Shown here: positions 1 through 43,594 of the stretch, piece after piece
Layout of the letters: each line of letters opens with the position of its first letter
How positions within the stretch are numbered: position 1 is the first letter of the stretch
Sequence record: OZ035783.1
Length of the DNA: 43,594 nucleotides
Direction: 5' to 3' (one strand)
DNA from: Kagunavirus PDP21P8
Position numbers and translations under genes: made by a program
Notes under the pieces: generated by a model
Seen by the model: the letters and a program-made list of their open reading frames with translations, nothing else
What the model was told of the DNA's origin: nothing
Database searches by the model: none

Positions 1-29
1 GTAACAACGAATATGGGCGAGGTAGAGGA

Positions 30-1280
30 ATGAGTATTCAGCTATCTGCACCCCAGGCACTGTTCCTGAATTGCGATAACAAATACAAAGCCTATGTCGG
101 CGGCTTTGGCAGCGGCAAGACATTCGTAGGCTGCCTTGACCTGCTTACGTTTATGCTCAAGCACCCCGGTACGCGCCTGGGCTACTTCGGCCCTACATAT
201 CCGGCTATCCGCGACATCTTCTACCCGACATTCGAGGAAGCTGCTAACCTGCTAGGCCTTGATGTGCTGGTTAAATCCGGCGACAAAGAAGTCGTTGTCA
301 CACGCGGTAAGACAGTGCTCGGGACGGTTATCTGCCGTTCTATGGATAATCCTGGCTCGATAGTTGGCTTCAAAATCGCGGCTGCGGTCGTCGACGAGTT
401 GGACGTATTGAGTCGCGAGAAAGCGGAGCTGGCGTGGAACAAAATCGTCGCCCGTATGCGCCTTGTTATCCCTGGCGTAACTAACCACATCTCCGTCACC
501 ACGACGCCGGAAGGGTTCAAGTTCGTCTATGCCAAGTTCAAAGAGAACCCGACGCCGAGTTACTCAATGGTGCAGGCTTCCACACACGAGAATGCACGTT
601 TCCTGCCGCCGGATTACATCAGCTCGCTCACAGAGACTTACCCGGCGCAGTTGATTAACGCGTATCTGAACGGCGAGTTCGTCAACCTGACCTCCGGCAG
701 CGTCTACTACGCGTATGACCGCCGTAAGCACCGCAGCAAAGAGACAATTCAACCGGGCGACACTCTGTACATCGGCCAGGACTTCAACGTCACGAAGAAC
801 GCCAGCGCCGTGTACGTGCAACGTAAAGACGGCTGGCACGCGGTAGCCGAGCTGAAAGGCCTGTTCGATACGCCGGACACCGTGCGTGTAATTACTGAGA
901 AGTGGAAGTCGCAAGGCCACCGCATCGTCGTTTACCCTGATGCAAGTGGTAAGAACCGCAAGACCAACTCGGCATCAATCTCAGATATTGCATTACTTCA
1001 GCAGGCCGGGTTTGATGTTCGAGCTAAATCCGCCAACCCACCGGTTAAAGACCGTGTTTTAGCCGTGAATACCGCACTGGAAAAAGGTAAGCTGTGGGTT
1101 AACGACCACTTATGCCCAGAGATAGCGAAGACGCTGGAGCAGCAGGCATATGATGATAACGGAGAGCCTGCTAAAGACGGCATCATCGACCATATGGCGG
1201 ATGCTCTCGGCTATCCTGTAGTTTACGAGATGCCAGTGGTTAAACCAGTAATCAACATCCCGGTGACTTTCGCACTTTAA
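30..1280 (+). CDS. terL: terminase large subunit
   Basis: 416 aa; Walker-A-like GGFGSGKT near N-terminus; first gene of the structural block; its ATG overlaps the stop of the terS-like frame if the window ends are joined. Confidence 0.8.
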   Translation: MSIQLSAPQALFLNCDNKYKAYVGGFGSGKTFVGCLDLLTFMLKHPGTRLGYFGPTYPAIRDIFYPTFEEAANLLGLDVLVKSGDKEVVVTRGKTVLGTVICRSMDNPGSIVGFKIAAAVVDELDVLSREKAELAWNKIVARMRLVIPGVTNHISVTTTPEGFKFVYAKFKENPTPSYSMVQASTHENARFLPPDYISSLTETYPAQLINAYLNGEFVNLTSGSVYYAYDRRKHRSKETIQPGDTLYIGQDFNVTKNASAVYVQRKDGWHAVAELKGLFDTPDTVRVITEKWKSQGHRIVVYPDASGKNRKTNSASISDIALLQQAGFDVRAKSANPPVKDRVLAVNTALEKGKLWVNDHLCPEIAKTLEQQAYDDNGEPAKDGIIDHMADALGYPVVYEMPVVKPVINIPVTFAL

Positions 1281-1292
1281 GAGGATTATTCA

Positions 1293-2765
1293 ATGTTAAC
1301 TATGAACGGTCAGAATCAGGGTGTTAAGACTAAACACCGGGAATGGCTGCATAACTTCGATAAATGGCAGAAGGTACGCCACGCGCTGGAAGGCGACCTT
1401 ATTCGCTATCTTCGAAATGTCGGGAAGAATGAGCCGGACCCGACCTACGCGGCCCAGCGCCAGGAAGAATATGAGAACGGCGCTATCTGCTACAACTTCA
1501 CTAAACGCACCCTGGCAGGGATGGTAGGTAGCGTCATGCGCAAAGACCCAGAGCAGATTATCCCGCCTGAACTGGAGTACCTGTTGCGCAATGCCGACGG
1601 TTCCGGTGTTGGTCTGTGGCAGCACGCGCAGGATACGCTGATGGAGATTGACTCGGTAGGTCGTGGCGGGTTGCTGGTGGACGCGCCGGAGACCGCCGCA
1701 GCAACGGCAGCCGAACAGAACGCGGGGCTGTTAAACCCGGTAATCGCATTCTATACCGCAGAGAACATCATCAACTGGCGATTGACTCGCGTCGGTTCGG
1801 TTAACCGTGTGACAATGGTCGTGTTGCGTGAGGTATGGGAATACTCGGAACCTGGGGCAGAGTTCGAAACAAAGTTCGGTGAGCAATACCGCGTTCTCGA
1901 TTTGATTGATGGTCGCTACCGCCAGCGCATTTACCGCTTCGATGCAGAAGGTGGCGCTCATGGTGACGTAATCGAAATATTCCCGGAACTTGGCGAACAG
2001 TTGCGCGGCAAAATCCCGTTCACGTTCATCGGGGCGAGCAACAACGACGCAACCATCGACGATGCGCCTTTGCTACCGTTGGCTGAGCTCAATATCGGAC
2101 ATTTCCGCAACAGCGCGGACAATGAGGAGTCCAGCTTCGTTGTAGGGCAGCCCACGTTGTTCATCGCCCCAGGCGAGAACATGAGCATGGAACAATGGAA
2201 AGAAGCTAACCCGCACGGTGTGCGCATGGGGTCGCGTTCAGGCCACAACATCGGCTACGGCGGCAATGCGTTTCTGGTTCAGGCGGGTGAGAACAACCTC
2301 GCAAAACAGAACATGCTGGATAAAGAGAACCAGGCCATTCAGATTGGCGCGCAGCTTATCACCCCGACGCAGCAAATCACCGCCGAATCGGCCCGCCTGC
2401 AACGTGGTGCTGATACGTCTGTTATGGCAACAATCGCACGCAACGTAAGCATGGCGTATACCGATGCGCTGCGCTGGGTAGCAGCGATGCTAGGGCTTAG
2501 TGACGGTACTGAAATCGAGTTCAAGCTGAATATGGAGTTCTTCCTGCAACCTATGACAGCTCAGGACCGCGCTCAGTGGATGGCGGACATTAACGCTGGC
2601 CTGCTGCCTGCCACCGCTTACTATGCAGCATTGCGTAAAGCAGGGGTGACTGACTGGACCGACGAGGATATTCAGAACGCTATTGAGGATGCACCGTTGC
2701 CGTTAGGTGCTGTCGCTCCGGTAGCGGGGGAGATTCCGCAGTCGGCGCAGCAACAACAGGAATAA
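1293..2765 (+). CDS. portal protein
   Basis: 490 aa ORF directly downstream of terL; size and position typical of portal; no specific motif verified. Confidence 0.65.
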   Translation: MLTMNGQNQGVKTKHREWLHNFDKWQKVRHALEGDLIRYLRNVGKNEPDPTYAAQRQEEYENGAICYNFTKRTLAGMVGSVMRKDPEQIIPPELEYLLRNADGSGVGLWQHAQDTLMEIDSVGRGGLLVDAPETAAATAAEQNAGLLNPVIAFYTAENIINWRLTRVGSVNRVTMVVLREVWEYSEPGAEFETKFGEQYRVLDLIDGRYRQRIYRFDAEGGAHGDVIEIFPELGEQLRGKIPFTFIGASNNDATIDDAPLLPLAELNIGHFRNSADNEESSFVVGQPTLFIAPGENMSMEQWKEANPHGVRMGSRSGHNIGYGGNAFLVQAGENNLAKQNMLDKENQAIQIGAQLITPTQQITAESARLQRGADTSVMATIARNVSMAYTDALRWVAAMLGLSDGTEIEFKLNMEFFLQPMTAQDRAQWMADINAGLLPATAYYAALRKAGVTDWTDEDIQNAIEDAPLPLGAVAPVAGEIPQSAQQQQE

Positions 2766-2769
2766 AGAA

Positions 2770-2800
2770 AAAGGCCCCATTACGGGGCCTTAGTTTTATT
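2770..2800. terminator. bidirectional rho-independent terminator
   Basis: hairpin AGGCCCC-loop-GGGGCCT flanked by A-run on the left and T-run on the right; sits between convergent genes. Confidence 0.6.
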
Positions 2801-3080
2801 TCTTTCCTAATGCTTTCTCGATTGCTCTGTTTGCCAGATTCAACGGATGGTCTTTATGGCAATCATCGGAAGATACTGCGCAAACATCCTCAACGTAATC
2901 GCGAAGCTGGCGAAGAGCTTCAAGTAACTCGGGTGCTGAGGAAATAAGTTTTGAGTTAGCCAATTTTACTGAGGCCTTCTCCTGCATACTCATTACCTCC
3001 GCCACATAAACGTCACCCGCCCATATAGCCGTTCCGCAATTAACCCATTCACCGTTCGTACCTTTAAATTTGTTAGCCAT
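2796..3080 (-). CDS. hypothetical protein (antisense moron in head module)
   Basis: 94 aa ORF on minus strand; strong SD AGGAGG 7 nt upstream of ATG; own promoter and terminator. Confidence 0.55.
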   Translation of the reverse strand: MANKFKGTNGEWVNCGTAIWAGDVYVAEVMSMQEKASVKLANSKLISSAPELLEALRQLRDYVEDVCAVSSDDCHKDHPLNLANRAIEKALGKK

Positions 3081-3104
3081 TTTACGCCTCCTGTTTAAGT
3101 TAAC

Positions 3105-3136
3105 TGAATAGTACCCTATTATATTGGTGTCTGCAA
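3105..3136 (-). promoter_or_regulatory. early-type promoter with AATAG-N4-CTATT operator
   Basis: minus-strand reading TTGCAG-17 nt-TACTAT; inverted repeat GAATAG-tacc-CTATT overlaps -10; 23 bp identical to site at 14310-14332. Confidence 0.5.
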
Positions 3137-3180
3137 ATATTATTTTTATGCGTTACACTGTCGATACTACAGGAGGGCTT

Positions 3181-4224
3181 ATGAGCTTACTTACATCTCT
3201 AATCAGCCACCAGATATGGCTGCAACGCACCGCATCCGGCGAGGTGAAAGACCTCGCGCCGTTCATCCATGAGATGCGGGATGAAATTAAACGGCAGGTG
3301 CTGTTATTCGGTGACGACAGCCGCAGCGCCGCGCGACTGAATAAACTGTTACGTGACCTGGAAGAAGCGCTAACTGGACTTACAGGTGACTGGCAAACAA
3401 AGCTGACAGAAGACCTTAAGGAACTGGCGGCGTATGAGGCTGAGTGGAACGTAAAAACGCTGACGACTAACGTTAACGCGGAATTTGTTACGCCTACCGC
3501 CGAACAAGTGTGGGCCGCCGCCGAGTTCCAGCCCGTATCGTTAAGCGACAAACCGGCCGACTTCGCTAAACTGATGTCGGGCTGGGGTGAAACCGAAGTC
3601 GCGCGCCTTGTAACCGGCGTTAAGATGGGCTTTGTGCAAGGCCAGACAACACGGCAGATTGTTAAGAATATTGTAGGCGCTGGTGGACTAGCGGACATAT
3701 CCGAGCGCAATGCGGCTACTGTAATCCGCACCGCGCTGTCTCACGTGTCAAACGAAGCCCGTAACGAGACGTACCGCCAGAATGACGACATTATCGAGAA
3801 GTACGAGTGGGTGTCTACGCTGGACAGCCGTACCAGTACTATTTGCAGAGCCAGGGACGGGATGACGTGGGAAATTGGTAAAGGGCCAATGCCCCCCGCC
3901 CATCCGAATTGTCGAAGTACCACGGCACCGGTGATAAGTTCCGAGTTCGACTTCCTCGATAAAGGCGCAAAACGCGCGGCTAAGGGTGCAGACGGCGGTA
4001 CTCAGGTAAGCGCAGACACCACTTACTACGAGTTCCTGAAACAACAACCGGCATGGTTTCAGGATGAAGCACTCGGGCCGACCCGCGGTAAGATTTTCCG
4101 CAACAGCGGTATATCACCGGAAGAGTTTCGCGTAATATCTGTAGATGGTTTCGGGAATCCGCTGACGCTTAAGCAGATGGCGGAACTCGATAAACGTGTT
4201 GCTGATTATCTGAAAGGGGAATAA
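3181..4224 (+). CDS. head morphogenesis protein (Mu F / SPP1 gp7-like)
   Basis: ATG 3181 with SD AGGAGGG; C-terminal PAHPNCRSTT motif resembles the conserved H-x-NCRC of Mu F-like proteins; follows portal. Confidence 0.65.
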   Translation: MSLLTSLISHQIWLQRTASGEVKDLAPFIHEMRDEIKRQVLLFGDDSRSAARLNKLLRDLEEALTGLTGDWQTKLTEDLKELAAYEAEWNVKTLTTNVNAEFVTPTAEQVWAAAEFQPVSLSDKPADFAKLMSGWGETEVARLVTGVKMGFVQGQTTRQIVKNIVGAGGLADISERNAATVIRTALSHVSNEARNETYRQNDDIIEKYEWVSTLDSRTSTICRARDGMTWEIGKGPMPPAHPNCRSTTAPVISSEFDFLDKGAKRAAKGADGGTQVSADTTYYEFLKQQPAWFQDEALGPTRGKIFRNSGISPEEFRVISVDGFGNPLTLKQMAELDKRVADYLKGE

Positions 4225-4685
4225 TGATGGGCTTTTTCAAAGTAACTGATGTACCGTCACGTCGCGTAGTCCAGTACGCCCGCGTGTCTGGCTCTGGCGA
4301 GAACGTGGTATTTATTGAAGATGAAAGTGTACTCGGTACACCTGTAGACGATATGCCGTTCGCAGATAAGACCGGTATTGCGCTGCCAGCGGCGGGTATG
4401 CTTTATGAGATTCCGTATCTGGCGGACGCGGGCGATGTGTATTTCTCTGTGCAACCGCAGGACACGGAACTGGCAGACGGCAGCGCAACTATCACTGTCG
4501 AAGTTAAGGCGGGCAAAGCACCGTATGCGCTGACCTGGTACAAAGACGGTAAGGAAGTGGTAAACGCCCCGGAAGAGGCTTTGTCTCTGACGGTTAATGC
4601 GGTGGGTGAATACTTCGTTAAAGTTACCGATGCCGATGGTGTAGAGGCGGTAAGCAAAGCGGCGAAGGTTAATAAGCCAGAATAA
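4224..4685 (+). CDS. Ig-like domain protein
   Basis: C-terminal APYALTWYKDGKEV...GEYFVKVTD resembles I-set Ig fold signature; TAATG overlap with upstream gene. Confidence 0.5.
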   Translation: MMGFFKVTDVPSRRVVQYARVSGSGENVVFIEDESVLGTPVDDMPFADKTGIALPAAGMLYEIPYLADAGDVYFSVQPQDTELADGSATITVEVKAGKAPYALTWYKDGKEVVNAPEEALSLTVNAVGEYFVKVTDADGVEAVSKAAKVNKPE

Positions 4686-4689
4686 ACTG

Positions 4690-4711
4690 AAGCCCCGAAA
4701 GGGGCTTTTTA
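4690..4711 (+). terminator. rho-independent terminator
   Basis: AGCCCC-gaaa-GGGGCT hairpin followed by TTTTT. Confidence 0.6.
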
Positions 4712-4774
4712 GCGCCTGCGATTATTCCAGTTATTCCACCAAATTGTAAATATTGGAATAAACTATTCGAATAG

Positions 4775-4803
4775 TTGACTTTTCACTAAAAATGTGCTAA
4801 GCT
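4775..4803 (+). promoter_or_regulatory. putative sigma70-like promoter
   Basis: TTGACT-17 nt-TAAGCT; overlaps the perfect palindrome AACTATTCGAATAGTT (4761-4776). Confidence 0.3.
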
Positions 4804-4809
4804 CCACCT

Positions 4810-5004
4810 GAGCTTGTGAAGTATGAACAAGCGACCGCGGCGCGGGCAGGTAACGGAGCGGGACGTAAGTCCTGAGTGTAGTTACGCTGACGCGTTCGGA
4901 AGGGCCATACTCTATTGCTTGTGTAAAAAGTAACTGGTTTACTGAGATTACGCCGTTTCTATGTTTAAATGATAAGGACTAGCGCCCCGCTTTATGGCGG
5001 GGCT
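4810..5004 (+). ncRNA. candidate short transcript (ncRNA or mRNA of a 36-aa peptide)
   Basis: ~200 nt between putative promoter 4775-4803 and terminator 4982-5010; only ORF is 36 codons (4823-4933) with a weak RBS. Confidence 0.2.
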
Positions 5005-5010
5005 TTACTT
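4982..5010 (+). terminator. rho-independent terminator
   Basis: GCCCCGC-tttatg-GCGGGGC hairpin followed by TTTACTT. Confidence 0.55.
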
Positions 5011-5027
5011 ATCGAGAAAGGAGAAAC

Positions 5028-5414
5028 ATGAATCTTAAAGCAACTGTCGTAGCAGGAGCATGTTTCATCATCCTGTTATACACGCACGGCTACTATCAAT
5101 ACCGCAGCGGCTGGAACGGAGGCAGGGCTAATCTAGTTTCGCAGCAACAGCAGAAAGCACAGGCTGAGCTAGCGAAGAAAACACAACGGCAGCAGCAGGA
5201 CGAATCAAAGGCCGCCGCCGCTGACAACGAAGGCAAGACGAAATCAGAGGTGATTACCCGTGAAGTCGTTAAGTACATTAAAACGCCTGGCCGCAGCGTG
5301 TGCACTTTCGACGATGCTCGCGTCCTGCTCAAGTCCCGCGCCGTCGCAAACGCCAATTCCATCCCCGGATACGACGATGATGCAGCCGCCATGCAAACTG
5401 GCCGCGCCAAGTAG
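5028..5414 (+). CDS. i-spanin (Rz-like)
   Basis: 128 aa; N-terminal TM segment (VVAGACFIILLY), Gln/Ala/Lys-rich coiled-coil periplasmic region; contains an embedded +1-frame lipoprotein ORF. Confidence 0.55.
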   Translation: MNLKATVVAGACFIILLYTHGYYQYRSGWNGGRANLVSQQQQKAQAELAKKTQRQQQDESKAAAADNEGKTKSEVITREVVKYIKTPGRSVCTFDDARVLLKSRAVANANSIPGYDDDAAAMQTGRAK

Positions 5415-5523
5415 CGATGCCGATGAGGATTTAGCCATTGACGTTCAGAACACAGAATGTGTACGGCAACTGCGTCTGAAAGTGTTCATGTTGCAGGATT
5501 ACGTGAGGAATATTCTGGAATAG
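5260..5523 (+). CDS. o-spanin (Rz1-like lipoprotein)
   Basis: 87 aa; signal peptide with lipobox LASC; Pro-rich mature region; starts inside the Rz-like gene in +1 frame and extends past its stop. Confidence 0.55.
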   Translation: MKSLSTLKRLAAACALSTMLASCSSPAPSQTPIPSPDTTMMQPPCKLAAPSSDADEDLAIDVQNTECVRQLRLKVFMLQDYVRNILE

Positions 5524-5605
5524 TTGCCTTGCATGTTGGAATAATTTATTCTTGACATGTAAATCCGGGTGGCCCGGGTTCCAACGTCCAGGGGACATAC
5601 TGACT

Positions 5606-6307
5606 ATGAATCGTTTTTTACGTTATCCGTTCCAGGAAGAAGCTGGGGCAGAAGATAAAGCTGGTGGCGGTGACGCGCCGAAAATGTTCACCGCTGAAGA
5701 AGTTCAGGCGCTGATTGAGAAAGAAGTTGCCGGGCTTAAGGCCAATCAGGAAGCATTGCTGGCGGAGAAGAAAGAAGCCGCTCGTAAAGCAAAAGAGGCC
5801 GAAGAAGAACGGCAGCGCGCGCACCAGGAGGCGTTAAAAGCCGCTGGTAAGATGGACGAGTTCGAAAAGACGATTCGTAGCCAGTATGACCCGGTGTTAG
5901 CCGAGAAAGATGGTCGCATCTCCAAAATGGCAGAGCGTATCCTCGGCAGTGAACGTAAAGCGGTGTTAGGCTCTTTCGCGGGCGACTTTATTACCCCGGA
6001 AGCAGTAGACATTCTTGCTCCGTTCGTTAAGACTGAGTTCGAAGGCGATGACGTGGTTACTAAGTTTGTAGGCGCAGACGGCAATGTAATCACGACTGAC
6101 CCGGAACAGTTCCGCAAATACCTGCGGGAACACAAAGCATTTTCGCATTTGATTAAAGCAAATGCAGCTTCCGGCGGCGGGGCTTCCGGTAGCAAAGGCG
6201 GCGGGGCCGCACCAGCGTTTAAAGACATGAGTGAAGCGGAGCGTTTAGCTCTGTATAAATCGAACCCTGCCGAATTTGAACGGCAACTTAAAGCCCTGAG
6301 GAAATAA
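5606..6307 (+). CDS. scaffolding protein
   Basis: ATG 5606 with SD AGGGGA; Ala/Glu/Lys-rich helical protein directly upstream of the major capsid gene. Confidence 0.55.
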   Translation: MNRFLRYPFQEEAGAEDKAGGGDAPKMFTAEEVQALIEKEVAGLKANQEALLAEKKEAARKAKEAEEERQRAHQEALKAAGKMDEFEKTIRSQYDPVLAEKDGRISKMAERILGSERKAVLGSFAGDFITPEAVDILAPFVKTEFEGDDVVTKFVGADGNVITTDPEQFRKYLREHKAFSHLIKANAASGGGASGSKGGGAAPAFKDMSEAERLALYKSNPAEFERQLKALRK

Positions 6308-6309
6308 TA

Positions 6310-7359
6310 ATGGCAATTACCACTATCGGCGATATCGTAACTGGCAACATCCCGGTCCTGGCGTCTTATATGACCGAGGACCCGGTAGAAAAAACCGCGT
6401 TCTTCCAGTCTGGTATTCTGACCCCGACTCCATACGCTGCCGAGATTGCCCGCGGCCCGTCCAACGTCGCTAATATTCCTTTCTGGAAAGCGATTGATAC
6501 TTCTATCGAGCCTAACTACTCGAACGACGTATACCAGGACATCGCCACCCCGCGTAACGTGCAGACCGGCGAGATGATGGCCCGCGTTGCATACCTGAAC
6601 GAAGGCTTCGGACAGGCGGACCTGACTGTCGAACTGACCAGCCAGAACCCGCTGCAATCCGTAGCGTCCCGTCTGGACAACTTCTGGCAGCGCCAGGCAC
6701 AACGCCGTCTGATTGCTACCGCGCTTGGTCTGTACAACGACAACGTAGCCGCTACCGACGCTTACCACGAGCAGAATGACATGGTAATCGACGTGTCTGC
6801 TACTCTGGGCTTCGATGCGGGCGCGTTCATCGACGCTACCCAGACTATGGGTGATGCGCTGATGGGCAACGGCGGTGAAGTGCTGGGCGCTATCGCGATG
6901 CACAGCTTCGTCTATGCACAGGCCCGTAAGCAGCAGCTTATCGACTTCATCAAAGACGCTGACAACGATACCTTGTTCGCCACCTACCAGGGCTACCGCG
7001 TGATTGTTGACGACAGCATGACCGTAGTCGGCACCGGCACGAGCCGCAAGTTCATCTCCATCATCTTCGGCAACGGTGCTATCGGTTACGGTGAAGGTTC
7101 TCCGTCCAACCCGCTGGCCTATGAGCGCGAAGAGTCTCGCGGTAACGGTGGTGGCGTTGAAACCCTGTGGACCCGTAAGACCTGGCTGCTGCACCCACTG
7201 GGCTACAGCTTCACTAGTGCGGTAATCACCGGTAACGGCACCGAGACTGTCGCACGTTCTGCTTCCTGGCAGGACCTGGCGAATGCCTCCAACTGGAACC
7301 GTGTGGTTGAACGTAAGCATGTACCGATTGCCTTCCTGGTAACTGGTGTCGGTGCTTAA
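6310..7359 (+). CDS. major capsid protein
   Basis: 349 aa ORF after scaffold, followed by a strong terminator; position and size based. Confidence 0.7.
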   Translation: MAITTIGDIVTGNIPVLASYMTEDPVEKTAFFQSGILTPTPYAAEIARGPSNVANIPFWKAIDTSIEPNYSNDVYQDIATPRNVQTGEMMARVAYLNEGFGQADLTVELTSQNPLQSVASRLDNFWQRQAQRRLIATALGLYNDNVAATDAYHEQNDMVIDVSATLGFDAGAFIDATQTMGDALMGNGGEVLGAIAMHSFVYAQARKQQLIDFIKDADNDTLFATYQGYRVIVDDSMTVVGTGTSRKFISIIFGNGAIGYGEGSPSNPLAYEREESRGNGGGVETLWTRKTWLLHPLGYSFTSAVITGNGTETVARSASWQDLANASNWNRVVERKHVPIAFLVTGVGA

Positions 7360-7374
7360 GGTTAAGCTATAATC

Positions 7375-7399
7375 GAGAGGGGCTTCGGTCCCTCTTTTC
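7375..7399 (+). terminator. rho-independent terminator
   Basis: AGAGGG-loop-CCCTCT hairpin followed by TTTT. Confidence 0.6.
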
Positions 7400-7418
7400 A
7401 TTTACTAAGAGGTAAATT

Positions 7419-7718
7419 ATGGCTAAGACCGGAAAAGGCTTGCCTCGCAGCCTTAAGAATATCGATTTCGGCGACTTTGATATCCCCGTCACGCCAGCTA
7501 CTACCAGCGTGGTTGGTGGGGTTAAAAAGTCAGCTACCGTAGCTGCACCTGCGGCCATTACCGCCGCAGCCGGGTCGCGGTCCACCGCTGAACCGACTAA
7601 AGCCGAGTTCGACGCGCTTGTAGCCGAGTACAACAAACTGCGAACTGATGTTACCGCGCTGCGCACTACCGTAGCAAATCTGTTGACCGCGCTTAAAAAC
7701 GCAGGAACTGTAAGCTAA
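7419..7718 (+). CDS. hypothetical structural protein
   Basis: 99 aa Ala/Thr-rich ORF with RBS, in head module. Confidence 0.5.
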   Translation: MAKTGKGLPRSLKNIDFGDFDIPVTPATTSVVGGVKKSATVAAPAAITAAAGSRSTAEPTKAEFDALVAEYNKLRTDVTALRTTVANLLTALKNAGTVS

Positions 7719-7730
7719 AGGAGCTTAAAA

Positions 7731-8081
7731 ATGGTTGATGTAATTAAACGTCGCATTACTGGGGTCTCTGACGACTCCCCGGCTGATGGTCAGGTAGAAA
7801 TCGACATGGCAAATATCTCACCGGCATCTTTTTCTATCCCACTGAGCGCTACCACAGCAGTTACAGCCGGGCAGACTATGACACTGACCGTAGTTGTTAC
7901 CGGTGGCCTAGCTCCGTACACCTACCAGTGGTACAAGGATAACAACGCTATCGCGGGGGTTACCGCAGCTAGCTACGCTAAAGCGTCAACCACTACCGCC
8001 GATTCAGGTACGTATAAAGTGGTTGTTCACGATGTGTATGGTAATATTATCTCCAGCAGCACCGTAGCAACTGTGTCTTAA
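7731..8081 (+). CDS. Ig-like domain protein (possible capsid decoration)
   Basis: APYTYQWYKDNNAIAG...SGTYKVVVHD matches the same Ig-like signature as 4224-4685. Confidence 0.5.
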   Translation: MVDVIKRRITGVSDDSPADGQVEIDMANISPASFSIPLSATTAVTAGQTMTLTVVVTGGLAPYTYQWYKDNNAIAGVTAASYAKASTTTADSGTYKVVVHDVYGNIISSSTVATVS

Positions 8082-8117
8082 TACAACGGCCCTTCGGGGC
8101 CGTAATAAGGAAAGGTC

Positions 8118-8297
8118 ATGGCAGATAATTATGTAATCCGCGAAAAGTACACCCACGTTGATATTGTTGATGGCCAAGTGATGCCGGTTCGCGGTGTGGT
8201 AGAAGCGGATGAACTTGTAGCTACTCAACCTGACAACGAAGAAGCGCACAACAACGGTGGTGGTACTAAGCGTCGCCGCCGTAAATCAGAGGAATAA
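8118..8297 (+). CDS. small protein with polybasic C-terminus
   Basis: 59 codons, below the ORF-track cutoff; SD AAGGAAAGG; C-terminus GGGTKRRRRKSEE. Confidence 0.35.
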   Translation: MADNYVIREKYTHVDIVDGQVMPVRGVVEADELVATQPDNEEAHNNGGGTKRRRRKSEE

Positions 8298-8300
8298 TTC

Positions 8301-8813
8301 ATGCCGCTAATCGTGGAAACGGGGGCGATTGTCCCGAATGCCGACAGTTACGTTAGTCTGGCTGACGCCCGCGCGTTAGCGGCTAATTACGGTCTGGAGT
8401 TGCCTGCGGATGATACCGCCGCAGAGGTGGCCCTGCGCAACGGGGCTACTTATGTCGGGCTGGCAGAGCCGCAGATGTGCGGTCGTCGCGTATCCGCTGA
8501 ACAGTCACTGGCATATCCTCGCACTGGTGTAACGTTGAACGGTTTCCCTGTAGCAAACAATGTCATCCCGAAGCAGGTGATTCTTGCGCAAGTAATCGCC
8601 GCGGTTACGTATGGTGCGGGTACTGAGGTGCGGGCTAACTCCGATGGCCGCGCCGTGCAGACTGAGCGTGTCGAGGACACGGTGACAGTGACGTACTTCA
8701 ACAACGGCAGCAGTGGGACTACAACCGCGATTACTGCCGCCGACGACGCCTTACGCCCATTACTGTGTGGCGGTCTTAACAATGGCTTCTCGTTTAACGT
8801 GTACCGGGGTTAA
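8301..8813 (+). CDS. head-tail connector/adaptor (putative)
   Basis: 170 aa ORF in the connector region between head and tail genes; position only. Confidence 0.4.
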   Translation: MPLIVETGAIVPNADSYVSLADARALAANYGLELPADDTAAEVALRNGATYVGLAEPQMCGRRVSAEQSLAYPRTGVTLNGFPVANNVIPKQVILAQVIAAVTYGAGTEVRANSDGRAVQTERVEDTVTVTYFNNGSSGTTTAITAADDALRPLLCGGLNNGFSFNVYRG

Positions 8814-8815
8814 AA

Positions 8816-9430
8816 ATGGCGAAGACTAAAACAGAGATGTTTACCCTTATCGGTGCAAATCTACCCGATAACACCACTGGACTTATTACCCCCGCAGCGT
8901 TGCGCGAGGTGATGACGCAGATGGCGGACTCTCCTATCTATGCCACTCCGGGTGTTAAAGAGGTTGAAGTTCTCCGCGCCGCGTCTACTGTAATACAAGC
9001 GCCCACCGCGGTGGACACAGCATTGCAGTTAACTTTCGGCTCTGCTCAGGGAAGTGCGTCGGACCCTGTAATGATTAATGCCGCAGGGCTTGTTACGTTC
9101 AACACCGCAGGGAACTACGCCGTTCGCATCAAGTTACAGGCCGGGCGCACTGGTGCTAGTGGCACGTCCATACTGTTATCGCGCATTCTCCTTAACGGTG
9201 CTCAGTACGGCTCGCCCGCCGCCACGAAACTGGTCAGCGCCGACGTAACTATTCCGATTGAATCCCGCGTCGTTATTAACCCGACAGCAGGCCAGACGTT
9301 TGCTGTTCAGATTATGCGGGATAGCGCAGGAAGCAACTTCGGTGGCGTATATCCGCAAGCCGCTACCGTGACCGCATGGGGCACAGCGCCATCCGCACTA
9401 CTGGTTATTTCGAGACTGGAGGCCGCGTAA
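8816..9430 (+). CDS. structural protein of unknown function
   Basis: 204 aa ORF, translationally coupled to neighbours. Confidence 0.45.
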   Translation: MAKTKTEMFTLIGANLPDNTTGLITPAALREVMTQMADSPIYATPGVKEVEVLRAASTVIQAPTAVDTALQLTFGSAQGSASDPVMINAAGLVTFNTAGNYAVRIKLQAGRTGASGTSILLSRILLNGAQYGSPAATKLVSADVTIPIESRVVINPTAGQTFAVQIMRDSAGSNFGGVYPQAATVTAWGTAPSALLVISRLEAA

Positions 9431-9789
9431 TGAGCACCGCTTTCAGTAAACGTATGCAAGGCGTGGGCACACGCCTGCTAACCAAATTCGGTAGCACGGT
9501 ATCTCTGATTCGCGCCGGCTCGAAAGTGTGGGATGAAGTTCTCGGCGAGTACGTCTGGTCCGACGATGAAGTGTTGCCGTTGAAAGCTGTTCCGGTTCCG
9601 GTAAACGCGGGCCTGGTGAACGGTACGACGATTCAGGCTGGCGACATGATTGTTAAAGCCGATTACAGCGTCGTTCCTAAGATGGAAGACAAGGTACAAT
9701 TCGGCGGCGAGCAATGGTCGGTTGTGGCTATCGAGAAGAAGATGGTTAACGATGATGTCGTGGCATACTTTATTCAGGTGAGAAAATGA
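9430..9789 (+). CDS. head-tail joining protein (putative)
   Basis: ATG 9430 overlaps upstream stop (TAATG); position only. Confidence 0.4.
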   Translation: MSTAFSKRMQGVGTRLLTKFGSTVSLIRAGSKVWDEVLGEYVWSDDEVLPLKAVPVPVNAGLVNGTTIQAGDMIVKADYSVVPKMEDKVQFGGEQWSVVAIEKKMVNDDVVAYFIQVRK

Positions 9790-10181
9790 GTTTCGCGCTT
9801 GATGTCTCTAAGTTCGTGGAAAAGGCGAAGAAGAACCCCGAGAAGGTGATGCGTCAGGTGTCTATCAAGCTGTTTTCCGCTATTATAAAGGCGACGCCAG
9901 TTGATACCGGTCGCGCGAGAAATAACTGGTTTGCGTCTGGCGGTACTCCGTCACAGGAAACTACCACCTACGGCGCACCGCAAGGAACAGCAACAATCCA
10001 GCGTGTTACTGCGGTTATAAACACCGCTACAGACTGGAGCGAGTTCACACTTACCAATAACCTGCCGTATATACAGCGTCTGGAGTATGGCTGGTCGCAA
10101 CAGGCGCCGCAAGGATTTGTCCGGGTGAATATAACGCGTTTCCAGCAACTCATTAACGAAGAAGCCAACAAGGTGAAATGA
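9786..10181 (+). CDS. tail component, HK97 gp10-like (putative)
   Basis: 131 aa; PVDTGRARNNW resembles the DTG motif of HK97 gp10-family proteins; position. Confidence 0.45.
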   Translation: MSFALDVSKFVEKAKKNPEKVMRQVSIKLFSAIIKATPVDTGRARNNWFASGGTPSQETTTYGAPQGTATIQRVTAVINTATDWSEFTLTNNLPYIQRLEYGWSQQAPQGFVRVNITRFQQLINEEANKVK

Positions 10182-10594
10182 TGGGCTACTTTGAGGACTT
10201 AACAAAAGCGTTCGACGTGCCGCTGGTAGCCTTCGGAACCGCCAACGGCATCAAGGTTGCGCTTGAAAATATCGACGCGCCGACGTCAACAGATACGCCG
10301 TATCTGGCGAGTTACATGTTACTGGCTGATACGGAACAGGCTGACTTATTCTTCACCGAGCAACGCTCTGGTATTTATCAGGTCGACATTAACTACGCAT
10401 CGGTGAAAGGTAGCGCGCCAATCAATAAAATGGCAGACTTACTTAACACGGCGTTTAAAGCAGGTAAGTCATTTTCGCGTAACGACATCTGCGCCGAGGT
10501 TCAATCGGTTAGCCTGGGGCCGCTGATTGTAGAAAACGGATGGGCCAAACGGCCATTGTCAATTAACTTTATTGCATTCACCAAGAGGCTGTGA
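10178..10594 (+). CDS. tail terminator/completion protein (putative)
   Basis: 138 aa ORF immediately upstream of the major tail gene. Confidence 0.4.
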   Translation: MMGYFEDLTKAFDVPLVAFGTANGIKVALENIDAPTSTDTPYLASYMLLADTEQADLFFTEQRSGIYQVDINYASVKGSAPINKMADLLNTAFKAGKSFSRNDICAEVQSVSLGPLIVENGWAKRPLSINFIAFTKRL

Positions 10595-11766
10595 ATATGG
10601 CTACAACTCCTTTTAAGGGCGCGAATACCGCGCAATTCTACGTGGCGGAAGTGACCCCGGGCGTAACACCGGCAAACCCGGTATGGTCGCCGTTGCGTAA
10701 CACTGGCGGCGTTCCTGCGGTAACCCGCGATGCGCTGACTTCCAACGAGCTGGACGGCAGCCGTGAAACTACATCCATCCGCACCGGCAACAAGCAGGTT
10801 AGCGGAGAATATGCTATCGAGCTTAGCTCCCGTAGCCAGGATGATTTCCTTGCGGGTGCTATGACTTCTACGTGGCAGGATGGGGTAACCTTATCCGCTG
10901 TCGGTATTACGGTAGACCCGGTAGCAAAAACTTTCACACGTGGCACTGGCAGTTTCATTACTGACGGTGTAGAGGTCGGGGACCTTCTGTATTTTGATGC
11001 TTTAACTGGCGATAACTCTAAGCCGTTCATCGTTACTGCCGTAACAGCTACTGTGGTTACTGGCGCAGGCATTCAGCACACCCTTACCGCCGAAGGCCCT
11101 ATTGAGACCGATGGAAAAACTGGCGATAAACTGGAAACAGGTAACGCATGTAAGACGTTCTCCATCCTGACATGGTTCAAAGGGCAGTGCGGGAACCCCG
11201 ACGCGTACATGTTGACCAAAGGCGTGGAAATCTCCGGTTTCACCATTGAACAGGCCGTAAACGCGATGGTGACAGGCAGCTTCCCGTTCATCGGCCTGAG
11301 TCAGGAGATTCTTTCCGCGCCGCCAGCAGGTTCCGACTTCTCTCAGGTCACATTCACTGACGAGCCGTTCTCTTCTGTAGATGTGTCCGTGTTCGACGGT
11401 TCTACCCCGTTGCGTTGCGATACTCTGACCATCACCAACGACAACGGTGCTTCCGCGCAGTTTGAACTTGGCAACAGTAGCGTTGCGTTCGTGGAACGTG
11501 GCCGCGCGGCTAACACCTTCTCCATCTCCGGTAAGCTGTACGACATGGCTATGATTCAGAAGTTTATCAACGAACAGCAGGTAGAGATTAACTCTATTCT
11601 GGCGGGGGTAAACGGAGCTATGTCTTTCAGTCTGAAACGTGCGGAACTTACGGCGGTCACACCAGAAATATCTGGCCCGGAATCAATTACCCAAAGTATA
11701 GAAGGGCAGTCCACAGGCAACCAGTATCAGTCGTCTATCGTAATTCAACGTATTAGTTACGTATAA
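10591..11766 (+). CDS. major tail protein
   Basis: 391 aa ORF followed by a strong terminator; position before chaperone/tape-measure genes. Confidence 0.55.
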   Translation: MNMATTPFKGANTAQFYVAEVTPGVTPANPVWSPLRNTGGVPAVTRDALTSNELDGSRETTSIRTGNKQVSGEYAIELSSRSQDDFLAGAMTSTWQDGVTLSAVGITVDPVAKTFTRGTGSFITDGVEVGDLLYFDALTGDNSKPFIVTAVTATVVTGAGIQHTLTAEGPIETDGKTGDKLETGNACKTFSILTWFKGQCGNPDAYMLTKGVEISGFTIEQAVNAMVTGSFPFIGLSQEILSAPPAGSDFSQVTFTDEPFSSVDVSVFDGSTPLRCDTLTITNDNGASAQFELGNSSVAFVERGRAANTFSISGKLYDMAMIQKFINEQQVEINSILAGVNGAMSFSLKRAELTAVTPEISGPESITQSIEGQSTGNQYQSSIVIQRISYV

Positions 11767-11810
11767 CTTGTGGTATAAGAAGTGTAAAGGATAGCTTTAG
11801 CGGGCGAAAA

Positions 11811-11839
11811 AGAGAGGGGTCGTGCCCTCTCTTTCCTTT
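11811..11839 (+). terminator. rho-independent terminator
   Basis: AGAGAGGG-gtcgtg-CCCTCTCT hairpin then TTCCTTT. Confidence 0.6.
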
Positions 11840-11873
11840 ATCTGATAAATACACGAGCCTGACGAGGTGAATA

Positions 11874-12506
11874 ATGTTTCTGTATGAAGAATTTGAAAAG
11901 ATACCCGCGTCAAAACGGGCGGTATCATACCGTAAAACAATCTGCGGTGTCGGTATCAACGACGCTGATTTTACCGCTAGTATTTTCAACGGCAAAAAGT
12001 CTGTTAATCACCCAGTATATGATATTTGGTATGCGATGATATTCAGGTGCTACCACGGGGTCGCCAAGCACCCAACATACGCAGGTGTGGTAGTGTGCGA
12101 AGACTGGCTATATTTCTCCAACTACTTTAAATGGTATAAAGATAATTACGTAGATTGTTGGCATGTAGACAAGGATTTACTTACAGATGCCAAAGAATAC
12201 TCACCGGAGACATGCATCTTTGTCCCAAGAGTTTTAAACAACTTCCTAACCGACAGCGCAGCGGCCAGAGGAAACCTACCAATAGGCCTTACTTATAGAA
12301 AAACAAACGGCAAGATACGGTGCCGTGTTAACAATCCCATAACCGGGGTACGGGAAAACTTAGGCGATTTTATTGACTTGGACGAAGCCATCAAGGCCAG
12401 AACGTTGCGGAAATTGGAAATAGCAGAAGAACTTAAGCCGCTTATGGATTCCATAGACGGGAGAATATGCCCAAGAGCCGTTTCGGTAATTAATTCACAA
12501 CGATAA
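11874..12506 (+). CDS. AP2-like DNA-binding domain protein, possible homing endonuclease
   Basis: C-terminal GLTYRKTNGKIRCRV...LGDFIDLDEAIKA resembles AP2 domain; gene is visibly AT-richer than flanks; no HNH motif identified. Confidence 0.35.
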   Translation: MFLYEEFEKIPASKRAVSYRKTICGVGINDADFTASIFNGKKSVNHPVYDIWYAMIFRCYHGVAKHPTYAGVVVCEDWLYFSNYFKWYKDNYVDCWHVDKDLLTDAKEYSPETCIFVPRVLNNFLTDSAAARGNLPIGLTYRKTNGKIRCRVNNPITGVRENLGDFIDLDEAIKARTLRKLEIAEELKPLMDSIDGRICPRAVSVINSQR

Positions 12507-12534
12507 GAAAAAGGCCCCTTTCGGGGCCTTTTTC
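12507..12534. terminator. bidirectional rho-independent terminator
   Basis: AAAAA-GGCCCC-tttc-GGGGCC-TTTTT between convergent genes. Confidence 0.6.
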
Positions 12535-12537
12535 TCA

Positions 12538-12765
12538 CTAATCAATGTTACTCCTGTACTCCCGTAACTTTTCAAGACTTTCAATTGCTTCGTTAAGGTC
12601 CGTGTCTGCGTCCTTATGCCCTCTGCCACCCATGCATAACAGTTTCTTTAACGCGTGCTGTAACGCGGGGTCGTGGATAACGAAGGCCCTTAGCACATCA
12701 TAAACATCACATGTAATGGAATCGCCTGCGGTGTTGGTGAGTGTATGGTCATATTTTGAAGTCAT
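12538..12765 (-). CDS. small protein, DUF3310-like (tentative)
   Basis: 75 aa; pattern D-x-YDV...HALKKLL..GGRGHK..DL.EA resembles the DUF3310 phage family from memory; ATGA-coupled to upstream gene. Confidence 0.4.
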   Translation of the reverse strand: MTSKYDHTLTNTAGDSITCDVYDVLRAFVIHDPALQHALKKLLCMGGRGHKDADTDLNEAIESLEKLREYRSNID

Positions 12766-13892
12766 CCCAGCATCTCCGGTGAAATAGTTAAACGTGCGAC
12801 CTCGCCAAATTCGGCGCTATAAGTAATTACATTTGCACTACGGCCCGACATCCAACCTCCGCGGGAGGCGTAGGCGTCTTTAGCCGCTAAGGTGCGGTGT
12901 TGCTCAACAATCATGTTACGGCTTTCTACAATCTTCTGGTGGTGCAGATGGCCTACGTGGGCGTAGCTGTAAACACTCTCGCCGAACGCTTTACGGAACT
13001 TGGCAATCATAACAGGTTCAATAGCGTCGAATCGTGCTTTATGCCCGTGATGGAAGAACAGCGTCGTTTTGCCGTGTTGCACCATCTTGTAAACATCCGG
13101 TGACGTATCGACGAACACACGCGGCTCATTGTCATACAGCGTACTGAACATCTCAGCCAACCAAATCATGCCACTTTCGTCGTGATTCCCTTGCACGATA
13201 AGCAAGCGAACATTTTTATGCTTAACCAGCGCCATATCGACAACACGGCGGACCATGCGAATCATGTAGCGGACAAGTTTCTGGTAACGGGTGTCGGCGT
13301 CAAGGGCGTGACCGCTTGCAGGTGTAACGGCAACCAGACTATCGAAGTGCGCGAAGTCGCCCAGCAGGTTAATAACCCCAGTCCCCGCATCCGGTGCTTT
13401 CTGGAATGCCGCATCGAACCAACGGGAGAACAGGTCTTCTGCAATCTTCATATCCCAGTCGTCGCCACTCTCGTCGGCCCAGGCCAGCATACCGAGATGG
13501 AAATCAGACACAGTGTAAAGGTTGAGTAGCTTGTCGTCCCGTTTGGCGCGAACGGCTTTAACAGGAGCAACGGGGGTAATCTCCGACTTCATGCCCTCGA
13601 TTATGGCTTTCATCAACTCGACCTGACGTTCGGCATCGGTGTCGGTCTTAACCCATTGCAACTTAGTGTTGCCGAACTCATCAACCAGCGACGATGTGCC
13701 TTTAATCTTGTAGCCATCTGGTACAAGGTGGCTAACGTCACGCCCGTGGCCTACACCTTTCTTAGCCAGCTTCGCTTTACGGATACGAATAACTCGGTCT
13801 GAGATGCCGTATTTACGGGCGATGTCTACGTTCTTCATCCCGGCGTTCAATTCTTCCTGTAATTGTTCGTCGGTTATTTTCTTCCGGGCCAT
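12762..13892 (-). CDS. HTH-fused calcineurin-like metallophosphoesterase
   Basis: 376 aa; N-terminal HTH (DIARKYGISDRVIRIRKAK); motifs SDFH, LLGDFAHFD, QGNHDES, HHGH, GHLHH match the D-x-H / GD / GNH[DE] / GHxH metallophosphatase set; SD GAGGAAG. Confidence 0.7.
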   Translation of the reverse strand: MARKKITDEQLQEELNAGMKNVDIARKYGISDRVIRIRKAKLAKKGVGHGRDVSHLVPDGYKIKGTSSLVDEFGNTKLQWVKTDTDAERQVELMKAIIEGMKSEITPVAPVKAVRAKRDDKLLNLYTVSDFHLGMLAWADESGDDWDMKIAEDLFSRWFDAAFQKAPDAGTGVINLLGDFAHFDSLVAVTPASGHALDADTRYQKLVRYMIRMVRRVVDMALVKHKNVRLLIVQGNHDESGMIWLAEMFSTLYDNEPRVFVDTSPDVYKMVQHGKTTLFFHHGHKARFDAIEPVMIAKFRKAFGESVYSYAHVGHLHHQKIVESRNMIVEQHRTLAAKDAYASRGGWMSGRSANVITYSAEFGEVARLTISPEMLG

Positions 13893-13957
13893 GCTTACTT
13901 CCTCGTGTTTAGGATTTGTCCTATTTAACCACAGTGCATTCCTTTAAATAAAGGCGA

Positions 13958-14284
13958 CTATTTACTTTCTGCGCCTATTGCCCACCCAGTCATTACCATT
14001 TGCAGGCGGGTAGCGGTCAGTAGGCTGTAAAACGCGTCTCCGTTTTTCTCTACAGAACGTATTACCGTGTATGTTACGGCTTGCGGAGGCAGGCCCGATT
14101 TACCAACCTCTACGGCTGCCTCACACTCGCGAACGGTAGAGTCCTTAAATGCCTTTACAATAGTAGGGTCGGCTCTATCAAGCACACCAGAAGTCATAAG
14201 AACGGATTCACTAAACACCTGTTCACACGGAGACCCAAAAGTAGCAAAAGACATAAAACCAAGAGCTAACACTAATTTACGCAT
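13958..14284 (-). CDS. secreted protein (signal peptide, no lipobox)
   Basis: 108 aa; N-terminal MRKLVLALGFMSFATFG hydrophobic signal; two Cys; SD GAGGAA; first gene of antisense cassette. Confidence 0.5.
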   Translation of the reverse strand: MRKLVLALGFMSFATFGSPCEQVFSESVLMTSGVLDRADPTIVKAFKDSTVRECEAAVEVGKSGLPPQAVTYTVIRSVEKNGDAFYSLLTATRLQMVMTGWAIGAESK

Positions 14285-14309
14285 AATTATTTCCTCAGTA
14301 AGTTACAGG

Positions 14310-14341
14310 TGAATAGTACCCTATTATATTGGGGTGTGCAA
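14310..14341 (-). promoter_or_regulatory. early-type promoter with AATAG-N4-CTATT operator
   Basis: minus-strand reading TTGCAC-17 nt-TACTAT, nearly identical to promoter at 36243-36274; ends ~26 nt upstream of the ATG at 14284. Confidence 0.5.
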
Positions 14342-14448
14342 GTAGTGTGCTAGAATAAGTTTGCGCCTAGTGTCGCACACGAAAAGCGGGTGGTTCCCGT
14401 CTGGCGCGTCAACCTTAACCTGTAACCTCTTAACCAAAGGACTAAAGA

Positions 14449-14865
14449 ATGAAACTTTCTGATTTTTATTTTGCTGACCGCCATGCTGTAGGCACTAAAA
14501 TGCCTATCCTTCTGCCGAGTGGTAAAGACTCCGGTGAATGGTTGCAGGTCATTGGCCCAGATTGTGATGCTGGCGTTCGTGCGGGCCGCGCCTACACAAC
14601 GGCAATTCGACGCCTTACGGAAGAACTTGCGCCGTTAGATAAAGAGTGTGAGGCACTGAATAATTGGGCACGCTACAACGATGAGAAGGGTTGGCGGGTG
14701 ATGGACCTGAACAAGCAGCTTGCCGTGGAAATTGTCACCGGTTGGTCATTCGACGAACCGTTCAGCAAAGAGGCTCTGGCTAACCTGTTTGACCAATACA
14801 GTGGGCTGGCGGAGGCCGTAGTTAAGCATCACACCGACAGTCGCGAGAAACTCTCGGAAAAGTAA
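14449..14865 (+). CDS. tail assembly chaperone
   Basis: 138 aa ORF immediately upstream of the tape measure gene; followed by overlapping -1 frame ORF. Confidence 0.5.
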   Translation: MKLSDFYFADRHAVGTKMPILLPSGKDSGEWLQVIGPDCDAGVRAGRAYTTAIRRLTEELAPLDKECEALNNWARYNDEKGWRVMDLNKQLAVEIVTGWSFDEPFSKEALANLFDQYSGLAEAVVKHHTDSREKLSEK

Positions 14866-15227
14866 AAGCGCTGTATGAATTTGCGCAATGGTGCTTTGTC
14901 GACCGCCACAAACGTAAGCAATTCGACGACATAGCGGCAGGCCACCAGGCGGCTTTGATTGCAATGGGCGTGATTAAAGAACCGCAGATGAAAGAAGCGA
15001 CGGGGCCTGAATGCCCCGTTTCTCTTATCGACGTGTTCGAGAAATACCGTGCCATTAAATTCCTACAGCGCGAAACAGATGATACTATCGTTATAATCCC
15101 GCGCGATGCGCTCAAATGGCAAGATTTGGTAGCGTTTCGTGATGTCGCCGGTTACGGCATAAGTTTGTTCGAAGCCGAGGTTATCATGGGCTTAGACGGA
15201 ATATTTGAGGGCAGAGAAGATGGCTGA
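14826..15227 (+). CDS. tail assembly chaperone -1 frameshift extension
   Basis: -1 frame is open from 14826 (40 nt overlap with upstream ORF) with no ATG until 14964; candidate slip site G GAA AAG at 14856-14862. Confidence 0.4.
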   Translation, partial: ASHRQSRETLGKVKALYEFAQWCFVDRHKRKQFDDIAAGHQAALIAMGVIKEPQMKEATGPECPVSLIDVFEKYRAIKFLQRETDDTIVIIPRDALKWQDLVAFRDVAGYGISLFEAEVIMGLDGIFEGREDG

Positions 15228-17529
15228 TACGGCTTCCCTAATTGCCAGAGTAAAAACAGAAGGCGCTGATGTAGCCGCTAAACAGCTTGACGCTATGGCG
15301 GCATCCGCAGACCGTGCGGACACATCCGTAAACAAACTAACGCCGGATGTTAATAAAGTAAACTCCGCTACGTCTAAAGCGGCTTCTGACGGTTTCGCTA
15401 AATTCCGTAACGCCGCCGGGCAGGTAGGCTTCCAGGTGCAGGACATGGTCGTCCAGTTGCAGTCCGGCACGTCTGCATTCGTAGCAATCGGGCAACAAGG
15501 CTCTCAGCTTGCGGGTGCTTTCGGCCCTGGTGGCGCGGTGCTTGGGGCCGTAATTGCTCTTGCGTCAGCAATCGGTGGTGTCCTGTATAAATCGTTAACC
15601 GAAGCAGAAGGCAGTTCAAAAGACCTCGAAGCCGCACAGAAACAGCTAAAAGATACTTTCCAGCAAACGGCGTCCGGCTCTCTCGAACTGACAGACGGCC
15701 TTATCCAGCTTACCCAAATCAGCAGAGAAGCGGCGGAGACTCAGCTTGCTTTGGCTAAGGCTAACGCTGACCTTATCGCGCAGCAAACAGCTAAAGCCGT
15801 TCGTGAGGATGCAGAATCATGGGAGACATGGAAAGCATCCACGGCATCGGCTATCAGCCAGTATGACGCGCTGGTCTCTAAGGGCGCGGATGTAGGCGAC
15901 ACGTTAGAAAAACTAGGCGGCACTTACGAGGGTAATATCGTCGGCGTCAACATGCTGGCACAGAATATCGCAGAGCTTAGCAGTAAGTTTGGGGTTAACC
16001 GTGACCAGGCGCTGGAGATGATAGCGGCGCAGAGTGCGTTTAACAAAGAGCCAACCGCCGAGAATGCCCGTCGCATCGCCGATGTGTTTACCGACTGGCT
16101 CGGTAATACAAAACAGTTGAACCCGGAACTTATCCGCCTGACCGACAATGCCAACAAGAACGCCACGGCACTGGAGAACGCGGAGAAGTCCGCAAACGCG
16201 GCGGCGGAGGCCCAAAAGAATCTTGGTCGTAACGTCAACTCAACAACGCAGAGATTCCAGGAACAGAACGAAGCTATCGTCAAAAACCAGCAAATCGCTA
16301 TCTTAAGTGACCGCGAGCGTATCCGTGCGCAAGCTGAACTGGATAAGCAGGCGTTCGCTAAACGTGAAGCTGTCACCAAAGAACAGATCGCCGCGTATAA
16401 TGCTGCGCGTGACACGGAAGCACAACAAGACATCGCTCGCATCGACGCTACCGAAAAAGCGAAGGCCGACCGCGAGGCCAAATCGAACGAGAAACGGCTG
16501 GCGGCACAAGCCAAACGCGAAGAAACGGCGGCTGAACGACAGAAAAAAGCGGCGGAAGATTTCCTGGCTACTGTCGACCGCACAACCGGAGATGAGATTT
16601 CGCGCATTACCGCTGCGGAAGAGCAGAAACTGGCAAAACTGGAAGAGTTTAACAGAGCTGGGACTATAAGCCAGCAGCAATACGAAAACGCCAGGACGCA
16701 GATTATGCTCTCGGCCGAACAGGCCCGCCAGGAAGAACTCGCCAAGCGAGAGAAAGAACGACAGGAGAAGAACCAGAAAGGCGAAGACTTCATGGCTCAG
16801 ATTATGGGCCAAAACGCCGCTGAGCTTGAGCTTCTGGAGATTCAGGAGCAACAAAAACTGGACGTTGCTGACAGGTATCGCGAACAGAATCTGATTAACG
16901 AAGAACAGTACCAGGCCGCGGTTAATGCTATAAATGACCAGTACGCGTTAAAACGTGCTAACGCAACGGGTAACGCTTTTGGCATGATGGCGGATAATAT
17001 TAAATCGTCGCTTGGCGAAGCGTCTACTGCGTACAAAGCTTTCGCTATTGCGCAGGCCACTATTGCCACATACACCTCCGCTATAGAGGCTTATAAATCT
17101 GCATCGGCTATCCCTATTGTTGGATGGGTGCTCGGGCCTGTAGCCGCCGCCGCCGCCGTAGCCGCGGGGCTCGCAAACATTGGCAAAATTCGTTCGGCCC
17201 GTGAGCAGGGCGGTAACTTAGCTGCAGGTCAGTTATCTACTATCGCGGAACGTAACAAGCCAGAAGTTATTATGCCTGCAGGGGCGTCACGCGTCCGTAC
17301 CGCAGAACAGATGCGCCAGATTATGGGCGAGAACGGCAACAAGTCAGGCGGTGACAGCGTTACAATCGTCAACAACACCACCGGACGTGTTGATTCCGCC
17401 GTTACAGAGCGTGACGACGAAGGGCGGTTACGTGTTATCATCAGCGAAACAGTATCGGCGGCGTTACAAGACAGCAACAGTGCAATCTCTAAGTCACGCC
17501 GTGCTACACGAAACCAGCCGGGGTATTAA
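15220..17529 (+). CDS. tape measure protein
   Basis: ~770 aa, Ala/Gln/Glu/Lys-rich coiled-coil repeats, Gly-rich hydrophobic segment near C-terminus; ATG 15220. Confidence 0.8.
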   Translation: MADTASLIARVKTEGADVAAKQLDAMAASADRADTSVNKLTPDVNKVNSATSKAASDGFAKFRNAAGQVGFQVQDMVVQLQSGTSAFVAIGQQGSQLAGAFGPGGAVLGAVIALASAIGGVLYKSLTEAEGSSKDLEAAQKQLKDTFQQTASGSLELTDGLIQLTQISREAAETQLALAKANADLIAQQTAKAVREDAESWETWKASTASAISQYDALVSKGADVGDTLEKLGGTYEGNIVGVNMLAQNIAELSSKFGVNRDQALEMIAAQSAFNKEPTAENARRIADVFTDWLGNTKQLNPELIRLTDNANKNATALENAEKSANAAAEAQKNLGRNVNSTTQRFQEQNEAIVKNQQIAILSDRERIRAQAELDKQAFAKREAVTKEQIAAYNAARDTEAQQDIARIDATEKAKADREAKSNEKRLAAQAKREETAAERQKKAAEDFLATVDRTTGDEISRITAAEEQKLAKLEEFNRAGTISQQQYENARTQIMLSAEQARQEELAKREKERQEKNQKGEDFMAQIMGQNAAELELLEIQEQQKLDVADRYREQNLINEEQYQAAVNAINDQYALKRANATGNAFGMMADNIKSSLGEASTAYKAFAIAQATIATYTSAIEAYKSASAIPIVGWVLGPVAAAAAVAAGLANIGKIRSAREQGGNLAAGQLSTIAERNKPEVIMPAGASRVRTAEQMRQIMGENGNKSGGDSVTIVNNTTGRVDSAVTERDDEGRLRVIISETVSAALQDSNSAISKSRRATRNQPGY

Positions 17530-17532
17530 CCA

Positions 17533-18027
17533 ATGAGTGATTTGAGATTCCCTATGTCCCTTCGACCTATAGTGTCGAAGGGGTACTCCCAAACGCGAGG
17601 AAGTAATATCTGGCGTACAGAAGTTCAGGGCGGTGTGCCTCGTCAGGGGCGTGATACATACTTTGAGCCGGTGCCGATTAGCGTTACCCTGGTTGTGTCG
17701 TCACTAGGCCGCCAGGCTTTCTATAGCTTTCTGAATAACATAGACGGCGGGGCGTCTTCGTTCATCATGCCTCACGATACCGGTTTAGGTATCGAAGACC
17801 ACCAGGTTCTTATTACGTCTGATATTAGCGATAGCACTGACGATGGTAAGAACTGGGTGATTACGTTCACAGCCACCGCGGAGCGGACTGCGATTCAGGA
17901 AGACACATGTCTTACTAAGAATCTACCGGATTTGTTTGGTTGCTACTGCGATTGCTTGGGTGGGTTCCTTAAAGCATACGGAACCGCGCAGTCAACGTTT
18001 CCACGAATTTGGGACCCTATGCAATGA
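17533..18027 (+). CDS. minor tail protein (distal tail, putative)
   Basis: 164 aa ORF directly after tape measure; position based. Confidence 0.45.
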   Translation: MSDLRFPMSLRPIVSKGYSQTRGSNIWRTEVQGGVPRQGRDTYFEPVPISVTLVVSSLGRQAFYSFLNNIDGGASSFIMPHDTGLGIEDHQVLITSDISDSTDDGKNWVITFTATAERTAIQEDTCLTKNLPDLFGCYCDCLGGFLKAYGTAQSTFPRIWDPMQ

Positions 18028-18539
18028 GCCAGGAATCAGTAGAAGCAGCCTATCGCCGTAAACTGGCCTCCAACCCGGACGGCGAAATTGACTACACGAC
18101 GCTGGAGATAGTGCATCCGCTTCTTTCGAAGCGGTATTTACTTGTGCGCGGAACTTCTGACCTGACGGCAACGTTAGAGACCGGAGAAGTAGTTACGTTT
18201 GAGGCCACACCAATGGAGGCTAAAGGGGCCGCCAACAATAATGATATGGACCAGCGGGCATCATTCGCACTACCCGACATCGGCAACCAGTTAGACGATG
18301 AGATGGATAGGATACCCCCCGATAATACCGTGTTGCCTAAGTTTATATTCCGCCGTTTTGTTAGTACCGATTTGTCTTATCCGGCGGATGGGCCTGTTGT
18401 GTACGAGTTGCAGTCAATAAACCAGGAAAAGGGGATATTCACCGCTGACGTCGGCGTACCTATGTTGAACCAAAGGGCCACTGGTGAACTAATGACCCCT
18501 TCGATGATCCCATTGTTACGCGGTGTTTTGTCTACATGA
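18024..18539 (+). CDS. minor tail protein
   Basis: ATG 18024 overlaps upstream stop (ATGA); position based. Confidence 0.45.
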   Translation: MSQESVEAAYRRKLASNPDGEIDYTTLEIVHPLLSKRYLLVRGTSDLTATLETGEVVTFEATPMEAKGAANNNDMDQRASFALPDIGNQLDDEMDRIPPDNTVLPKFIFRRFVSTDLSYPADGPVVYELQSINQEKGIFTADVGVPMLNQRATGELMTPSMIPLLRGVLST

Positions 18540-18901
18540 ACATTAATTCTTATACAGGGTTGCCGTACGATTTTCGCCGTCGTAATTGCTGGCACCATGT
18601 GCGTAACGTCCGTGCGGACGCGGGCCTGGCCACGCCTGAGTTTAACGTCGCATCGCCAACACAGATTAATGATGCATTTGAAGAAGGTCATAAAAACGCT
18701 AAAGGTCTCGTACGCGTAGAAACCCCGCAAAACTTTGATGCCGTTCTGATGGCAACACGGCACAGAAACCGTGTAATCTGGCACGCTGGCATATATTATG
18801 ATGGTATGGTCAGTCATTGCGAGCTAGCAAGTCGCCAGGTACGGTTAGACCGACTGGAAGACTTGCGCGAAACTTATGCGGAGATAGAATTTTGGCGCTG
18901 A
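18536..18901 (+). CDS. minor tail / tail assembly protein
   Basis: 121 aa, ATGA-coupled; position based. Confidence 0.4.
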   Translation: MNINSYTGLPYDFRRRNCWHHVRNVRADAGLATPEFNVASPTQINDAFEEGHKNAKGLVRVETPQNFDAVLMATRHRNRVIWHAGIYYDGMVSHCELASRQVRLDRLEDLRETYAEIEFWR

Positions 18902-21444
18902 TATTACATTACACCCGTAACGAAGACGGTACTTTTGACCGCAAACGGTATAACGTACCCCCGATGGAATACGTCGTTGCTAACATCCCAGACGGGGTAC
19001 CTGTGCGTATTTACCGCGGAGAGATTGGTGATGATACAGACGTAACGGAAAACTTCGAAGCGCTGAAAGAAGATGACGTTTTCCATATCATCGAGGGCGC
19101 TGGCGGCGGCGGTGGTTTTCTGGGTAAACTCCTGGACCCTTTGGGTGTGCTTAAATTTGTTACCAAGTTGATTTCTCCGTCGCAGAAAACGCCTAAAACG
19201 AGTTTAGCGAACCAGCAGGCGGAGTCCCCCAACAACAGCTTGACGGACCGAAACAATAAACCGCGTCCGTATGAACGGTCGTATGATATTTGCGGCAGGG
19301 TCCAGACTATCCCTAATAACCTCATGACTACGTATAAGGTCTTCAACGACGCAGGTGTGGTAGTTGAATACGGCTACTATGACGCCGGTCGCGGGTATCT
19401 TGATATTAAAGCCGAAGACATCACCGATGGCGATACTAAAGTACAGGAGATTACAGGAACTTCTGTAGCGGTATACGCCCCATTTACGTCCCCTAACAAC
19501 ACAAATACGCCTCAGCTTCTGGTAGGGGATCCTATTAATCAGAATCTATACATAACTATTGCCTCGAACGAGGTAGATGGGGTCGTTCTTAAAGCGCAGA
19601 ACGACATCAGGGTTAATCCCAGTGATACCGGGGAGATTTCATTGCAGGGGGCAACTGGTGTCGTCCGCGATAACACTGGCGACTCTGCTTTCTCTGAGAT
19701 TTTATCAGTTGGGGACATAGCTGTTTTTAACCTTATTCTGGTAAAAGACGTGGCTAACGTCAGTGGTAGCTATACCGTTACATACGTAGATGACTTTGAG
19801 GTAAGAGTAGCCGCCGGAGGGATGTTGTCAGAATGGCAAAAATTGCCATCAGGATTCACTCCTTTAACGCAAGGTACCGAAGCATGGATTTCACCATCTA
19901 ACACCTACGATAAGTCGTTAACGGACTGGACCACTTTAAACCGCCTGGAAATTGAACGCGTAGTAGCCAACATCGCGGCCGCGAATGGTATGTATAAAGA
20001 CAACGGCAGTAAATTGCGCACGTCGGTAACTGTCGAGCTTCAGTATCAACTCCTTGATGAAACTGGCGTGCCGTACGGGGATGTTTACTCAAAACAGGCC
20101 GTTATATCAGGTCGTTCTGCGGATTACACAGGTGTTACTATTTACGCCGACTTGCCCGTGCGGTCTAAAGTTAGAGTGCGCGCCCGCCGTGTTACTAACC
20201 TTGACCTTAGTTTCGAGGGAACCGTGGTAGATGAGGTTTCCTACATCAATCTTTATGGGCAGGTACGCGACACTACGCCGCATTACGGCAACCGTACTAC
20301 CGTGCACTCCGCACGTAAGCAGACGCCGCGGGCCGCGGAGATTAAGCAGCCGCAACTACGTATGGTTGCCACAGAGATGGTGTACAAATACCTCGGCAAC
20401 GGCGTATTCGACACGGTTATGACACCGAATACTCAGGCGATTCAGTCCTTAATCCGTCTTGCCCGCGACCCGGTAGTAGGTAATCTCAACCTAACCACAT
20501 CCAATATGGACAAGTTGTTAGCGACTCAGAACGAGATAGAAAACTATTTCGGTAACGCAGAGGCTGGTCAATTCTGCTACACTTTTGACGATTATAAAAT
20601 GACTATGCAGGACATAATCAGCACAATAGCCGACGCTATTTTCTGCACACCATATCGTAAAGGGCAAGACATATTACTGGATTTCGAGCGCCCGCGGATT
20701 GGCCCGGAGATGGTGTTCACCCACCGCAGTAAGACAACGGCTTCGGAAAAGTGGACGCGCACATTCAACGACGCTCAGGTATACGATAGTCTTAAGTTCT
20801 CCTATATTGACCCCGACACCAACGTAAAAGAGACTATTAGCATCCCGGCAGAAGGAGGTGTTAATACTGAAACGTATGACTCTAAAGGTATCCGTAACTA
20901 TCGACAGGCGTATTGGGCAGCTTATCGACGTTACCAGAAAAACTTGTTGAAGAAAGTCACGGTGTCCTTTACGGCGACAGAAGAAGGAGTTTTTGTGCTG
21001 CCTGGTCGCGCAATAAGCGTCGTTAAAGGTTCGCGCGTAGCGCCTCAAGACGGCTATGTTGTTGCCGTTAATGGTCTTACTCTGACTTTATCACAGCCTG
21101 TCACATTTACTCCGGGTGACGACCACTCTTTAATCCTTAAGAAGCGCGACGGTGGTGTCCAGAGCGTCGCTGTAGTTCCTGGAAGTCATGGCCGTGAAGT
21201 GGTTATGTTATCCGCGCCGCAGGAAGCAATTTATACAGGTAATAGCGCACTAAAAACTGAGTTTTCATTCGGCAACGAAGCAAGGCATAATGCTCAGATG
21301 ATTCTTGTTTCTACAGTTGACCCAGGAGACGACAGAACGGTTAAGATTACTGGGATTAACTACGAAGCAGATTTCTATAAATACGACGGCGTCGCACCTT
21401 TCGGTAGCGGTTTCTCCGGCGGATTCAGCAACGGTTTTAGTTAA
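18892..21444 (+). CDS. tail tip / central fibre protein
   Basis: large ORF after minor tail genes; start uncertain (TTG 18892 with SD GGAG, or ATG 18964). Confidence 0.5.
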   Translation: MALILHYTRNEDGTFDRKRYNVPPMEYVVANIPDGVPVRIYRGEIGDDTDVTENFEALKEDDVFHIIEGAGGGGGFLGKLLDPLGVLKFVTKLISPSQKTPKTSLANQQAESPNNSLTDRNNKPRPYERSYDICGRVQTIPNNLMTTYKVFNDAGVVVEYGYYDAGRGYLDIKAEDITDGDTKVQEITGTSVAVYAPFTSPNNTNTPQLLVGDPINQNLYITIASNEVDGVVLKAQNDIRVNPSDTGEISLQGATGVVRDNTGDSAFSEILSVGDIAVFNLILVKDVANVSGSYTVTYVDDFEVRVAAGGMLSEWQKLPSGFTPLTQGTEAWISPSNTYDKSLTDWTTLNRLEIERVVANIAAANGMYKDNGSKLRTSVTVELQYQLLDETGVPYGDVYSKQAVISGRSADYTGVTIYADLPVRSKVRVRARRVTNLDLSFEGTVVDEVSYINLYGQVRDTTPHYGNRTTVHSARKQTPRAAEIKQPQLRMVATEMVYKYLGNGVFDTVMTPNTQAIQSLIRLARDPVVGNLNLTTSNMDKLLATQNEIENYFGNAEAGQFCYTFDDYKMTMQDIISTIADAIFCTPYRKGQDILLDFERPRIGPEMVFTHRSKTTASEKWTRTFNDAQVYDSLKFSYIDPDTNVKETISIPAEGGVNTETYDSKGIRNYRQAYWAAYRRYQKNLLKKVTVSFTATEEGVFVLPGRAISVVKGSRVAPQDGYVVAVNGLTLTLSQPVTFTPGDDHSLILKKRDGGVQSVAVVPGSHGREVVMLSAPQEAIYTGNSALKTEFSFGNEARHNAQMILVSTVDPGDDRTVKITGINYEADFYKYDGVAPFGSGFSGGFSNGFS

Positions 21445-21456
21445 AGAGGACTCTAT

Positions 21457-23793
21457 ATGTCAAGCGGATGCGGTGACGTTTTAAGCCTGGCGGATTTACA
21501 AACCGCCAAGAAACACCAGATTTTCGAAGCCGAGGTTATCACCGGTAAATCCGGCGGTGTTGCTGGTGGCGCTGATATTGATTACGCGACCAATGCTGTT
21601 ACGGGCCAGACTCAAAAGACGCTCCCTGCCGTGTTGCGTGACGCTGGTTTTTCTCCTGTATCGTGGGACTTTTCCACCGGCGGTACGTTAACAGTTAATG
21701 ACCGCGACAAAGTGGTGTATGACCCTGTAAGTAAAACGTGGTACTCGTATACTGGGACTCTGCCGGTTGTTGTCCCCGCATCGTTTAACCCGGTTGGTAG
21801 CGCTAACTGGAAGCCGCAGACTGACCCGGATTTGCGCAATGATTTATCCAGCACAGACAATGCGACATTAGGTGATGCCATGGTCGGCGTCCGACAGCCA
21901 TTTACCGACGCTGTCGGCAGGACGCAACACGATAAAAATAGAGAAGTAGTTTCCGTTCTGGACTTCTATTTAGGTACTGACCCTGATTACACAAACGCCC
22001 TTAACCGAGCGCTTACAGCTAGTAACGGGGTGCTTGTACCGCAAGGGGAGTATAGTACGTCGCTACTCTCCCACCCGACATGCTCTCTATTTGGAACAGG
22101 GGGTGGGGTTTTAAAACAATCAAACGATTCTGGAAACCACTTAATCTTTGATAAACCTGCAGGAGGGCTACTTAGCACCCTGAGTATTGTAGGAAATAAG
22201 GCAACGGACCTCACACAGGGTCAGCAGGTTTCCTTCGCCGGTGGGCAGGACGTTACTATTAAAGGTATTGATTTTAAAAATGCAAAGGGAACTGGATTTA
22301 GTTTAATAGCATACCCTAATGATGGGGGTCCGTCTGGATACATTGTAAGCGGCATACGGGGCGACTACTCCGGGTATGCTACAAATAAAACAGCGGGGTG
22401 CGTGCTGTTTGAGTCCGCAAGTAATACTATAATCAACGATGTTATCGCCCGAAACTACCCCCAATTCGGGGCGGTTGAGTTGAAAACAGATGCTAAATGT
22501 AATGTTGTTAGTGGCGTCATTGGGCAAAGCTGTCAGCACGTTGTTTATAATGGCACCGAGACGACCAATGCCCCTAGCAGTAATATTATCAGTAATGTTG
22601 TTGCTAATAACGCTAAGTATGCCGCTGTGGTCACCGGCAAGGGTTCAGGTAATCTGGTGACAAATGTTGTAGCTGATTACTCCTCCTCCGAGGCCACGCA
22701 AGCACACGGCGTTACATTACAAGGCAACTATAATGCCGCTGATAATATTCTAATGGTTGGGTGCAGCGGAACTAATAGTTTAGGGCAAACGCAAACCGCG
22801 ACTTCTATTAGGTTTTTAGCCGGAGCTAGTAATAACTACGCATCGGTTTTCCCTATGTATAGTGCTTCCGGGGTTGTTACACTAGAGACAGGGACTACCC
22901 GTAACTTTGTGGAAGTAAAGCACCCTGGACCCAAGAACAGTCTTCTTAGTTCACTATCTACTATAACCGGGGCCTCTAGCATTGATGGTACTACCACCAG
23001 TAACGTGGTACACGCCCCCGCTATAGGACAATACATAGGGTCCATGTCCGGTAGGTTTGAGTGGTTCACTAAGTATATAGATACTTCTGCATTGCCTTTT
23101 GTGACAGCTGATAAATTCAGACTAATTTCCGATGGGACTACATCTTTGGCTATTGGTGGAGGTACGACCTCTCAGATAAAATTACTCACATCTGATAGTA
23201 CTTCTCGAACTATTTCTCTGGTTAATGGTAATTTACGCTTAGCCTCTGACGCATCGGCGTATATTCAAATAGCCCCGACGGCTATTACACCATCCAGCGC
23301 AAACACCGTCGCTATCGGGTCGGCAAGTCGCGCTTTGTCCGGCGGATTCACTCAAACAGCGTTTACGGTTACGTCTGACGAGAGAGCCAAGACACTACCC
23401 CTGGAATTAACTGACGCTATGTTAGACGCTTGGGCTGAGGTTAATTTAGTTCAATATAAGTACCTGGATAGGGTTGCAGAGAAGGGGGAGGATGCAGCTA
23501 GGTGGCACTTTGGAGTAGTAGCCCAACGAGCAATTGAGGCGTTTACCCGGCACGGGTTGGACGCGACTAAGTACGGTTTCCTGTGCTACGATAAGTGGGA
23601 AGCGTCTCCGGAAATTATTGATGAGGAATCTGGGGAAGTATTAACAAAAGCTACGGCGGCAGGGGAGCGGTATGGTATTCGTTATGATGAGGTATTGATA
23701 TTAGAGGCTGCGTTACAGCGACGTAAAGCAGCTCAGTTAGAGAAAAGGATTATAGCGCTTGAGACATTAGTGGCTACCCTGACAAACAGTTAA
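21457..23793 (+). CDS. tailspike/tail fibre with C-terminal intramolecular chaperone (peptidase S74-like)
   Basis: 778 aa; C-terminal ~130 aa (SDERAKTLPLELTD...WHFGVVAQ...LEKRIIALETLV) matches the endosialidase-type chaperone domain. Confidence 0.75.
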   Translation: MSSGCGDVLSLADLQTAKKHQIFEAEVITGKSGGVAGGADIDYATNAVTGQTQKTLPAVLRDAGFSPVSWDFSTGGTLTVNDRDKVVYDPVSKTWYSYTGTLPVVVPASFNPVGSANWKPQTDPDLRNDLSSTDNATLGDAMVGVRQPFTDAVGRTQHDKNREVVSVLDFYLGTDPDYTNALNRALTASNGVLVPQGEYSTSLLSHPTCSLFGTGGGVLKQSNDSGNHLIFDKPAGGLLSTLSIVGNKATDLTQGQQVSFAGGQDVTIKGIDFKNAKGTGFSLIAYPNDGGPSGYIVSGIRGDYSGYATNKTAGCVLFESASNTIINDVIARNYPQFGAVELKTDAKCNVVSGVIGQSCQHVVYNGTETTNAPSSNIISNVVANNAKYAAVVTGKGSGNLVTNVVADYSSSEATQAHGVTLQGNYNAADNILMVGCSGTNSLGQTQTATSIRFLAGASNNYASVFPMYSASGVVTLETGTTRNFVEVKHPGPKNSLLSSLSTITGASSIDGTTTSNVVHAPAIGQYIGSMSGRFEWFTKYIDTSALPFVTADKFRLISDGTTSLAIGGGTTSQIKLLTSDSTSRTISLVNGNLRLASDASAYIQIAPTAITPSSANTVAIGSASRALSGGFTQTAFTVTSDERAKTLPLELTDAMLDAWAEVNLVQYKYLDRVAEKGEDAARWHFGVVAQRAIEAFTRHGLDATKYGFLCYDKWEASPEIIDEESGEVLTKATAAGERYGIRYDEVLILEAALQRRKAAQLEKRIIALETLVATLTNS

Positions 23794-23823
23794 ATAAACA
23801 AGGCCCCAAACGGGGCCTTTTCT
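23794..23823. terminator. bidirectional rho-independent terminator
   Basis: AGGCCCC-aaac-GGGGCCT followed by TTTT; between convergent blocks. Confidence 0.6.
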
Positions 23824-23961
23824 CTACTCTTCTGATAACTTCTCCAGTACAAACGCCAGTTGCGCATTAGCGGCGTCTCTTTGCTGACGTAGCCGCAGAA
23901 CCTCTTCTTCGAGTTCCTTGATACGTTTTTGCAATGCCGGAATTGGGGCTATGATGTTCAT
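23824..23961 (-). CDS. small coiled-coil protein
   Basis: 45 aa ORF, ATG overlaps helicase stop (ATGA); below track cutoff. Confidence 0.3.
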   Translation of the reverse strand: MNIIAPIPALQKRIKELEEEVLRLRQQRDAANAQLAFVLEKLSEE

Positions 23962-25382
23962 TTCTTACCTCGTCTCTTCATGTAATTAAGCAACTCTTCC
24001 TGGACCGATTTCTTCTCGTCCGTACGCGCCGCAACAACCTCATCCAGCGTGTCTTTAGCAACGATGTGATAGAGGAACACCGGGCGCTCGTGGCCCGCCT
24101 GTTTCTGACGGACCGGGCCTATACGCTCGACAACCTGCAAATAGTGCTCAAGGTTCCAGCCTTGCGAGATGAATGCCAGATGCTGTCCGCCGTCCTGTAA
24201 ATTCAAACCATGACCGGCTGACGCAGGGTGGACACATAAGATTTCGATTTCCCCGCGGTTCCACGCTTCCATCTGCTTATTACCCTTGGCGCCTTTTGCA
24301 AACGCCTGTGCCTGCGGGAATCGCTTAAGGATGCGCTCCAGTTCATGCTTAAACTGATAAGCCACAAGCAACGGTGCGCCCTGTAACTCCTCAACGATAG
24401 ACTCCAGCGCATCCAGTTTCGTGTCGTGCACTTTCTCCCAGTCTTTGGTTGCCTCACCGTCTGGCCCCGACACATATACGGCACCGGAGGCAATCTGCAA
24501 ACACTTTGACGTCTTCGCCGCCGCGTTAGCCGCTTCAACTTCTCCGCTCTCCAGTTCCGCGAATAACTTCTCCTCCATATCGATGTACGCCTGACGCGCC
24601 TTCTTCGGCAGGTCGATTTCAACCGGAACAATAATCGGCGCTTCACACCCGAACCACTCAGCGGCGTCAATCGTGAGGCTTATGTCTTTCATCTTCTGGT
24701 GAATTTCATTATCCGCGCCCGGGCGTGCGTGGTACTCCCGCGCCATCGCCGACTTACCTTTCTGTACCGAGTTAAACCAGCGGTCGGTGAATGCCGTGTA
24801 GGAAGAACCGAGGCGCTCACCAGCGTCGATAAACCAGTTCTGACCCCACAGGTCTTTGAGGCCGTTTGGCGACGGCGTACCTGTCAGGTTAATGAACCGC
24901 TTAACCTTGCCGAACGCCACTTTGCTGAGTGCCTTCGCGCGCTTGCTGCCACCAGAACGGCTACGGAAAGATTTAAGTTTCGTGCTTTCATCGGCAACGA
25001 TAACCGTAAAAGGCCAGTCGTCTTTGCCGTAGTAGTCAATCAGCCACTCGATAACTTCGTAGTTGGTACACACCACGTTAGCATCTGACTCCAGCGCCGC
25101 GATGCGGCGTTTCTCTGAACCTGTCGCATCTACGACACGCAGGCACGGGAATCGCCATTTCTCTTGTTCTGCGGGCCATGTGCCGGACGCAACGCGCAGC
25201 GGGGCGAGGATTAACACGCGGTCGTCATCATTAAGCCGACCATTACGTAACAGTCGGTTTAACGCCCACAGTACGCTGCCGGTCTTCCCGGCGCCCATGC
25301 TTGCCCATATGTTACAGCGATTGTGCTGCAACATGAACGAGGTCATGAGCTTCTGGTACTCGCGCCTTTGAAACTTAGACAT
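23958..25382 (-). CDS. SNF2/DEAD-like helicase
   Basis: Walker A MGAGKTGS, DEST box; ATG 25382 preceded by GAGG; longer GTG start 25415 possible. Confidence 0.7.
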   Translation of the reverse strand: MSKFQRREYQKLMTSFMLQHNRCNIWASMGAGKTGSVLWALNRLLRNGRLNDDDRVLILAPLRVASGTWPAEQEKWRFPCLRVVDATGSEKRRIAALESDANVVCTNYEVIEWLIDYYGKDDWPFTVIVADESTKLKSFRSRSGGSKRAKALSKVAFGKVKRFINLTGTPSPNGLKDLWGQNWFIDAGERLGSSYTAFTDRWFNSVQKGKSAMAREYHARPGADNEIHQKMKDISLTIDAAEWFGCEAPIIVPVEIDLPKKARQAYIDMEEKLFAELESGEVEAANAAAKTSKCLQIASGAVYVSGPDGEATKDWEKVHDTKLDALESIVEELQGAPLLVAYQFKHELERILKRFPQAQAFAKGAKGNKQMEAWNRGEIEILCVHPASAGHGLNLQDGGQHLAFISQGWNLEHYLQVVERIGPVRQKQAGHERPVFLYHIVAKDTLDEVVAARTDEKKSVQEELLNYMKRRGKK

Positions 25383-26058
25383 GATTGGCCTCATGAACTG
25401 CTTTTGCGAAACCACGCGGGGTAAGGCTGCGTATTGTTTTTGTCCTCACCGATTTACCGCCTAATTTATTGTGTTGGTCGGAGTACCCATCAACCACGGC
25501 GACACATGATTTAACGGGCATCACAAAACCGTTACCCGCCCAAATACATGTCTTCTTAGGGTACGCGTCCCGCGGTTTTATGTATTCGGGGAACATTGGG
25601 TGCGTGTCGTCTTCGGGTAAATAGCCGCCGTATTCGTACGGATTGAACGAATAGTCAGGCTTGCGCCATAAAGACGAAAGAACGCTAACCGGGTTCTCAA
25701 TCATATAAGGTACGTTGTACTTTTTAGCCAGACGCGCAGCCACTTTGCATGTAATCACGGCCTCTACCTGAAAAGTTGGATTCTTCTTCCGCTTCGTTTC
25801 GAAATGCGCTGCGCCGCTAACAGCTAAATCTGTGCACGGAGGGAACGCAAAAATAATATCCGGCGCAACCTCGAAGTCGAATTTATTGTCAATCCACGCG
25901 TTTATATAGTGGATGTTCTCGTGTTCAACTTTTGCGCCCAATCGCGCGTAGTCGCCGTGGTCGGCACCGTCGTAGTTGAAACAATAGCAAGTATGGCCCG
26001 CTTCCGCCCACGGTTGGGCCATGAGGCCCGAACCGTCGAACAATGACCAGATAATCAT
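25375..26058 (-). CDS. DNA (cytosine-5)-methyltransferase-like protein, compact
   Basis: 227 aa; LFDGSG (motif I), FPPC (motif IV Pro-Cys), MIENP (motif VI ENV-like) with canonical spacing; no room for a normal target-recognition domain. Confidence 0.5.
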   Translation of the reverse strand: MIIWSLFDGSGLMAQPWAEAGHTCYCFNYDGADHGDYARLGAKVEHENIHYINAWIDNKFDFEVAPDIIFAFPPCTDLAVSGAAHFETKRKKNPTFQVEAVITCKVAARLAKKYNVPYMIENPVSVLSSLWRKPDYSFNPYEYGGYLPEDDTHPMFPEYIKPRDAYPKKTCIWAGNGFVMPVKSCVAVVDGYSDQHNKLGGKSVRTKTIRSLTPRGFAKAVHEANHV

Positions 26059-26246
26059 TTCGCCACCAGAACTAACTCTTTACGCCCGAACGCCGTAACG
26101 TTACCGGTTACGTCTTCGATAACCAGTTTACCGTTCGACTCTACGTACACCGTATCAACGGCAACAGGGCGACGGGTCTTAACATTGAAAATCATGTCGC
26201 CCGGTACGATGTCACGTGCTGGTTTGCGGTCGTATTCGTGTTTCAT
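26055..26246 (-). CDS. hypothetical protein
   Basis: 63 aa, ATGA-coupled to methyltransferase-like gene; SD AAGGAA. Confidence 0.45.
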   Translation of the reverse strand: MKHEYDRKPARDIVPGDMIFNVKTRRPVAVDTVYVESNGKLVIEDVTGNVTAFGRKELVLVAK

Positions 26247-26285
26247 TTCTCAATTCCTTATAGTTAAGGCCCCGAAGGGCCTGTA

Positions 26286-26540
26286 TTAGTTAGATAATTC
26301 GGCTTGAACTTGCTTAATAAGTTCTCCAGCCGTTGTGAAGTCTACGGACAGCCGTTTAGCTACGTCTTCCGCAAGCACTTTGCGGCCAACCGACCCGAAA
26401 CCCAGGATACGGTTTACTTCCGAAACCTTCATATACCATGAGTAATTAACTGATGCCCCTGTGTACTTACAGATTCGAACAGATGAATCGATTGAACCCA
26501 TAATCATGGTGTTTACTGACAGTTGAAGTTCGATAGCCAT
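26286..26540 (-). CDS. hypothetical protein
   Basis: 84 aa; SD AAGGAA; own promoter at 26575-26603. Confidence 0.45.
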   Translation of the reverse strand: MAIELQLSVNTMIMGSIDSSVRICKYTGASVNYSWYMKVSEVNRILGFGSVGRKVLAEDVAKRLSVDFTTAGELIKQVQAELSN

Positions 26541-26541
26541 T

Positions 26542-26871
26542 TTATAATTCCTTATATTGTTGGGGTATGTGCTTACTATAATAGTCTGCTATTAGGGTGT
26601 CAATCTGTTTTATCGAACCAACGACAAAAACATTCGCGCCACGTTTACGCATCCGCTCGTGCTCGCGTAACTGGTGTGGGTCTGGCTTCGTGCTTTCATC
26701 TTTCTTAACCTCAACGAACCAGATGATGCCGCCGGGGAGGATTACCAACAGGTCGGGCGCTCCGTTTCGGCCCTCATACACTATCTTACGAACGAGGCCC
26801 CCCAGGGCCTCGAATCGGTCTTTCGCGTATTTCTGTACGCGGCCCTCTTTAGTCATGGGCGTAGAACCCAA
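26542..26871 (-). CDS. VRR-NUC domain nuclease
   Basis: GAPDLLVIL...WFVEVKKDE matches PD-(D/E)xK core of VRR-NUC proteins. Confidence 0.65.
   Translation of the reverse strand: MGSTPMTKEGRVQKYAKDRFEALGGLVRKIVYEGRNGAPDLLVILPGGIIWFVEVKKDESTKPDPHQLREHERMRKRGANVFVVGSIKQIDTLIADYYSKHIPQQYKEL
26575..26603 (-). promoter_or_regulatory. sigma70-like promoter with operator in spacer
   Basis: minus-strand TTGACA-17 nt-TATAGT; spacer carries AATAG-tctg-CTATT; overlaps 3' end of VRR-NUC gene. Confidence 0.45.
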
Positions 26872-27208
26872 GTAAGGAAAGCCCCTCCTAGAACGGCAAC
26901 ACCGACAAACTTAAAGAACAGGCCATAACAGAACATCGTGGCTATTCCCGCCCCGAGTAACAGTGCAAGCATGGTTACTATTGTCCAAAATACAAACATT
27001 GTCATAATACGCGCCCCTCACGTTTCGTGTGCTCAACCCCGCAGCGCGGACAGATTCGACAGTCTTCTTCATAGAACCAGTAGATTTTCATTCCAGCACC
27101 CACAGATAAATTGCGATGAACATACCTAATACGGCTACAATCATGCCGTATTGGCCCTCGTGACAGTAGACACCGGCGGCAAATCCCGCCAGTACTGCGA
27201 TAATCAGT

Positions 27209-29482
27209 TTACTTAGCATAACGGTACACCTCTCCCCCAGCCCATGTTAACGGGAACCCTTCGGCCCACTCAGGTAATGAGCATAGCAGGTCACCCATCT
27301 CTTTAACCGTGTACTCTGGCGTGTCTGGCGTTTCGGCAACACATTCGTCATGTACGTGGAGTACAATTGGGTAGCCCGCCGCCTCGACCGTCAGGAGTCC
27401 GTTAACCAGTAAATCACGGCACAACGCCTGGATGATGTTTTCACACAATTTTCCGCCGTGGGTGTACAAAGTTGTCCACTGGCGGGTGGTCTGATTTTCA
27501 CCCTGATACTTAATGCGGACGTTAGTAGTAACGCGCCCATCCTCGTCAGTCTCTTTAGTGACGCTTAAGCCTATGCCAGGGTAGGACATGATGCGCCCAG
27601 ACGGCAGTTCCACGCACAACCACCAACCCGGAACCGGATTACCGTGGTTGTCTTTTTCTTTGGTACGCCAGATGCGGATGGCTCTGTCGCCGTTAAGGCG
27701 TACTCGGGCCCCCGCCCAAAACTCTCGTCCCGGATTTCTGATGGCGGCTATCACCGAATCCTTAAGGTCATTCCAGAATTTCACTGTTTCCGGATGGGCT
27801 TCCCGCCACATGCGCTTAATGGCGTCACAGGTGCGCCAGACTTCTTTAGGCAGCACATAAGAGGCCCGTTCATCTTTTTTACCAGGCTTTGGCGGGCGTT
27901 TAGCCTCCTGAATTCTGGCCCATTCGTAGCCACGGGCGGTAGCCGCCCAAATGTGGTCGGGGAACGTGCCCCGCATTGTCTCTGTCATTTTAAAGAGGTC
28001 CAGCCCGTAAGTTTTAGCCATAGTCATAAAAGCCCCTACGCCCCCCTCGTAGCCGAGGCCGAGTTCGCAACATTTCCCGACCTGACGTAGGTCCTTACGG
28101 GTGGCTTTTAGTTCTACGGGGTCCATGCCAAACATCTTGCCCGCGGTGGCGCAATAAATATCAATCCCTGCGCGGAAGGTCTCAAGCGCGGATGTCTCCC
28201 CCGCGGTCCAGGCCAACCCGCGCCCTTCTACGTTTGAGTAGTCGGCAACGAGCAACTTATTACCCTTTTCAGGGATGATGCAACTGCGAACAGTCGAGGC
28301 TGTCAGCTTGGATACGTCGAAACGACGGTGCGCCCGACCCTTTAGCAGCAGATTGATGCCGAACGATAGGGGGTTGAGACGACGGTTCCAGTCTTCGTCG
28401 GACTCCCACGGCTGGCGTACAAGTTTCTTCTCCTCGTTAGTCGGGTCATCATGATAGTACCCGCGCGACAGGTTCTGCGGCTGGAACCCTTTACCCGCAA
28501 ATCGTAAAGTGCGCTTTGCCCCACCGTACTGGATGCAACCGCGGCGGCGGCCGTCTTTGGACCGTCCTAGCAGGAGCGGTTTGTATTTTGTCGACGCCGT
28601 GGAGGCCGCGCCGAGGCGCATCTCAATGATTGTGCGCGCATCGTCAGGTAAGTCGTCGTCCTCTAGCAAACCTTCGAGCGTTGCTTTCTGCGCATTATAG
28701 ATATTGTAGGCCGGTGCCAGCTCCCGAAGGATTGGCAGGAAGTCTTTACCCGTTAGCTTCCCGCCAAATTTAGCCCTGGCCTCGTTTTTTAGCTCTTGCT
28801 TGTGGCGTTCAACTGCTGCTACCGCCGCCTCAGCAAGAGCCGCATCAACAAAGAAGCCTCGGTCGTTGATTAACTGGTCAAGTTCAAGTACACGGTCCTC
28901 GAAATCGGAGTTACCCCAACGTGGCAGCTTATGGAAGACTTCACGCATCGCTGTGATGTCGCTCACGGCGTACTTGATGAACAGCGCCCATTCGTCCGGG
29001 TGCGTTTCGGCGGTGTAGCGGCGGATTTTATAGTTCTTCGGGGTTGGTTTGGAGAAACGCTGAATCAGAGCCTTGCCACGTTTATCTTTCGCGTTGTCGG
29101 CGGATACGCCCAGCACTTCGCATAATGCGTCAAGTGAACCCGGCAGCGCGTGGCGAAACGCCCAAATCATAGTGTCAATGGTGTTGCTGACCGGAATATC
29201 GAAGCCCCAGCAGTTCTTCATGATGAGCCTATCGAAAAGTCCACCGTTATGCCACACCATCTTAATGCGACTGTTTGGCTTCACCAGACGGCGTAACGCG
29301 CGGTGTAAATCTCCCGGCATGTCGCTGCCGTCAGTGCAGTCCCATACCTGAACAGGCTCGTCATCAAAAGCATAGGTGCAGATGAGCACTTCGGTAGTCG
29401 GGTGTTCGGCGTAAGCATAGGAGCCGACTTTCTTCAAATCGGCTTCGGAGAAGGTTTCAAAGTCTAAGAACAGATAACTCAT
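27209..29482 (-). CDS. DNA polymerase, family A, with 3'-5' exonuclease domain
   Basis: FLDFETFS exo motif; pol motif A VADYSNVE, motif B RQVGKCCELGLGYEGG, motif C LHVHDE. Confidence 0.85.
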   Translation of the reverse strand: MSYLFLDFETFSEADLKKVGSYAYAEHPTTEVLICTYAFDDEPVQVWDCTDGSDMPGDLHRALRRLVKPNSRIKMVWHNGGLFDRLIMKNCWGFDIPVSNTIDTMIWAFRHALPGSLDALCEVLGVSADNAKDKRGKALIQRFSKPTPKNYKIRRYTAETHPDEWALFIKYAVSDITAMREVFHKLPRWGNSDFEDRVLELDQLINDRGFFVDAALAEAAVAAVERHKQELKNEARAKFGGKLTGKDFLPILRELAPAYNIYNAQKATLEGLLEDDDLPDDARTIIEMRLGAASTASTKYKPLLLGRSKDGRRRGCIQYGGAKRTLRFAGKGFQPQNLSRGYYHDDPTNEEKKLVRQPWESDEDWNRRLNPLSFGINLLLKGRAHRRFDVSKLTASTVRSCIIPEKGNKLLVADYSNVEGRGLAWTAGETSALETFRAGIDIYCATAGKMFGMDPVELKATRKDLRQVGKCCELGLGYEGGVGAFMTMAKTYGLDLFKMTETMRGTFPDHIWAATARGYEWARIQEAKRPPKPGKKDERASYVLPKEVWRTCDAIKRMWREAHPETVKFWNDLKDSVIAAIRNPGREFWAGARVRLNGDRAIRIWRTKEKDNHGNPVPGWWLCVELPSGRIMSYPGIGLSVTKETDEDGRVTTNVRIKYQGENQTTRQWTTLYTHGGKLCENIIQALCRDLLVNGLLTVEAAGYPIVLHVHDECVAETPDTPEYTVKEMGDLLCSLPEWAEGFPLTWAGGEVYRYAK

Positions 29483-29540
29483 TATTTTGACCCTTAGTAA
29501 AAAGGCCCAATAAAGGGCCTTAATTAAACAGATTCAGATA

Positions 29541-30173
29541 TTAACCACGGCGACGACGTTCGCGGCGCGGTGCTTCATCTTCTTCGTCGTCTTCCAGGTC
29601 GTCGGTGCTCGCTACTACACTGGAGCCGCCGAAGCGTTTACCTTCGCCCATATACTTGATGCCGAGGATGGTAGCGCACAGGTTTTTCCAATCTTTGTGC
29701 CACCATAATTCTACAGATACGTTTGCGATACATCCGCTATATACCTGCTCGCCTTCTATTTCTTTCCCGTCGATGTTGAAATCAGGCTCGGTTTGTTTTT
29801 CACCTTTAGCCGATGTCATAATCACCGGTTGGCGGTTGTTTGTAGCGCGGAAATACAGACCTTCTTCAAAATCCTCAATCGGATTATCTCGCATTGCCAG
29901 GTCACGGACGCAGCATTTGTCTGCGTGGTGGTCTACACCGTAGTTGGCCTTCATCCATTTCTCGGCAGCAGCGGCCCCGATTGCATCTGTTACAACTTCC
30001 AACGCGGTGTCGTAAAGCGCATCAATTTGAGGATGGTCAGGCTGCATAAGAACAGTAACCTGATACTTACCCTTAATCAGTTTACCGGTTTTCTTGTCCT
30101 CAGAGTCGGCGGCACGTTCAAATACGTTAACCCAGGCAGTGTTTACTTTACGCAGATTCAGTTTAATACCCAT
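29541..30173 (-). CDS. ssDNA-binding protein, DUF2815-like (putative)
   Basis: 210 aa, acidic stretch DDLEDDEEDE then basic tail; position between DUF2800 nuclease and polymerase. Confidence 0.45.
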   Translation of the reverse strand: MGIKLNLRKVNTAWVNVFERAADSEDKKTGKLIKGKYQVTVLMQPDHPQIDALYDTALEVVTDAIGAAAAEKWMKANYGVDHHADKCCVRDLAMRDNPIEDFEEGLYFRATNNRQPVIMTSAKGEKQTEPDFNIDGKEIEGEQVYSGCIANVSVELWWHKDWKNLCATILGIKYMGEGKRFGGSSVVASTDDLEDDEEDEAPRRERRRRG

Positions 30174-30226
30174 CTTGATTTCTCGCTTTTAAGTTTACTC
30201 CGGGAACTGCCCGGCCAGTGATTAGA

Positions 30227-30255
30227 AATATAATAGCTAACTATTCAGGTGTCAA
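30227..30255 (-). promoter_or_regulatory. sigma70-like promoter with operator in spacer
   Basis: minus-strand TTGACA-17 nt-TATATT; spacer contains TGAATAG-ttag-CTATTAT. Confidence 0.5.
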
Positions 30256-30503
30256 CCATTCCAGCCAGTTATTTTCTCAACTATCTCAATATACTTGCTG
30301 GGCCATTTCATGTTGTTTATGAATCGAAGCGCCTGTGTCTTCCACGATTTATCGCTCAGGATAGCTTCGATGTCGCGAGTTTGTGTTATACATACCGTAA
30401 TACACATTAAGATAAATGTTGGTAGCGTTAGTGGCATCATAAGAACCCAGAAAACAATACACGCTATAAGCCCACCAAAAATCCTGAACGTTTTACGAAT
30501 CAT
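30252..30503 (-). CDS. small membrane protein
   Basis: ATG 30503 overlaps upstream stop (ATGA) with embedded SD GAGGAGGA; two predicted TM helices. Confidence 0.45.
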   Translation of the reverse strand: MIRKTFRIFGGLIACIVFWVLMMPLTLPTFILMCITVCITQTRDIEAILSDKSWKTQALRFINNMKWPSKYIEIVEKITGWNG

Positions 30504-31741
30504 TCCAAATCCTCCTCTGTTACCTGATTCCACTCAGGACGTTTGTCGTCTGCCGTTGCGACGCATGGCGTGCCAGGCTTACGGGTAATAAAGTCTTTCA
30601 GTTCATCTTCCGACACAACTTTAACCGCTTCGGTCGGCGTCATGAGCACTTCTTTAGTCAGCTTGTCGCCGTAGAGTTCTGCCACTTTCTCCGCGTCTTT
30701 CCACGCGCGATTACCCGGGCGACCCTCAACCAGCTTGTACCCCGGAACTTTCTTACCGGAATGCACCGCGGCGGCCATAGCTTTCTCAACCTTGTCGATG
30801 TGCTGGCGCAATAACGGCAACTTCTCATACTCAGCTACGAGTTGCTCAGGGGTCAGTTCCAGTGCAAAGTCGTCTTCCAGTTCTTCCGCCAGTGCAGAGT
30901 TAACGGTTTTTGTACGCGCGGCGCACTGTTCAGAGAACCGGCACCACTGACACCCATCTACCGACGGTCTGAAGTCCGACGCTTTCAGGTTCTTCTTTCC
31001 ACGGAAATAGGCGTCAAGCGCTAACAATGCACGTTTCTGCGCGAACTTAGCGAACAGTTCCAGACCTTCAACCGAGATGTCCCACTCGGACGCACCGCCA
31101 GCATACGGCTGGAAGATAACAAGACGAACAACTGTGATGTTATAACGTCTCCTGAGTCGGCGATAAACACCGAGAGCGTAAAGCATTAGCTGCTTGTTTT
31201 CTTTCGCTTCGACACGATGCCGTCCCGTTTTAAGGTCGCCAATAATGAGCATGTGCTCGTCAGTGTTTGCCAGTTCCTGAACGGCAACAAGGTCGGCGGT
31301 GCCGAACGTCTCAATGCCTTCGTAGCCCGGATGCAATACCTCAGTAAGATTGACGCGCATTTCCAGCTTGGCGTAAGTCGCTACATCGATAATCGCTTTG
31401 CAGTAATCGGTGTACTTGCGCACCTGCTCAATCATATCCGTCGTAACCAGTACCGCACCTTTCATCGGGCTTATTAGCGCCTTAATCTGGCCTTTACCTT
31501 CATCCAGCACGTAAGCACCGACTTCACGCTCTAATGGCAACGCAGTACCGCGTATATAGGCGTTGAGATGTACCTCAGCTATGGTGTGACACGCGGTCCC
31601 TATAACGGCGGATTTACCCGAAGTGTTAGGAATATCTTTTTCACAGGCCAGTGCTGCACTGCACGCCAGCCACTTTTTGGCGCCCGACGGCGACAGTAAG
31701 GCGTGCACATCATTATTGCCACCGCGTTCTTTTAGAATCAT
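30500..31741 (-). CDS. PD-(D/E)xK nuclease, DUF2800/Cas4-like
   Basis: GTADLVAV...IIGDLKTG nuclease motifs; N- and C-terminal Cys clusters (CQWCRFSEQC) suggestive of Fe-S site. Confidence 0.6.
   Translation of the reverse strand: MILKERGGNNDVHALLSPSGAKKWLACSAALACEKDIPNTSGKSAVIGTACHTIAEVHLNAYIRGTALPLEREVGAYVLDEGKGQIKALISPMKGAVLVTTDMIEQVRKYTDYCKAIIDVATYAKLEMRVNLTEVLHPGYEGIETFGTADLVAVQELANTDEHMLIIGDLKTGRHRVEAKENKQLMLYALGVYRRLRRRYNITVVRLVIFQPYAGGASEWDISVEGLELFAKFAQKRALLALDAYFRGKKNLKASDFRPSVDGCQWCRFSEQCAARTKTVNSALAEELEDDFALELTPEQLVAEYEKLPLLRQHIDKVEKAMAAAVHSGKKVPGYKLVEGRPGNRAWKDAEKVAELYGDKLTKEVLMTPTEAVKVVSEDELKDFITRKPGTPCVATADDKRPEWNQVTEEDLE
30502..30520. repeat. 19-bp exact repeat ATTCCAAATCCTCCTCTGT (copy 1)
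   Basis: identical 19-mer at 33093-33111; encodes C-terminal EEDLE plus SD and stop/start overlap. Confidence 0.8.
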
Positions 31742-31887
31742 TTTGTAATCTCCACAATACGCGCATTAGTGAAACTGCGTTCGAAGCCAAATGTGTAGAA
31801 GACGTACCGGGCTTCGTCCAGACGTGCGTAGCGGCTATGTTCCTGGTCTTTACCGTCTATTTCTACGATTATCGCGTACCTTGTCAT
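31738..31887 (-). CDS. small hypothetical protein
   Basis: 49 aa, ATGA-coupled on both sides. Confidence 0.3.
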   Translation of the reverse strand: MTRYAIIVEIDGKDQEHSRYARLDEARYVFYTFGFERSFTNARIVEITK

Positions 31888-32156
31888 ACCCTGTTCTCCC
31901 ACTGGTCAATTAAATGTCGTGTCTGGTGATGGCAATGCATAGCCCACCCATACATCGACTCGAAGACATAAAAGTCAGGCTTGGCGAATGTCGTGCGCTT
32001 AATCTGCGACACGTGACGGCCTATATCTTTAGGCCGCGGTACTTTGCCTAAGTACGCCATCTCTTCCATCTGGTGCGCACCAGATGTCGCACGTAACAGC
32101 CATAGCGCCTCTGTGTTATCCCGCCTGTCTACGGCGCGATAGAGTTGGTAAATCAT
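31884..32156 (-). CDS. hypothetical protein
   Basis: 90 aa ORF in leftward operon. Confidence 0.45.
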   Translation of the reverse strand: MIYQLYRAVDRRDNTEALWLLRATSGAHQMEEMAYLGKVPRPKDIGRHVSQIKRTTFAKPDFYVFESMYGWAMHCHHQTRHLIDQWENRV

Positions 32157-32199
32157 AATTCCGACCCTCAGTTAAAGCGGCCAGAAGGCCGCGAGATAG

Positions 32200-32733
32200 T
32201 TATTCTTCTTCGAAGTACTTGTTCTTGATTGCCGTCAGGCGTTCCAGGTATTCAGCCAGGTCTTCGTCTTTAATCGCGGCAATCTTCATTTTCTTACCGG
32301 TGAACTCTTCCAGCAGTTCATCGGAAGCATCGCACGCGGCATCGCTCGGACCTTCGTTAATTGCGTCGTCGATAGCCTGAATCTGGTCACGCAGAGACTG
32401 GTAATCGACTTCTTCTTTCTCTTCTTCCGGCTCTGGCGTCGGCTCCTCTACTTTAGCTTTACGTGGCTTACGTTTAGGCTTCTCTTCTTCTTCTTCTGGT
32501 TTAGTGTCAACGACGTCTTCACCTTCTACCGGGATTTCTTTTTTAATGCTGGATTTTTGTAATTCTAATGTATGTTCGAGTTCAAGTTTCTCTTTAGCCA
32601 CCTCGTGCTTGGCAATGGCGATATTTAGTTTTGTGTCCAGTTCTTTCGATGATGCTTGTTTCACGCTATTCGCAGCAATCAGTTCATGCGCAACTACGAA
32701 ACGTTCCAGTAATACTAAGAATTTCTCTAACAT
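32200..32733 (-). CDS. acidic coiled-coil protein
   Basis: 177 aa, Glu/Lys-rich; SD AGGAG; first gene downstream of promoter 32765-32793. Confidence 0.5.
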   Translation of the reverse strand: MLEKFLVLLERFVVAHELIAANSVKQASSKELDTKLNIAIAKHEVAKEKLELEHTLELQKSSIKKEIPVEGEDVVDTKPEEEEEKPKRKPRKAKVEEPTPEPEEEKEEVDYQSLRDQIQAIDDAINEGPSDAACDASDELLEEFTGKKMKIAAIKDEDLAEYLERLTAIKNKYFEEE

Positions 32734-32764
32734 TTGTTTCTCTCCTCTCGTTTGGTATGGGCTA

Positions 32765-32793
32765 ACTATAATAGCGAACTATTCACTTGTCAA
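32765..32793 (-). promoter_or_regulatory. sigma70-like promoter with operator in spacer
   Basis: minus-strand TTGACA-17 nt-TATAGT; spacer contains AATAG-cgaa-CTATT; forward face carries TATAAT toward the XRE gene. Confidence 0.45.
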
Positions 32794-32813
32794 TGGGCTT
32801 TTCTAAAATAATT

Positions 32814-32830
32814 AATATGGTACTATTCAC
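32814..32830 (+). promoter_or_regulatory. second operator-like site upstream of XRE gene
   Basis: AATATGGTACTATTCAC, degenerate copy of the AATAG-N4-CTATT element, ~30 nt upstream of ATG 32858. Confidence 0.35.
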
Positions 32831-32857
32831 ATATCAACTGACTAAGGAGTAATCGAC

Positions 32858-33073
32858 ATGCAACCATCCGAACTAGGCATCCGTGTAGAACAACGCCGTA
32901 AAGAACTAGGCATCTCCCAGCGCCGTCTTGCGGTCCTGGCCGGCGTTTCCCAGGGCGCGATTAACCAGCTTGCGCTCGGGGTAACTCAGGACGTCCGCCC
33001 GGCGACGCTGTTTAAACTGGCGGAAGTGCTGCAAGTAGACGCTAAGTGGCTGGCGTTCGGTGAAGGGGCTTAA
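32858..33073 (+). CDS. XRE-family HTH transcriptional regulator (Cro/CI-like)
   Basis: 71 aa; LGISQRRLAVLAGVSQGAINQL helix-turn-helix; SD AAGGAG. Confidence 0.75.
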   Translation: MQPSELGIRVEQRRKELGISQRRLAVLAGVSQGAINQLALGVTQDVRPATLFKLAEVLQVDAKWLAFGEGA

Positions 33074-33088
33074 CGCCCCTTTCTTTTT
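33063..33088 (+). terminator. rho-independent terminator
   Basis: AGGGGC-ttaac-GCCCCT hairpin followed by TTCTTTTT. Confidence 0.5.
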
Positions 33089-33090
33089 AC

Positions 33091-35349
33091 CTATTCCAAA
33101 TCCTCCTCTGTCACCACCAGCATCTCATTCGGTTCGTATATCGTCTTCGGTCTTAATCTGTCCCCCATCTTTTCAGGTATCCGGTATGTGCCTGGTATAA
33201 CTTCACCGTTAACATCGCACCCGAGCATCAACTCACCGTCTTTCAGCATCTTCTCAAGATGGTGGTTGGTGATGGCGTGGTCCCCCGAGTTCGCCACTAT
33301 CTGCCGTTGGGTAAAACCTCGTCCGGTGTCGTCGGACTGTTGCAGGTCTTCCAGCGCGGCGAGTATTGATTCCTTACGCCCTTCATCCTTCCCGCGTTTT
33401 ACAGCATTCTTTACGTTTTCTTTACCTTCTTTAGTTAACCCTTCTTCCCGCTCCTTCTCCTCGTCAGTTTTGAACGGCTCGAAGCCCCACGGCATCAGCA
33501 CAAGCGCCTTGTGCGGCTCAGGCAGATCGAGGTTTACGATTGTGCCGTATTCCTCTGTGCTACCGAGGAACTCAACCGCACGGTATTCTTTCGGAGGCGG
33601 GGCTTCACGGAACTGTACCGACTCCAGAACCATGCCAACCGTTTTCTGTTGAGGCCCATGCTTAAATTTCGAGTGGTATACGTTTATCTGGCGGTCGGTA
33701 GCGCGCTCAATTGTCAGCTCCACATCAACACCGGCATACAGCGCCCCGCTACCACGGGCTTTCTTTCCACCCTTAGGCGTATGGTGGACGACACCCACAG
33801 CGGCTTTAGTTGCGTCGCGTACTTTTTTAAGGATGGCGATAACTTTACCCATGCCAATTGCAGTTGATGAACTGTTCTCGTCGAACTTGTCAATTGTCAG
33901 GGCCAGCGTCTGGTTGAGGGTATCGAACGCGACCATACCAATAGGCTCGTCCCCTGCAGCTTCACGCATCCTGCGGATTAGCGCGGGGATTTTTTTATCA
34001 CCATGCGCGGCTAGCACCTCACCCATATCAATGACATGTACGTAATCTTTACCTTCCTCGCCGTATTTAGCCGCGAGCGCGTCAATACGTGTGCGTGTAG
34101 CTGCGCCTCCCTCACCGTCGATATAGAAATGGTGGCAACGCTGGGTATCCGCCCCGGCAAACCGGTATCCGGCGGCGCTCAGGTACATCATCCCCAGCGT
34201 ATAGAACGATTTGTACGTGCCGGATTCCCCAACAATATCCCAGATACAATCTGACGGCATGTACCCCTCAACGACGAAATCAGCCTTTACCGGTTCAGGT
34301 AGCTCGTCCTCTTCTGAGTCATCATCGTCTTCCAGGTCGTCGAGGCTGCATGAAACAGATTCACGCACACCCCATCCGATAGCCTCGGCGACTTCACTGA
34401 ACGGCAGCCCGGTCGCATCACACGCGTATTTCCACACTTCTTTCGGGGGCATTCCTTCGGTCGCGGCAATGTCGGTGTCGTGAATCATGGTTACGTTCGG
34501 CGCTTCGTATCCCTCGCGCGGGAAACATAACAGGAAGTCGTCCGGGCGTGGTGTCGGGTCGCTGTAGTTTTCTGCGTGTTCTGGCGTAGCTGGCATCTTA
34601 AGGCCACGCGGCGTCATGATGCCGCCGTACTCGAAGGCCAGTGCTTCAAACGCATCTGTAAACGCGGTGCGCAGTTCTTCCGGTATCTGGTAATCAGATG
34701 CGCTGCTGATGTCAACGGCTGGGACGCCTTCCAGTAACTCATCAGGGTCAATCAGGTCGTTGCGGCGCGACCAGATAACGGTAGCGCCGACAGGAGGCAA
34801 GTACATCGGCTGCGAAAGAGTGAACCCGCTGCGGTCGGCGCCCATGCCTTTGAAGAAGTGCTCCAGCAATCCATGACGAACACGAATGATGTCACCGCCC
34901 TCAACCGTTCGGGCCAGCGGCATGACGACGCGAAAGCGCGGGGCTTCATCTGTGTGTGATGCCGTGGTATAGAGGCACATCGCCCGCCGGCTGCGCTTAA
35001 CCAGGCGCACAGCTTCCTGATACTCTTCCATGGTTGCACTGTCAAAGTCCAGGTACGCCAGCGACGATTTGCTTACAGACGCGTCACAGCGGTAGAAGAA
35101 GCCTTTACGCGCTTGCTTAAAGTCGCCAGTTTCAGGGTCTTTTACGGTGCTGTGCGTAGAGTCGCACGCGGCTGTGATATAGCCGGGGGCGGTCTTCGGG
35201 TTAATCCCGTCGCGAACGGCATCGAGCGGCTGAATTAACTCTTTCAGGTCGTCCAGTGTTGCCGTGTGTGTGGTTCTGACGTTTATATCCTTTTTCTCTG
35301 CCCGCGCGTTGCGACGGGACCACGAGTAGGATAAAATTACATCGGACAT
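33091..35349 (-). CDS. DNA primase-helicase
   Basis: 752 aa; C-terminal NTPase with Walker A GESGTYKS and Walker B-like AFDTLNQ; N-terminal primase-like region. Confidence 0.7.
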   Translation of the reverse strand: MSDVILSYSWSRRNARAEKKDINVRTTHTATLDDLKELIQPLDAVRDGINPKTAPGYITAACDSTHSTVKDPETGDFKQARKGFFYRCDASVSKSSLAYLDFDSATMEEYQEAVRLVKRSRRAMCLYTTASHTDEAPRFRVVMPLARTVEGGDIIRVRHGLLEHFFKGMGADRSGFTLSQPMYLPPVGATVIWSRRNDLIDPDELLEGVPAVDISSASDYQIPEELRTAFTDAFEALAFEYGGIMTPRGLKMPATPEHAENYSDPTPRPDDFLLCFPREGYEAPNVTMIHDTDIAATEGMPPKEVWKYACDATGLPFSEVAEAIGWGVRESVSCSLDDLEDDDDSEEDELPEPVKADFVVEGYMPSDCIWDIVGESGTYKSFYTLGMMYLSAAGYRFAGADTQRCHHFYIDGEGGAATRTRIDALAAKYGEEGKDYVHVIDMGEVLAAHGDKKIPALIRRMREAAGDEPIGMVAFDTLNQTLALTIDKFDENSSSTAIGMGKVIAILKKVRDATKAAVGVVHHTPKGGKKARGSGALYAGVDVELTIERATDRQINVYHSKFKHGPQQKTVGMVLESVQFREAPPPKEYRAVEFLGSTEEYGTIVNLDLPEPHKALVLMPWGFEPFKTDEEKEREEGLTKEGKENVKNAVKRGKDEGRKESILAALEDLQQSDDTGRGFTQRQIVANSGDHAITNHHLEKMLKDGELMLGCDVNGEVIPGTYRIPEKMGDRLRPKTIYEPNEMLVVTEEDLE
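33093..33111. repeat. 19-bp exact repeat ATTCCAAATCCTCCTCTGT (copy 2, orphan)
   Basis: same 19-mer as 30502-30520 but followed by TAG and no coupled start codon. Confidence 0.8.
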
Positions 35350-35407
35350 GTTGTATTTCCTTCAGCAAGTAATTTGGCCTCGGCGTTCACCGCGTCGGGG
35401 CTTTCTT

Positions 35408-35641
35408 TTATTCCAGGTCTTCTAAAGTAGCGGTCATTCCGCGAACTTCAGCAACAGCACTATATTTCCCGCCAACATTCTTCACGACACCGGATTTAAC
35501 CAGTACCTTCAACGACCCTTCAATAATGGCGGAACTATAGTACCTAAAATAACTACGGCGCAAGTCCATAACGCTGCACGACCCTTTTTTACGGGTTAAT
35601 GAAACGACTGCCGTAAATACGCGGGACTGGAACTCGGTCAT
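35408..35641 (-). CDS. hypothetical protein
   Basis: 77 aa; C-terminus TLEDLE similar to the EEDLE tails of primase and DUF2800 nuclease. Confidence 0.45.
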   Translation of the reverse strand: MTEFQSRVFTAVVSLTRKKGSCSVMDLRRSYFRYYSSAIIEGSLKVLVKSGVVKNVGGKYSAVAEVRGMTATLEDLE

Positions 35642-35808
35642 TTTACATTCTCCTTAATCCACGCTTCCACTTTCTCCGGGTCGAAAGTACCCGGCTGCCG
35701 GCGGCCCATAATACGGATGCAACAATCCGGGAACTTCCCACTCTTTAACCAGTTATTCAGCGTGCGACGGGTAACCCCGATACGCTCGGCTACTTCATTC
35801 TGTGTCAT
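35638..35808 (-). CDS. AlpA/excisionase-like HTH DNA-binding protein
   Basis: MTQNEVAERIGVTRRTLNNWLKSGKFP helix-turn-helix; ATG 35808 with G-rich SD; first gene of leftward early operon. Confidence 0.55.
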   Translation of the reverse strand: MTQNEVAERIGVTRRTLNNWLKSGKFPDCCIRIMGRRQPGTFDPEKVEAWIKENVK

Positions 35809-35840
35809 TCTCAAACCCCCATTATCAGTTAACGAAACCA

Positions 35841-35869
35841 AGTATACATTGCGAATAATGGGAAATCAA
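35841..35869 (-). promoter_or_regulatory. leftward early promoter
   Basis: minus-strand TTGATT-17 nt-TATACT, ~26 nt upstream of ATG 35808. Confidence 0.45.
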
Positions 35870-35884
35870 ACATAATCGCACCTA

Positions 35885-35913
35885 TTGACATTATGGAAAT
35901 CTTCGTTTAAGGT
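35885..35913 (+). promoter_or_regulatory. rightward promoter, back-to-back with leftward promoter
   Basis: TTGACA-17 nt-TAAGGT. Confidence 0.35.
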
Positions 35914-36149
35914 GCTTCTGTATCTTAGTTACTTTGATTCTTGTTCACCTTGTAAAACCCGCCGAAAACGAGCGCCCAACGCGAAGTGTTAGGCGGCAGT
36001 TTACTGAACATTCGAATTATCGTAACTTTCCTTCCTAAGTATCTCCGGTTGCCCTGGGCAAGCTCTATTCCAATCGGCGGAATATATCTTAAGTATCTGA
36101 TTTTCTTAAAGTGCCGTAGATTCGCAACCGTAAAAATGTAACGATTATT

Positions 36150-36173
36150 GGGCAGGCTTAAGGCCTGCCCTTT
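36150..36173 (+). terminator. stem-loop, weak intrinsic terminator
   Basis: GGGCAGGC-ttaag-GCCTGCCC followed by TTT. Confidence 0.35.
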
Positions 36174-36242
36174 AGTTACCAAGTAATAAGAATAAAGGCA
36201 CAGCCATACCTGAAGAATCACAACGGCAACGTAACTTTTCTC

Positions 36243-36274
36243 TTGCACACCCCAACATAATAGGATACTATTCA
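36243..36274 (+). promoter_or_regulatory. early-type promoter with AATAG-N4-CTATT operator
   Basis: TTGCAC-17 nt-TACTAT with AATAG-gata-CTATT overlapping -10; ~30 nt upstream of ATG 36306. Confidence 0.5.
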
Positions 36275-36305
36275 CTTATCGAAACGAGACAGAGGAGTGA
36301 GGGTT

Positions 36306-36500
36306 ATGTTTAAACGTGGTCAGTTGGCTAAAACGAAGCGAGGCGAACAGTACGTAATAGTGTTGCAGGACGAGAACGAGTATGACGAGGATAAGCTGGT
36401 TGACGTATGGGGTCTGGTAAGAAAGAAACCCGGGTTCGCCTTACGCGATAATCTGAAACTCATCGGCAACAATTTTAAATTCAAAGGGGATAACACGTGA
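36306..36500 (+). CDS. hypothetical early protein
   Basis: SD AGAGGAG 9 nt upstream of ATG 36306. Confidence 0.5.
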   Translation: MFKRGQLAKTKRGEQYVIVLQDENEYDEDKLVDVWGLVRKKPGFALRDNLKLIGNNFKFKGDNT

Positions 36501-36754
36501 TGGAAGAACTAATTTGTATTGAATCCAGCCAGGATGTGCAGGATTGGTTTGTTAAAGGTAACAGATATTCGTCCGGAGTATATTCCGACGGCCGTCGATA
36601 TGTTTTAGACGAAGACGGTGATGAATGGGATTTAAATGACGATGTAAGAGAAACTTTAACCGTTAGCAGGGTCAATGCTGTTTCTGCCTCATTCACAACG
36701 GCATCGAATCATGATGCTCGTGCCGACGACTCTGAGGGAGGTTGCCGTGAATAA
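36500..36754 (+). CDS. hypothetical acidic early protein
   Basis: ATG overlaps upstream stop (TGATG); Asp/Glu-rich. Confidence 0.5.
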   Translation: MEELICIESSQDVQDWFVKGNRYSSGVYSDGRRYVLDEDGDEWDLNDDVRETLTVSRVNAVSASFTTASNHDARADDSEGGCRE

Positions 36755-36802
36755 TTACCCGTTTATTTTAATAGTCAGCGCCGTTTATGTGGTGCATGCG
36801 TT

Positions 36803-37036
36803 ATGGGGGCTGGTATGAGAAAACACATAATAAAGGTAGACCATCTGGACGGAGTTAAATTGCCGACGAATAAAGTAGAAACGTGGTGTGGGGTCACTCC
36901 ATCGTACGGTGAATGGCTGTTCCAGGATGCTCAACACGCCTTAATTGCTGTAGAAAACGGATTCAGGCAAGAGCCTTGCGCACAGTGCTTATCCGCTATC
37001 GCCCAGATCGCAACTCAGGCGTTAAGTGAGGACTAA
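36803..37036 (+). CDS. hypothetical early protein
   Basis: 77 aa ORF, Cys-containing. Confidence 0.5.
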   Translation: MGAGMRKHIIKVDHLDGVKLPTNKVETWCGVTPSYGEWLFQDAQHALIAVENGFRQEPCAQCLSAIAQIATQALSED

Positions 37037-37187
37037 GTTATGAGAGAAGCATTCGAACGGTGGGCTGTCGTAGAGGGTCTGCCGGTTAACAAGGGTTCGA
37101 AGAAATAGTACCTGAACGTTAAGACGCGTCTCGCATGGCGGGCGTGGAAAGCTGGTGTGCAATCCTTGATTGAAAGAGGTGTGAGAT

Positions 37188-37376
37188 ATGAGTAAGTGGA
37201 TTAAGTGTAGTGAGAGGATGCCGGAAGAGCTTGAGGATGTACTGGTTACTGATGGTAGGTCTGTAGAAGTTATGTACCTCAGATTAGGCCTCTGGTACGT
37301 AACATCCCCGGATTCTGCTATTTGTGGGGATGAGGTTACACACTGGATGCCGCTACCAGAGCCGCCGGAAGTGTGA
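37188..37376 (+). CDS. DUF551-like protein
   Basis: C-terminal VTHWMPLPEPPE is the characteristic DUF551 ending. Confidence 0.55.
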   Translation: MSKWIKCSERMPEELEDVLVTDGRSVEVMYLRLGLWYVTSPDSAICGDEVTHWMPLPEPPEV

Positions 37377-37409
37377 TGTTCAATAGTTTGAGATTTTACT
37401 GAGTGACTT

Positions 37410-37448
37410 ACGCTGCTGAGTAGCAGCGTATCATTTTTCTCATTTTTG
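37410..37448 (+). terminator. rho-independent terminator
   Basis: ACGCTGCT-gagt-AGCAGCGT perfect hairpin followed by T-rich run. Confidence 0.55.
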
Positions 37449-37500
37449 TTCTATTTCACGAAACGCAACAATAGAAGCGACTATTGCGGGAGATGCAACA

Positions 37501-37671
37501 ATGGAACTGAATGACATCGTAACCTGGACCGGTAGAAACGGAGAAAAGCGATTCGGGCTTATTGTTGCGTCAGACGGCAACAAGTACCGTGTTATGCGAT
37601 GGCGTCAGTGGGCACGACGCCCGAGGTACTACTGGATTCGTGGCGAACGATTATCGTTAAAACACCAATAA
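37501..37671 (+). CDS. small basic protein
   Basis: 56 aa, SD GGGAGA; preceded by AATAG/CTATT half-sites at 37451-37485. Confidence 0.35.
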   Translation: MELNDIVTWTGRNGEKRFGLIVASDGNKYRVMRWRQWARRPRYYWIRGERLSLKHQ

Positions 37672-37678
37672 AATTTAC

Positions 37679-37710
37679 TTGTACACTGGGATAGAATAGG
37701 CTACTATTCA
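37679..37710 (+). promoter_or_regulatory. early-type promoter with AATAG-N4-CTATT operator
   Basis: TTGTAC-17 nt-TACTAT with GAATAG-gcta-CTATT; 28 nt upstream of ATG 37739. Confidence 0.45.
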
Positions 37711-37738
37711 TTTACACAAACGAGAGGAGAGACGGAAG

Positions 37739-37876
37739 ATGGGCGGGTACGGTAGCTGGGCATTAGGTGAACTGGTAGACGCTTACGAAATAATGGGTAG
37801 CACTTCGGTATGCGACGGTGACACTAAATCGCTGCTAGTCGGGGTCGATGAGAAAAGGGGTGAAGACGATGAATAA
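37739..37876 (+). CDS. small hypothetical protein
   Basis: 45 aa, SD GAGAGGAGAG. Confidence 0.3.
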   Translation: MGGYGSWALGELVDAYEIMGSTSVCDGDTKSLLVGVDEKRGEDDE

Positions 37877-38024
37877 TTTCGTGGTGCAAGCAATGTACGC
37901 TGAGGAAATGGCAAAAAGTATGTTAGAGCAAACATTACATTTCGCTAAGCTGCAAGGGTTCGACGTACAGACAGTAGGCGACGAAATAGTATTGACCGAG
38001 AAGTCGGAGAACGGCGATGAGTAA
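37869..38024 (+). CDS. small hypothetical protein
   Basis: 51 aa, overlapping neighbours by 8 nt on each side. Confidence 0.3.
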   Translation: MNNFVVQAMYAEEMAKSMLEQTLHFAKLQGFDVQTVGDEIVLTEKSENGDE

Positions 38025-38715
38025 CAATGACGCAGTAATCGAGTTCCTGTTTAACCAACTACAGCAGCAGCTAACGAACAACCCATACAAGCAACAGTGC
38101 GAAGACCTGGCGCATGAGGTGCAGTCACTTAAGAATCAGTTACGTGATGCTTCGGCGCAGATTAAGGAGTTGCAGGAAGACAACATAAGGAAATCTGAGC
38201 ACATATCGCACCTGTCGGGACTGGTGGACGAGTTGATGGGGACTATAACGTTAATGAACGGGGACGTTGAGGCTTACAAAGTTCTACGCAAATGTGCGTG
38301 CGCCTATGGGCAATCCGGTTGTCGCGACGACGCCGCTCATATCGAGAAATCGTGGATTGAGCACGCTGGCGCCGCATGCCCTGTACCGGACGATACTGTT
38401 GTTGATATTAAATTCCGAAACGGCAAAATGGAAAGTAATACCAAAGCGCTATGGTGGAGTTGGGGCCTAAATGGCGGACCATACGAAATTGTTGCGTACC
38501 GTGTTGCCGCGCAACAATGCAATAAGGACGATACTCGTGAGTGCGCGCATGATTGGGTGCTGGACGAAAAAGGGGACTACTTCATTTGCGCTAAATGCGG
38601 TAAGCAAGAAGCTGAATTAATTGATTGCCGACACACTAATACCGTTGGTTTGCGTAAGGGTTTTGCGCCGGGGTTTACTAAAAAGTGTCTGGATTGCGGG
38701 GCTAAACTGAAATGA
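38017..38715 (+). CDS. coiled-coil / zinc-ribbon protein (paralog family)
   Basis: N-terminal coiled coil; YGQSGCR motif; C-terminal C-x-H ... C-x-x-C-G-K ribbons. Confidence 0.5.
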   Translation: MSNNDAVIEFLFNQLQQQLTNNPYKQQCEDLAHEVQSLKNQLRDASAQIKELQEDNIRKSEHISHLSGLVDELMGTITLMNGDVEAYKVLRKCACAYGQSGCRDDAAHIEKSWIEHAGAACPVPDDTVVDIKFRNGKMESNTKALWWSWGLNGGPYEIVAYRVAAQQCNKDDTRECAHDWVLDEKGDYFICAKCGKQEAELIDCRHTNTVGLRKGFAPGFTKKCLDCGAKLK

Positions 38716-38915
38716 CCAGCATTTTATTTATTTGGGTATTGTCCGCTGGCCAGATGCACCTCACGGCATCAGAAACGTTTTACTCGATGGAGGCGTGCCA
38801 GTCAGCGGCACGCGCCGCAGAGAACGCGCACTTCCTGTTTCAGGGCGACAAGCCAAACGATTCAGAGGTACGCGCTATCTGCTCACCTAAGCGACTTGGT
38901 AAACAGGAGAAGTGA
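38712..38915 (+). CDS. small secreted/membrane protein
   Basis: 67 aa with hydrophobic N-terminus; ATGA-coupled. Confidence 0.4.
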   Translation: MTSILFIWVLSAGQMHLTASETFYSMEACQSAARAAENAHFLFQGDKPNDSEVRAICSPKRLGKQEK

Positions 38916-39316
38916 TTGTGGTACAGAGATATGAGTTTAGAGCTGTGTGTGTTAACTCGTGCCACCCGTATCATGAGCTGGTTAAGAGTGACGAAGGCGA
39001 CTGGATAAGTTACGAAGATTACAAGGAACTGGACGACAGTTTCCAGGACTACATAACCACTACGGATATGGAAATAGAGGGGCTTGTGTCAAGACTGGCA
39101 GAAGTAAACGCCGAGTTACAGAAATACAAGGACCAGTTCCCGGATTATGTAGAGTTCGCGAACTGTAGGTCAGTTACACATGTGGAAGGAGTTGAAGACG
39201 CTATGGGGCAATCCGGTTGCCGTAAAGAAGACGCCCAAGAATGTGAACACGTGTGGAATAGGTACATTGTACACCCTCACAGAAAGATATGTTTAGTATG
39301 CGGGGTGAAGGAATGA
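38912..39316 (+). CDS. coiled-coil / zinc-ribbon protein (paralog family)
   Basis: MGQSGCRKEDA and ECEHVW...ICLVCG motifs shared with 38017-38715. Confidence 0.5.
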   Translation: MIVVQRYEFRAVCVNSCHPYHELVKSDEGDWISYEDYKELDDSFQDYITTTDMEIEGLVSRLAEVNAELQKYKDQFPDYVEFANCRSVTHVEGVEDAMGQSGCRKEDAQECEHVWNRYIVHPHRKICLVCGVKE

Positions 39317-39606
39317 CACTTGCAACTGACATCCTGAAACGAAGCGGCATTGCGCCGCTGTCACCGAGAGCTAAAACACAGATATACAAGCGCCGAGGTA
39401 ACGCGCTGTACCCCGAGATTCAGGCCAGACGCAAAGCTGTCCGCGCCTGCGGATTCCAGAACGGGAAGGCCGTGAATCTCGGTGAGTTTAAAACACAGGA
39501 ACGCGCAGCTATCGCTAATCGGCTATTTAATTACTGGAAATCGCTGGGGTACGATGATATTCCGACGAAACCGCAGAGACGGCAATACATCTGGAGACAC
39601 AAATAA
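39313..39606 (+). CDS. hypothetical basic protein
   Basis: ATG 39313 overlaps upstream stop (ATGA). Confidence 0.4.
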   Translation: MTLATDILKRSGIAPLSPRAKTQIYKRRGNALYPEIQARRKAVRACGFQNGKAVNLGEFKTQERAAIANRLFNYWKSLGYDDIPTKPQRRQYIWRHK

Positions 39607-39681
39607 ACCGTTATTAGGATAATTCCTACCCGTGGTATCCTCCAGTTACTGCATACTTAATACGCACCTGGAGGATTCATC

Positions 39682-39990
39682 TTGGATAAATTTACTGAAA
39701 CAGTGACGGGCTGGCTTCTCGCTGCCGCACTCGCCGGAGGGGTCATCGGACTACGACAACATAAGTCCGCTATTTCCGGCCCTATCGACGGATTCTGCTT
39801 TATTGCTACTGGCTTCACTTGCGCCGTATTCGGTGCACCTCTCGCTGCCCAATGGTTTGGCATCACAGGCGAGCGTGAAATCGCTGGCCTCGGATTCATC
39901 ATTGCCATTCTCTGGATGCCTATTTATTCCCGTCTCTCCGGTATTGTTGCCGGAGAATACATCTCACGTCGAGGAGGCCCGGATGAATGA
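39682..39990 (+). CDS. holin (putative)
   Basis: 102 aa with multiple TM segments, TTG start with SD GGAGGA; immediately upstream of endolysin. Confidence 0.55.
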   Translation: MDKFTETVTGWLLAAALAGGVIGLRQHKSAISGPIDGFCFIATGFTCAVFGAPLAAQWFGITGEREIAGLGFIIAILWMPIYSRLSGIVAGEYISRRGGPDE

Positions 39991-40255
39991 GTTATTCTGG
40001 TTCGCCGTAATGTTGGCGATGGGCGCTTCGTCCCTGTTCAACGTGTATAATGAATGTGTTGACGACGGGCTATTCGGTCGGGTGCTCTATATCCTGACTG
40101 CTATCGTCTGCGCCGCCGGATGTATCCACCTGTTACAGGGCAGCATGTCACCTACGCTGCCAGAAACCTTAATCACATTAGTTGCGCTGCGCCAGATTCG
40201 TCAGGCGTGGCTGTCATACGGAGGACATAAGCGTGTCTCGAAATATTTCAGATAA
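39983..40255 (+). CDS. lysis-associated membrane protein (holin/antiholin partner, putative)
   Basis: 90 aa, two TM segments, overlaps both neighbours. Confidence 0.4.
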   Translation: MNELFWFAVMLAMGASSLFNVYNECVDDGLFGRVLYILTAIVCAAGCIHLLQGSMSPTLPETLITLVALRQIRQAWLSYGGHKRVSKYFR

Positions 40256-40718
40256 TGGATTGCATTTTACCGCTGCGTTTGAGGGATTCCGTGGAACCGC
40301 GTATCGTGCTACACCAAACGAGAAGTACTTAACCACAGGCTACGGGCACTACGGGCCAGACGTGACCCCCGGTAAAACCATCACCCCGGGCCAAGGCCTC
40401 CTGTTACTGAATCGCGATATGGCTAAAGCCGTAGCTGCGGTTGATGCAGCAGCACACCATTCATTGACACAGGCACAGTTCGATGCAGTGTGCGACCTGG
40501 TGTATAACGCTGGTGCTGGTGCCATTGCGGCTACTACAGGCACGGGTAAGGCCCTGCGTTCCGGTGATATTTCGACGCTGCGGGCTAAGCTGACGCTGTT
40601 CATCAACCAGAACGGCAAACCGTTACTCGGCCTGCGTCGCCGTACCGCAGGCCGCCTGGCGCTGTTCGATGGTAAGCCGTGGCAAGAGGCTGAGGCTATC
40701 GGGAGGGCTGTTAAATGA
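40233..40718 (+). CDS. endolysin, GH24 lysozyme-like
   Basis: GTG 40233 with SD GGAGGA; AAFEGFRGTAY...TTGYGH matches phage lysozyme signature. Confidence 0.75.
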   Translation: MSRNISDNGLHFTAAFEGFRGTAYRATPNEKYLTTGYGHYGPDVTPGKTITPGQGLLLLNRDMAKAVAAVDAAAHHSLTQAQFDAVCDLVYNAGAGAIAATTGTGKALRSGDISTLRAKLTLFINQNGKPLLGLRRRTAGRLALFDGKPWQEAEAIGRAVK

Positions 40719-40846
40719 TGGACGAATATGAAGGCGTTTAGTAAACTTATCCCTACGCTGTTTGTGCTTGCATACTAAGCCCCGGTAAACCCGAAGCAGC
40801 AGCCCAAGCGGTGGAGACTGCGTAGGGTTCAGGGGCTTATGACCGA

Positions 40847-40876
40847 AACCCGGACCGCGAATCCGGGTTTTATTTT
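40847..40876 (+). terminator. rho-independent terminator
   Basis: AACCCGGA-loop-TCCGGGTT followed by TTTTATTTT. Confidence 0.65.
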
Positions 40877-40881
40877 ACCAA

Positions 40882-40910
40882 TTGACACCTAAGACTAATC
40901 CGACGATACT
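40882..40910 (+). promoter_or_regulatory. putative sigma70-like promoter
   Basis: TTGACA-17 nt-GATACT. Confidence 0.3.
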
Positions 40911-40916
40911 TAAATC

Positions 40917-40981
40917 ACCTCCTGTTCCATCCCTCTGCTCTCCAGTTTTATCCCGGCCCTGACCCAGCCGGGATTTTTTTT
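40917..40981 (+). ncRNA. candidate ~65-nt small RNA
   Basis: no ORF; pyrimidine-rich CACCUCCUGUUCCAUCCCUCUGCUCUCC then strong terminator hairpin. Confidence 0.2.
40950..40981 (+). terminator. rho-independent terminator
   Basis: ATCCCGGC-9 nt loop-GCCGGGAT followed by eight T. Confidence 0.7.
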
Positions 40982-41003
40982 ATCTGTTTTCCACAATGAC
41001 TAG

Positions 41004-41032
41004 TTGACTATTATCTACGACCCTATTATATC
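41004..41032 (+). promoter_or_regulatory. putative sigma70-like promoter
   Basis: TTGACT-17 nt-TATATC with two CTATTAT elements; upstream of small-gene block. Confidence 0.4.
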
Positions 41033-41065
41033 TACTTCATCGACAACGAGAACGGAGTAGAGAAG

Positions 41066-41143
41066 ATGAGTAACTTCCATAATGAACGTGTGATGCAGTT
41101 CTATCGCAATAATCTGAAAACTAAAGGGGTTTTTGGGAAATGA
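41066..41143 (+). CDS. very small ORF (25 aa)
   Basis: SD GGAGTAGAGAAG; overlaps next ORF start. Confidence 0.25.
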
Positions 41144-41289
41144 AAATCACAGATATCGATGCATTCGAAGACGCGCAACTGATGGCACGCATCGCCGTTG
41201 GTAACCTTAGCGGTAATATCCCGGCCGACGCGTTCTGGGCCGCCGCGATGCAGGCACTGAAAGCAGCTTATGCAGGAGAGAAGAAATGA
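41140..41289 (+). CDS. small hypothetical protein (49 aa)
   Basis: translationally coupled chain of small ORFs. Confidence 0.3.
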
Positions 41290-41441
41290 GCGAACAAGGC
41301 CCAGTAAGCCAGCCGTTACGAGTAGGCCGTAAAGTCAATCACACCCCGTTCCCGACACGCGAGGAACTGATGAAACGTAACAGTTTCCCAGGGCCGGACA
41401 AGAACAAGTATCTCAATCGCATGTGGGGAGAGCGTAAATAA
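41286..41441 (+). CDS. small hypothetical protein (51 aa)
   Basis: ATGA overlap with upstream ORF. Confidence 0.3.
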   Translation: MSEQGPVSQPLRVGRKVNHTPFPTREELMKRNSFPGPDKNKYLNRMWGERK

Positions 41442-41614
41442 TGACTAACAACGAATACGAGAAACTCAGCGTAGAATCCGCGACTGGTGAATCTGAAATA
41501 GTGTGGATTGACGCCCACATAGAGCACCACTTACGGCAGGTAGATAAACTTATGGAGCGCCGCCGTGAACTGATTAACCGCTTCAATCTGAACAAAGGTG
41601 ACACCAATGCCTAA
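41441..41614 (+). CDS. small hypothetical protein (57 aa)
   Basis: TAATG overlap with upstream ORF. Confidence 0.3.
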   Translation: MTNNEYEKLSVESATGESEIVWIDAHIEHHLRQVDKLMERRRELINRFNLNKGDTNA

Positions 41615-41846
41615 AATCACAATCGCATCGCTGGAGCGCCGTATTCTGGTGCTTGAGTCAGAGAAACAGACGTTAGGAGGGCAATTGTCGATTAACGGTG
41701 AATTTCAACTGGAGGCGTTTAAGATGTTGCTTGATAAGTTGAAAGCGGACGAAAAGCCTTGCGAGCACGATTACTACCTACATGTGGTTGGTGGATTACA
41801 TCGGGCCACGTGCATCAAATGCGGTAAAGCGTATGGAGTCGCCTAA
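41607..41846 (+). CDS. coiled-coil / zinc-ribbon protein (paralog family)
   Basis: C-terminal PCEHDYYLHVVGGLHRATCIKCGK matches the ribbon module of 38017-38715 and 38912-39316. Confidence 0.45.
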   Translation: MPKITIASLERRILVLESEKQTLGGQLSINGEFQLEAFKMLLDKLKADEKPCEHDYYLHVVGGLHRATCIKCGKAYGVA

Positions 41847-42015
41847 GCCGGTAGTTATTGAGGGCGTCCTGTGGAAACCTTACTCGGTTAACCACATCGA
41901 CGCCGACGGGAAGAAGTTCAGCTTCTACATTTTTGCAATTAGCCGGGAGCACGCCGCTTGTGTGGTAGACGATATACGAGAAACGGCGTGGCTTGGTGAT
42001 GAGATAGTGGGGTAA
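41833..42015 (+). CDS. hypothetical protein
   Basis: 60 aa from ATG 41833. Confidence 0.35.
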   Translation: MESPKPVVIEGVLWKPYSVNHIDADGKKFSFYIFAISREHAACVVDDIRETAWLGDEIVG

Positions 42016-42019
42016 GAGT

Positions 42020-42103
42020 ATGAGTCTAGAGGTGGTTATCGGTCTGGTTGGTCTTAGTTACTTCGTTGGGCTGTTGGTCGGGTTTATGTGGGGTAGATAC
42101 TAA
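42020..42103 (+). CDS. small hydrophobic peptide (27 aa)
   Basis: MSLEVVIGLVGLSYFVGLLVGFMWGRY, single TM helix; weak RBS. Confidence 0.25.
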   Translation: MSLEVVIGLVGLSYFVGLLVGFMWGRY

Positions 42104-42273
42104 TGTTCAGTGACATCAACGCGGCAATCGAAGAAGCAATCTGGCGTCGCTACAACGGCGAACAACAGCGCCACTTCTGCCTGGTGCAACGTGGAAACAT
42201 GATTGCTGTGGTGCAGGACCGTGATAACAAATATCCGAATGCGATGTGGACAACAAGGAATTTCTTAGGATGA
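42103..42273 (+). CDS. small hypothetical protein (56 aa)
   Basis: TAATG overlap upstream, ATGA-type overlap downstream. Confidence 0.3.
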   Translation: MFSDINAAIEEAIWRRYNGEQQRHFCLVQRGNMIAVVQDRDNKYPNAMWTTRNFLG

Positions 42274-42545
42274 TTACCAGCATTCCGAACCTGATTAAAG
42301 AATTTGGCACGATGGCGGAGACATGTCGGCAAACCGGCATCAACGAAATGACGATTGCCAAGTACCGCAACGACGTGAACTGCGAGCGCCACGTAATTTA
42401 TAACAACCGTCTGATGACACATGTTAAGACAAGCCCGGTGTTATTCACGCGCCGGGGTATAACTAAAACTGAGCAACGCATTGCTAAAGAGGAGAGTGGG
42501 GATGAGCGAAAAACTATTGTTACTTATGCTGCATACGCTTCTTGA
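42270..42545 (+). CDS. putative DNA-binding protein
   Basis: TMAETCRQTGINEMTIAKYRN resembles an HTH. Confidence 0.4.
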   Translation: MITSIPNLIKEFGTMAETCRQTGINEMTIAKYRNDVNCERHVIYNNRLMTHVKTSPVLFTRRGITKTEQRIAKEESGDERKTIVTYAAYAS

Positions 42546-42702
42546 CGACAACGGGCAGGTGGTATTCCAGTTTATCGGGCGCGATGACCTCCTAATCGAC
42601 GTCTCTGATGGAACATTTGCTATTGGCGACGAGTTTGTAGAAAGAGGGGATGCGTTCCAGTATCTAAGCGATAATTACGACGTACTGGTAGATATTTGCT
42701 GA
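42502..42702 (+). CDS. small strongly acidic protein
   Basis: 66 aa, 14 Asp/Glu vs 3 Arg/Lys; SD AGAGGAGAG. Confidence 0.4.
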   Translation: MSEKLLLLMLHTLLDDNGQVVFQFIGRDDLLIDVSDGTFAIGDEFVERGDAFQYLSDNYDVLVDIC

Positions 42703-42817
42703 TGAGACTACTAATCATCCCTAACGCCCGGACCATTCCCGTAGCTAACGACCATTACGGCGGTGATGGTAAAAGAGCACCACGACATGGCATATACAAC
42801 TGATTGGAGAGCGAGAG

Positions 42818-42958
42818 ATGAAAGATATTCTGGATAAAATAAGTGACTGGATTGTAGCTAAACCATACCGGTATTGGGTCGCGCAATGGTTGCTGAACTG
42901 CGTTACGTTCTTCGCCGCATGTGTTACAATAGCCTTCGTATTTAAGGCTATCTCCTGA
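42818..42958 (+). CDS. small membrane protein (46 aa)
   Basis: SD TGGAGAG; C-terminal TM helix. Confidence 0.3.
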   Translation: MKDILDKISDWIVAKPYRYWVAQWLLNCVTFFAACVTIAFVFKAIS

Positions 42959-42963
42959 CCAAC

Positions 42964-42986
42964 AAGCCCTCTACGGAGGGCTTTTC
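42964..42986 (+). terminator. rho-independent terminator
   Basis: AGCCCTC-tacg-GAGGGCT followed by TTTT. Confidence 0.6.
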
Positions 42987-43016
42987 TGTACATCTCGCCT
43001 AATCCCCTTATATAAT
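42987..43016 (+). promoter_or_regulatory. putative promoter upstream of terS
   Basis: TGTACA-18 nt-TATAAT; followed by nested inverted repeats. Confidence 0.4.
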
Positions 43017-43081
43017 CCCTTTAGACGCGTAGGGCGCGTCTGATGCGCTCTGATGGTCAGACGCATATGCAAGGGGATTCT

Positions 43082-43594
43082 ATGAAGCTGAAACTTAAGC
43101 AGCCATCGCCTGAGGTGGTGCAAGCTGCACATGAAGAGGCTGTTAGTGCCAACCGTCGCCGTAAACGGCCGCGCGGCAAACAGAGCCTTTACCAGTCATC
43201 CCGTAATTCTGCGGCATTGTGGGACCCGGACTATTGTGACGAATTAATCGAGTTCTTCGACCGCACGTCGTGGGAACTTGTGCCTACGTCCAAGGGTGAC
43301 GAACGTCCGTTGATTCAGGATAAACCGCCATCACTGGCCCGCTTCGCCTTACACATCGGCGTCACTATCCCGATTATTAAGCTGTGGCTGCGTGAGATTC
43401 CTGCATTTGCAGAAGCCTGGGAGACAGCGCAGGCGCTGGAGGAGGCGTATTTCACTGAGACAGGCGCGGCCGGTATCTCTGCTACATTTGCTGCCGCTAA
43501 GCTGGGCCTTAGCAAAGAGAAACCGGTCGAATCCGCCGAAGAAACAGCACCGACTGAGATTATTTTCAGTGTTGCAGAGCCTGTAGGTAAAATT
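43082..43594 (+). CDS. terS: terminase small subunit-like protein (3'-truncated by window end)
   Basis: open frame from ATG 43082 to window end; PPSLARFALHIGVTIPIIKLW resembles terS DNA-binding region; frame continues at nt 1 and stops at 31-33 on the terL ATG. Confidence 0.5.
   Translation, partial: MKLKLKQPSPEVVQAAHEEAVSANRRRKRPRGKQSLYQSSRNSAALWDPDYCDELIEFFDRTSWELVPTSKGDERPLIQDKPPSLARFALHIGVTIPIIKLWLREIPAFAEAWETAQALEEAYFTETGAAGISATFAAAKLGLSKEKPVESAEETAPTEIIFSVAEPVGKI

Follow-up and report, generated by a model that had tools for sequence, protein, structure and literature searches.

A single-gene antisense cassette between the portal and MuF genes of a Kagunavirus-like phage: a probable exchangeable accessory unit encoding a PF27050 protein

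The DNA considered here is a stretch of 43,594 nucleotides, referred to below as the window, and the locus of interest lies near its beginning, among the genes for the large terminase, the portal protein, a Mu-F-like head-morphogenesis protein (MuF) and an Ig-like protein of the Hoc type (Table 1). The phage collection searched contains no record identical to the window. The DNA around the locus matches 335 phage records, mostly at 80-91% identity, and these are chiefly Kagunavirus phages of E. coli and Jersey-type phages of Salmonella (Guernseyvirinae), which, as judged from these matches, identifies the window as the DNA of a virulent Kagunavirus-like siphophage with E. coli as its host. Between the portal and MuF genes a 94-codon open reading frame (ORF94) runs in the antisense direction. 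The original prediction took this arrangement for a moron, that is, in the Hendrix/Juhala concept developed for lambdoid phages (reviewed in PMC3594210), a gene added between two that are adjacent in relatives and equipped with a promoter and a terminator of its own. It described a 94-aa minus-strand ORF with a perfect Shine-Dalgarno sequence between two plus-strand head genes, and the coordinates and the AGGAGG can indeed be read directly from the sequence. The AGGAGG is contained in a leader of 21 nt and is kept in phages K-02, Shashou and SHAK7693. The G+C content of ORF94 is 44.6%, compared with 55.6% for the portal gene, 53.7% for the MuF gene and 50.9% for the window, so that its base composition deviates from that of both neighbors, a trait by which morons are recognized. 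When ORF94 is compared with its orthologues in phages K-02 and LM02P1, dN/dS is 0.17-0.28, and a word-indexed search returned 122 homologs at E<=1e-3; by these sequence measures ORF94 is a real gene. No second copy of the family was found in the window, and a search of the whole window against Rfam gave zero matches.

Table 1. Coordinates of the genes and sequence features discussed in the text.
Feature	Position	Strand	Details
Large terminase gene	30-1280		
Portal gene (DUF4055)	1293-2765	plus	phrog_145, E=2.4e-149
Whole mobile unit (putative)	2766-3136	minus	Promoter module, SD leader, ORF94 and hairpin terminator
Intrinsic-terminator-like hairpin	2771-2791	both	Bidirectional; 8-bp stem, 5-nt loop
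ORF94	2796-3080	minus	94 aa, ATG start; between portal and MuF genes
Shine-Dalgarno AGGAGG	3087-3092	minus	CCTCCT on plus strand; 6 nt 5' of the ORF94 ATG
Promoter-like module	3105-3136	minus	32 nt; -35 TTGCAG 3131-3136, 17-nt spacer, -10 TACTAT 3108-3113
Palindrome AATAGT-ACC-CTATTA	3107-3121	both	Overlaps -10; candidate operator
MuF gene	3181-4224	plus	PF04233; phrog_241, E=8.5e-156
Ig-like Hoc-type protein gene	4224-4685		
Hairpin of the same type	12505-12535	both	End of tail-module island; -27.4 and -22.8 kcal/mol
Promoter module, copy 2	14310-14341	minus	Before antisense tail-module island, 14284 to 12538
Promoter module, copy 3	36243-36274	plus	Before rightward small-gene operon, ATG 36306

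The stop codons of the portal gene and of ORF94 are convergent, and the 30-nt gap between them is filled by a hairpin, AAGGCCCC-ATTAC-GGGGCCTT, with a run of A residues upstream and a T-rich tract downstream. The hairpin is called terminator-like on either strand and its predicted folding is strong (-18.2 and -18.1 kcal/mol, z = -4.7 and -3.6), with none of 200 shuffled sequences equally stable. In relatives the stem shows covariation, in the form of a compensatory change from C-G to T-A (GGCCCC/GGGGCC versus GGCCTC/GAGGCC). The calls on both strands, the stability of the fold and this covariation all agree with the earlier claim that a bidirectional terminator insulates the gene, and we regard the hairpin as the predicted terminator of both the portal and the ORF94 transcripts. 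Possession of its own factor-independent terminator is one of the attributes of a moron, and at the sequence level ORF94 has one. The same structure would shield the portal gene from antisense transcription. It belongs to a family of four hairpins in the window, at 2765, 12505, 23793 and 29495.

Upstream of ORF94 lies a 32-nt promoter-like module, TTGCASACNCCAAYATAATAGGRTACTATTCA, of which there are 3 copies in the window against 0 expected. The second copy precedes an antisense island in the tail module, which encodes a 108-aa protein of unknown character, a 376-aa SbcD-like exonuclease and a 75-aa ATPase-like fragment; the third precedes a rightward operon of small genes that include one for a DUF551 protein. 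From the end of the module to the ATG on the same strand the distance is 24 nt (ATG at 3080), 25 nt (14284) or 31 nt (36306), with a Shine-Dalgarno sequence in between. The Shine-Dalgarno sequence and the ATG are always found on the strand where the module reads TTGCAS-17 nt-TACTAT, which sets the likely direction of the module. The transcription start of the ORF94 unit is predicted to lie near 3101. The fit to the sigma-70 consensus is moderate, TTGCAG agreeing at 3/6 and TACTAT at 4/6 positions (7/12 in total) with a spacer of 17, and a scan with the sigma-70 consensus did not call the module at 3105-3136. For these reasons we treat the module as a well-supported prediction of a promoter, with an activity that we infer, and not as a fact. 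The statement that ORF94 is driven by the same promoter as the tail-module island therefore holds in part: the shared module sequence is plain, with 91% identity between 3105-3139 and 14310-14344, while its identity as a promoter is qualified by the 7/12 consensus fit and the missing scan call. In a Kagunavirus RNA-seq paper (PMC12645636), which uses three coarse classes and whose supplements are host tables, the slot genes are not reported.

The same promoter had been described as bearing an operator. A palindrome, AATAGT-N3-CTATTA, overlaps the -10 region of the module, and it occurs 10 times in the window (with at most 1 mismatch) against 0.2 expected. These occurrences include the spacers of three minus-strand promoters of the TTGACA type, at 26579, 30231 and 32769, in the leftward replication region. 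The excess of the palindrome and its position within promoter spacers make the designation "operator-bearing" plausible for a motif so conserved. A candidate regulator was sought among the 10 small proteins that adjoin the promoter modules, and none was found; there is no helix-turn-helix among them, only a DUF551 protein.

The nature of the locus becomes clearer when the junction between the portal and MuF genes, which we will call the slot, is compared across relatives. Only 3 of the 335 flank-matching records, those of phages K-02, EF2-1 and LM08P1, hold the ORF94 cassette in this slot as the window does, and the comparison of presence and absence that was proposed as a check on the moron idea thus reveals a sporadic distribution. 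The slot is empty in fFiEco03 and in many other phages, where a 69-bp spacer with a different hairpin separates the two head genes. It is occupied by a gene for a 173-aa clamp-like or "RusA-like" protein (phrog_3007) in Shashou, Sciku and SHAK7693, by a 93-aa orphan gene with the same promoter module in AMO_3701M, by a 217-aa amidase in EcoPhCCP1, by a 55-aa phrog_35937 gene in phiSD1 and by an island of three genes (61, 76 and 102 aa) in SXAU_B4. At least six occupied states and an empty state therefore exist between portal and MuF, which is the kind of variation that defines an accessory region in the work of Silas et al., cited below. Whatever the cargo of the slot, it is encoded on the minus strand and directly adjoins the common GGCC(C/T)C hairpin. 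The spacer of the empty slot is of different sequence and contains no clean excision scar, so that it speaks for neither gain nor loss; a motif related to the palindrome, ATAGT-N3-CTATTA, is present even there.

Comparison of the ORF94 and clamp-like versions of the slot shows how exact the exchange has been. In Shashou and SHAK7693 the flanks are identical and ORF94 is swapped for the clamp-like phrog_3007 gene. The two versions have common flanks down to the Shine-Dalgarno sequence on one side, and on the other side they agree as far as the final codon and the stop that follows it (AAATAA-AACTAAGGCC); the ORF has therefore been replaced precisely within a conserved expression "socket." There is also a second site. 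The entire unit (TTGCAC through the GGCCCC hairpin) is located in a slot after the Hoc-type gene in the Kagunavirus LM02P1, where the sequence outside the unit is unrelated; in fFiEco03 the clamp-like gene occupies this post-Hoc slot. Among Kagunaviruses, therefore, each of the two genes, ORF94 and the clamp-like one, occurs in two different slots. The repeated promoter/leader and hairpin sequences would probably be the places at which recombination brings about such exchange. Since the slot is empty or differently filled in relatives and the unit occupies another slot in LM02P1, the reading of this bounded antisense cassette as a moron is supported; presence and absence, replacement of cargo, use of a second slot and atypical G+C are the features by which a moron or accessory region is defined. 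Beyond the slot itself, recognizable relatives of ORF94 occur in 30 of 50,697 phage records, of which five are of Guernseyvirinae type, and in four of these ORF94 resides in the portal-MuF or post-Hoc slot. The orthologues in the four Kagunavirus-like records (K-02, EF2-1, LM08P1 and LM02P1) are 85-87% identical to ORF94. In the deposited records these orthologues are named "hypothetical" wherever they are correctly annotated.

The protein was originally said to have no recognizable motif, and this has to be withdrawn. ORF94 is a clear member, by sequence, of Pfam family PF27050 (Phage_P22_Y8K6; P22 orf78) and of phrog_1273. The match to phrog_1273, a family of unknown function, covers residues 2-93 (E=1e-15). 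The precomputed PF27050 assignment is present on every listed homolog, including a protein 100% identical to ORF94 (P0001) that is encoded by five contigs, the longest of 44.6 kb. When profiles made from ORF94 homologs were compared with phage P22, a single ORF was matched, orf78 (29076-29312; E=1.4e-8 for profile A1 and 8e-11 for A2), which encodes a protein of 78 aa and about 8.6 kDa and whose place in the PL operon is between ral and orf87/gene 17. The family is very large, since a profile search of 1.84 billion cluster representatives gave 21,105 matches at E<=1e-3, or about 21,000 clusters at 50% identity. Its members share an N-terminal (M)xEFKGTxGPW, a middle that is hypervariable in length and sequence, the helix NAxLIAAAPELLEAL and, after another helix, AI.KALG at the C-terminus; the hypervariable beta-hairpin region is framed by the N-terminal FKGTxGxW motif. 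In some members there are tandem duplications or insertions, or the C-terminal block is fused to another N-terminus.

The C-terminal helix block of ORF94 reads APELLEALRQLRDYVED...HPL..A..AI.KALG. Its uniformity among the homologs is in part a selection effect of the word-indexed search, and in the broad family the nearly invariant positions are only L, I, A, P, L, L, L and the final I.KAL. In the enterobacterial subfamily, a run of 18 codons, APELLEALRQLRDYVEDV, differs between lineages at 9-15 synonymous and 0-1 non-synonymous positions. The saturation of synonymous changes, set against 0-1 non-synonymous ones, indicates that the C-terminal block is under intense purifying selection, and recent recombination can be discarded as the cause of its conservation. 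A diversity-generating retroelement was likewise discarded as the source of the variable middle, where the variation consists of unrelated segments and indels.

An AlphaFold2 model of ORF94 (34 sequences, pLDDT 81) contains a beta-hairpin at residues 18-28 and helices at 36-47, 49-67 and 79-90, and ORF94 is predicted to be a small soluble cytoplasmic protein. In BFVD the model matches only uncharacterized phage proteins, with TM about 0.7, and a fold search of solved structures with the model gave nothing meaningful. The proposed check by remote homology and structure prediction has therefore yielded a family, PF27050/phrog_1273, and no fold match among solved structures. Searches of PDB sequences with a single protein and with profiles gave no significant match, and ORF94 had zero matches in NCBIfam, in PADLOC and in a Pfam model set that did not contain PF27050; the same Pfam set, applied to 128 diverse family members, produced scattered chance matches only. 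Literature searches on PF27050, phrog_1273, the family motifs and P22 orf78 returned nothing on function.

In lambdoid prophages the homolog follows KilR and precedes Gam/RecT or Erf/SSB. In P22 the region of orf78 holds ral, 17, kil, abc and sieB, and orf78 belongs to the PL early operon. Antisense islands begin with the homolog or have it in second place in swi2, INT55 and the uncultured-phage contigs L010, L013 and L015, and in third place in Akira. The island of L015, which represents another siphophage lineage, begins with the homolog and is again situated between portal and MuF, and the antisense islands of Akira and of L010 and L013 adjoin lysis, MuF or terminase genes. At 45 IMG/VR loci the neighbors are accessory genes of the nin/ea type (DksA/TraR zinc fingers, ParB-like, Kil, CIII, NinB, ArdC-N, methylase, DUF551 and MazG), and the 93 neighbors from these loci include no dominant family and hence no constant gene partner. 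The moron idea was to be given up if the homologs proved to be conserved virion components. In the loci examined, homologs are located in early or accessory regions and none is co-oriented among virion genes, so that this is not the case.

In the swi2/Skatevirus group the antisense island is inside the structural module and contains both an ORF94 homolog and, as its last gene, a clamp-like gene that falls into the same PHROG as the one replacing ORF94 in Kagunavirus slots. The Kagunavirus cassettes might be imagined as recent deletion derivatives of such an island, and we reject this, as the promoter and the terminator differ and the clamp-like proteins are only ~30% identical.

As a whole, we propose that the segment 2766-3136 is an autonomous, horizontally exchangeable accessory cassette, a moron in a hotspot, with a stand-alone early product that acts in host interaction or counter-defence. 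To this explanation in its entirety we assign a probability of about 0.6. In the proposed sequence of events, host sigma-70 RNA polymerase would transcribe leftwards from about 3101 to 2771 in the early or middle stage of infection. Through the common 32-nt module ORF94 would be co-regulated with the SbcD-like island and with the small-gene operon of the right arm, and a phage regulator may bind at the palindrome AATAGT-N3-CTATTA. The product would be a non-essential early protein that docks by means of its invariant helices on a conserved factor of the host or the phage, and its variable hairpin would tune the specificity of docking. The docking is the weakest step. From its context, ORF94 is probably a host-interaction or counter-defence factor and not a component of the virion or of core replication. 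An anti-defence role in particular is a guess: neither in Pfam, NCBIfam and the PHROG categories nor among PDB sequences and folds was any likeness seen to characterized anti-defence proteins (Ocr, Ral, Gam/Abc2, Ard, Acr, Tad, Gad and others).

Several features of the context could also be read in favor of an accessory factor that serves the phage in DNA replication, recombination or repair, for instance a modulator of a nuclease, of SSB or of an annealing protein, rather than an antagonist of defence. First, ORF94 has its promoter module in common with an island for an SbcD-like exonuclease. Second, a sliding-clamp-like or RusA-like protein can take the place of ORF94 in the same socket. Third, homologs adjoin genes for Gam/RecT, Erf/SSB, SSB with DUF3310, or ParB-like proteins. 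However, there is no fixed partner across the 45 diverse loci, searches with ORF94 gave no motif or fold indicative of nucleic-acid binding or enzymatic activity, and most close relatives replicate without it. We consider such a role unlikely, although it is the main rival to host interaction, and both readings are drawn from context.

It may also be asked whether ORF94 acts between phages, in superinfection exclusion or competition, or is a selfish passenger that brings the phage no benefit. The company of sieB, gene 17 and ral in P22, the sporadic distribution of the family and the lack of a phenotype for one of its members in the main texts considered below would all accommodate this. Nevertheless, synonymous saturation with zero amino-acid change in the C-terminal block is the mark of long-term functional selection, and the sequence of ORF94 is without the membrane segment of proteins of the Imm/Sie type, so that we judge this alternative improbable. 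A different view would make the cargo itself incidental and the socket, composed of a divergent promoter region and a bidirectional terminator, primarily a device by which antisense transcription or transcriptional interference would control the late head operon. In keeping with that view the flanks are conserved as the cargo changes, the hairpin is predicted to end the portal transcript as well, and the palindrome is present at many promoters, with a related motif even in the empty-slot spacer. Against it stand the dN/dS of ORF94 (0.17-0.28) and the membership of ORF94 in a huge conserved protein family. The socket is also missing in many relatives, so it is not required for expression of the head genes, and the likelihood that the cargo is incidental is accordingly small, somewhat below that of an action between phages. 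Finally, the notion that ORF94 is a minor virion or head-assembly protein, located where it is by a role in morphogenesis, has in its favor only the position between portal and MuF and the recurrence of family members beside these genes in other siphophages, and it is close to refuted, since such a protein should be co-oriented with and conserved in the morphogenesis operon, whereas ORF94 and its homologs are always opposite in strand to the structural genes, the homologs of temperate phages are in the PL early operon, about 99% of the related phage records are without ORF94 and unrelated genes can replace it.

The preferred reading, an exchangeable accessory cassette, invites comparison with several known systems. 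Like lambdoid morons, the ORF94 unit is added between conserved genes, deviates in base composition and spreads horizontally; its promoter is a predicted one. Classic morons, however, belong to temperate phages and are usually expressed from the prophage, often to the benefit of the lysogen, whereas ORF94 is carried by a virulent Kagunavirus-like phage. Unlike classic morons, too, it is antisense to the late operon, and its promoter module is copied from the phage's own early/middle units. A second comparison is with the accessory regions of Silas et al. (bioRxiv 10.1101/2023.04.06.535777), who screened 200 accessory genes and describe such regions as hotspots of variable, often counter-defence, genes. 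The slot resembles these in being a hotspot of variable small genes with conserved core genes on both sides. A member of the family, UDP0110 (QBZ71465.1, from phage Akira; 35% identity to ORF94), is in fact listed in their Supplementary File 3, having been picked by algorithm from a variable accessory region. UDP0110 is not named in the main text of the preprint or in that of the Nature Communications paper (PMC12373910), and therefore no reported phenotype was found in those texts. Many of the accessory genes in that work have phenotypes of counter-defence or as triggers of cell death; the main texts give none for the PF27050 family.

P22 orf78 resembles ORF94 in its N-terminal GxW, its variable middle and its helices, (L)IAAAPELLEAL ... 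AI.KALG. It differs in belonging, as a same-strand gene, to a temperate phage's PL early operon, whereas ORF94 is a single-gene antisense unit in a head module. A further parallel is provided by the PeSL (promoter-early stem-loop) cassettes of T4-type phages, in which, as reportedly described by Arbiol et al. in 2010, repeats consisting of a promoter and a stem-loop flank small variable ORFs. These repeats are said to shuffle ORFs between sites by recombination, and minicircle intermediates are said to have been proposed. Reminiscent of PeSL are the three copies of the promoter module and four of the hairpin in the window, and the appearance of ORF94 and the clamp-like gene in two slots each. 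Unlike PeSL, the present case concerns another group of phages and other motif sequences, and the promoter-ORF-hairpin unit is antisense to late genes.

The type of cassette (moron or accessory region), the protein family (in Pfam and PHROG) and close orthologues in GenBank are all already known. Taken alone, ORF94 is a routine accessory gene, and the pattern of exchange and that of the family, neat and notable as they are, will not surprise phage genomicists. The locus nevertheless offers a clean natural case of ORF-precise exchange of cargo within conserved expression flanks at two alternative sites, and the slot could serve as a tractable system in which to study the shuffling of accessory genes by virulent phages. 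It also represents a ready site for the insertion of payloads in therapeutic K1-type coliphages. With its roughly 21,000 clusters and its striking pattern of conservation and variability, PF27050 might obtain a first functional annotation from an easily handled E. coli phage. One could go further and suppose that PF27050 is an abundant class of counter-defence or host-takeover proteins, in which an invariant C-terminal helical effector, directed at a conserved bacterial target, is joined to a hypervariable N-terminal hairpin shaped by an arms race, and that Kagunavirus sockets, through recombination, plug such genes with ORF precision into several antisense sites of the late region. This extension is speculative, and we hold it to be doubtful.

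A search of bacterial genomes adds a minor observation. The lambdoid-type homolog had no match in complete genomes of E. coli, and for the narrow subfamily the GTDB genomes yielded one convincing match, in Siccibacter, together with a match of 15 residues in a Deinococcus MAG.

PF27050 genes, the family to which the 94-aa minus-strand ORF between the portal and Mu-F-like (MuF) head-morphogenesis genes (ORF94) belongs, are found repeatedly in antisense islands that adjoin portal or Mu-F genes in unrelated siphophage lineages (Table). Early-type genes thus seem to have landed repeatedly at the portal/MuF junction in several groups of virulent siphophages, not in Kagunavirus alone.

Comparison with relatives revealed a second variable site, the slot downstream of the Hoc-like gene (4686-5027). 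In phage LM02P1 this slot is occupied by the ORF94 cassette, in fFiEco03 by a clamp-like gene, and in K-02 by a plus-strand ORF of 100 aa. The public records label the 173-aa clamp-like cargo variously, some as "DNA polymerase III sliding clamp" and others as "RusA-like resolvase". In the window the slot consists of 342 nt without a long ORF and contains the small elements listed in the Table. It could encode a small RNA or a micro-ORF; its fold z-score was only -1.9, and Rfam gave no match.

The palindrome AATAGT-N3-CTATTA occurs at ten sites in the window, against 0.2 expected. In three leftward promoters of the TTGACA type it falls in the spacer, and in the TTGCAC-type module, a 32-nt promoter-like element, it overlaps the -10. 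The spacer of the empty portal/MuF slot in fFiEco03 also carries a related motif, ATAGTATGCTATTA. Judged by its placement, the palindrome looks like a candidate operator through which a single regulator would govern both promoter classes. A scan of 10 small early proteins of the window found no regulator for it.

Table. Positions of islands, slot elements and palindromes (in the window unless a locus is named)
Feature	Position	Strand	Remark
Antisense island in tail module	12538-14284	minus	three ORFs
PF27050 gene in antisense island adjoining portal or Mu-F gene	L015 5001-5291		
PF27050 gene in antisense island adjoining portal or Mu-F gene	L068 3495-3791		
PF27050 gene in antisense island adjoining portal or Mu-F gene	L008 4001-4309		
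Hairpin, post-Hoc slot	4690-4707		
Promoter-like site, post-Hoc slot	4750-4721	minus	almost directly facing hairpin 4690-4707
TTGACT-17-TAAGCT site, post-Hoc slot	near 4775-4805	plus	
36-codon ORF, post-Hoc slot	4823-4933		
Strong terminator, post-Hoc slot	4984-5003		just upstream of spanin genes
AATAGT-N3-CTATTA	26579, 30231, 32769, 32813	minus	
AATAGT-N3-CTATTA	3107, 14312	plus	
AATAGT-N3-CTATTA	36258, 37694	minus	
AATAGT-N3-CTATTA	40999	plus	

The enterobacterial subfamily of ORF94 shares the pattern C-x7-C-H-x2-H (DVCAVSSDDCHKDHP; residues 66-78, window about 2847-2885), in which Cys66, Cys74 and His78 are well conserved; more distant family members lack the Cys residues. The pattern may mark a metal site confined to the subfamily. 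The C-terminal helices of the family behave like a separable unit, as proteins P0258, P0244, P0240 and P0107 illustrate: the whole PF27050 module is tandemly duplicated in some family members, an insertion of ~70 aa separates the APELLEAL helix from the last helix in one, and the C-terminal block is fused to an unrelated N-terminus in another. The ORF94 orthologue of EF2-1 (GenBank PQ571290.1, 13870-14151) is mislabelled "Efflux RND transporter permease subunit".

Of the three ORFs in the tail-module island, one encodes a 108-aa protein without assigned function (phrog_14165) and another a 376-aa SbcD/Mre11-like DNA-repair exonuclease (phrog_704). The third, of 75 aa, resembles ATPase-like PHROGs over their C-terminal third only (e.g. 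positions 150-219 of 235) and could be either a gene remnant or part of a split gene. On the plus strand, an HNH-endonuclease-like ORF at 11874-12506 runs convergently towards the island's terminator.

Within the head module, the Hoc-like gene is separated from a scaffold-like gene (5552-6307) by an Rz-like i-spanin gene (5028-5414), in which a lipoprotein o-spanin ORF (5260-5523) is embedded; the pair stands apart from any other lysis gene noticed in the window. SHAK7693 (OR594180.1) is collinear with the Kagunaviruses, yet it is filed under Autographiviridae/Kayfunavirus and bears a "vB_EcoM" name.

Follow-up and report, generated by a model that had tools for sequence, protein, structure and literature searches.

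The put RNAs of phage HK022 (putL and putR) act in cis and make RNA polymerase resistant to terminators (PMC9378689). The Pseudomonas regulator AlpA targets two promoters, both with a terminator behind them (PalpB-tB), and acts on lysis genes (PMC7969949). The AlpA targets and the lambda pR'-6S RNA-tR' region, on which Q acts, share with the locus analysed here a layout in which a promoter is followed by a leader of ~200 nt, a terminator and lysis or late genes. In the lambda Q and AlpA systems, however, the leader has no conserved structure and the regulator binds the DNA in the interval from the -35 to the -10 element, whereas here the RNA itself is conserved. We report that an intergenic gap of Guernseyvirinae phages encodes a real and new RNA family, confined to Guernseyvirinae as far as our searches reach. 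It is strongly supported that the product is a promoter-driven, non-coding, structured RNA of ~220 nt on the + strand. Guernseyvirinae include the K1-capsule coliphages and the Jersey-like Salmonella phages, which are widely isolated for therapy and food safety. The RNA occupies the entrance of the spanin-scaffold-capsid gene group, and many relatives have it at the head of the holin-endolysin operon too; in public records it is unannotated or mislabelled as a hypothetical protein.

The window, i.e. the whole stretch of 43,594 nt that was analysed (Kagunavirus PDP21P8, OZ035783.1), is a nearly complete Kagunavirus (Guernseyvirinae) genome. With the annotation of the related phage Shashou mapped to it, the 342-bp gap (4686-5027) lies between an Ig-like head protein gene (4224-4685) and an ORF on the + strand (5028-5414), which carries the annotation i-spanin in Shashou and Rz-like spanin in phages Jersey and Ent2. 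The o-spanin gene (5260-5523, Shashou annotation) overlaps the i-spanin gene and is followed, in the same annotation, by the scaffold and then the major capsid genes. The gap shows 100% identity with Escherichia phage EF2-1 and was detected at an identity of at least 95% in 178 phage records, which belong to Kagunavirus, to a small number of Salmonella phages (FSL SP-101 among them) and to Raoultella phage RP180. A diverged homologue was found in 269 records of Jerseyvirus phages (SS3e, Ent2, Jersey, SETP3 and others). The two forms are hereafter called K (Kagunavirus type) and J (Jerseyvirus type). The J gap has the size and position of the K gap and is ~60% identical to it once aligned; ordinary BLAST between the two matched only ~60 nt. 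Together they account for 447 records (178+269), to be compared with ~461 records encoding a capsid protein at least 80% identical to that of the window. Nearly all Guernseyvirinae carry this folded RNA with little change, and the combination of features in the gap exceeds chance by far. In every relative that was annotated or read at the sequence level, the element is located directly 5' of the spanin genes.

Pattern scans of IMG/VR and metagenomes recovered Guernseyvirinae only, plus chance matches. The scan of bacterial genomes gave 30 matches in GC-rich genomes, none of which scored with the covariance model of the RNA (R1, described below) except a 738-bp Jerseyvirus contaminant, and no bacterial homologue was detected at the sensitivity of a pattern scan. 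The window, phage Jersey, Shashou 11-44 kb and L018 all lacked matches to Rfam 15 families at the gathering threshold, and the best sub-threshold matches within 4600-5100 had E-values of at least 0.6 and were implausible. ARAGORN identified no tRNA or tmRNA in the window. Literature searches returned no description of the gap RNA and no account of the timing of late or lysis genes in Guernseyvirinae; the only Kagunavirus RNA-seq paper found (K1B4, PMC12645636) gives gene-level counts.

The gap opens with an intrinsic terminator on the + strand (4689-4711), made of a hairpin of the GAAGCCCC-GAAA-GGGGCUUC type (4689-4708, -14.3 kcal/mol) followed by UUUUU. The original prediction had placed a terminator at 4690-4711, and the hairpin with its five U makes that assignment convincing. 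The same site is annotated as a terminator in Shashou. It ends the upstream unit formed by the terminase, portal, head morphogenesis and Ig-like genes, and in RP180-type relatives an inserted ORF takes its place. Operator-like DNA follows at 4722-4761. It contains the two direct copies of TTATTCC that had been pointed out before (4722-4728 and 4731-4737), a TGTAAAT motif (4744-4750) and a third, previously overlooked copy of TTATTCC in inverted orientation (GGAATAA, 4755-4761). The repeat 16-mer is unique, the expected number of matches at three mismatches or fewer being 0.36. The TTATTCC repeats, TGTAAAT and GGAATA are common to the K and J types despite RNAs that are only ~60% identical, and they are missing from the duplicated early copies of the promoter considered below. 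The perfect 16-bp palindrome AACTATTCGAATAGTT, to which a part in this arrangement had also been attributed, is present at 4761-4776, where it abuts the -35 element. It hardly varies in the K type and loses its register in the J type, and 0.67 palindromes of this kind are expected per genome of such composition, against two in the window. Because of this chance-level count and of its loss in the Jerseyvirus homologues, the palindrome was given no weight: it is not significant alone and no role for it can be demonstrated.

The promoter is of the sigma-70 type with an extended -10 (4775-4803, + strand). Its TTGACT (4775-4780), 17-bp spacer and TAAGCT (4798-4803) are as originally proposed, and a TG at 4795-4796, which had gone unnoticed, adds the extended -10 element. 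A generic promoter scan missed this promoter because its -10 matches the consensus at 3 of 6 bases only; it could still function by virtue of the TG. The extended -10 layout, TGnTAAGCT or TGnTACGCT, recurs in all relatives, the J-type promoter reading TAGACT..TGtTACGCT. From the spacing, transcription is predicted to start at G4810 or A4811.

The 5' part of the RNA (4810-4920, + strand), hereafter the 5' module, begins within ~3 nt of the predicted transcription start. Its helices were defined by hand and used to build the covariance model R1, to which all copies were aligned; R1 scores 148.8 bits on the window at 4804-4920. This procedure replaced RNAalifold applied to a MAFFT alignment of K and J sequences, which put the helices out of register. 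The module consists of a 5'-terminal hairpin P1 (4812-4817 with 4827-4832) and of a ~30-bp irregular stem with internal loops, formed by P2 (4835-4837 and 4839-4844 with 4891-4899), P3 (4847-4854 with 4881-4889) and P4 (4858-4864 with 4869-4877, closed by a GUAA loop). Covariation was observed in each of these helices. The stem is followed by a conserved unpaired tail extending to 4918, UUCGG-AAGGGCC-N6-CUAUUG (UUCGGAAGGGCC-N6-CUAUUG), and this tail and P2 are near-invariant in sequence. In alignment A7, comprising 38 distinct sequences of the module, 96% of the cells are standard pairs, compared with 84% in shuffles and at most 41.5% when the pairing partners are slid; since A7 was fitted to the model these pairing values are somewhat inflated, but the margin is still large. 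Both sides of a pair have changed, in a compensatory manner, in 18 of the 34 pairs, and the covariation score was reached by 0 of 500 shuffles. The differences between K and J come as compensatory pairs, and independent compensatory events were also found within the K type, for instance GGGAC/GUCCU becoming GGUGC/GCACU in L016 and CGGAC/GUCCG in L010. The functional strand is the + strand, because the invariant G-U pairs of P2 would read as C-A mismatches on the other one.

Further pairings of the module were tried and rejected. A P5 hairpin between GGGC (4902-4905) and GCUU (4917-4920) shows no compensatory change and is lacking in the duplicated copies of the module. A pseudoknot joining the loop of P1 (AGUAU) to the spacer of the tail (AUACU), to which the minimum-energy fold pointed, has 4 variants compatible with wobble pairing and 4 disruptive ones; it is missing in the J type and uncompensated in the duplicated forms K2b and K2c.

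Between the module and the 3' domain lies a linker (4921-4954), in which the K type forms a hairpin (AGUAA 4929-4933 with UUACU 4939-4943) maintained in variants through G-U pairs. The linker segment is deleted in Jerseyvirus, and its conserved CGCC (4951-4954) is common to the K and J types and to the duplicated copies. A pairing of CGCC with the 5' strand of P2 was discarded, as it fails to track a covarying P2 position in the duplicated form K2a.

The 3' domain (4955-5030, + strand), which resembles an expression platform, was described by a second model, R2, and by alignment A6. It is made of nested helices around a GC hairpin of 8 bp (4984-4991 with 4996-5003, -17.9 kcal/mol). The outermost helix pairs GUUUCU (4955-4960) with AGAAAC (5022-5027) and thus reaches the interval between the Shine-Dalgarno sequence (AAGGAG, 5018-5023) and the AUG (5028-5030) of the i-spanin gene, both embedded in the domain. 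The inner helices are 4964-4966 with 5016-5018, 4970-4976 with 5008-5014, and 4980-4982 with 5005-5007. Directly after the GC hairpin comes the U-tract UUUACUUAU (5004-5012). Of the second terminator originally called here (4982-5010), the stable hairpin at 4984-5003 is present, but the U-tract, UUUACUUAU, is interrupted. The Jerseyvirus tail at this place, UUAGCGUAU, is poorer still than that of the K type, with the U-tract nearly absent. Among the 35 distinct sequences of A6, 97.2% of the cells are paired, against at most 57% when slid, and both sides have changed in 8 of the 27 pairs, including five compensatory pairs in the hairpin 4984-5003. Between K and J, UA is replaced by AU in the helix 4955-4960/5022-5027, and GC by UA and AU by CG in the helix 4970-4976/5008-5014. 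Most compensatory changes in the long-range helices derive from the single split between K and J and so represent few events; they nevertheless needed coordinated double substitutions at three separate pairs. The segment 4941-5030, folded alone, has a minimum-energy structure identical to the model of the 3' domain (z = -3.6). The covariation analysis across homologous regions that the original prediction had called for thus supports a structured RNA in both domains.

Sequence diversity was computed over 40 distinct K-type loci. The nucleotide diversity (pi) amounts to 0.0195 in the module and to 0.0235 in the platform, compared with 0.088 for the spanin gene, in which it reaches 0.049 at second and 0.150 at third codon positions. 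Compared with the spanin gene next to it, the one neighbour measured, the RNA (pi ~0.02) is thus ~4 times less variable and under stronger selection. This strong purifying selection is, with the covariation and the lack of a coding signal in the ORF, what strongly supports a structured non-coding RNA.

Many Kagunavirus genomes, at least 14 IMG/VR contigs and Shashou hold second copies of the promoter and module, called K2, to which R1 gives 53-104 bits. These copies are located between a divergent gene for an HTH_17 regulator and a rightward operon of small genes, which runs on to the holin and endolysin in Shashou and Jersey. The K2 promoters have the same layout, and their spacer between -35 and -10 is nearly identical to that of the late promoter. 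P1, P2 and the tail are retained, and P3 and P4 are rewritten by compensatory changes (P4 being GUGCC/GGCAC). Downstream, K2 copies carry a GC hairpin without U-tract and then ~130-230 nt before the first gene; a search of these downstream parts with R2 gave no match, and they are unrelated to the late platform. The module is thus joined to three downstream parts: late K, late J and early K2. R1 detected no second copy in the window or in phage Jersey. The equivalent right-operon leader of the window (~35915-36300) has a different sequence, which folds unusually well (z = -3.6), and comparison of 35.9-36.3 kb with the module revealed no homology.

These features taken together, we think the gap is probably a structured 5' leader of the late spanin-scaffold-capsid operon, acting in cis. 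A module that always opens at the predicted start of transcription, moves together with its promoter and is joined to varied platforms, the late copy being fused to a structure with a weak terminator and the ribosome site of the next gene, has the anatomy of a cis-acting leader. The platform helices can form only once the polymerase has passed the hairpin; what is conserved is therefore a leader that runs on into the spanin mRNA. Several points count against this reading, among them the absence of a second copy from the window and from Jersey, the origin of most long-range compensatory changes in the single K/J split, the lack of similarity between the module and put, and the fact that neither a partner protein nor a conserved and mutually exclusive terminator/antiterminator pairing between module and platform was found. 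An alternative helix between 4807-4822 and 5007-5021 is compatible in both K and J and is in competition with P1 as well as the platform. With a transcription start at the predicted 4810, the first three of its pairs (4807-4809) would fall outside the RNA.

In the mechanism that we propose for such a leader, the upstream operator, putatively constituted by the three TTATTCC copies, probably times the promoter. Transcription would proceed from ~4810, the nascent RNA folding into the 5' module and into a 3' platform specific to the operon. By default the platform would halt some of the polymerases at 5004-5012 (attenuation), would hold the spanin ribosome site paired and would damp spanin translation. 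The 5' module would be the control part in cis, either engaging RNA polymerase directly, as HK022 put does, or binding a phage or host factor, and would set the passage past the hairpin at 5004-5012 and past the strong terminator-like sites that the late operon contains downstream of the capsid gene (7375-7396) and of the tail-tube gene (11809-11834). The latter two sites would provide targets for a processive antiterminator.

More tentatively, the 5' module may represent a second class of put-like RNA, unrelated to the first, or else a phage riboswitch for a host metabolite. Like put, it is a bulged stem-loop RNA positioned immediately after a promoter and upstream of terminators, it heads two operons per phage (in many Kagunaviruses in the case of the module), and it comes with no evident dedicated antiterminator gene. 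It differs from put in its length (~110 nt vs ~70), in its invariant unpaired tail, in its association with a platform masking a ribosome site and in being carried by virulent phages, and antitermination by the module is a prediction. R1 found no match at E-values up to 10 in HK022 22.0-34.0 kb, a one-direction test on the segment expected to hold PL-putL and PR-putR, nun, cI and cro being unannotated in that record. If the module is put-like, the nascent RNA alone might reprogram the E. coli or Salmonella RNA polymerase, or recruit Nus factors, past terminators, and virulent Guernseyvirinae would in this way drive their morphogenesis and spanin operon and, in many of them, the holin-endolysin operon. 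Should the RNA act on the polymerase with no protein involved, put would be the only earlier class of its kind. What the RNA has in common with riboswitches and protein-binding leaders is a conserved sensor-like domain, with helices that covary and unpaired bases that do not vary, joined to different platforms, and a platform in which a terminator-like hairpin goes along with a hidden ribosome site. Unlike them, the module is essentially one extended hairpin with a tail, without multi-helix junction, Rfam match or conserved alternative pairing linking sensor to terminator; it resembles put and these leaders in its way of working and belongs to none of them. A riboswitch would tie lysis and late-gene expression to a host metabolite, and a module bound by a ligand or a protein would be a new regulatory switch of phages. 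In either case, it offers a compact and testable way into the control of late genes, as well as a transferable regulatory element.

The original prediction was that of a discrete short transcript. Its promoter-driven, non-coding and structured character is borne out; a free-standing short RNA is not the best fit, and we regard as unlikely a trans-acting sRNA of ~195 nt, running from ~4810 to 5004-5012 and acting on host or phage targets or by sequestering a protein. Such an sRNA would account for the promoter followed by a stable GC hairpin and U-rich sequence, for the very strong sequence constraint over the whole RNA length and for the 5'-terminal stem-loop, a feature frequent in stable RNAs. 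The UUUACUUAU hairpin could also terminate enough transcripts to yield a discrete ~195-nt RNA acting in trans as well. However, the U-tract is interrupted in K and nearly absent in Jerseyvirus, and the conserved helices span the hairpin, take in the spanin ribosome site and extend to the start of the i-spanin gene. Moreover, K2 copies lack U-tract and terminator and continue into a long leader, and in the relatives the late element sits directly upstream of the spanin genes. The long uninterrupted U tail of Hfq-type sRNAs is also missing, the tails being UUUACUUAU in K and UUAGCGUAU in J, with none in K2. A cis-acting leader is therefore the most likely reading.

We consider improbable a cassette like those of lambda (pR'-6S RNA-tR') or AlpA, in which the polymerase would receive a DNA-binding antiterminator while at the promoter, the short terminated RNA being a functionless by-product. 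The anatomy would fit, with a promoter, ~200 nt, a terminator and then lysis (spanin) and morphogenesis genes, and so would the near identity of the -35/-10 spacers of the late and duplicated promoters and the small HTH_17 protein encoded divergently from the latter, AlpA itself acting in this manner on lysis genes (PMC7969949). A by-product, however, would show neither 18 covarying pairs nor a diversity 4-fold lower than that of the neighbouring gene. The small HTH protein has a match to Pfam HTH_17 only and no sequence similarity to the AlpA chains in the PDB, and no Q-like or AlpA-like gene is annotated in Shashou or Jersey.

Equally poor odds are given to an element of RNA processing or stability, in which P2-P4 would serve as a site of the RNase III type and P1 would stabilise the 5' end, so that the two determine how long the late mRNA lives and nothing is sensed. 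The 5'-terminal hairpin and the ~30-bp irregular stem with internal loops agree with this explanation, and long irregular hairpins of this sort recall the RNase III sites of the T7 early mRNA and of the lambda N leader. On the other hand, a near-invariant P2 and unpaired tail exceed the needs of a generic double-strand site, and the fact that module and promoter are reused jointly speaks for an action at the start of transcription.

Finally, a small protein, either the 36-codon ORF (4823-4933, + strand) or a frame-0 peptide ..AFGRA.LYC.., is very hard to reconcile with the data: an ORF does cover the conserved block in the same frame in both the K and J types and several public records annotate a hypothetical protein at the gap, but the start codon and N-terminal half are not shared (the ATG lies within an 11-nt segment missing in the J type), single-base indels break the frame in L010, L016, L020 and L023, the ribosome site is inconsistent and the covariation is of RNA type with G-U pairs. 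Polymorphic sites at codon positions 1/2/3 number 10/10/5 in K and 6/8/6 in J, with no excess at third positions. In agreement with the original assessment of the gap as non-coding, this ORF is judged not to be a gene, and no conserved protein-coding signal was found across relatives. A mini-ORF starting from UUG or AUU after the SD-like AAGGG was considered but not adopted, its spacing being conserved but its start being lost in SETP3, pse-D34 and L134. The pattern of polymorphism is opposite to that of coding sequences. The CDS features that several GenBank records place at the gap are best seen as artefacts.

In many Kagunaviruses, the gap promoter and the conserved structured RNA that directly follows it (the 5' RNA module, 4810-4920 on the + strand of the window) are repeated at the head of a rightward operon leading toward the holin and endolysin genes. 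These second copies fall into several subtypes. They were found at 11805-11923 (- strand) of L018, at 12237-12355 (- strand) of L034 and at 26532-26647 (+ strand) of L136, the latter corresponding to 37531-37646 of the annotated relative Shashou, and further carriers are L116, L118, L119, L121, L132-L135, L140, L141, L144 and L146. No second copy is present in the window or in the Jerseyvirus phage Jersey.

The window has its own right-operon leader (35886-36300), which starts with a TTGACA-17-TAAGGT promoter (35886-35914) and comprises an untranslated stretch of about 390 nt. Its folding is far stronger than that of shuffled sequences (z = -3.6), and it contains a hairpin GGGCAGGC-UUAA-GCCUGCCC followed by UUUAGUUAC (36150-36180). 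No kinship was found between this leader (35886-36300) and the 5' RNA module; it may represent a further structured leader with an equivalent role. Divergent from the right-operon promoter, a gene at 35638-35808 (- strand) encodes a small DNA-binding protein of the HTH_17 family (MTQNEVAERIGVTRRTLNNW...); in the annotation of Jersey, the corresponding protein is called an excisionase-like regulator. An RNA-seq study of K1B4 counts an HTH-domain gene among the 4 early genes (PMC12645636). The HTH_17 protein is a candidate regulator of the right-operon and module promoters.

An 18-nt motif, TGAATAGTACCCTATTAT, in which TATTAT comes after a near-palindrome AATAG..CTATT, has 7 copies in the window where 0.01 are expected: at 3105-3122 and 14310-14327 on the + strand, and at 30230-30247, 32768-32785, 32812-32829, 36257-36274 and 37693-37710 on the - strand. 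Judging from the few copies inspected by eye, the motif appears to be placed where transcription units begin. An identical consensus was given as a predicted 'phage promoter' for fBC-Eco01 (PMC9825357), and the motif is probably a family of operators or promoters belonging to a phage regulator. It shares its half-sites, in reversed order, with the perfect 16-bp palindrome of the gap (4761-4776).

One class of Kagunaviruses, exemplified by RP180 (L005, at 2199-2552) and including L006, L011, L013 and others in the corresponding position, carries an additional ORF of about 118 codons together with one copy of the 18-nt motif between the gene of the Ig-like head protein and the TTATTCC repeats. 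This insertion takes the place of the first terminator. As the insertion stops exactly at the repeats, the boundary suggests that the regulatory unit begins there.

In public records, short hypothetical proteins are drawn on either strand over the structured RNA, namely CPT_Shashou_007 and CPT_Shashou_056, N271_gp08 of Jersey and small CDS in pse-D34, ZCSE9 and S4lw, one such CDS even being labelled 'fibritin protein'. These features are probably annotation artefacts. A 738-bp scaffold of a Taishania pollutisoli assembly (L105, NZ_JACVEL010000048.1) consists of Jerseyvirus sequence with the diverged J-type RNA, and is likely a contamination rather than a bacterial homologue.

Elsewhere in the window, a second perfect 16-bp palindrome, TCTGGTGCGCACCAGA, is located at 32069-32084. 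Finally, two strong terminator-like hairpins lie on the + strand inside the late operon, directly after the major capsid gene (7375-7396) and after the tail-tube gene (11809-11834), in agreement with terminators annotated in Shashou.

Follow-up and report, generated by a model that had tools for sequence, protein, structure and literature searches.

Two overlapping genes at 5028..5414 and 5260..5523 on the plus strand of Kagunavirus PDP21P8 very probably encode the two subunits of an overlapped two-component spanin of the 'Jersey' family. The analysis covered the whole 43,594-nucleotide stretch of DNA (sequence record OZ035783.1), referred to below as the window. The pair lies in the head gene module, between Mu-F-like head-morphogenesis/Hoc-like genes and a scaffold gene, and the assignment of spanin function draws on homology, topology, and gene context. 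A first-pass annotation had reported the pair and implied that it was new. The finding is real and was rightly interpreted, and it is already known: the genes and the place they occupy have been published and are annotated in GenBank records, and a place among the head genes is normal for Kagunavirus and Jersey-like phages. The result shows that a naive or automatic reading can recover overlapped spanins. The only element described here that has no match to anything known is a structured leader RNA upstream of the pair, which together with its promoter and terminator may be a new regulatory RNA of phages and lends itself to testing.

Genome and closest relatives

The small terminase gene crosses the window ends; the window is therefore a circularly permuted complete genome whose two ends are contiguous. 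Gene order and content agree with the annotated relative Sciku throughout. The closest matches to the 1.1 kb around the spanin genes are Escherichia phages of Kagunavirus (Guernseyvirinae), with 95%–99.6% identity. This region is matched by 384 phage records, with Salmonella Jerseyvirus at lower identity. The genome encodes a complete lysis system, in which a two-component spanin joins two holins and the endolysin.

Topology and family identity of the spanin pair

The i-spanin gene (5028..5414, plus strand, 128 aa) starts with ATG and is preceded by the Shine-Dalgarno sequence AAGGAG at 5018..5023, which is AAGGAG or AAGGGG in relatives. It was identified from its open reading frame, hydropathy, annotated homologues, and a match to phrog_2536 'Rz-like spanin' (E 2.3e-55, residues 1–127). 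Residues ~5–22 (nt 5040–5093) are the sole hydrophobic stretch, in line with the N-terminal transmembrane segment proposed for this product in the first-pass annotation. They are preceded by Lys4 and reach a Kyte-Doolittle maximum of 1.63 over 19 residues and 1.94 over 17. Transmembrane and lipoprotein assignments for the window pair are rule-based, and the TMHMM-based annotation of the Snoke i-spanin homologue gives an N-in/C-out orientation. A single-sequence AlphaFold2 model contains one long helix at residues 3–64 (pLDDT about 70–89) and is unreliable beyond residue 64 (mean pLDDT 60.8, C-terminal half at low confidence). A coiled-coil periplasmic domain had also been proposed; this helix supports the helical part of the proposal at moderate confidence, and the coiled coil itself stays a conjecture. 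The 128-aa product is predicted to sit in the inner membrane in type II orientation, with a periplasmic domain that is mostly helical. Its periplasmic Cys92 is invariant in all nine aligned sequences.

The o-spanin gene (5260..5523, plus strand, 87 aa) has a GTG start in the +1 frame inside the i-spanin gene. Its Shine-Dalgarno sequence, GAGGTG at 5247..5252, lies within the i-spanin coding sequence 7 nt upstream of the GTG, is conserved in relatives, and carries an RBS annotation in Sciku and Snoke. The two open reading frames overlap by 155 bp, and the second continues for 109 bp beyond the i-spanin stop. The signal sequence MKSLSTLKRLAAACALSTMLAS followed by Cys23 satisfies the PROSITE PS51257-type lipobox rule; the lipobox LASC occupies nt 5317–5328, and the n-region has K2, K8, and R9. 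Because Ser is at the +2 position of this lipoprotein signal, the Lol sorting rule predicts that the o-spanin should sort to the outer membrane. The mature part has 65 aa, including 8 Pro, and a Pro-rich N-terminus. Both open reading frames of the first-pass annotation are present at the coordinates it gave, each with its own Shine-Dalgarno sequence, and the +1 start, LASC lipobox, Pro-rich region, and extension past the first stop were all recovered.

Cys45 and Cys67 of the o-spanin (full-length numbering) are conserved and, with the lipobox, are kept in the relatives compared; the lipobox was found in relatives whose start was set by a filter or by the record annotation. All three features are retained to about 40% identity, including in phages with barely overlapping genes. 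Lipobox ORFs were sought in all six frames of the window, and 11 matched the pattern; only 5260–5523 combines the pattern with conservation, homology to known o-spanins, and overlap with a membrane-protein gene. The o-spanin matches phrog_5672 (E 3.6e-30) and phrog_1267 (E 8e-18). Pfam searches with both proteins gave nothing above threshold (best DUF2514, E 0.011). By tblastn, the i- and o-spanin ORF products were found in 625 and 666 phage records, respectively.

The pair is 85%–93% (~90%) identical to the pairs of K1G, K1ind1, Sciku, and Snoke. In these phages and many others the homologues are annotated as 'i-spanin'/'o-spanin' or 'Rz-like spanin', and the Sciku notes point to the K1G 'overlapping inner/outer membrane spanin' entries. 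A 27-member 'Jersey' family with overlapped architecture has been described, with members that include Jersey, SETP3, SE2, K1G, K1H, K1ind1-3, and others (Kongari et al. 2018, BMC Bioinformatics 19:326; PMC6139136). That study gives the Jersey overlap as 155 bp, reports o-spanin Cys45 and Cys67 as constant, and describes the family as two helices with a linker between them and predicted beta strands (PMC6139136). Since the identity of ~90% is accompanied by a 155-bp overlap and by Cys45 and Cys67 exactly as published, we assign the pair to this family, as the same genes as those of K1G and K1ind1. The overlapped architecture claimed in the first-pass annotation is thus supported by the overlap length, the PHROG spanin families, and the features of the 'Jersey' family.

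The K1G and K1ind1 pairs share with the window the +1 frame, the 155-bp overlap, the lipobox, Cys45 and Cys67, and a location between a Hoc-like gene and a scaffold gene. The differences are minor: K1G and K1ind1 have the lipobox LSAC with Cys22, whereas the window has LASC with Cys23, as do Sciku and Snoke, and there are a few substitutions.

Position of the spanin genes and contexts in relatives

A holin/endolysin cassette placed by the first-pass annotation at 39682–40718 was recovered by profile matches. It contains, all on the plus strand, a class I-like holin (39682..39990; phrog_2359, E 9e-30; annotated as holin/antiholin in Sciku), a second holin/antiholin (39983..40255; phrog_2508, E 5e-34), and a phage lysozyme-type endolysin (40182..40718; PF00959, E 1.2e-26; phrog_7 and phrog_33703). 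The endolysin probably starts at the GTG at 40235, which has the Shine-Dalgarno sequence GGAGGA. The ~350 nt after the endolysin (40719–41065) contain no ORF of at least 25 aa apart from two tiny ones. A promoter-like TTGACA-N17-GATACT is present at 40882–40910, and a terminator is annotated in the equivalent region of Sciku.

Across the junction, the spanin start is 7.9 kb from the endolysin stop and 8.9 kb from the holin start; inside the window the separation is about 34 kb. The earlier figures of about 9 kb and about 34 kb agree with these distances, with the ends contiguous through the terminase gene. The claimed head-module location far from the cassette also held. Neither the six-frame lipobox search nor the ORFs listed for 40650–41350 included a candidate for a second spanin or a u-spanin near the endolysin. 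From the endolysin to the spanins, the plus strand has hairpin terminators at 2771–2791, 4690–4707, and 4984–5003, and a minus-strand gene lies at 2796–3080. Given these terminators, the minus-strand gene, and a promoter-like site between the cassette and the spanins, it is plausible that the lysis genes belong to separate transcription units. Separation of the spanins from the holin and endolysin has been published explicitly for the Guernseyvirinae-like phage Schulenberg. In the Golestan paper, the spanins are ORF7–8 and the holins and endolysin are ORF66–68.

We compared 92 related loci, comprising 80 IMG/VR loci found with an i-spanin profile and 12 GenBank loci. Both spanin partners are encoded in every one. 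A scaffold gene is downstream in 43 loci, which are made up of every relative with at least 43% identity plus Dhillonvirus EK99P-1. In another 42 loci, with 36%–43% identity, a lysozyme gene ends at the i-spanin start, and the remaining seven were assigned to neither context. The check proposed with the first-pass annotation, whether relatives carry spanins beside the endolysin, therefore had a positive answer in 42 of 92 loci, with 43 in the head module.

Two of the IMG/VR loci (L046, 754–3025; L078, 752–2814) contain, in order, a holin (PF16080), a PF00959 lysozyme, an i-spanin, an overlapped o-spanin, and an HNH endonuclease gene, and their spanin pairs still match phrog_2536 (E 2.6e-47) and phrog_5672 (E 4e-21). 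These pairs and that of Klebsiella phage Kp4882-1 resemble the window pair in PHROG families, overlapped architecture, and conserved cysteines. They differ in being 36%–43% identical to it and in adjoining a holin and a PF00959 endolysin, with the HNH endonuclease gene after them. The overlap is 155 bp in Kagunavirus and Jerseyvirus, 125 bp in Kp4882-1, and 8 bp in Cornellvirus VSiP. The head-module slot recurs in Jerseyvirus SeF1, Cornellvirus VSiP, Hafnia phage TS33, and Dhillonvirus EK99P-1; the position is probably ancestral to Guernseyvirinae and is shared with Dhillonvirus. The presence of the same family in canonical cassettes elsewhere supports the functional assignment and shows that the head position is lineage-specific. 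This occurrence of one spanin family in two contexts lends contextual support to its function and is a clear instance of lysis genes having relocated.

A different envelope-modifying role was considered for the pair, for example superinfection exclusion by an inner-membrane protein and an outer-membrane lipoprotein that would act like T5 Llp or Cor; the place outside the lysis cassette would then reflect that role. We regard this as improbable. Distant homologues of both proteins directly follow a holin and an endolysin in 42 of the 92 loci. The two subunits always co-occur, and their conserved cysteines and overlapped architecture are spanin-like. The genome has no other spanin candidate, and Sciku has a separate annotated T4 Imm-like superinfection immunity gene elsewhere. 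A distance of 8–9 kb from the holin and endolysin genes, a place amid head genes, and an upstream promoter-like element and terminator hairpin of its own would suit such a role, and our literature search found no complementation or knockout test, and so no experimental lysis data, for the 'Jersey' family.

Codon-position diversity in the two frames

For the spanin reading, patterns of nucleotide diversity bear on whether both frames are used. In the part that encodes only the i-spanin, diversity among nine Kagunavirus and Jerseyvirus sequences is highest at codon position 3 (0.314), followed by position 1 (0.168) and position 2 (0.122). In the tail that encodes only the o-spanin, the order is the same (0.285, 0.119, and 0.051 for positions 3, 1, and 2; nine relatives), which argues that the second frame is translated and under purifying selection. 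Within the overlap, the most variable class is i-spanin position 3, which is o-spanin position 2 (0.273). The first frame there bears more of the constraint, and the o-spanin signal and linker region tolerates change.

A further alternative, in which the +1 frame is open by chance within a gene and the 128-aa protein is the sole product, is very improbable. A GTG start, a blank Pfam search, and overlap variability that peaks at o-spanin position 2, where the first frame dominates constraint, would suit it. But the ORF continues for 109 nt past the i-spanin stop with tail diversity of 0.285 at position 3 versus 0.051 at position 2, has a conserved Shine-Dalgarno sequence 7 nt upstream, keeps its lipobox, Cys45, and Cys67 to about 40% identity (including Cornellvirus VSiP, with its 8-bp overlap), and has a PHROG match at E 3.6e-30.

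A structured RNA upstream of the spanin genes

The spacer before the spanin genes is 342 nt long and contains three elements on the plus strand. The first is a putative sigma-70-like promoter (4775..4803), TTGACT-N17-TAAGCT with TG at 4795–4796, proposed from sequence and conservation. Its -35 and -10 hexamers are conserved in Kagunavirus and Jerseyvirus; the -10 has 3 of 6 consensus bases, and a consensus scan did not flag the site. The second is a structured RNA of ~110 nt (4809..4920), with a P0 hairpin (4812–4817/4827–4832) and a three-tier hairpin (4834–4899). The third is a terminator-like G+C-rich hairpin followed by TTTACTT (4984..5003), 14 nt before the spanin Shine-Dalgarno sequence, whose stem has compensatory changes (C-G, G-C, and A-U at one pair).

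The predicted RNA structure is well supported by covariation. The core at 4834–4899 occurs in 18 distinct versions that share the same three-tier hairpin fold and have at least six apical stem sequences. Five Kagunavirus sequences were used to build a covariance model, which gave 64 matches at Kagunavirus and Jerseyvirus loci. In the resulting alignment, itself fitted to the covariance model, 96.2% of cells are paired versus 30%–41% with slid partners, 17 of 29 pairs have both-sided changes, and none of 500 shuffles reached the observed covariation score. An independent MAFFT and RNAalifold analysis yielded the outer stem and the stem of the terminator, both with compensatory pairs. The spacer alignment of Kagunavirus and Jerseyvirus likewise has conserved promoter hexamers, several conserved blocks, and conserved hairpins with compensatory changes.

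Rfam searches of the whole window (gathering thresholds) and of 4650–5100 (E up to 5) returned nothing credible; the best scores were 15.7 bits for wcaG (cutoff 42) and 20 bits for STnc430 (cutoff 47). The covariance model had no match at E ≤ 1 at Cornellvirus-like, Hafnia, and Dhillonvirus loci, which have other hairpins or no spacer upstream of the spanins. Some Kagunaviruses (Sciku, L116, L146, L113, L118, L150, and L155) have a paralogue of the leader with the same promoter and a different apical stem. Where flanks were sufficient, the paralogue lies at 37537–37649 in Sciku (L013), 12237–12350 (minus strand) in L146, and 11805–11918 (minus strand) in L116, in each case on the strand of the first holin gene and about 1.9 kb upstream of it, so that one RNA module heads both lysis-gene operons in those phages. 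Pattern and covariance model searches found no second copy in the window, where the paralogue slot (about 35800–36212) holds the minus-strand ORF 35925–36275.

A small ORF within the leader (4823–4933, 36 aa) was considered as a conserved peptide gene and rejected. Its ATG region is deleted in Jerseyvirus, and the paralogues have an ATG whose frame is not that of AFGRA..YC, the one peptide stretch that is conserved. The 16 nt under that stretch are base-paired and invariant, including wobble positions, except for one site that covaries with its partner. The ORF is unlikely to be a gene. It is annotated as 'hypothetical protein' in Sciku and Snoke, and SeF1 annotates a different small ORF, phrog_14923.

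The leader can be compared with put of phage HK022, a ~70-nt RNA of two stem-loops just downstream of a promoter; two copies head two operons, and RNA polymerase reads through terminators in cis (PMC9378689). The leader resembles put in position, size, two hairpins, and a terminator that follows, and in having a second copy in some relatives. It differs in stem proportions and has no sequence similarity to put. Speculatively, the leader could be a cis antitermination or attenuation element, a nut-like protein-binding site, or a free-standing sRNA. Tentatively, the promoter, RNA, and terminator might form a module that controls read-through into the spanin, scaffold, and capsid genes by put/nut-like antitermination or by attenuation, and that co-regulates both halves of the lysis system where the paralogue lies upstream of the holin genes (Sciku, L116, and L146). 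If so, the spanins would be the first coding unit behind a cis-acting RNA, which would go beyond simple co-transcription with head genes. A search for a Q-type antiterminator among nine small or unassigned ORFs gave no match to a Pfam Q family, and the only weak, sub-threshold matches were NinH-like (E 2.7e-4) and Phage_scaffold (E 0.005). A literature search for promoter or terminator work on Jersey-like phages gave nothing relevant.

Repeats near the spanin genes and the minus-strand blocks

The window has exactly two copies of the palindrome GGAATANNNTATTC, one at 4755–4768, just before the -35 hexamer, and one at 5538–5551, in the gap between the spanin and scaffold genes. About 0.6 matches with at most one mismatch are expected by chance. 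The two copies bracket the spanin pair, and each is beside a TTGAC(T/A) hexamer. Half-site repeats of TATTC/GAATA are found at 4722–4737 and 5512–5523. The spanin–scaffold spacer is 89% identical between Kagunavirus and Jerseyvirus, which exceeds the conservation of the spanin proteins. Together the palindromes and half-sites look like a putative array of regulator binding sites.

A 35-nt repeat, TGAATAGTACCCTATTATATTGG..GCAA.TA, is present at 3105–3139 and 14310–14344, with similar sequence near 36213–36291. On the opposite strand it reads TTGCAG-N17-TACTAT. The repeats adjoin minus-strand blocks (2796–3080 and about 12762–14300) inserted among the plus-strand late genes, and they are probably promoters of these inserts. 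In plus orientation, the element precedes an operon that starts near 36297.

Comparison with the spanins of lambda and T4

The window pair resembles lambda Rz/Rz1 in general design. Both combine a type II inner-membrane subunit with an outer-membrane lipoprotein whose gene uses the +1 frame of that DNA, both have periplasmic cysteines and a Pro-rich o-spanin, and both are presumed to act by membrane fusion once the murein has been degraded. The lambda proteins have no detectable sequence similarity to the window pair (no Pfam Rz/Rz1 match). Their genes are embedded and belong to the S-R-Rz lysis cassette, whereas those of the window are overlapped and in the head module.

By analogy with work on lambda Rz/Rz1, contact between the C-termini would join the i- and o-spanin into a complex across the periplasm, and Cys92 of the i-spanin and Cys45/Cys67 of the o-spanin may form covalent disulfide dimers. 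An intact murein mesh would restrain the complex. Once the holin and endolysin remove the mesh, the complex would collapse, fuse the inner and outer membranes, and complete lysis. On this model the trigger for activity would be the degradation of murein, not the synthesis of the pair, which could therefore accumulate harmlessly alongside the late head proteins. With such gating, a position among the head genes would work and linkage to the holin would be dispensable, as in T4.

Two-component spanin genes are usually linked to those of the holin and endolysin, but this is no strict criterion, and T4 is an accepted exception. The T4 genes pseT.3/pseT.2 are a precedent for spanin genes unlinked from the holin (t) and endolysin (e) genes, and the lysis genes of T4-like genomes are unclustered (Kongari et al.; PMC6139136). 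The T4 pair differs from that of the window in its separated architecture, unrelated sequence, and other genomic context.

Follow-up and report, generated by a model that had tools for sequence, protein, structure and literature searches.

The window analysed here is the whole 43,594-nt stretch deposited for Kagunavirus PDP21P8 (OZ035783.1). The source phage is a siphophage of E. coli in the genus Kagunavirus (Guernseyvirinae), and the window represents a nearly complete genome. The gene under study is an intact minus-strand open reading frame (ORF) coding for 376 amino acids. It is the middle gene of a three-gene minus-strand cassette inside the tail-gene region, between plus-strand genes for the major tail protein and an HNH endonuclease on one side and for the tail assembly chaperones on the other (Table 1). 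The stop codon of the phosphoesterase gene overlaps the start codon of the downstream 75-aa ORF (ATGA), which suggests translational coupling of the two genes. No Pfam match was found for this 75-aa product. The candidate promoter upstream of the cassette has a weak consensus and was not reported by a consensus promoter scan. The same element is present in the related phage vB_VIPECOTH07 despite a different first gene, a superinfection-immunity-like gene that replaces the phrog_14165 gene. The cassette appears to have its own promoter and is probably expressed independently of the structural genes.

Table 1. Positions of the cassette genes, protein domains and candidate regulatory elements in the window.
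Feature	Position	Strand	Basis
HTH-metallophosphoesterase gene, 376 aa, PHROG 704 family	12762..13892	-	ORF list, PHROG match
Metallophosphoesterase catalytic core, residues 119-370	12783..13538	-	motifs, AF2 fold
Beta-hairpin and helix linker module, residues 61-103	13584..13712	-	AF2 secondary structure
Three-helix helix-turn-helix (HTH) DNA-binding domain, residues 8-44	13761..13871	-	
Shine-Dalgarno-like GAGGAAG, 5 nt before the ATG	13898..13904	-	sequence; kept in relatives
Inverted repeat TAGGA-N4-TCCTA, 18 nt before the ATG, candidate operator	13910..13923		sequence
Second and only other TAGGA-N4-TCCTA copy, spacer upstream of the holin gene	39615..39628		sequence
First cassette gene, 108 aa, hydrophobic N-terminus, phrog_14165	13958..14284	-	ORF list, PHROG match
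75-aa ORF, downstream, phrog_2452	12538..12765	-	PHROG match, E 7.1e-33
Candidate sigma-70-type promoter of the cassette, TTGCAC-17 nt-TACTAT	14313..14341	-	read from sequence

Several further features were noted around the cassette. The major tail protein gene is directly followed by a strong terminator-like hairpin (11809-11834, plus strand; 10-bp stem, T-rich tail), which would shield the late operon from the HNH gene and the opposed cassette. The HNH endonuclease gene (phrog_953, 11874-12506, plus strand) and the 75-aa ORF together occupy the slot held by HAD phosphatase and dNMP kinase genes in K1H and vB_VIPECOTH07. The 75-aa ORF covers only the C-terminal ~70 of the ~235 positions of its PHROG profiles; gene replacement may have left it behind as a remnant or as a free-standing domain. 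The tail assembly chaperone pair (14449-14865 and 14955-15227, plus strand) matches the two halves of phrog_15027, and the K1H annotation gives a joined, frameshifted product. Here too, the programmed frameshift that usually precedes the tape measure gene probably occurs. Elsewhere, the window phage encodes PolA, a gp2.5-like SSB, a phrog_69 exonuclease, a helicase-primase, a second helicase, a methyltransferase and a VRR-NUC-type endonuclease.

The 376-aa protein matched the phrog_704 HMM over its full length, with residues 4-375 aligned to profile positions 2-389 of 390 (E 5.7e-166). It is 99.7% identical to XLJ73898.1 of vB_VIPECOTH07, which is labelled 'DNA repair exonuclease, phrog_704'. 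A 2-kb query around the gene matched 301 phage records, most of them from Salmonella and Escherichia phages. With tblastn, homologs were detected in 2039 of 50,697 phage records (~4%), and at least 80% of the protein was covered in 1957 of these. An exhaustive HMMER search of 1.84 billion cluster representatives gave 4630 clusters at E <=1e-3 and 1154 at E <=1e-30, and almost all of the best 150 clusters had lengths of 360-430 aa. The carriers included Guernseyvirinae, Drexlerviridae (T1 gp16 and Webervirus), Dhillonvirus, and Vibrio, Campylobacter, Flavobacterium, N4-like and Thermus phages. The original prediction had considered the DNA-binding fusion unusual. This proved wrong, as the fusion is the standard architecture of PHROG 704 across the 2039 phage records, where homolog length is nearly constant at ~375-420 aa.

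The names given to the homologs vary widely: 'DNA repair exonuclease', 'calcineurin-like phosphoesterase', 'phosphoesterase', 'DNA polymerase II small subunit' and 'HTH domain protein'. All the labels of the PHROG 704 family, the exonuclease label included, are homology-based. No experimental study of the family turned up in our literature search, which also covered T1 gene 2.5, escape mutants and the BASEL collection paper. Two papers on the Metis and PUA-Cal-HAD defence systems were set aside as not relevant, because the metallophosphoesterases described there are bacterial rather than phage proteins.

The five-motif set of the calcineurin-like superfamily (DxH, GD, GNH[DE], H and GHxH) is present in the protein and is also kept in distant homologs. 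The motif residues are D130 and H132 (motif I), D179 with H182 (II), N236 and H237 (III), H282 (IV), and H315 and H317 (V). In 140 homologs sharing 33-50% identity, D130, H132, G178, D179, N236, H237 and H282 were invariant, and H315 and H317 nearly so. The Pfam models Metallophos (PF00149, 18.9 bits against a cutoff of 21.5) and Metallophos_2 (PF12850, 21.4 against 27) both scored just under their gathering cutoffs, and the protein therefore represents a divergent branch. PF00149 was matched by 31 of 124 relatives at E <=0.01. An AlphaFold2 (AF2) model built from 124 sequences (pLDDT 84, pTM 0.75) placed the phosphoesterase core at residues 119-370 and had the beta-sandwich phosphoesterase fold. 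The homologs usable for this prediction shared 44-54% identity and came from a diverse-alignment search, the 97-99%-identical set being useless for the purpose. A family-specific loop (residues 181-202) was conserved and poorly modelled by AF2; it contains the invariant residues H182, D184, T190, P191, D198, D200 and R202. The full metallophosphatase motif set of the original prediction was thus confirmed in every quoted motif, and the assignment to the calcineurin-like metallophosphoesterases is correct.

The nearest relatives within this superfamily were sought by two routes. Structure comparison of the AF2 model found no close solved homolog. The values listed with the fold matches were 14.3 for S. 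aureus SbcD, 13.8 for PolD DP1, 13.7 for the polymerase delta B-subunit, 13.6 for MJ0936, 13.0 for E. coli SbcD, and 12.9 for LpxH and YfcE. In searches of all PDB sequences, a single sequence or a full-length profile gave weak HTH matches and chance matches only. The similarity to Mre11/SbcD became visible only after the profile was trimmed to the catalytic domain; T. maritima Mre11/SbcD was then the sole match below 0.05 (E 0.013-0.036), and Nuclease MPE came next (E 0.27). The alignment with T. maritima Mre11 paired SDFHLGM, GDFAH, GNHD and GHLH with SDWHLGV, GDLLH, GNHD and GHIH. Both the Mre11-type motif I (DxHLG) and the motif II histidine three residues after the aspartate (GDxxH) are present, and the predicted motifs do align with the active-site positions. 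The two independent methods, sequence profile and fold, gave a lean of modest size toward the nuclease branch.

The N-terminal region carries a three-helix bundle with a recognition helix, akin to known DNA-binding HTH domains, as the original prediction had proposed. A DNA-binding-type HTH fits a nucleic-acid enzyme. Between the HTH and the catalytic core, the beta-hairpin and helix linker module contains the invariant residues G65, S67, W80 and K82. No recognisable structural counterpart was found for residues 61-103, and no specific structural match appeared in the N-terminal region beyond the HTH. The gene is a mosaic at the domain level: between Kagunavirus, Jerseyvirus and Dhillonvirus, recombination has shuffled the HTH (residues 1-45) independently of the catalytic domain. 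For example, the window protein and its Over9000 homolog share 59% identity in the HTH and 85% in the catalytic domain.

On this evidence, we put at about even the chance that the protein is an Mre11/SbcD-like DNA nuclease that stands alone, is tethered by its own HTH and takes part in phage DNA or nucleotide metabolism. We infer the metal dependence, the DNA substrate and the biological role as follows. Residues D130, H132, D179, N236, H282, H315 and H317 would hold a di-metal centre (divalent, probably Mn2+), assisted by H237 and H182, and this centre would hydrolyse DNA phosphodiester bonds. The protein's own N-terminal HTH would bring the catalytic domain to DNA, in place of a capping domain and Rad50/SbcC. 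The likeliest role would be the breakdown of host DNA for nucleotide salvage, or the processing of DNA ends or intermediates. Parallels may be seen in T5 A1 with the DNA-binding A2, and in T4 gp46/47. Against a nuclease, the predicted protein has no Mre11 capping domain and no Rad50/SbcC-like ATPase was found in the window, where the larger replication-region ORFs were scanned against PHROGs; the sampled neighbourhoods of homologs contained none either.

The superfamily also includes enzymes acting on small nucleotides, and the protein might instead be a counter-defence phosphodiesterase that destroys immune nucleotide signals (cyclic oligonucleotides, cNMPs or ADP-ribose-derived signals) or metabolites. 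We consider this very unlikely. The DNA-binding HTH is family-wide and has no obvious role in a small-molecule enzyme, nucleases give the best matches in both sequence and fold, and the neighbours are DNA metabolism and lysis genes, not anti-defence clusters. The anti-CBASS and anti-Pycsar nucleases described so far (Acb1, Apyc1) are not known to have this fold. No signal-degrading enzyme (Acb1, Apyc1 or similar) was among the PDB sequence matches at E <=10, and PADLOC, whose models describe defence rather than anti-defence, gave no match. Of the superfamily options listed in the original prediction, the Mre11/SbcD-type nuclease is thus the one that sequence and fold favour, while the degradation of immune second messengers found no support.

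The genomic neighbourhoods of the homologs were examined for functional associations in individual phages and in 80 IMG/VR loci that reduced to 25 clusters at 70% identity. Neighbours related to DNA or nucleotide metabolism were seen in several unrelated phage lineages, which would be consistent with a nuclease. A Thermus phage has an NT5C-like HAD and a dNMP kinase nearby, ThyX and dCMP deaminase lie upstream in an N4-like Roseovarius phage, and in one metagenomic contig the gene is flanked by PolA on the upstream side and a MazG-like domain on the downstream side. By BLASTP and iterative HMM search, HAD and dNMP-kinase genes lay within 4 kb in only 3 of the 25 clusters, and in the window phage neither gene was found. 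The link to nucleotide-metabolism genes is not general. The commonest conserved neighbour was an endolysin gene ~230 nt downstream (8 of 25 clusters). In T1, TSK1, a Vibrio phage, Dhillonvirus and two metagenomic contigs, the gene ends the DNA-metabolism region, just before or near the lysis genes. As a single case, contig Ga0633760_002285 (JGI metagenome) has a Pfam match to the Acb2/Tad1-hairpin anti-defence sponge family at 6565-6927, ~1.4 kb downstream of its phosphoesterase gene and past a lysozyme gene.

The HAD and kinase neighbours raised the alternative of an end-healing phosphoesterase, which would strip 3'-phosphate or 2',3'-cyclic phosphate from broken DNA or RNA, as the bacterial Pnkp module does. 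In some phages its partners would be the HAD phosphatase and the kinase, for instance in repairing damage by host nucleases. In K1H and vB_VIPECOTH07 (both Kagunavirus) and in the unrelated Webervirus TSK1, the next gene downstream encodes a PNKP-type HAD phosphatase and is followed by a P-loop dNMP kinase gene. Clostridium thermocellum Pnkp and lambda phosphatase are metallophosphoesterases with 2',3'-cyclic phosphodiesterase activity (PMC2190708, PMC3675462). The closest sequence and fold similarity of the protein did not lie in the lambda phosphatase/Pnkp branch. The neighbour labelled 'polynucleotide kinase' turned out to be the HAD phosphatase domain of PNKP alone (PF25109, E ~1e-19). A role in RNA repair, which that label had implied, was weakened by this result and by the occurrence of the trio in 3 of 25 clusters. 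We regard an end-healing function as unlikely.

The spacer upstream of the gene contains the second element of potential functional interest. The original prediction had described TAGGATTTGTCCTA as a 14-bp palindrome. Only its two 5-nt arms (TAGGA/TCCTA) form an inverted repeat, and the 4 nt between them are not palindromic. Perfect 5-N4-5 inverted repeats number 58 in the window, and one such repeat in the 65-bp spacer is therefore not beyond chance; when spacers of 0-8 nt are allowed, about one repeat per 90 nt is expected. More than chance would predict, however, these arms recur in the window, at exactly one other place (0.02 expected, post hoc test). This second copy lies upstream of the holin gene, an annotation taken from relatives. 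K1H keeps both copies, again exactly two per genome and at the same two places. The regions fetched for vB_VIPECOTH07 (the gene-upstream site) and EF2-1 (the holin site) have one copy each. In vB_VIPECOTH07 the gene-side repeat is kept despite the different upstream gene, and in K1H and EF2-1 the holin-site copy is kept amid flanking substitutions. The repeat is degenerate in Jerseyviruses. Upstream of the gene in T1, TSK1, Dhillonvirus, the Vibrio phage and Jerseyviruses, a search for comparable repeats gave chance-level repeats or terminators only. The fold of the mRNA leader was not significant (z +0.56), and an RNA hairpin role for the repeat was rejected on that value.

Three related observations were made at these sites. 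Three Guernseyvirinae genomes each contain exactly two copies of a degenerate 12-mer, TARGAYAAWYCY, one upstream of the phosphoesterase gene and one upstream of the holin gene (window 13923 and 39615; K1H 12639 and 37809; f18SE 19925 and 37499). About 0.15 occurrences per genome would be expected, in a test that is circular because the motif was derived from the same sites; the phosphoesterase-side copy in f18SE is reversed in orientation. In the holin spacer (39615-39690, holin start at 39682), the repeat copy precedes a perfect 9-bp inverted repeat, ATCCTCCAG / CTGGAGGAT, and the 3' arm of the latter includes the holin Shine-Dalgarno sequence GGAGG. The predicted RNA hairpin is significantly stable (MFE -23.8 kcal/mol, z -2.8) and could exert translational control of lysis timing. 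Finally, the f18SE record has a run of ten G residues at ~19927-19936, at the ribosome-binding site of the homolog (CAATCGGGGGGGGGGAATAAGCATG), which is absent in the related templet. The run could be prone to slippage and affect expression, or it could be an artefact of sequencing.

The two repeat copies suggested another possible role, in which the protein would be mainly a transcription regulator. By HTH binding to TAGGA-N4-TCCTA at two sites, one before its own gene and one before the holin gene, it would coordinate expression of the enzyme with that of the lysis cassette, and the phosphoesterase domain would serve as an effector or sensor module. The number and placement of the repeats in the window and K1H point in this direction, as does the position of the gene directly beside lysis genes in many other phages. 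From Kagunavirus to Jerseyvirus, the upstream DNA and the HTH vary in concert and the catalytic domain is retained: the window protein and its Jerseyvirus f18SE homolog share 58% identity in residues 1-45 and 95% in the catalytic domain. Conversely, f18SE and templet have identical HTHs (100%) and catalytic domains of only 49% identity. However, this covariation is confounded because the HTH and the upstream DNA are physically linked, and one recombination breakpoint inside the gene explains it equally well. The repeat is short and of a type common by chance, no comparable one is found in Jerseyviruses, and T1, TSK1 and Dhillonvirus have none in common. Other small HTH proteins of the phage (K1H gp41) could bind the sites, and all catalytic residues are strictly conserved. 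A mainly regulatory protein therefore seems to us quite improbable, although DNA binding at these sites would be compatible with nuclease activity.

The proposed HTH-tethered nuclease can be compared with several known systems. Mre11/SbcD acts with a capping domain and the Rad50/SbcC ATPase. The window protein is ~14-17% identical to the Mre11/SbcD proteins (T. maritima 3qg5/2q8u, S. aureus and E. coli SbcD, and T4 gp47); it differs from them in having no C-terminal capping domain and no Rad50/SbcC partner found in the genome, and in possessing the N-terminal HTH, the beta-hairpin module and the conserved loop 181-202. Nuclease MPE of Pseudomonas putida (6nvo), the second-best PDB sequence match, is a metallophosphoesterase nuclease that stands alone, with no Rad50; its name has been borrowed for one 98%-identical protein in NCBI nr. 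The archaeal PolD small subunit DP1 and the eukaryotic polymerase B-subunits differ in other respects: the N-terminal domain of the window protein is not an OB fold, it has no PolD large subunit, and the T1-like carriers of the gene have no annotated polymerase of their own.

T5 A1 offers a functional comparison. It is a predicted metallophosphatase, described as having structural features in common with nucleases of double-strand break repair and polymerase proofreading, and is reportedly essential and sufficient for host chromosome degradation, acting jointly with the DNA-binding A2 (bioRxiv 10.64898/2026.04.02.716235). The T5 GenBank record also notes that A1 and A2 act jointly. Like the window protein, A1 is a stand-alone phage metallophosphatase; unlike it, A1 has 556 aa, a different N-terminal half and no fused HTH, and is a pre-early gene product restricted to Demerecviridae. 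A single-sequence comparison matched 19 columns only. When a T5 A1 family alignment was built from IMG/VR and compared by hhalign with the profile of the window protein's family, the probability was 40.6% (P 2.9e-4), and the alignment was collinear over motifs III-V (GNHD..WL, HGH and GHxH) and the C-terminal ITY strand. T5 A2 had no detectable similarity to the window HTH. The link is weak, a matter of superfamily-level similarity and functional analogy rather than membership.

By this analogy, the protein might be a single-chain equivalent of A1 plus A2, a self-targeting nuclease that would dismantle the host chromosome in T1-like phages, Guernseyvirinae and many other siphophages. Its HTH would also read a short operator present at both its own gene and the lysis cassette, which would link DNA breakdown to lysis timing. 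We hold this extended version of the nuclease proposal to be improbable; if true, host-DNA degradation in a large fraction of enterobacterial siphophages would be the work of one abundant gene. The function of the gene could also bear on defence systems that sense breakdown of the host genome. Its carriers include T1, a classic phage, and many phages of E. coli, Salmonella and Klebsiella that are candidates for therapy. Identifying the substrate that its product cuts, together with any T5 A1-like degradation of host DNA, would close a real annotation gap.

The HTH-phosphoesterase architecture itself is already catalogued, and the sequence is unsurprising. The window protein differs from the deposited PHROG 704 members by a few residues, with nothing substantive among them. 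With the same length, the same architecture and a full-length HMM match, the proteins of PHROG 704, including phage T1 gp16 (ST16) and K1H gp19, constitute its own family.

Follow-up and report, generated by a model that had tools for sequence, protein, structure and literature searches.

Immediately 5' of the tail assembly chaperone gene of a virulent Kagunavirus-like (Guernseyvirinae) E. coli siphophage, positions 14411-14435 read AACC TTAACC TG TAACC TCT TTAACC, which leads to the question what a series of short direct repeats does in front of a ribosome-binding site. An earlier sequence-only reading of the 43,594-nt stretch of DNA analysed here (the window) had reported the repeats with exactly this sequence and position. 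It had placed them directly upstream of the ribosome-binding site of gene 14449, where late transcription resumes after an island, and had suggested that they might be a binding array for a late activator or incidental. Sequence, position and setting proved accurate, with rightward transcription resuming here after an island of minus-strand genes. These genes upstream of the repeats (12293-14284) code for a homologue of a DNA-repair exonuclease and for a protein of 108 aa and, because of their orientation, rightward transcription must begin within 14285-14362. Across the repeat region the phage is 98.6% identical to phage L AB-2017. The features of the locus are listed in Table 1, with the repeats numbered R0 to R3 from 5' to 3'.

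Table 1. Features of the leader and its surroundings, in window coordinates.
Feature	Position	Strand	Remarks
Predicted sigma-70-type promoter GTTACA-N17-TATATT	14302..14330	+	Promoter scan; predicted start near 14337
Inverted repeat AATAG-N4-CTATT	14312-14325		Within the spacer of the 14302-14330 promoter
TGcTAGAAT, candidate extended -10-like element	14348..14356	+	Ends 6 nt before P1
Predicted three-way-junction RNA core, 45 nt	14363..14407	+	int-alpA match, RNAalifold, pair counts
P1	14363-67 with 14403-07	+	Followed by UA
Hairpin 1	14370-72 with 14378-80; loop UCGCA 14373-77	+	
GAAAA	14381-85	+	Between hairpin 1 and hairpin 2
Hairpin 2	14386-90 with 14396-14400	+	Followed by CU before the P1 3' strand
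Hairpin-2 loop UGGUU, putative 'address'	14391..14395	+	GG-U invariant in 44/44 aligned leaders
R0 CAACC	14410..14414	+	Unconserved; TTACC, TATCG or TTTCC in close relatives
R1 TTAACC	14415..14420	+	Putative pseudoknot partner of the hairpin-2 loop
R2 TAACC	14423..14427	+	ACC conserved
R3 TTAACCA	14430..14436	+	Second loop-complementary site; TTAACC one base from the Shine-Dalgarno
Shine-Dalgarno AAGGA and ATG	14437-41; 14449-51	+	AAAGGA directly 3' of the repeats
Tail assembly chaperone gene	14449-14865	+	138 aa; PHROG 15027, E 2.6e-65
-1 frame extension ORF	14868-15227	+	3' of the chaperone gene
Tape measure gene	15205-17529	+	3' of the -1 frame extension

Relatives of the leader were gathered via the chaperone protein, by two pattern scans of viral contigs and by one metagenome pattern scan in which the hairpin-2 loop was left unspecified. 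The yield was 75 different genuine variants of the leader, taken from Guernseyvirinae phages and from metagenomes, and all 75 carry an ACC-N-ACC-N-ACC tail. A blastn search found the leader in 483 records of isolated phages, 358 from Salmonella, 103 from Escherichia and a few from other hosts. In every variant that was read through to the start codon, the order is junction, ACC-rich tail, Shine-Dalgarno and chaperone start codon, and lineages with an N-terminally extended chaperone keep the same order from leader to start codon. When kagunaviruses are compared with each other, identity reaches 87-100% in the non-coding block 14320-14470, whereas the flanking coding DNA is 37-87% identical, mostly 50-70%. 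No match to the leader was found by blastn in 5,426 E. coli genomes, so this branch was not found in complete E. coli genomes and no prophage copies were seen there. A pattern scan of 185,579 species genomes returned five matches, in Arcicella and others, all of which were chance matches lacking the P1 stem.

The repeats start 3 nt 3' of a predicted three-way junction with the layout GCGCC-UA-[hairpin 1]-GAAAA-[GCGGG..CCCGU]-CU-GGCGC. In a permissive cmscan search this RNA matched the Rfam family int-alpA (RF02996) with 27.7 bits over model positions 4-54 of 71, with E-values of 3.5e-4 in the 171-nt search and 8e-4 in 401 nt. The match stays below the int-alpA gathering score of 35.8 bits, and scanning the whole window at gathering thresholds with an Rfam library that includes the tRNA model gave no match. 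At E-values up to 10, cmscan of 14300-14470 returned int-alpA and two chance matches only, with no C4 family. A tRNA-like element or RNase P substrate, to which the ACCA motifs and the UA next to P1 had pointed, is speculative at most: the ACC repeats do not directly follow P1, and the Rfam scan with the tRNA model had no match.

The fold was examined in an alignment of 44 leader sequences. RNAalifold recovered an identical int-alpA-type topology, with compensatory changes in 10 of 12 pairs. When the pseudoknot described below is included, changes on both sides are seen in 12 of the 17 tested pairs, and 96.3% of the cells are paired, compared with 81.0% in shuffled alignments and 34-49% when the partners are slid; the leaders are phylogenetically related, so that the shuffle counts overstate significance. 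The pair at the base of hairpin 2 is G-C in 35 leaders and G-U in 9, and since G-U pairs exist only in the plus-strand RNA, the fold is placed in the sense RNA. None of the 44 aligned leaders departs from the UA, the GAAA, the GC or the U that precedes P1. Of the junction nucleotides of int-alpA, C-UA-G, (C)GAAAAGCGG and CCGCCUG, the window carries the counterparts CCUAG, CGAAAAGCGGG and CCCGUCUGG, with one G-U replacing G-C. Energetically the leader is inconspicuous (predicted -20.2 kcal/mol, z = +0.64 against shuffles), and because it is no more stable than shuffled sequence, thermodynamics alone would miss the junction. In the centroid structure the tail is predicted to be unpaired. Judged from the aligned leaders, the predicted junction structure is well supported.

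The loop of hairpin 2 has the consensus (N)UGGU(U/C)(N) among the leaders and is complementary to the repeats. With R1, four base pairs can form in the source phage (G14392-C14420, G14393-C14419, U14394-A14418 and U14395-A14417). In the alignment, 90.9% of the loop-R1 cells are paired and 11 cells carry double changes, compared with 2.4 in shuffles, none of 500 of which was as good. The fourth loop base (position 37) and R1 position 60 form U-A in 34 rows, C-G in 9 and another combination in 1, counted as rows and not as independent switches, and GGUU/AACC becomes GGUC/GACC among the leaders. Several lineages extend the helix in their own way, with the loop/R1 combinations CGGUCU/AGACCG, UGGUCA/UGACCA, GGUCC/GGACC, GGUUG/CAACC and UUGGUUA/UAACCAA. 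The duplex energy of loops with the R1 of their own lineage is -5.52 kcal/mol, compared with -4.91 +/- 0.14 kcal/mol after permutation (0/2000). This covariation indicates a pseudoknot between loop and R1. That R1 co-varies with a loop about 25 nt upstream is expected of RNA pairing and not of DNA repeats bound by a protein.

The other repeats behave differently from R1 and from each other. In one relative (L078), R0 is replaced by an additional TTAACC copy. For R2 no signal of pairing with the loop was found in the alignment (72.7% of cells paired, no double changes, 464/500 shuffles as good), and it was rejected as loop partner; it is missing in the relatives L118 and L089, and is a candidate for a spacer or a third weak site. 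R3 is nearly invariant in the aligned leaders, UUAACCAA, and is complementary to the loop over 5 bp, from U14391-A14436 through U14395-A14432. Complementarity is found in 95.9% of the loop-R3 cells, with 4 double changes and 9 of 500 shuffles as good, a weak covariation; the fifth pair is lost in 6 of the 44 rows, and the energy permutation test gave p = 0.06. In the source phage, the predicted loop duplex amounts to -4.7 kcal/mol with R3 (5 bp) versus -3.5 kcal/mol with R1 (4 bp), and in the lineage with the loop CGGUCU, R3 is UGACC. The invariance of R3 could also serve ribosome loading instead of loop pairing. The CCUCUU between R2 and R3 was considered as an anti-Shine-Dalgarno mimic and rejected, as this spacer is unconserved and reads CCGAC, CCUGU, CCUAU or CCCGC elsewhere.

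The relation to int-alpA was investigated from both sides. A model built from the phage leaders recovers true int-alpA RNAs at 19-23 bits. At the int-alpA gathering score none of 20 diverse Guernseyvirinae leaders passes, compared with 17 of 20 copies from other phages. A family scan that demanded the exact invariant core CTAG..GAAAAGCGG..CCGCCTG matched over 120 viral contigs (33-68% G+C) and gave 93 variants with 59 different loops. That the core has stayed nearly invariant in hosts so different suggests a universal partner, which might be the ribosome, another host factor or a ligand, and its constancy over this range of G+C would fit a ligand or host factor of a universal kind.

Genuine int-alpA RNAs from the viral contigs L060 and L069 and from an E. 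coli island were also analysed; in the E. coli members, the order is integrase, RNA, a 307-aa ORF and AlpA. In the E. coli island copy of L186 the loop GCCUUA matches UAAGGC directly after P1 and again the Shine-Dalgarno AAAGGU, in another true member the loop UCCUUCG fits GAGGG and also the CGAAGGA of the Shine-Dalgarno stretch, and in a third the loop UCCCUU occurs with the tail AAGGGA. Among the 59 loop types of the scan, 57 have a complementary run of at least 5 nt at a first site about 0-19 nt after P1, with a mean run of 6.4, compared with 4.68 +/- 0.13 when the loops are permuted (0/1000). A second site lies a median of 14 nt further on, with a mean run of 4.98 versus 4.11 +/- 0.14 in permutations (0/1000), and in 34 of 50 cases it shares bases with a Shine-Dalgarno-like motif that has a start codon. 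Examples are UCCUACA with UGUAGGA and UGUAGGAGG, AUCGUCA with UGACGA and GACGAGG, CCCUGAU with AUCAGGG and CAGGGGG, and CUGUGA with UCACAG and UCACAGGAGG. R3 corresponds to the second site of these RNAs. As the loop matches two direct repeats in nearly every variant of the family, the TAACC repeats appear to be the Guernseyvirinae version of a two-site design, and they would be direct repeats because two sites must match one loop.

The genomic context differs between members. The RNA of the window lies between the minus-strand island and the tail chaperone gene and not between an integrase gene and alpA, but many members that pass the threshold also lie outside the int-alpA context, which is thus not strictly defining. 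The intA-alpA region of the CP4-57 element of E. coli K-12 contained no int-alpA copy, and two AT-rich family members had no blastn match among isolated phages. To our knowledge, no function has been proposed for int-alpA so far. In the literature searched it was met as a list entry only, and the main text of the discovery paper (Weinberg et al. 2017) is silent on it. The Guernseyvirinae leader, which resembles int-alpA in its apparent working and most probably descends from it, is a diverged variant of this known but functionally orphan kind of RNA.

Where the transcript starts was approached through promoter-like signals upstream. The inverted-repeat motif AATAG-N4-CTATTA has 16 strand-hits versus 0.52 expected (0/100 shuffles), and the combination of promoter and inverted repeat occurs in at least 7 copies in the genome, the aligned copies carrying TTGACA -35 boxes. 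In the record of a relative, the equivalent stretch is marked as a PHIRE-predicted promoter on the opposite strand. Nearer to the junction, a -10-like hexamer (TAGAAT, TATTCT, TAAACT, TAAAAT or TAATAT) is found 6 nt before P1 in most of about 30 diverged lineages and 2-10 nt from P1 in outlier lineages, often with TG in front of it. The TGcTAGAAT of the window is a candidate either for a second promoter, from which the RNA would begin with the first P1 base, or for a -10-like element within the transcribed leader. Going downstream, the distance to the repeats is 54-84 nt from the TATATT -10 box and 59-79 nt from TAGAAT. The published Kagunavirus RNA-seq gives no transcript ends for the leader region.

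The explanation that we consider moderately probable is that the repeats are RNA pairing sites in a leader that controls translation in cis, one of them a decoy site and the other proximal to the Shine-Dalgarno. It starts from features seen in the aligned sequences: the junction, the covariation of loop and R1, an R3 that is conserved as well as complementary to the loop, and a constant linkage to the start codon. The repeats would make up a single-stranded 3' tail, and the structured leader that carries it would lie at the 5' end of the chaperone and tape-measure mRNA or close to it. The hairpin-2 loop UGGUU would pair with the AACC of R1 (14417-20) and thereby close the pseudoknot, while the same loop is equally complementary to the AACCA of R3 (14432-36), which abuts the Shine-Dalgarno. 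R1, being transcribed first, would capture the loop as a decoy and leave R2, R3 and the Shine-Dalgarno unpaired, so that the ribosome can load. With the loop on R3 instead, the junction would be pulled against the Shine-Dalgarno and chaperone initiation would decrease, and genes translated downstream of the chaperone would drop too. Candidates for what tips the balance are temperature, a host factor that is conserved and a second copy of the RNA. We infer the alternation of the two pairings, the assignment of the 'on' state and the cause of the balance. The effect could also run the other way, by analogy with the IncI/IncB rep pseudoknot, which activates translation from beside the Shine-Dalgarno.

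Extended to the whole family, the explanation becomes more tentative. It is possible, though we would not call it probable, that int-alpA-type RNAs, including the Guernseyvirinae branch, are widespread loop-addressed translational riboregulators of phages and satellites. They would combine an invariant core, presumably recognised by some universal component of the host, with a freely evolvable loop, a decoy and a target fused to the Shine-Dalgarno. Each would gate one key gene, be it a replication initiator, a regulator or, in the Guernseyvirinae, the chaperone and tape-measure operon, in cis or by excised copies in trans, with a specificity that avoids cross-talk between co-resident elements.

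Action in trans alone would mean that the junction is excised as a stable small RNA whose loop binds R1 and R3 on other copies of the mRNA, limiting the chaperone operon according to transcript dosage. Rfam classes int-alpA as an sRNA, which agrees with this reading, as do the hypervariable loops on a near-invariant core (59 loops among 93 variants). The viral contig L285 contains two RNA copies with different loops, each of which matches only its own sites, the pattern expected of specificity determinants that avoid cross-talk. The genes downstream of other-phage copies are replication initiators in 6 of 10 cases, in addition to an HNH endonuclease and a Rha-type regulator, and initiators and such regulators are typical targets of antisense dosage control. 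The C4 and CI RNAs, moreover, are derived from leaders and target repeated sites that include a ribosome-binding site. On the other side, the first site follows P1 within about 0-19 nt and is the better match, which favours intramolecular capture, and no similarity to the Rfam C4 family appeared at E-values up to 10. A terminator after P1, as expected of an sRNA, was considered and rejected, as a terminator-like U-run follows P1 in just 9 of the 59 loop types and is absent from all 44 Guernseyvirinae leaders; in these leaders the loop, moreover, barely varies (GGUU or GGUC). We therefore regard regulation purely in trans as unlikely for the Guernseyvirinae leader.

A static scaffold would require no switching. 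The junction and the R1 pseudoknot would be constitutive and would protect the 5' end or recruit the 30S subunit, and R2 and R3 would be conserved only as an unstructured, A/C-rich standby region and enhancer before the Shine-Dalgarno. 5'-terminal stems are known as mRNA stabilisers and CA-rich leaders are known to enhance translation. The -10-like hexamer 6 nt before P1 would place the fold at the extreme 5' end, the tail is the part predicted to be unpaired, R2 lacks a pairing signal and the covariation of R3 is weak, all of which suits a scaffold, and a universal partner of the invariant core could be the ribosome. A scaffold leaves unexplained, however, why a second target fused to the Shine-Dalgarno accompanies 59 unrelated loops, an arrangement that none of 1000 permutations reproduced, and why R3 changes to UGACC in the lineage with the loop CGGUCU. 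We consider it quite unlikely that the leader is no more than such a scaffold, and prefer the two alternative pairings in cis.

A DNA-level array, in which the TAACC repeats bind a late-transcription activator of phage or host origin, was one of the two proposals of the sequence-only reading. The repeats are regular and direct, with a spacing of 7-8 bp, and lie near the promoter region. They are, however, downstream of both candidate promoters, their conserved unit is ACC on one strand only, within an RNA fold that contains G-U pairs, and they co-vary with the upstream hairpin loop. Nor do they recur at any other gene of the genome: upstream of the other genes, where a search had been proposed, neither the repeat nor the whole leader was found. 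TAACC occurs in 107 copies on both strands, compared with 88.7 +/- 9.8 in shuffles, of which 4 of 100 reach 107, and the pattern TAACCAAAGGA with up to 2 mismatches occurs 14 times in the genome versus 11.2 expected and is not enriched. A covariance-model search of the genome with filters off found the leader in a single copy, the next best match having an E-value of 0.37; E-values that come from the shortened calibration are rough figures. Of the two points on which the earlier reading had made its idea depend, presence in relatives was found (75 variants and 483 phage records), whereas enrichment elsewhere in the genome was not. An activator array is thus very improbable, and the candidate promoter at 14302-14330 with its inverted repeat, 85-100 nt upstream, is a better candidate for control at the DNA level than the repeats.

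Three copies of any 5-mer within 21 nt form 3 clusters on the plus strand, two of which are the repeat locus itself, compared with 1.0 +/- 1.0 (maximum 5) in 200 dinucleotide shuffles, and the TAACC triple is the only one in the genome. The cluster alone is thus at about chance level, and it is its conservation that raises the repeat above it. A chance repeat in a functionless spacer, as the incidental arrangement proposed earlier would be, is expected about once per genome strand but can hardly be maintained for repeats that the subfamily keeps throughout (75 variants, 483 phage records), that show covariation and that are embedded in a stretch of high identity.

With E. coli and Salmonella therapy in view, phages of the genera Kagunavirus and Jerseyvirus are being isolated widely. 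Such therapy candidates would carry, at the start of the tail-assembly operon, a predicted regulatory RNA that is strongly conserved but so far unannotated, a leader that no Rfam family detects at its curated threshold. The swapped specificity, from CCUU/AAGG to GGUU/AACC, and the two-site pattern over 59 loop types provide a testable hypothesis for the orphan int-alpA. If the loop chooses between a decoy and a site proximal to the Shine-Dalgarno, int-alpA would be a cis-regulatory element and not a free-standing sRNA. Should this be confirmed, the core, being conserved and bearing a loop that can be programmed, would offer a compact building block of natural origin to engineers of orthogonal translational control.

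The closest known system is the int-alpA RNA itself. Both RNAs form a three-way junction with nearly the same junction sequence, CUAG ... CGAAAAGCGG ... CCG(C/U)CUG, both stand upstream of a Shine-Dalgarno and a start codon, and the two models recognise each other below threshold. In both, the 3' tail contains the complement of the hairpin-2 loop; as a trait of int-alpA this is our own reading, since the cmscan output of the model has no pseudoknot annotation. The two differ in that P1 has 8 bp in int-alpA and 5 bp in the Guernseyvirinae leader, the hairpin 1 of which, with 3 bp and the loop UC(G/A)(C/U)N, also departs from that of int-alpA. The hairpin-2 loop is about 9 nt long in int-alpA and 5-7 nt in Guernseyvirinae. 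The commonest pairing letters of int-alpA are CCUU/AAGG, which resemble an anti-Shine-Dalgarno, compared with GGUU/AACC in Guernseyvirinae. Instead of two target copies there are three or four, and the last target abuts the Shine-Dalgarno, whereas it overlaps it in most int-alpA RNAs. The setting, a virulent siphophage and a tail assembly chaperone gene, contrasts with the other members, which follow an integrase gene or precede replication or regulator genes.

The C4 antisense RNAs of phages P1 and P7 and the CI RNA of satellite P4 are likewise small structured RNAs encoded in the leader of the operon that they control, with loops complementary to repeated targets in the same transcript, one of which covers the ribosome-binding site, and with loop and target differences that define specificity. 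C4 has no sequence or structure match to the window by cmscan at E-values up to 10. C4 and CI are excised, by RNase P, and act in trans on immunity functions; unlike in these systems, the first target of the Guernseyvirinae leader lies within reach of an intramolecular pseudoknot. In the rep pseudoknots of the IncI and IncB plasmids (PK-repZ and PK-repBA), a hairpin loop similarly pairs just upstream of the Shine-Dalgarno. The long-range pseudoknot activates translation of these rep genes, and an antisense RNA blocks its formation, but the fold is unrelated and has neither a three-way junction nor a decoy copy. Riboswitches that sequester the Shine-Dalgarno, such as the pseudoknotted preQ1 and SAM-II types, share with the leader a folded core with a pseudoknot strand beside the Shine-Dalgarno and the logic of alternative pairings. 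Compared with these, the variable part of the phage leader lies inside the folded core, in the loop, the associated genes are not metabolic and there is no known ligand.

Comparison of the window segment 14320-14470 with the relatives L010, L028 and L034 gave 87-100% identity, with flanks mostly at 50-70%. The conserved island comprises the non-coding leader, which contains the int-alpA-like three-way-junction RNA, and the first approximately 20 nt of the tail assembly chaperone gene. The same leader precedes two kagunavirus chaperone alleles with a protein identity of only about 51%. This identity island and the two alleles behind a single leader indicate that the leader is also a mosaic (recombination) boundary. 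Upstream of it, the tail module is split: an insert (11874-14284) separates a tail protein gene (10591-11766) from that of the chaperone. In relatives, the corresponding place is occupied by another gene, with superinfection immunity as its annotation. Kagunaviruses differ in the content of the minus-strand island of this insert; in the similarity search of the window, the match boundary lies at about 14309.

The leader itself varies among relatives. In the kagunavirus contig L078 (IMGVR_UViG_3300010279_000003, about 2496-2600) it contains one TTAACC unit more (AACCTTAACCTTAACCAGTAACCTCTTAACC), and thus the repeat copy number differs between close relatives. In some metagenomic lineages (L014, L020, L022-L024, L047, L172 and L174) the chaperone has a lysine-rich N-terminal extension of 11-40 amino acids, and in these the leader precedes the upstream start codon, not the conserved MK(L) start.

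A promoter-like module, (TTGACA or GTTACA)-N4-AATAG-N4-CTATTATAtT, recurs across the genome with 16 strand-hits versus 0.5 expected. Its -35 and -10 boxes are of the sigma-70 type, the spacer between them contains an inverted repeat of 5 bp, and GGnGTnTGCAAG often follows. The copies look like a co-regulated promoter set with a built-in operator. For a regulator acting at the DNA level, the module would be a more plausible site than the TAACC repeats at the end of the leader. A further, extended -10-like element is located at about +12 to +20, counted from the predicted start of the promoter upstream, and a -10-like hexamer is present 6 nt 5' of stem P1 in most diverged lineages. The element may serve as a second promoter in tandem with the first, or else as a sigma-70 pause element of the initially transcribed region.

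Features in and around the leader and copies of the promoter-like module
Feature	Position	Strand
Module copy	3107-3125	+
Module copy	14312-14330	+
Module copy	26580-26594	both
Module copy	30227-30245	-
Module copy	32765-32783	-
Module copy	36254-36272	-
Module copy	37690-37708	-
HNH endonuclease gene (insert)	11874-12506	+
Small ATPase-like fragment (island of insert)		-
SbcD/Mre11-like DNA repair exonuclease gene (island of insert)	12762-13892	-
Gene for 108-aa protein (island of insert)	13958-14284	-
Extended -10-like element TGcTAGAAT	14348-14356	
G+C-rich hairpin GACGGGGCC-TGAAT-GCCCCGTT, within chaperone -1 frame extension ORF (14868-15227)	14999-15020	

The hairpin inside the -1 frame extension ORF was flagged as terminator-like on both strands; it might act as an attenuator, or belong to an RNA structure connected with the region of the G/GT frameshift product.

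RNAs of the int-alpA type also occur elsewhere. The AT-rich viral contig L285 has two (4114-4153 and 7811-7850), whose hairpin-2 loops differ (ACUUCGCCC and CUUCAUUCA), each being complementary only to its own two downstream sites. Judged by this complementarity, the pair looks like orthogonal addressing inside one genome. In the Escherichia coli islands at yicC (L186 2496-2600, L187 and L188) the int-alpA RNA starts about 10-30 nt 3' of the integrase stop codon, and no obvious promoter was seen before it in these three copies. There, a small hairpin presents the true Shine-Dalgarno sequence in its loop, and the stem of this hairpin co-varies (GCGU/ACGC, AGCG/CGCU), suggesting a loop-loop contact between the Shine-Dalgarno hairpin and hairpin 2.

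Follow-up and report, generated by a model that had tools for sequence, protein, structure and literature searches.

A conserved A_AAG tetramer abutting the stop codon of the tail-assembly-chaperone gene and a probable programmed -1 ribosomal frameshift in Kagunavirus and allied phages

Two overlapping ORFs lie immediately upstream of the tape measure gene in Kagunavirus PDP21P8 (record OZ035783.1; the whole stretch of 43,594 nucleotides that was analyzed is called the window below), and the second of these is in the -1 frame relative to the first. This arrangement raises the question of whether the second ORF is reached by ribosomes that change frame at the end of the first or is translated as a gene of its own. 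The original prediction was a -1 programmed frameshift of the G/GT type. In the layout that Xu, Hendrix, and Duda are said to have described in 2004, the tube and tape measure genes flank two overlapping ORFs with a -1 or +1 change of frame between them; their products reportedly occur in a fixed ratio, are both required for tail assembly, and are absent from the virion. Based on the ORF geometry, the families of both halves, an invariant A_AAG tetramer followed by a stop codon, and a switch in codon periodicity at that site, the sequence makes it very probable that a programmed -1 ribosomal frameshift occurs at the end of the tail-assembly-chaperone gene.

Reading frames, gene order, and existing annotation

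The window matches K1H-like Escherichia coli siphophages (Kagunavirus, Guernseyvirinae); across positions 14300-15400, over 30 complete genomes of E. coli phages in Kagunavirus, among them K1H, L AB-2017, fFiEco02, and several BASEL phages, share 94-97.5% identity with it. The features of the chaperone locus are on the plus strand. The first, frame-0 ORF (ORF1, 14449..14865) encodes a G-like chaperone of 138 aa (15.6 kDa) that starts at ATG 14449 and ends at a TAA at 14863-14865, and direct reading of the sequence gave CTC TCG GAA AAG TAA as its final codons. After a TAA at 14823-14825, the -1 frame stays open from 14826 to a TGA at 15225-15227. Both ORF boundaries agree with the original prediction, as does the position of the first ATG in the -1 frame (14964). 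The earliest canonical start in that frame is a TTG at 14955, none being found before +92 in the window, and a CTG at 14871 is the sole near-cognate start ahead of it. The +1 frame contains many stops and closes 13 nt past the ORF1 stop, and a +1 frameshift was rejected.

The predicted heptamer G_GAA_AAG is present at 14856..14862 and adjoins the frame-0 stop. It ends in the tetramer A_AAG (14859..14862), and the TAA directly 3' of this tetramer is a possible "shifty stop." A -1 shift on AAG would place the codon GTA (14862-14864) in the A site and open a T-like extension (14862..15227) of 121 codons plus the TGA. The resulting G-T fusion has a computed length of 259 aa and a mass of 29.3 kDa, with a junction that reads ...EKLSEK followed by VKALYEFAQWCFVDR (i.e. 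...LSEK-VKALYEF...). A fusion of the two ORFs had been anticipated at ~28 kDa; the fusion stands, and that size was a slight underestimate.

The tape measure protein gene (15220..17529, plus strand; phrog_1538, E 1.6e-189) has a start that agrees with the annotation in relatives, and its ATG at 15220 overlaps the stop of the -1 extension in the junction ATGGCTGA. The same junction joins the T stop to the H start in lambda. With the tape measure gene right after it and its second ORF in the -1 frame, the ORF pair has a G/GT-type layout. ORF1 is also close in size to lambda G (138 versus 140 aa), and in both phages the coding sequence for the G-like and GT-like products directly precedes the tape measure gene. 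The tube gene (10591-11766, PF18906) is upstream of the chaperone gene in the same orientation, so gene order is kept; adjacency is not, since, unlike in lambda, 2.7 kb containing an HNH gene (11874-12506) and a block of reverse-strand genes (12538-14284) separate the two. A search for a phage-encoded tRNA-Lys found no tRNA genes in the window, which indicates that the host tRNA-Lys decodes the shift site.

A joined frameshift product is already known for these phages at the annotation level, and the phenomenon itself is textbook knowledge. The joined coding sequence, of 779 nt and 259 aa, is annotated in K1H (ORF19A/ORF19B; GU196278/NC_027994), whose product is UniProt D2XJD7, in K1G (ORF22A/ORF22B; GU196277), and in fFiEco02 (FE2_025/026), where it is labeled "frameshift product." K1H is 93.9% identical to the window in DNA over 14300-15400 and 99.3% identical in ORF1. 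No experimental evidence and no discussion of a shift motif were found in the K1H, K1G, and fFiEco02 records. Two separate genes are listed instead in SETP3, SE2, Bas76, Schulenburg, and Shashou, and according to the Shashou announcement this phage has "no canonical slippery sequence" (PMC6776780), although it carries G_GAA_AAG TAG. In the literature searched, that announcement was the only item found on frameshifting in Jerseyvirinae, none was found for Kagunavirus, and no open-access paper was found that describes the conserved A_AAG plus stop motif.

Protein families of the two halves

Both halves of the fusion are members of tail-assembly-chaperone families. In Pfam, PF08748 (Phage_TAC_4) matched fusion residues 81-130 with 34.5 bits (cut-off 21.1), and PF23812 (Phage_TAC_18) matched residues 170-254 (14955-15209) with 62.6 bits (cut-off 27). 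The second match, together with the codon periodicity described below, bears out the original view that the -1 frame encodes a plausible protein. The 259 positions of phrog_15027, "tail assembly chaperone," are covered by ORF1 at 1-138 and by the -1 translation at 128-259; this profile was evidently built from proteins that were already fused. These family matches, the periodicity, and the joined coding sequences in GenBank support the predicted G/GT-type chaperone frameshift upstream of the tape measure gene.

An AF2 model of ORF1 built with 18 homologs had a pLDDT of 92. In BFVD it matched the 259-aa "Tail assembly chaperone [phage K1H]" (D2XJD7, 99% identity) and also proteins that are annotated as tape-measure chaperones in phages Seurat, Sansa, CcrColossus, Scapp, and Suba; the fold matches to annotated tape-measure chaperones had E values of 5.9e-9 to 1e-3. 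Against the PDB, the model gave only a weak match to the HK97 chaperone 2OB9 (E 0.76, TM 0.34-0.41), and a PDB sequence search gave no meaningful match. When the 259-aa fusion was modeled by AlphaFold without an alignment, the pLDDT was 35, and the fold of the T domain and linker was uninterpretable. A search of a large protein database with the fusion returned homologs of the G half only (≤65% identity); neither fused nor single-frame versions were among them.

Conservation at the junction of the two frames

For comparison, approximately 60 loci were assembled, 51 from IMG/VR (ORF1 amino acid identity 42-100%) and 9 from GenBank (including K1G, K1H, SETP3, SE2, Schulenburg, Shashou, Bas76, and fFiEco02), and codon statistics were derived from 28 non-redundant representatives; the gene is present in 502 GenBank records of Kagunavirus, Jerseyvirus, and allies. 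At every locus with a readable ORF1 end, N_NNA_AAG is followed directly by TAA or TAG, with the exception of L025, where the sequence is A_AAG_TTA_TAG and the register is unchanged. Columns -4 to -1, which are the A_AAG core, are invariant in the 28 representatives, and the stop is TAG in 18, TAA in 10, and never TGA. The final codon is AAG in 28/28, although AAG makes up only 42% of the other Lys codons of these genes. The codon before it is NNA in 28/28 (GAA 17, GCA 7, GTA 2, TCA 1, and AAA 1); the rule is kept by at least five different codons, and although these encode five different amino acids, the third base is still always A. A naive joint probability for the invariance of AAG and NNA is ~1e-22, a calculation in which independence is overstated. 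The frame arrangement and the A_AAG plus stop are conserved far beyond what chance would produce.

The heptamers found among the relatives are G_GAA_AAG, C_GCA_AAG, A_GCA_AAG, G_GTA_AAG, G_TCA_AAG, and A_AAA_AAG. The original prediction had noted that the heptamer of the window differs by one base from the lambda site G_GGA_AAG. That resemblance is not conserved, since only A_AAG and the TAA/TAG are invariant, and whereas the lambda heptamer is canonical, the first codon of G_GAA_AAG varies among the relatives. The canonical X_XXY_YYZ pattern is absent from the window, where the P-site codon after a -1 shift would be GGA, and among the loci compared only L026/L027 (A_AAA_AAG) have it; at C_GCA_AAG, the P-site tRNA-Ala cannot re-pair on CGC. 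The window does contain a Z_ZZN tetramer within an NNA_AAG hexamer, namely A_AAG at 14859-14862, with tRNA-Lys cognate on AAA. From these comparisons, we conclude that the conserved signal is the A_AAG tetramer (NNA_AAG hexamer) abutting a stop, not an X_XXY_YYZ heptamer.

The run of A residues in this sequence also bears on transcriptional slippage, by which RNA polymerase would add or omit an A in GGAAAAG so that a fraction of the mRNAs carry both halves in one frame. Such slippage is presented as a known alternative route to fusions of this kind in the account of PMC5009743, and L026/L027 has a run of seven A residues in A_AAA_AAG. The window has a run of only 4 A and the GCA, GTA, and TCA lineages one of 3 A, and both the invariant G that follows the run and the adjacent stop would be left unexplained. 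Bacterial RNA polymerase needs homopolymers of ~8-9 nt for appreciable slippage, far longer than these runs. With a run of only 3-4 A, this route is implausible, and we consider the chance that it operates here to be very slight.

Downstream of the site, every locus keeps its -1 frame open for 356-365 nt, and the +1 frame closes quickly. In two loci (L039 and L041), a -1-frame stop immediately precedes the heptamer and leaves a -1 overlap of only 7 nt, so that in those phages the frame can change only within C_GCA_AAG. Within the 40-nt overlap of the window, no other slip site with the potential for -1 re-pairing was found. Column information at frame-0 codon positions 1/2/3 is 0.97/1.13/0.41 bits upstream (to -7), and at -1-frame positions 1/2/3 it is 1.33/1.41/0.64 bits from +5 to +100, which shows that codon-position conservation flips from frame 0 to frame -1 at the proposed site. 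These data also bear on the idea that no recoding takes place, with the two ORFs being a single gene broken by a sequencing or assembly indel, or the second a decaying downstream remnant. The same frame arrangement recurs in ~60 independently sequenced loci from isolates and metagenomes, which excludes a sequencing artifact, and the -1 ORF is under purifying selection, with the correct codon periodicity and a Pfam domain match; the likelihood that there is no recoding is close to nil.

By periodicity alone, a shift at 14862 and initiation at CTG 14871 are equivalent, because the intervening codon is variable. The second ORF could be a separate gene, translated by its own initiation or by termination-reinitiation, either from the YTG 6 nt past the stop, which is CTG 14871 here (the start called in Bas76) and a TTG in SE2, Schulenburg, and Shashou, with GGAA/AGGA of the "heptamer" as a weak Shine-Dalgarno (SD) sequence, or from TTG 14955 or ATG 14964. 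Many GenBank records carry a two-gene annotation, in Shashou and Schulenburg the annotators placed a ribosome-binding site on the AGGA inside the heptamer and a TTG start after it, the YTG at +8 is conserved in all loci, and the statement quoted above that Shashou lacks a canonical slippery site points the same way. However, the start codon would be CTG, a very poor initiator, in 25/28 representatives, including the window; no lineage has shifted the YTG to ATG or GTG; and the C_GCA_AAG and A_GCA_AAG lineages have no SD-like sequence. A separate gene would also leave unexplained why the last codon is AAG and never AAA, why it is preceded by NNA across five amino acids, and why the Ala codon just 5' of the YTG is conserved.

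The conservation of the encoded protein is informative about the later starts. The first 34 residues after the proposed shift, VKALYEFAQWCFVDRHKRKQFDDIAAGHQAALIA, are the best-conserved stretch of the protein, with a mean pairwise identity of 62%, compared with 54% for ORF1 and 36% for the 36 residues that follow, and they lie 5' of any conserved start codon. Initiation at 14955 or 14964 would lose 31-34 of these residues, and these starts are missing in several lineages; in three lineages the -1 frame has no ATG, GTG, or TTG in its first 60 codons (180 nt). The downstream ORF thus has no conserved start of its own and is conserved as a protein right from the shift site. In addition, the lambda T domain is made only within gpGT, a fusion that binds the tape measure protein through its G part (PMC5009743). 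Taken together, these observations make it improbable that the second ORF is a separate gene, and the comparative data indicate that translation of the -1 frame continues ORF1 from A_AAG onward.

One further sequence at the junction is conserved at the nucleotide level. The hexamer GCGCTG (14868..14873, plus strand), which encodes Ala-Leu in the -1 frame, is invariant in 25 representatives, with both wobble bases frozen, and is GCGTTG in the SE2/Shashou group. Wobble information at other conserved Ala and Leu codons is only 0.15-0.45 bits.

Stimulatory signals, known shift sites, and proposed mechanism

The original prediction had pointed to a possible downstream stimulatory structure. None was found: RNAalifold gave no conserved downstream helix in six windows from -40 to +130 across 25 representatives (alifold energy ~0), and single-sequence folds gave no unusually stable structure (z-scores -0.75 to +2.1; +0.77 for 14863-14962). 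A long-range GCGCUG/CAGCGY pairing occurs in four lineages only and is absent from the window. A scan for anti-SD duplexes as upstream SD-like stimulators gave a best value of -3.5 kcal/mol, which is unexceptional, and no Rfam frameshift element was found in 14280-15300 at E ≤ 10, where the sole match was an unrelated int-alpA-like leader. The elements of a stimulated bacterial -1 frameshifting cassette of the dnaX or IS3/IS911 type, namely a 3' hairpin or pseudoknot 5-9 nt past the site and/or an SD-like element ~10 nt ahead of it, were therefore not detected at this locus.

The leader match is a structured RNA at 14363-14407, upstream of ORF1, with an outer GCGCC/GGCGC stem, two hairpins, and an invariant UGGUU loop; an extended -10-like element, TGcTAGAAT (14348-14356), is directly 5' of it. 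It resembles Rfam int-alpA (RF02996) with scores below the gathering score (27.7-31.8 versus 35.8 bits in the window, K1G, and two other loci) and is recognizable in 44 related loci. When 19 distinct sequences were compared, double-sided changes were seen for 12 of the 17 pairs, and the covariation score is 0.46, compared with 0.16 for shuffles (0/500 reach 0.46) and ≤0.14 for slid controls. This RNA probably forms the 5' end of the chaperone/tape-measure mRNA and has no connection with the frameshift.

In lambda, the gpG/gpGT -1 frameshift is described, in the account of PMC5009743, from the work of Levin, Hendrix & Casjens 1993 and Xu, Hendrix & Duda 2004, 2013, and 2014, and the G:GT ratio is ~30:1 (PMC5009743). 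No sequence similarity to lambda G or T was detected for the proteins studied here, whose Pfam families are TAC_4 and TAC_18. Direct reading of the lambda locus places G_GGA_AAG five codons before the G stop, whereas the heptamer of the window abuts the stop. NNA_AAG hexamers are known from Bacillus subtilis cdd (A_CGA_AAG) and IS1222 (G_CGA_AAG), as Licznar 2003 and Sharma 2014 are represented in PMC5009743 and PMC4066793. As at those sites, A_AAG is the sole conserved slippery element here, and P-site re-pairing is dispensable. Stimulators, in the form of an SD-like element or a pseudoknot, assist the cdd and IS1222 sites, and none was found at this locus; a stop abutting the tetramer is a feature here but not of cdd and IS1222 as described in those two papers (PMC5009743, PMC4066793). 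E. coli dnaX, with A_AAA_AAG, uses the same re-pairing of tRNA-Lys from AAG to AAA, and L026/L027 use exactly this heptamer. The dnaX site shifts at ~50% and has a strong 3' hairpin as well as an SD-like element on its 5' side. Neither a dnaX-type SD-like element nor such a hairpin was found at the locus studied here.

The making of the G-T fusion, the frequency of the shift, and its sub-mechanism are predictions at this locus. In the proposed scheme, the majority of ribosomes would terminate at TAA 14863 and yield the 138-aa G-like chaperone. A minority would slip back one base on A_AAG (14859-14862), the host tRNA-Lys leaving AAG and re-pairing with AAA, and would then read GTA AAA GCG CTG and on to TGA 15225 to give the 259-aa G-T fusion. 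If lambda gpG/gpGT is a guide, the N-terminal region common to both forms may bind the tape measure protein, the -1-encoded part may recruit the tail tube protein, and a low shift frequency may set the ratio of the short to the long form. In E. coli a single tRNA-Lys isoacceptor reads both AAA and AAG (PMC5009743). Experiments in E. coli rank A_AAG as the most shift-prone tetramer, and yet in reporters without a stimulator it gave 0.147% shifting against a background of 0.112%, which is barely higher (PMC4066793). Since unstimulated A_AAG is near background, shifting at this locus could be very inefficient if neither the adjacent stop nor GCGCTG contributes.

From the absence of a detectable stimulator, the weakness of bare A_AAG, and the invariably adjacent TAR stop, we infer a "shifty stop" as the preferred sub-mechanism, in which a P-site peptidyl-tRNA-Lys would slip while a slowly decoded stop fills the A site. 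The peptidyl-tRNA-Lys would await release factor, slip to AAA, and leave GUA to be read by Val-tRNA. Adjacency of the stop is not absolutely required, because L025 lacks it. A possible alternative is the NNA_AAG hexamer mode, in which an A-site tRNA-Lys slips and little P-site re-pairing is needed. The tRNAs for GCA, GUA, and UCA carry cmo5U34 and wobble broadly. The presence of GCA, GTA, and TCA as 5' codons is consistent with the rule, in the passages of PMC5009743 on hexamer sites, that a greater wobble propensity of the tRNA on the NNA codon gives more shifting.

A more specific form of the preferred "shifty stop" is that Kagunavirus, Jerseyvirus, and allied phages share a structure-free A_AAG_UAR cassette, in which an RF1-read stop (never UGA) stimulates a single P-site slip of peptidyl-tRNA-Lys; we offer this as a tentative idea that is rather less likely to be right than wrong. 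The invariant linear GCG-YUG 5 nt downstream, whose wobbles are frozen for no coding reason, might help the shift. "Shifty stop" -1 sites are known mostly from synthetic constructs. If the cassette were real, it would be a natural, deeply conserved site of this type, and it would explain why annotators reported "no canonical slippery sequence" for these phages.

These findings do not change what is known of tail assembly or recoding. As a natural instance of tetramer/hexamer -1 shifting with no RNA structure detected, the locus is a modest one, and it would lend itself to an in vivo test of whether an adjacent stop stimulates -1 slippage. The current annotation of these phages is inconsistent, the second half often appearing as a "hypothetical protein" or as a CTG- or TTG-initiated gene, even in recent curated collections. 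NNA_AAG followed by TAR provides one conserved site that is usable for consistent annotation of the whole phage group.

Sequence surrounding the shift site in the window and in its relatives

Downstream of the A_AAG shift tetramer (14859-14862), the -1 frame contains the hexamer GCGCTG (14868-14873, + strand), which encodes Ala-Leu and begins 5 nt past the tetramer. When 25 diverse representatives were compared, this element was invariant and both of its wobble bases were fixed, unlike the wobble positions of other conserved Ala and Leu codons, which are free to vary. The phages SE2, Schulenburg, and Shashou each have GCGTTG in place of GCGCTG. We searched for a conserved pairing partner for GCGCTG (14868-14873), and none was found.

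Departures from the arrangement of A_AAG followed directly by a stop codon occur in L025 and in Serratia phage Opt-155. In L025, a locus from IMGVR_UViG_2162886012_000023 (~2421-2435), the sequence is A_AAG_TTA_TAG, making this the sole relative in which the stop does not adjoin the tetramer; the register of the AAG_TAG_NNG found elsewhere is nonetheless kept. Among Leu codons, TTA is relatively rare, so slow decoding in the A site may stand in for the adjacent stop in L025. The second locus, from Serratia phage Opt-155 (NC_074758, ~1300-1335), encodes a distant homolog (30% identity) and has the -1 overlap. This locus lacks A_AAG plus stop and instead carries C_CGA_AAG, a hexamer of the cdd/IS1222 type, two codons 5' of its stop, with GCA_AAA present upstream.

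At the distal end of the -1 extension, its stop codon and the start codon of the tape measure gene share ATGGCTGA (15220-15227); the same 8-mer, ATGGCTGA, is found in the same arrangement at the lambda T/H junction (positions 943-950 of the lambda locus). Within the -1 extension, a terminator-like hairpin of 8 pairs, 6 of them GC (GACGGGGCC-TGAATG-CCCCGTT, then TCTCTTATCG; 14999-15020, + strand), lies across the conserved GPECP codons. It was rejected as a stimulator of the shift because, at 134 nt beyond the shift site, it is too distant.

A structured leader RNA and the gene order upstream of the chaperone gene

Just 5' of the chaperone ATG, we identified a conserved, structured leader RNA (14363-14407, flanks 14348-14448, + strand), in which an outer stem (GCGCC/GGCGC) encloses the hairpin GUGU-CGC-ACAC, a GAAAA linker, and a second hairpin, GCGGG-UGGUU-CCCGU. 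This RNA is recognizable in 44 related loci, and its covariation is strong, with two-sided changes in 12 of 17 pairs and a score of 0.46, compared with 0.16 for shuffled and ≤0.14 for slid controls. The sequences from the window, K1G, and two other relatives (L048 and L014) match Rfam int-alpA (RF02996) at 27.7-31.8 bits, below the gathering score of 35.8 bits.

The extended -10-like box TGcTAGAAT (14348-14356, + strand), kept as TAGAAT(AA) in most relatives, ends ∼7 nt 5' of the first base of the outer stem. Based on this position, the leader RNA would lie at the extreme 5' end of the chaperone/tape-measure transcript. The list from a simple promoter scan did not include TGcTAGAAT (14348-14356) and gave 14302-14330 instead.

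Between the tail tube gene (10591-11766, PF18906) and the chaperone genes lies 11874-14284, which contains an HNH endonuclease gene (11874-12506, + strand) and a reverse-strand block. The block includes an exonuclease/phosphoesterase gene (12762-13892) as well as a small ORF (13958-14284); in SETP3, SE2, Schulenburg, and Shashou, the ORF at the corresponding position carries the annotation superinfection immunity. These intervening genes break the canonical tube-G-GT-tape measure adjacency, and the chaperone operon is equipped with a leader of its own.

Annotation of the chaperone locus and possible exchange of the module

Annotation of the chaperone locus is not consistent across the group: in PQ850632 (Bas76), NC_009232 (SETP3), NC_016763 (SE2), MK931438, and MK931440, the second half is either a CDS of its own, starting at CTG or TTG, or a shorter ORF. 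According to the announcement of Shashou (PMC6776780), no canonical slippery sequence exists, although the phage's own sequence carries G_GAA_AAG TAG.

The chaperone of the window is 99.3% identical to that of K1H, compared with only 50.7% for K1G. Such a gap in sequence identity suggests that members of the genus have exchanged the chaperone/tape-measure module in mosaic fashion.

Follow-up and report, generated by a model that had tools for sequence, protein, structure and literature searches.

Kagunavirus PDP21P8 very probably encodes an orphan, AdoMet-dependent enzyme that methylates DNA cytosine at C5 and belongs to PHROG 757, the compact ‘Dcm-like’ phage family. This reading draws on sequence, a structure model and analogy with the Dcm protein of phage K42, for which 5mC formation that requires C82, E128, K175 and K176 has been shown; the activity, target and role proposed for the PDP21P8 protein are carried over from that orthologue. 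In the window (the whole 43,594-nt stretch of DNA that was analysed), the gene occurs between a helicase gene and a small ORF:

23958..25382, minus strand: SNF2-type DNA helicase, downstream of the methyltransferase gene (PF00176, E=1e-12)
25375..26058, minus strand: coding sequence of the probable compact Dcm-like C5-cytosine DNA methyltransferase, 227 aa (ORF list, PHROG 757, orthologue)
26055..26246, minus strand: 63-aa ORF, function unassigned, upstream of the methyltransferase gene (ORF list)

The initial annotation described a 227-aa protein at this location, placed it in the replication operon, coupled to the helicase, and suggested that it may be a minimal orphan methylase for restriction evasion. 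The ORF list bears out the frame, on the minus strand, and the gene overlaps confirm the coupling. The methyltransferase TAA stop (25375-25377) lies inside ATGTCTAA, overlapped by the helicase gene, whose ATG is at 25382..25380. The same helicase start is used in annotated relatives, and SZH-1 and hz69 both have a 1425-bp helicase with the same overlap. At the other end, the stop of the 63-aa ORF overlaps the methyltransferase ATG (ATGA). The orphan status also stands: the annotation of the near-identical phage hz69, whose ‘DNA cytosine methyltransferase’ is 100% identical to the PDP21P8 protein, lists no restriction enzyme, and none was found among the ten window ORFs scanned against Pfam. 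Other close relatives likewise label the identical gene as a DNA cytosine methyltransferase. The 63-aa ORF falls within a block of ~100% identity common to SZH-1. We considered a split enzyme with this ORF as the second subunit and found no evidence of partnership, because the ORF matches nothing in Pfam and is retained in BUCT789, a phage devoid of the methyltransferase.

The protein belongs to a large family. It matches the PHROG 757 ‘DNA methyltransferase’ profile over residues 1-226 (E=6e-86), and a search of 5.8 billion proteins recovered 7,105 homologues. The family comprises about 2,000 clusters at 50% identity, and among the 150 best cluster representatives lengths of 210-260 aa, a range that includes the PDP21P8 protein, predominate. 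Invariant in 75 family representatives (33-62% identical to the query) are C75, E121, P123, P140, Y166, W173 and P181, and N122, K168 and T170 are each at least 90% conserved. Given the PHROG 757 match, the number of homologues and the invariance of C75, E121 and P123, a chance match is excluded. The Pfam C5-methyltransferase profile (PF00145) is matched over residues 3-101 only and below its gathering score (16.2 bits, E=0.0074, where 22 bits are required), and is matched by just 3 of the 75 representatives at E≤0.01. An NCBIfam search returned no match, and neither the single protein nor the family profile found a methyltransferase in sequence searches of PDB chains. The AlphaFold2 (AF2) model has a pLDDT of 89.9 and a pTM of 0.88, and its top Foldseek matches in the PDB are DNMT3A, DNMT3B and M.HaeIII (E about 1e-6), so that the protein has the catalytic-domain fold of C5 methyltransferases.

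Alignments of the family profiles with single canonical sequences (M.HhaI and the Bas70 methyltransferase), made with hhalign, reached motifs I to IV or motif IV only, so that the assignments of motifs VIII and X rest on pattern, spacing and secondary structure. The features of the coding sequence, all on the minus strand, are as follows:

26026..26043, minus strand: motif I LFDGSG, residues 6-11, presumed AdoMet-binding loop (translation, hhalign)
25834..25845, minus strand: motif IV FPPC, residues 72-75, with C75 the presumed catalytic nucleophile (translation, conservation)
25690..25698, minus strand: motif VI ENP, residues 121-123, with E121 the presumed cytosine-protonating glutamate (translation, conservation)
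25549..25563, minus strand: motif VIII-like YPKKT, residues 166-170, before a strand at 170-175 (conservation, model)
25432..25533, minus strand: short linker, residues 176-209, at the place of the target-recognition domain (TRD) and motif IX (spacing, model)
25384..25431, minus strand: motif X-like C-terminal segment RSLTPRGFAKAVHEAN, residues 210-225 (conservation, model)

LFDGSG, FPPC and ENP had been put forward as C5-methyltransferase motifs, and they do occur in the expected order, with spacing near that of M.HhaI. In hhalign, LFDGSG is set on DLFAGLGG of M.HhaI and FPPC on its GFPC. The glycine loop of motif I is loosely conserved across the wider family, and degenerate in part of it, judging from the 75 representatives, among which F72 is at least 90% conserved. 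Motif IV is encoded by the reverse complement of gcacggagggaa (TTC CCT CCG TGC), and FPPC is followed by T-D instead of Q; the translation confirms the PCT, rather than PCQ, that had been flagged. Motif VI is encoded by the reverse complement of cgggttctc (GAG AAC CCG). In YPKKT, the arginines that are canonical in motif VIII (Q-x-R-x-R) have given way to lysines and to a threonine of invariant type, and the strand that follows is present in the model. The C-terminal segment contains a helix at 215-225 in the AF2 model, with R210, P214, G216 and A220 at least 90% conserved in the 75 representatives. Its R-S-x-T-P-x-G-F-A-x-A-V pattern resembles motif X, and profile alignments stopped short of it; we infer the assignment from likeness, by eye, to GNAVPPxLAxAI and to GNAIVPQVAAEFIKAF of the Bas70 methyltransferase.

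Does so small a protein have room for a TRD? Compared with M.HhaI (the HhaI sequence used agrees with PDB 10mh_A at 327 of 327 residues), most distances between motifs are similar: 68 residues from motif I to the cysteine against 63, 46 from cysteine to glutamate against 38, and 47 from glutamate to motif VIII against 44. The exception is the distance that separates motif VIII from the motif X-like segment: 42 residues in the PDP21P8 protein, compared with 86 in the Bas70 methyltransferase and 140 in M.HhaI. As the shortfall occurs only between motifs VIII and X, the deficit is exactly at the usual site of the TRD and motif IX. The original statement that there was no space for this domain therefore holds for a canonical TRD (42 versus 140 residues), but about 34 linker residues (176-209) remain. 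This linker varies in length and sequence across the family and has the lowest confidence in the model (pLDDT 72-81). The enzyme would thus be essentially a large catalytic domain alone, with the small domain (TRD and motif IX) shrunk to the ~34-residue linker. With the small domain so reduced, sequence would be read through the linker, the catalytic loop, the segment at 133-167 or oligomerisation. The linker and the family-specific segment 133-167 could form a mini recognition element.

Experimental evidence comes from the orthologue. The bas06_0055 gene of phage KarlJaspers (Bas06; 711 bp) encodes a 236-aa protein that is 57% identical to the PDP21P8 protein over its full length (E=5e-96), and KarlJaspers is 95% identical to phage K42. 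The 711-bp dcm gene of K42 is the escape locus for retron Ec86, also known as Eco1 (bioRxiv 10.1101/2023.08.16.553469). Expression of K42 Dcm increased 5mC on Ec86 msDNA, as detected by LC-MS, and triggered the defence, and the C82A/E128A/K175A/K176A quadruple mutant was inactive (bioRxiv 10.1101/2023.08.16.553469). The triggering of Ec86 by K42 Dcm is accepted in later literature. Two further observations support the methyltransferase reading: the neighbourhood of family members in Guernseyvirinae, Dhillonvirus, Vequintavirus and Drexlerviridae contains helicase and replication genes, and one member, P0250, is joined to an adenine methyltransferase of the Dam type (PF02086, E=2.5e-48). With a constant offset of 7, the four mutated residues are C75, E121, K168 and K169 in the PDP21P8 protein. 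An orthologue of this similarity, with the same catalytic residues and a 5mC product in vivo, upholds the suggestion of a C5-cytosine methyltransferase-like protein and disfavours the other option raised at the outset, a different nucleotide- or DNA-modifying enzyme on the same fold. The methylase trigger described for Dazbog, the multispecific SPR enzyme, is unrelated and did not help as a comparison.

The chemistry is predicted to be that of standard C5 methyltransferases acting on a flipped-out cytosine. C75 would attack C6, E121 would protonate N3, and the methyl group would be moved from AdoMet to C5 of the cytosine. K168 and K169, together with the Y-x-K-x-T segment, may substitute for the canonical motif VIII arginines. 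The methyltransferase is translationally coupled to the SNF2 helicase and probably expressed together with the replication genes, so newly made phage DNA would probably be methylated. The likely benefit would be shielding from some cytosine-sensitive restriction systems, with CCWGG the site proposed for the orthologue. A possible cost is that methylation may be detected by defences such as retron Ec86/Eco1, and, by analogy with the orthologue that triggers it, PDP21P8 is probably targeted by defences that sense methylation.

Within Kagunaviruses the gene forms an accessory, exchangeable cassette: some of these phages lack it (BUCT789), and one (Bas70) has another C5 methyltransferase at that position. 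Against the restriction-evasion purpose suggested at the outset, the BASEL studies could not tie restriction resistance in Drexlerviridae to these methyltransferase genes in any simple way, and they recorded high sensitivity of Kagunavirus isolates to restriction-modification (RM) systems. The one BASEL Kagunavirus that we checked is Bas70, with the other methyltransferase in the slot, and no BASEL Kagunavirus was among the close DNA matches to the PDP21P8 methyltransferase gene. The window contains 88 CCWGG sites compared with 116 expected (ratio 0.76), a mild under-representation that is uninformative. In the literature searched for methylation in Kagunavirus, Guernseyvirinae and Jerseyvirus, mentions stayed at the level of annotation.

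The CCWGG site of K42 Dcm, the one specificity claim made for the family, was assumed from that of E. coli Dcm and not mapped, its sole support being the loss of Ec86 defence when the msDNA CCTGG was mutated (bioRxiv 10.1101/2023.08.16.553469). In a dcm+ host, msDNA carried little 5mC without the phage enzyme (bioRxiv 10.1101/2023.08.16.553469). Because the site was assumed and host Dcm left msDNA little methylated, the actual site or substrate preference may differ from CCWGG. One alternative, which we consider unlikely, is that the PDP21P8 protein is a C5 methyltransferase that does not have Dcm-like CCWGG specificity, and that in the absence of a TRD its specificity is very short, degenerate or structure-dependent. 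It might act on hairpins, single-stranded DNA or fork DNA from the adjoining helicase, broadly marking replicating DNA and no single restriction site. The closeness of motif VIII to the motif X-like helix is in line with this, as is the methylation by the K42 enzyme of an msDNA stem-loop that host Dcm leaves largely unmodified. Helicase adjacency is repeated in several phage lineages, and a methyltransferase-like domain (29% identity) occurs within a 1397-aa helicase protein (BFVD A0A6J5SE15). However, this adjacency is absent in Krischvirus JEP8 and Arthrobacter phage Coral and may reflect a shared replication module. The effect of the CCTGG mutation is consistent with site specificity, and the continued sensitivity of Kagunavirus and Drexlerviridae to several RM systems argues against dense methylation. 

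A second alternative, which we regard as very improbable, is the transfer of a group other than methyl, such as carboxymethyl from Cx-SAM, generating 5-carboxymethylcytosine. In E. coli, Cx-SAM is made through CmoA. The phage DNA cytosine C5-carboxymethyltransferase SpCmoX (333 aa; PDB 8yf3) is reported to recognise a GC motif (PMC12783734). It has an SPPC motif and an arginine at the HhaI N304 position, and its Cx-SAM comes from a co-encoded CmoA (PMC12783734). The PDP21P8 protein shares PPC, rather than FPC, with CmoX, and its nearly invariant R210 adjoins the residue aligned with HhaI N304, where the Cx-SAM-binding arginine of CmoX occurs. Yet its motif is FPPC, not SPPC, and the N304 equivalent in the pattern alignment (GNAVP with RSLTP) is S211, not R210. 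Moreover, CmoX typically occurs with a phage cmoA, the annotation of hz69 includes neither a CmoA-like gene nor one for an amide ligase, none of the ten window ORFs scanned against Pfam hits a methyltransferase or CmoA-type family, and the product of the orthologue on msDNA was 5mC by LC-MS. With SPPC and a co-encoded CmoA lacking, a CmoX-like carboxymethyltransferase was set aside.

We judge it decidedly unlikely that this TRD-less family departs from the E. coli Dcm way of reading CCWGG, having minimal or structure-dependent specificity (for hairpin, single-stranded or helicase-delivered fork DNA) or using a Cx-SAM-type cofactor through the conserved R210 near the cofactor pocket. If either were true, these enzymes would form a class of phage cytosine modifiers with a mechanism of its own and would be more than a small Dcm.

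RNA (for example tRNA cytosine, as for DNMT2) or free nucleotides are scarcely plausible as the main substrate. The missing TRD does recall enzymes without sequence readout of duplex DNA, but in msDNA it is the DNA portion that the orthologue modifies, the fusion partner of the family member P0250 (Dam) acts on DNA, and DNA-specific methyltransferases outscore DNMT2 in the structure comparison. Kagunavirus DNA can still be cleaved by RM systems, and therefore wholesale replacement of cytosine via the nucleotide pool is not indicated. Just as implausible is a methyltransferase-like protein without catalytic activity that would serve in DNA binding or against host defences. In its favour, the Pfam score is below threshold, motifs VIII and X are non-canonical and some family members have a degenerate motif I. 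Against it, the catalytic cysteine and glutamate are invariant, the FDGSG loop (residues 7-11) is intact in the PDP21P8 protein, and the effect of the orthologue requires the catalytic residues.

The name ‘Dcm-like C5-cytosine DNA methyltransferase’ can be given to the gene with good confidence. It had been presented as a possibly unusual find, but the family is widespread, routinely annotated and partly characterised. Small phage cytosine-C5 methyltransferases of this family are already known, annotated and partly tested, so that the finding, though real, is not a new one.

How does the protein compare with known C5 methyltransferases? Enzymes of the M.HhaI and E. coli Dcm type (PF00145) have motifs I, IV, VI and VIII in a similar order and at similar distances, but the PDP21P8 protein is ~100 residues shorter between motifs VIII and X. 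It also has PCT-D where the canonical enzymes have PCQ, ENP for ENV, K-K-T for R-x-R and, in motif X, R-S for G-N. The catalytic domains of DNMT3A and DNMT3B (PDB 6u8p, 4u7t, 6f57) are 12-17% identical to it. Unlike the PDP21P8 protein, DNMT3 keeps motif IX, the motif VIII RxR and a TRD loop that spans tens of residues, and it is eukaryotic, CpG-specific and regulated by extra domains. DNMT3A offsets its small TRD by oligomerisation. Bas70_0036 (261 aa) is likewise a small orphan phage C5 methyltransferase, encoded in the same slot between the 63-aa ORF and the helicase, but it is of another lineage, with canonical SPPCQ, RNR and GNAIVP and sequence similarity to M.HhaI (E=1e-7). The Dcm of K42 and KarlJaspers is of the same family as the PDP21P8 protein and of similar size (236 versus 227 aa), and it too is missing a TRD. 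The phages that carry the two genes differ, KarlJaspers and K42 being Drexlerviridae and PDP21P8 a member of the Guernseyvirinae. Both genes lie upstream of a helicase gene, but two small ORFs intervene between the KarlJaspers dcm gene and the helicase gene, whereas the PDP21P8 methyltransferase gene overlaps its helicase gene.

By sequence, the compact Dcm-like methyltransferase gene belongs to a known, partly characterised family, given that its 227-aa product aligns over its full length with KarlJaspers (Bas06) bas06_0055 (57% identity, E=5e-96; 711 bp, annotated 'Dcm-like C5 cytosine methyltransferase') and shares the catalytic residues of a tested Dcm. Phage K42 is 95.4% identical to KarlJaspers/Bas06, its 711-bp 'dcm' gene was disrupted in 4/4 mutants escaping retron Ec86, K42 Dcm expression made cells with Ec86 sick, and 34/35 Ec86-sensitive phages encode Dcm (10.1101/2023.08.16.553469). 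High 5mC on msDNA, the product of Ec86, was detected by LC-MS solely with wild-type Dcm; C82A/E128A/K175A/K176A, at positions chosen from an AlphaFold model superposed on that of DNMT3A, was inactive (10.1101/2023.08.16.553469). In our alignment, C82/E128/K175/K176 correspond to C75/E121/K168/K169 of the window protein. The initial annotation is thus partly supported: the C5-methyltransferase identity holds, with an orthologue that yields 5mC on msDNA, but restriction evasion is a hypothetical role.

The ORF, its motifs and its overlap with the helicase gene were all verified, and therefore the initial description is accurate, including a motif IV reading PCT rather than PCQ, apart from the strand, which was left unstated. 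The features are:

25375..26058, minus strand: methyltransferase ORF, 227 aa (ORF list)
residues 6-11: motif I, LFDGSG (translation)
residues 72-75: motif IV, FPPC, followed by T-D (translation)
residues 121-123: motif VI, ENP (translation)
23958-25382, minus strand: SNF2-related helicase, 474 aa, likely start ATG 25382..25380 (MSKFQRREYQ...)

The downstream helicase is classed as SNF2-related from its Pfam match to PF00176 (E=1e-12). The methyltransferase TAA stop lies within ATGTCTAA, which also holds the helicase ATG, and the two genes overlap by 8 nt. The same overlap is annotated in the relatives SZH-1 and hz69, in agreement with the proposed coupling to the helicase. The mechanical ORF list places the helicase start at GTG 25415 (23958-25415, minus strand); ATG 25382, as annotated in SZH-1 and hz69, is likely the true start. 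The start of the methyltransferase gene in turn overlaps the end of a 63-aa ORF (ATGA, with the stop codon of the latter). Elsewhere, helicase and methyltransferase genes overlap in that order in Dhillonvirus, methyltransferase and primase/helicase genes overlap in Vequintavirus, and the KarlJaspers helicase lies two ORFs downstream of the methyltransferase; no such adjacency was found in Krischvirus JEP8 or Arthrobacter phage Coral. The association with a helicase hints that the enzyme acts on DNA during replication, but it is not universal.

Over 3.4 kb, the neighbourhood matches Escherichia phage hz69 at 97.6% identity and SZH-1 (Kagunavirus, Guernseyvirinae) at 94%; both relatives name the gene 'DNA cytosine methyltransferase'. 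The module in these relatives runs DNA polymerase, small ORFs, VRR-NUC, two small ORFs, methyltransferase and helicase, which places the gene in a replication module, in line with the operon that had been suggested. The gene is also an orphan, as proposed: neither the hz69 annotation nor a Pfam scan of ten window ORFs revealed another methyltransferase, a restriction enzyme or a CmoA-like gene. For several window ORFs, 177-251 aa long, Pfam gave no hit at E<=0.001:

38017-38715, plus strand: ORF without Pfam match
5552-6307, plus strand: ORF without Pfam match
8816-9430, plus strand: ORF without Pfam match
11874-12506, plus strand: ORF without Pfam match
32200-32733, minus strand: ORF without Pfam match

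Kagunaviruses are polymorphic at the slot that separates the 63-aa ORF from the helicase (window 25383-26054). BUCT789 (locus 1783-1790) lacks the methyltransferase, with the small ORF directly followed by the helicase, whereas in Bas70 (locus 3926-4711) the slot is filled by an unrelated, canonical 261-aa C5 methyltransferase, Bas70_0036, with SPPCQ/RNR/GNAIVP motifs. The helicase gene is at least 80% identical in about 450 records, and a closely related methyltransferase gene occurs in only 53-65. Against SZH-1, a ~950-bp block (window ~25400-26330; methyltransferase plus 63-aa ORF) is about 100% identical, beside a helicase of mostly 86-93% identity (minimum 71%). The methyltransferase gene is also 100% identical in hz69, AV104 and LM08P2, with helicase identities of 95% (hz69) and 92% (AV104). 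This block next to a more diverged helicase points to recent recombinational exchange or spread of the cassette.

The CCWGG site was taken over from E. coli Dcm, its sole support being that mutating CCTGG in the msDNA abolished defence (10.1101/2023.08.16.553469). Since a dcm+ host left little 5mC on msDNA without the phage enzyme (10.1101/2023.08.16.553469), the true site or substrate preference of the latter may differ from that of host Dcm. The BASEL work reports no simple link between these methyltransferase genes and restriction-modification (RM) resistance in Drexlerviridae, and highly RM-sensitive Kagunavirus isolates; these data do not bear directly on the window variant. The BASEL Kagunaviruses are all absent from the 53 records that closely match its gene at the DNA level. 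Relative to a maximal-order Markov model of the whole window (1-43594), GATC is nearly absent (5 sites vs about 143 expected; ratio 0.03, z = -11.6), CTAG is depleted (31 vs 79) and CCWGG is mildly low (88 vs 116). That GATC is avoided suggests strong selection against recognition of the Dam/MutH or DpnII/MboI type; the annotation of the near-identical hz69 holds no Dam-like gene.

The protein matches PHROG 757 ('DNA methyltransferase') over its full length (E=6e-86), and a confident AlphaFold2 model from a 41-sequence alignment (pLDDT 89.9, pTM 0.88) has DNMT3A/3B and M.HaeIII as best Foldseek matches (E about 1e-6), but PF00145 falls below cutoff (16.2 bits vs 22, residues 3-101) and NCBIfam and PDB sequence searches gave no match. 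With hhalign, motifs I and IV aligned with those of M.HhaI (reference sequence agreeing with PDB 10mh at 327/327 residues); profile alignments with M.HhaI or the Bas70 methyltransferase did not extend to the C-terminal R-S-L-T-P-R-G-F-A-K-A-V helix, which by pattern and position is a putative motif X. Spacings in the window protein and M.HhaI are 68 and 63 residues from motif I to Cys, 46 and 38 from Cys to Glu, and 47 and 44 from Glu to motif VIII, but 42 and 140 from motif VIII to the motif X-like helix. About 100 residues are therefore absent exactly where M.HhaI has its target-recognition domain (TRD) and motif IX, bearing out, for a canonical TRD, the earlier view that there is no room for one.

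A large protein search gave 7,105 homologues, and an exhaustive one gave 2,005 clusters at 50% identity, where most of the best 150 have lengths of 210-260 aa. By tblastn, the family occurs in 1,549/50,697 phage records (Drexlerviridae, Dhillonvirus, Vequintavirinae, Krischvirus, Klebsiella Webervirus-type and others), among them BASEL phages in which it carries the name 'Dcm-like C5 cytosine methyltransferase'. Compactness is thus a trait of the whole family, and the window protein no truncated version. The compact domain also occurs in fusions, with a C-terminal Dam-type N6-adenine methyltransferase (P0250, 563 aa) and with an HNH_2 nuclease domain (P0257, 348 aa), and a related domain is embedded in a 1397-aa phage 'Helicase/UvrB' protein (BFVD A0A6J5SE15).

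So, how does a C5 methyltransferase without a TRD pick its targets? The residual value of this gene lies in that question. Very short or structure-dependent specificity is an unlikely answer. RNA or nucleotide substrates in place of DNA, or a catalytically dead enzyme, are disfavoured because the orthologue methylates msDNA, a family member is fused to Dam and the catalytic residues are invariant. Across 75 representatives (33-62% identity to the query), C75, E121, P123, P140, Y166, W173 and P181 are invariant (75/75), and conservation reaches at least 90% at F72, P73, G82, N122, K168, T170, R210, P214, G216 and A220; R210, nearly invariant, begins the C-terminal motif. PF00145 was matched at E<=0.01 by 3/75. 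The motif I glycine loop (residues 7-11) is much less conserved (e.g. LFNKSP, LFAYTT, LCNESR). Both this variable loop and the near-invariant R210 set the compact family apart from the textbook C5 methyltransferase.
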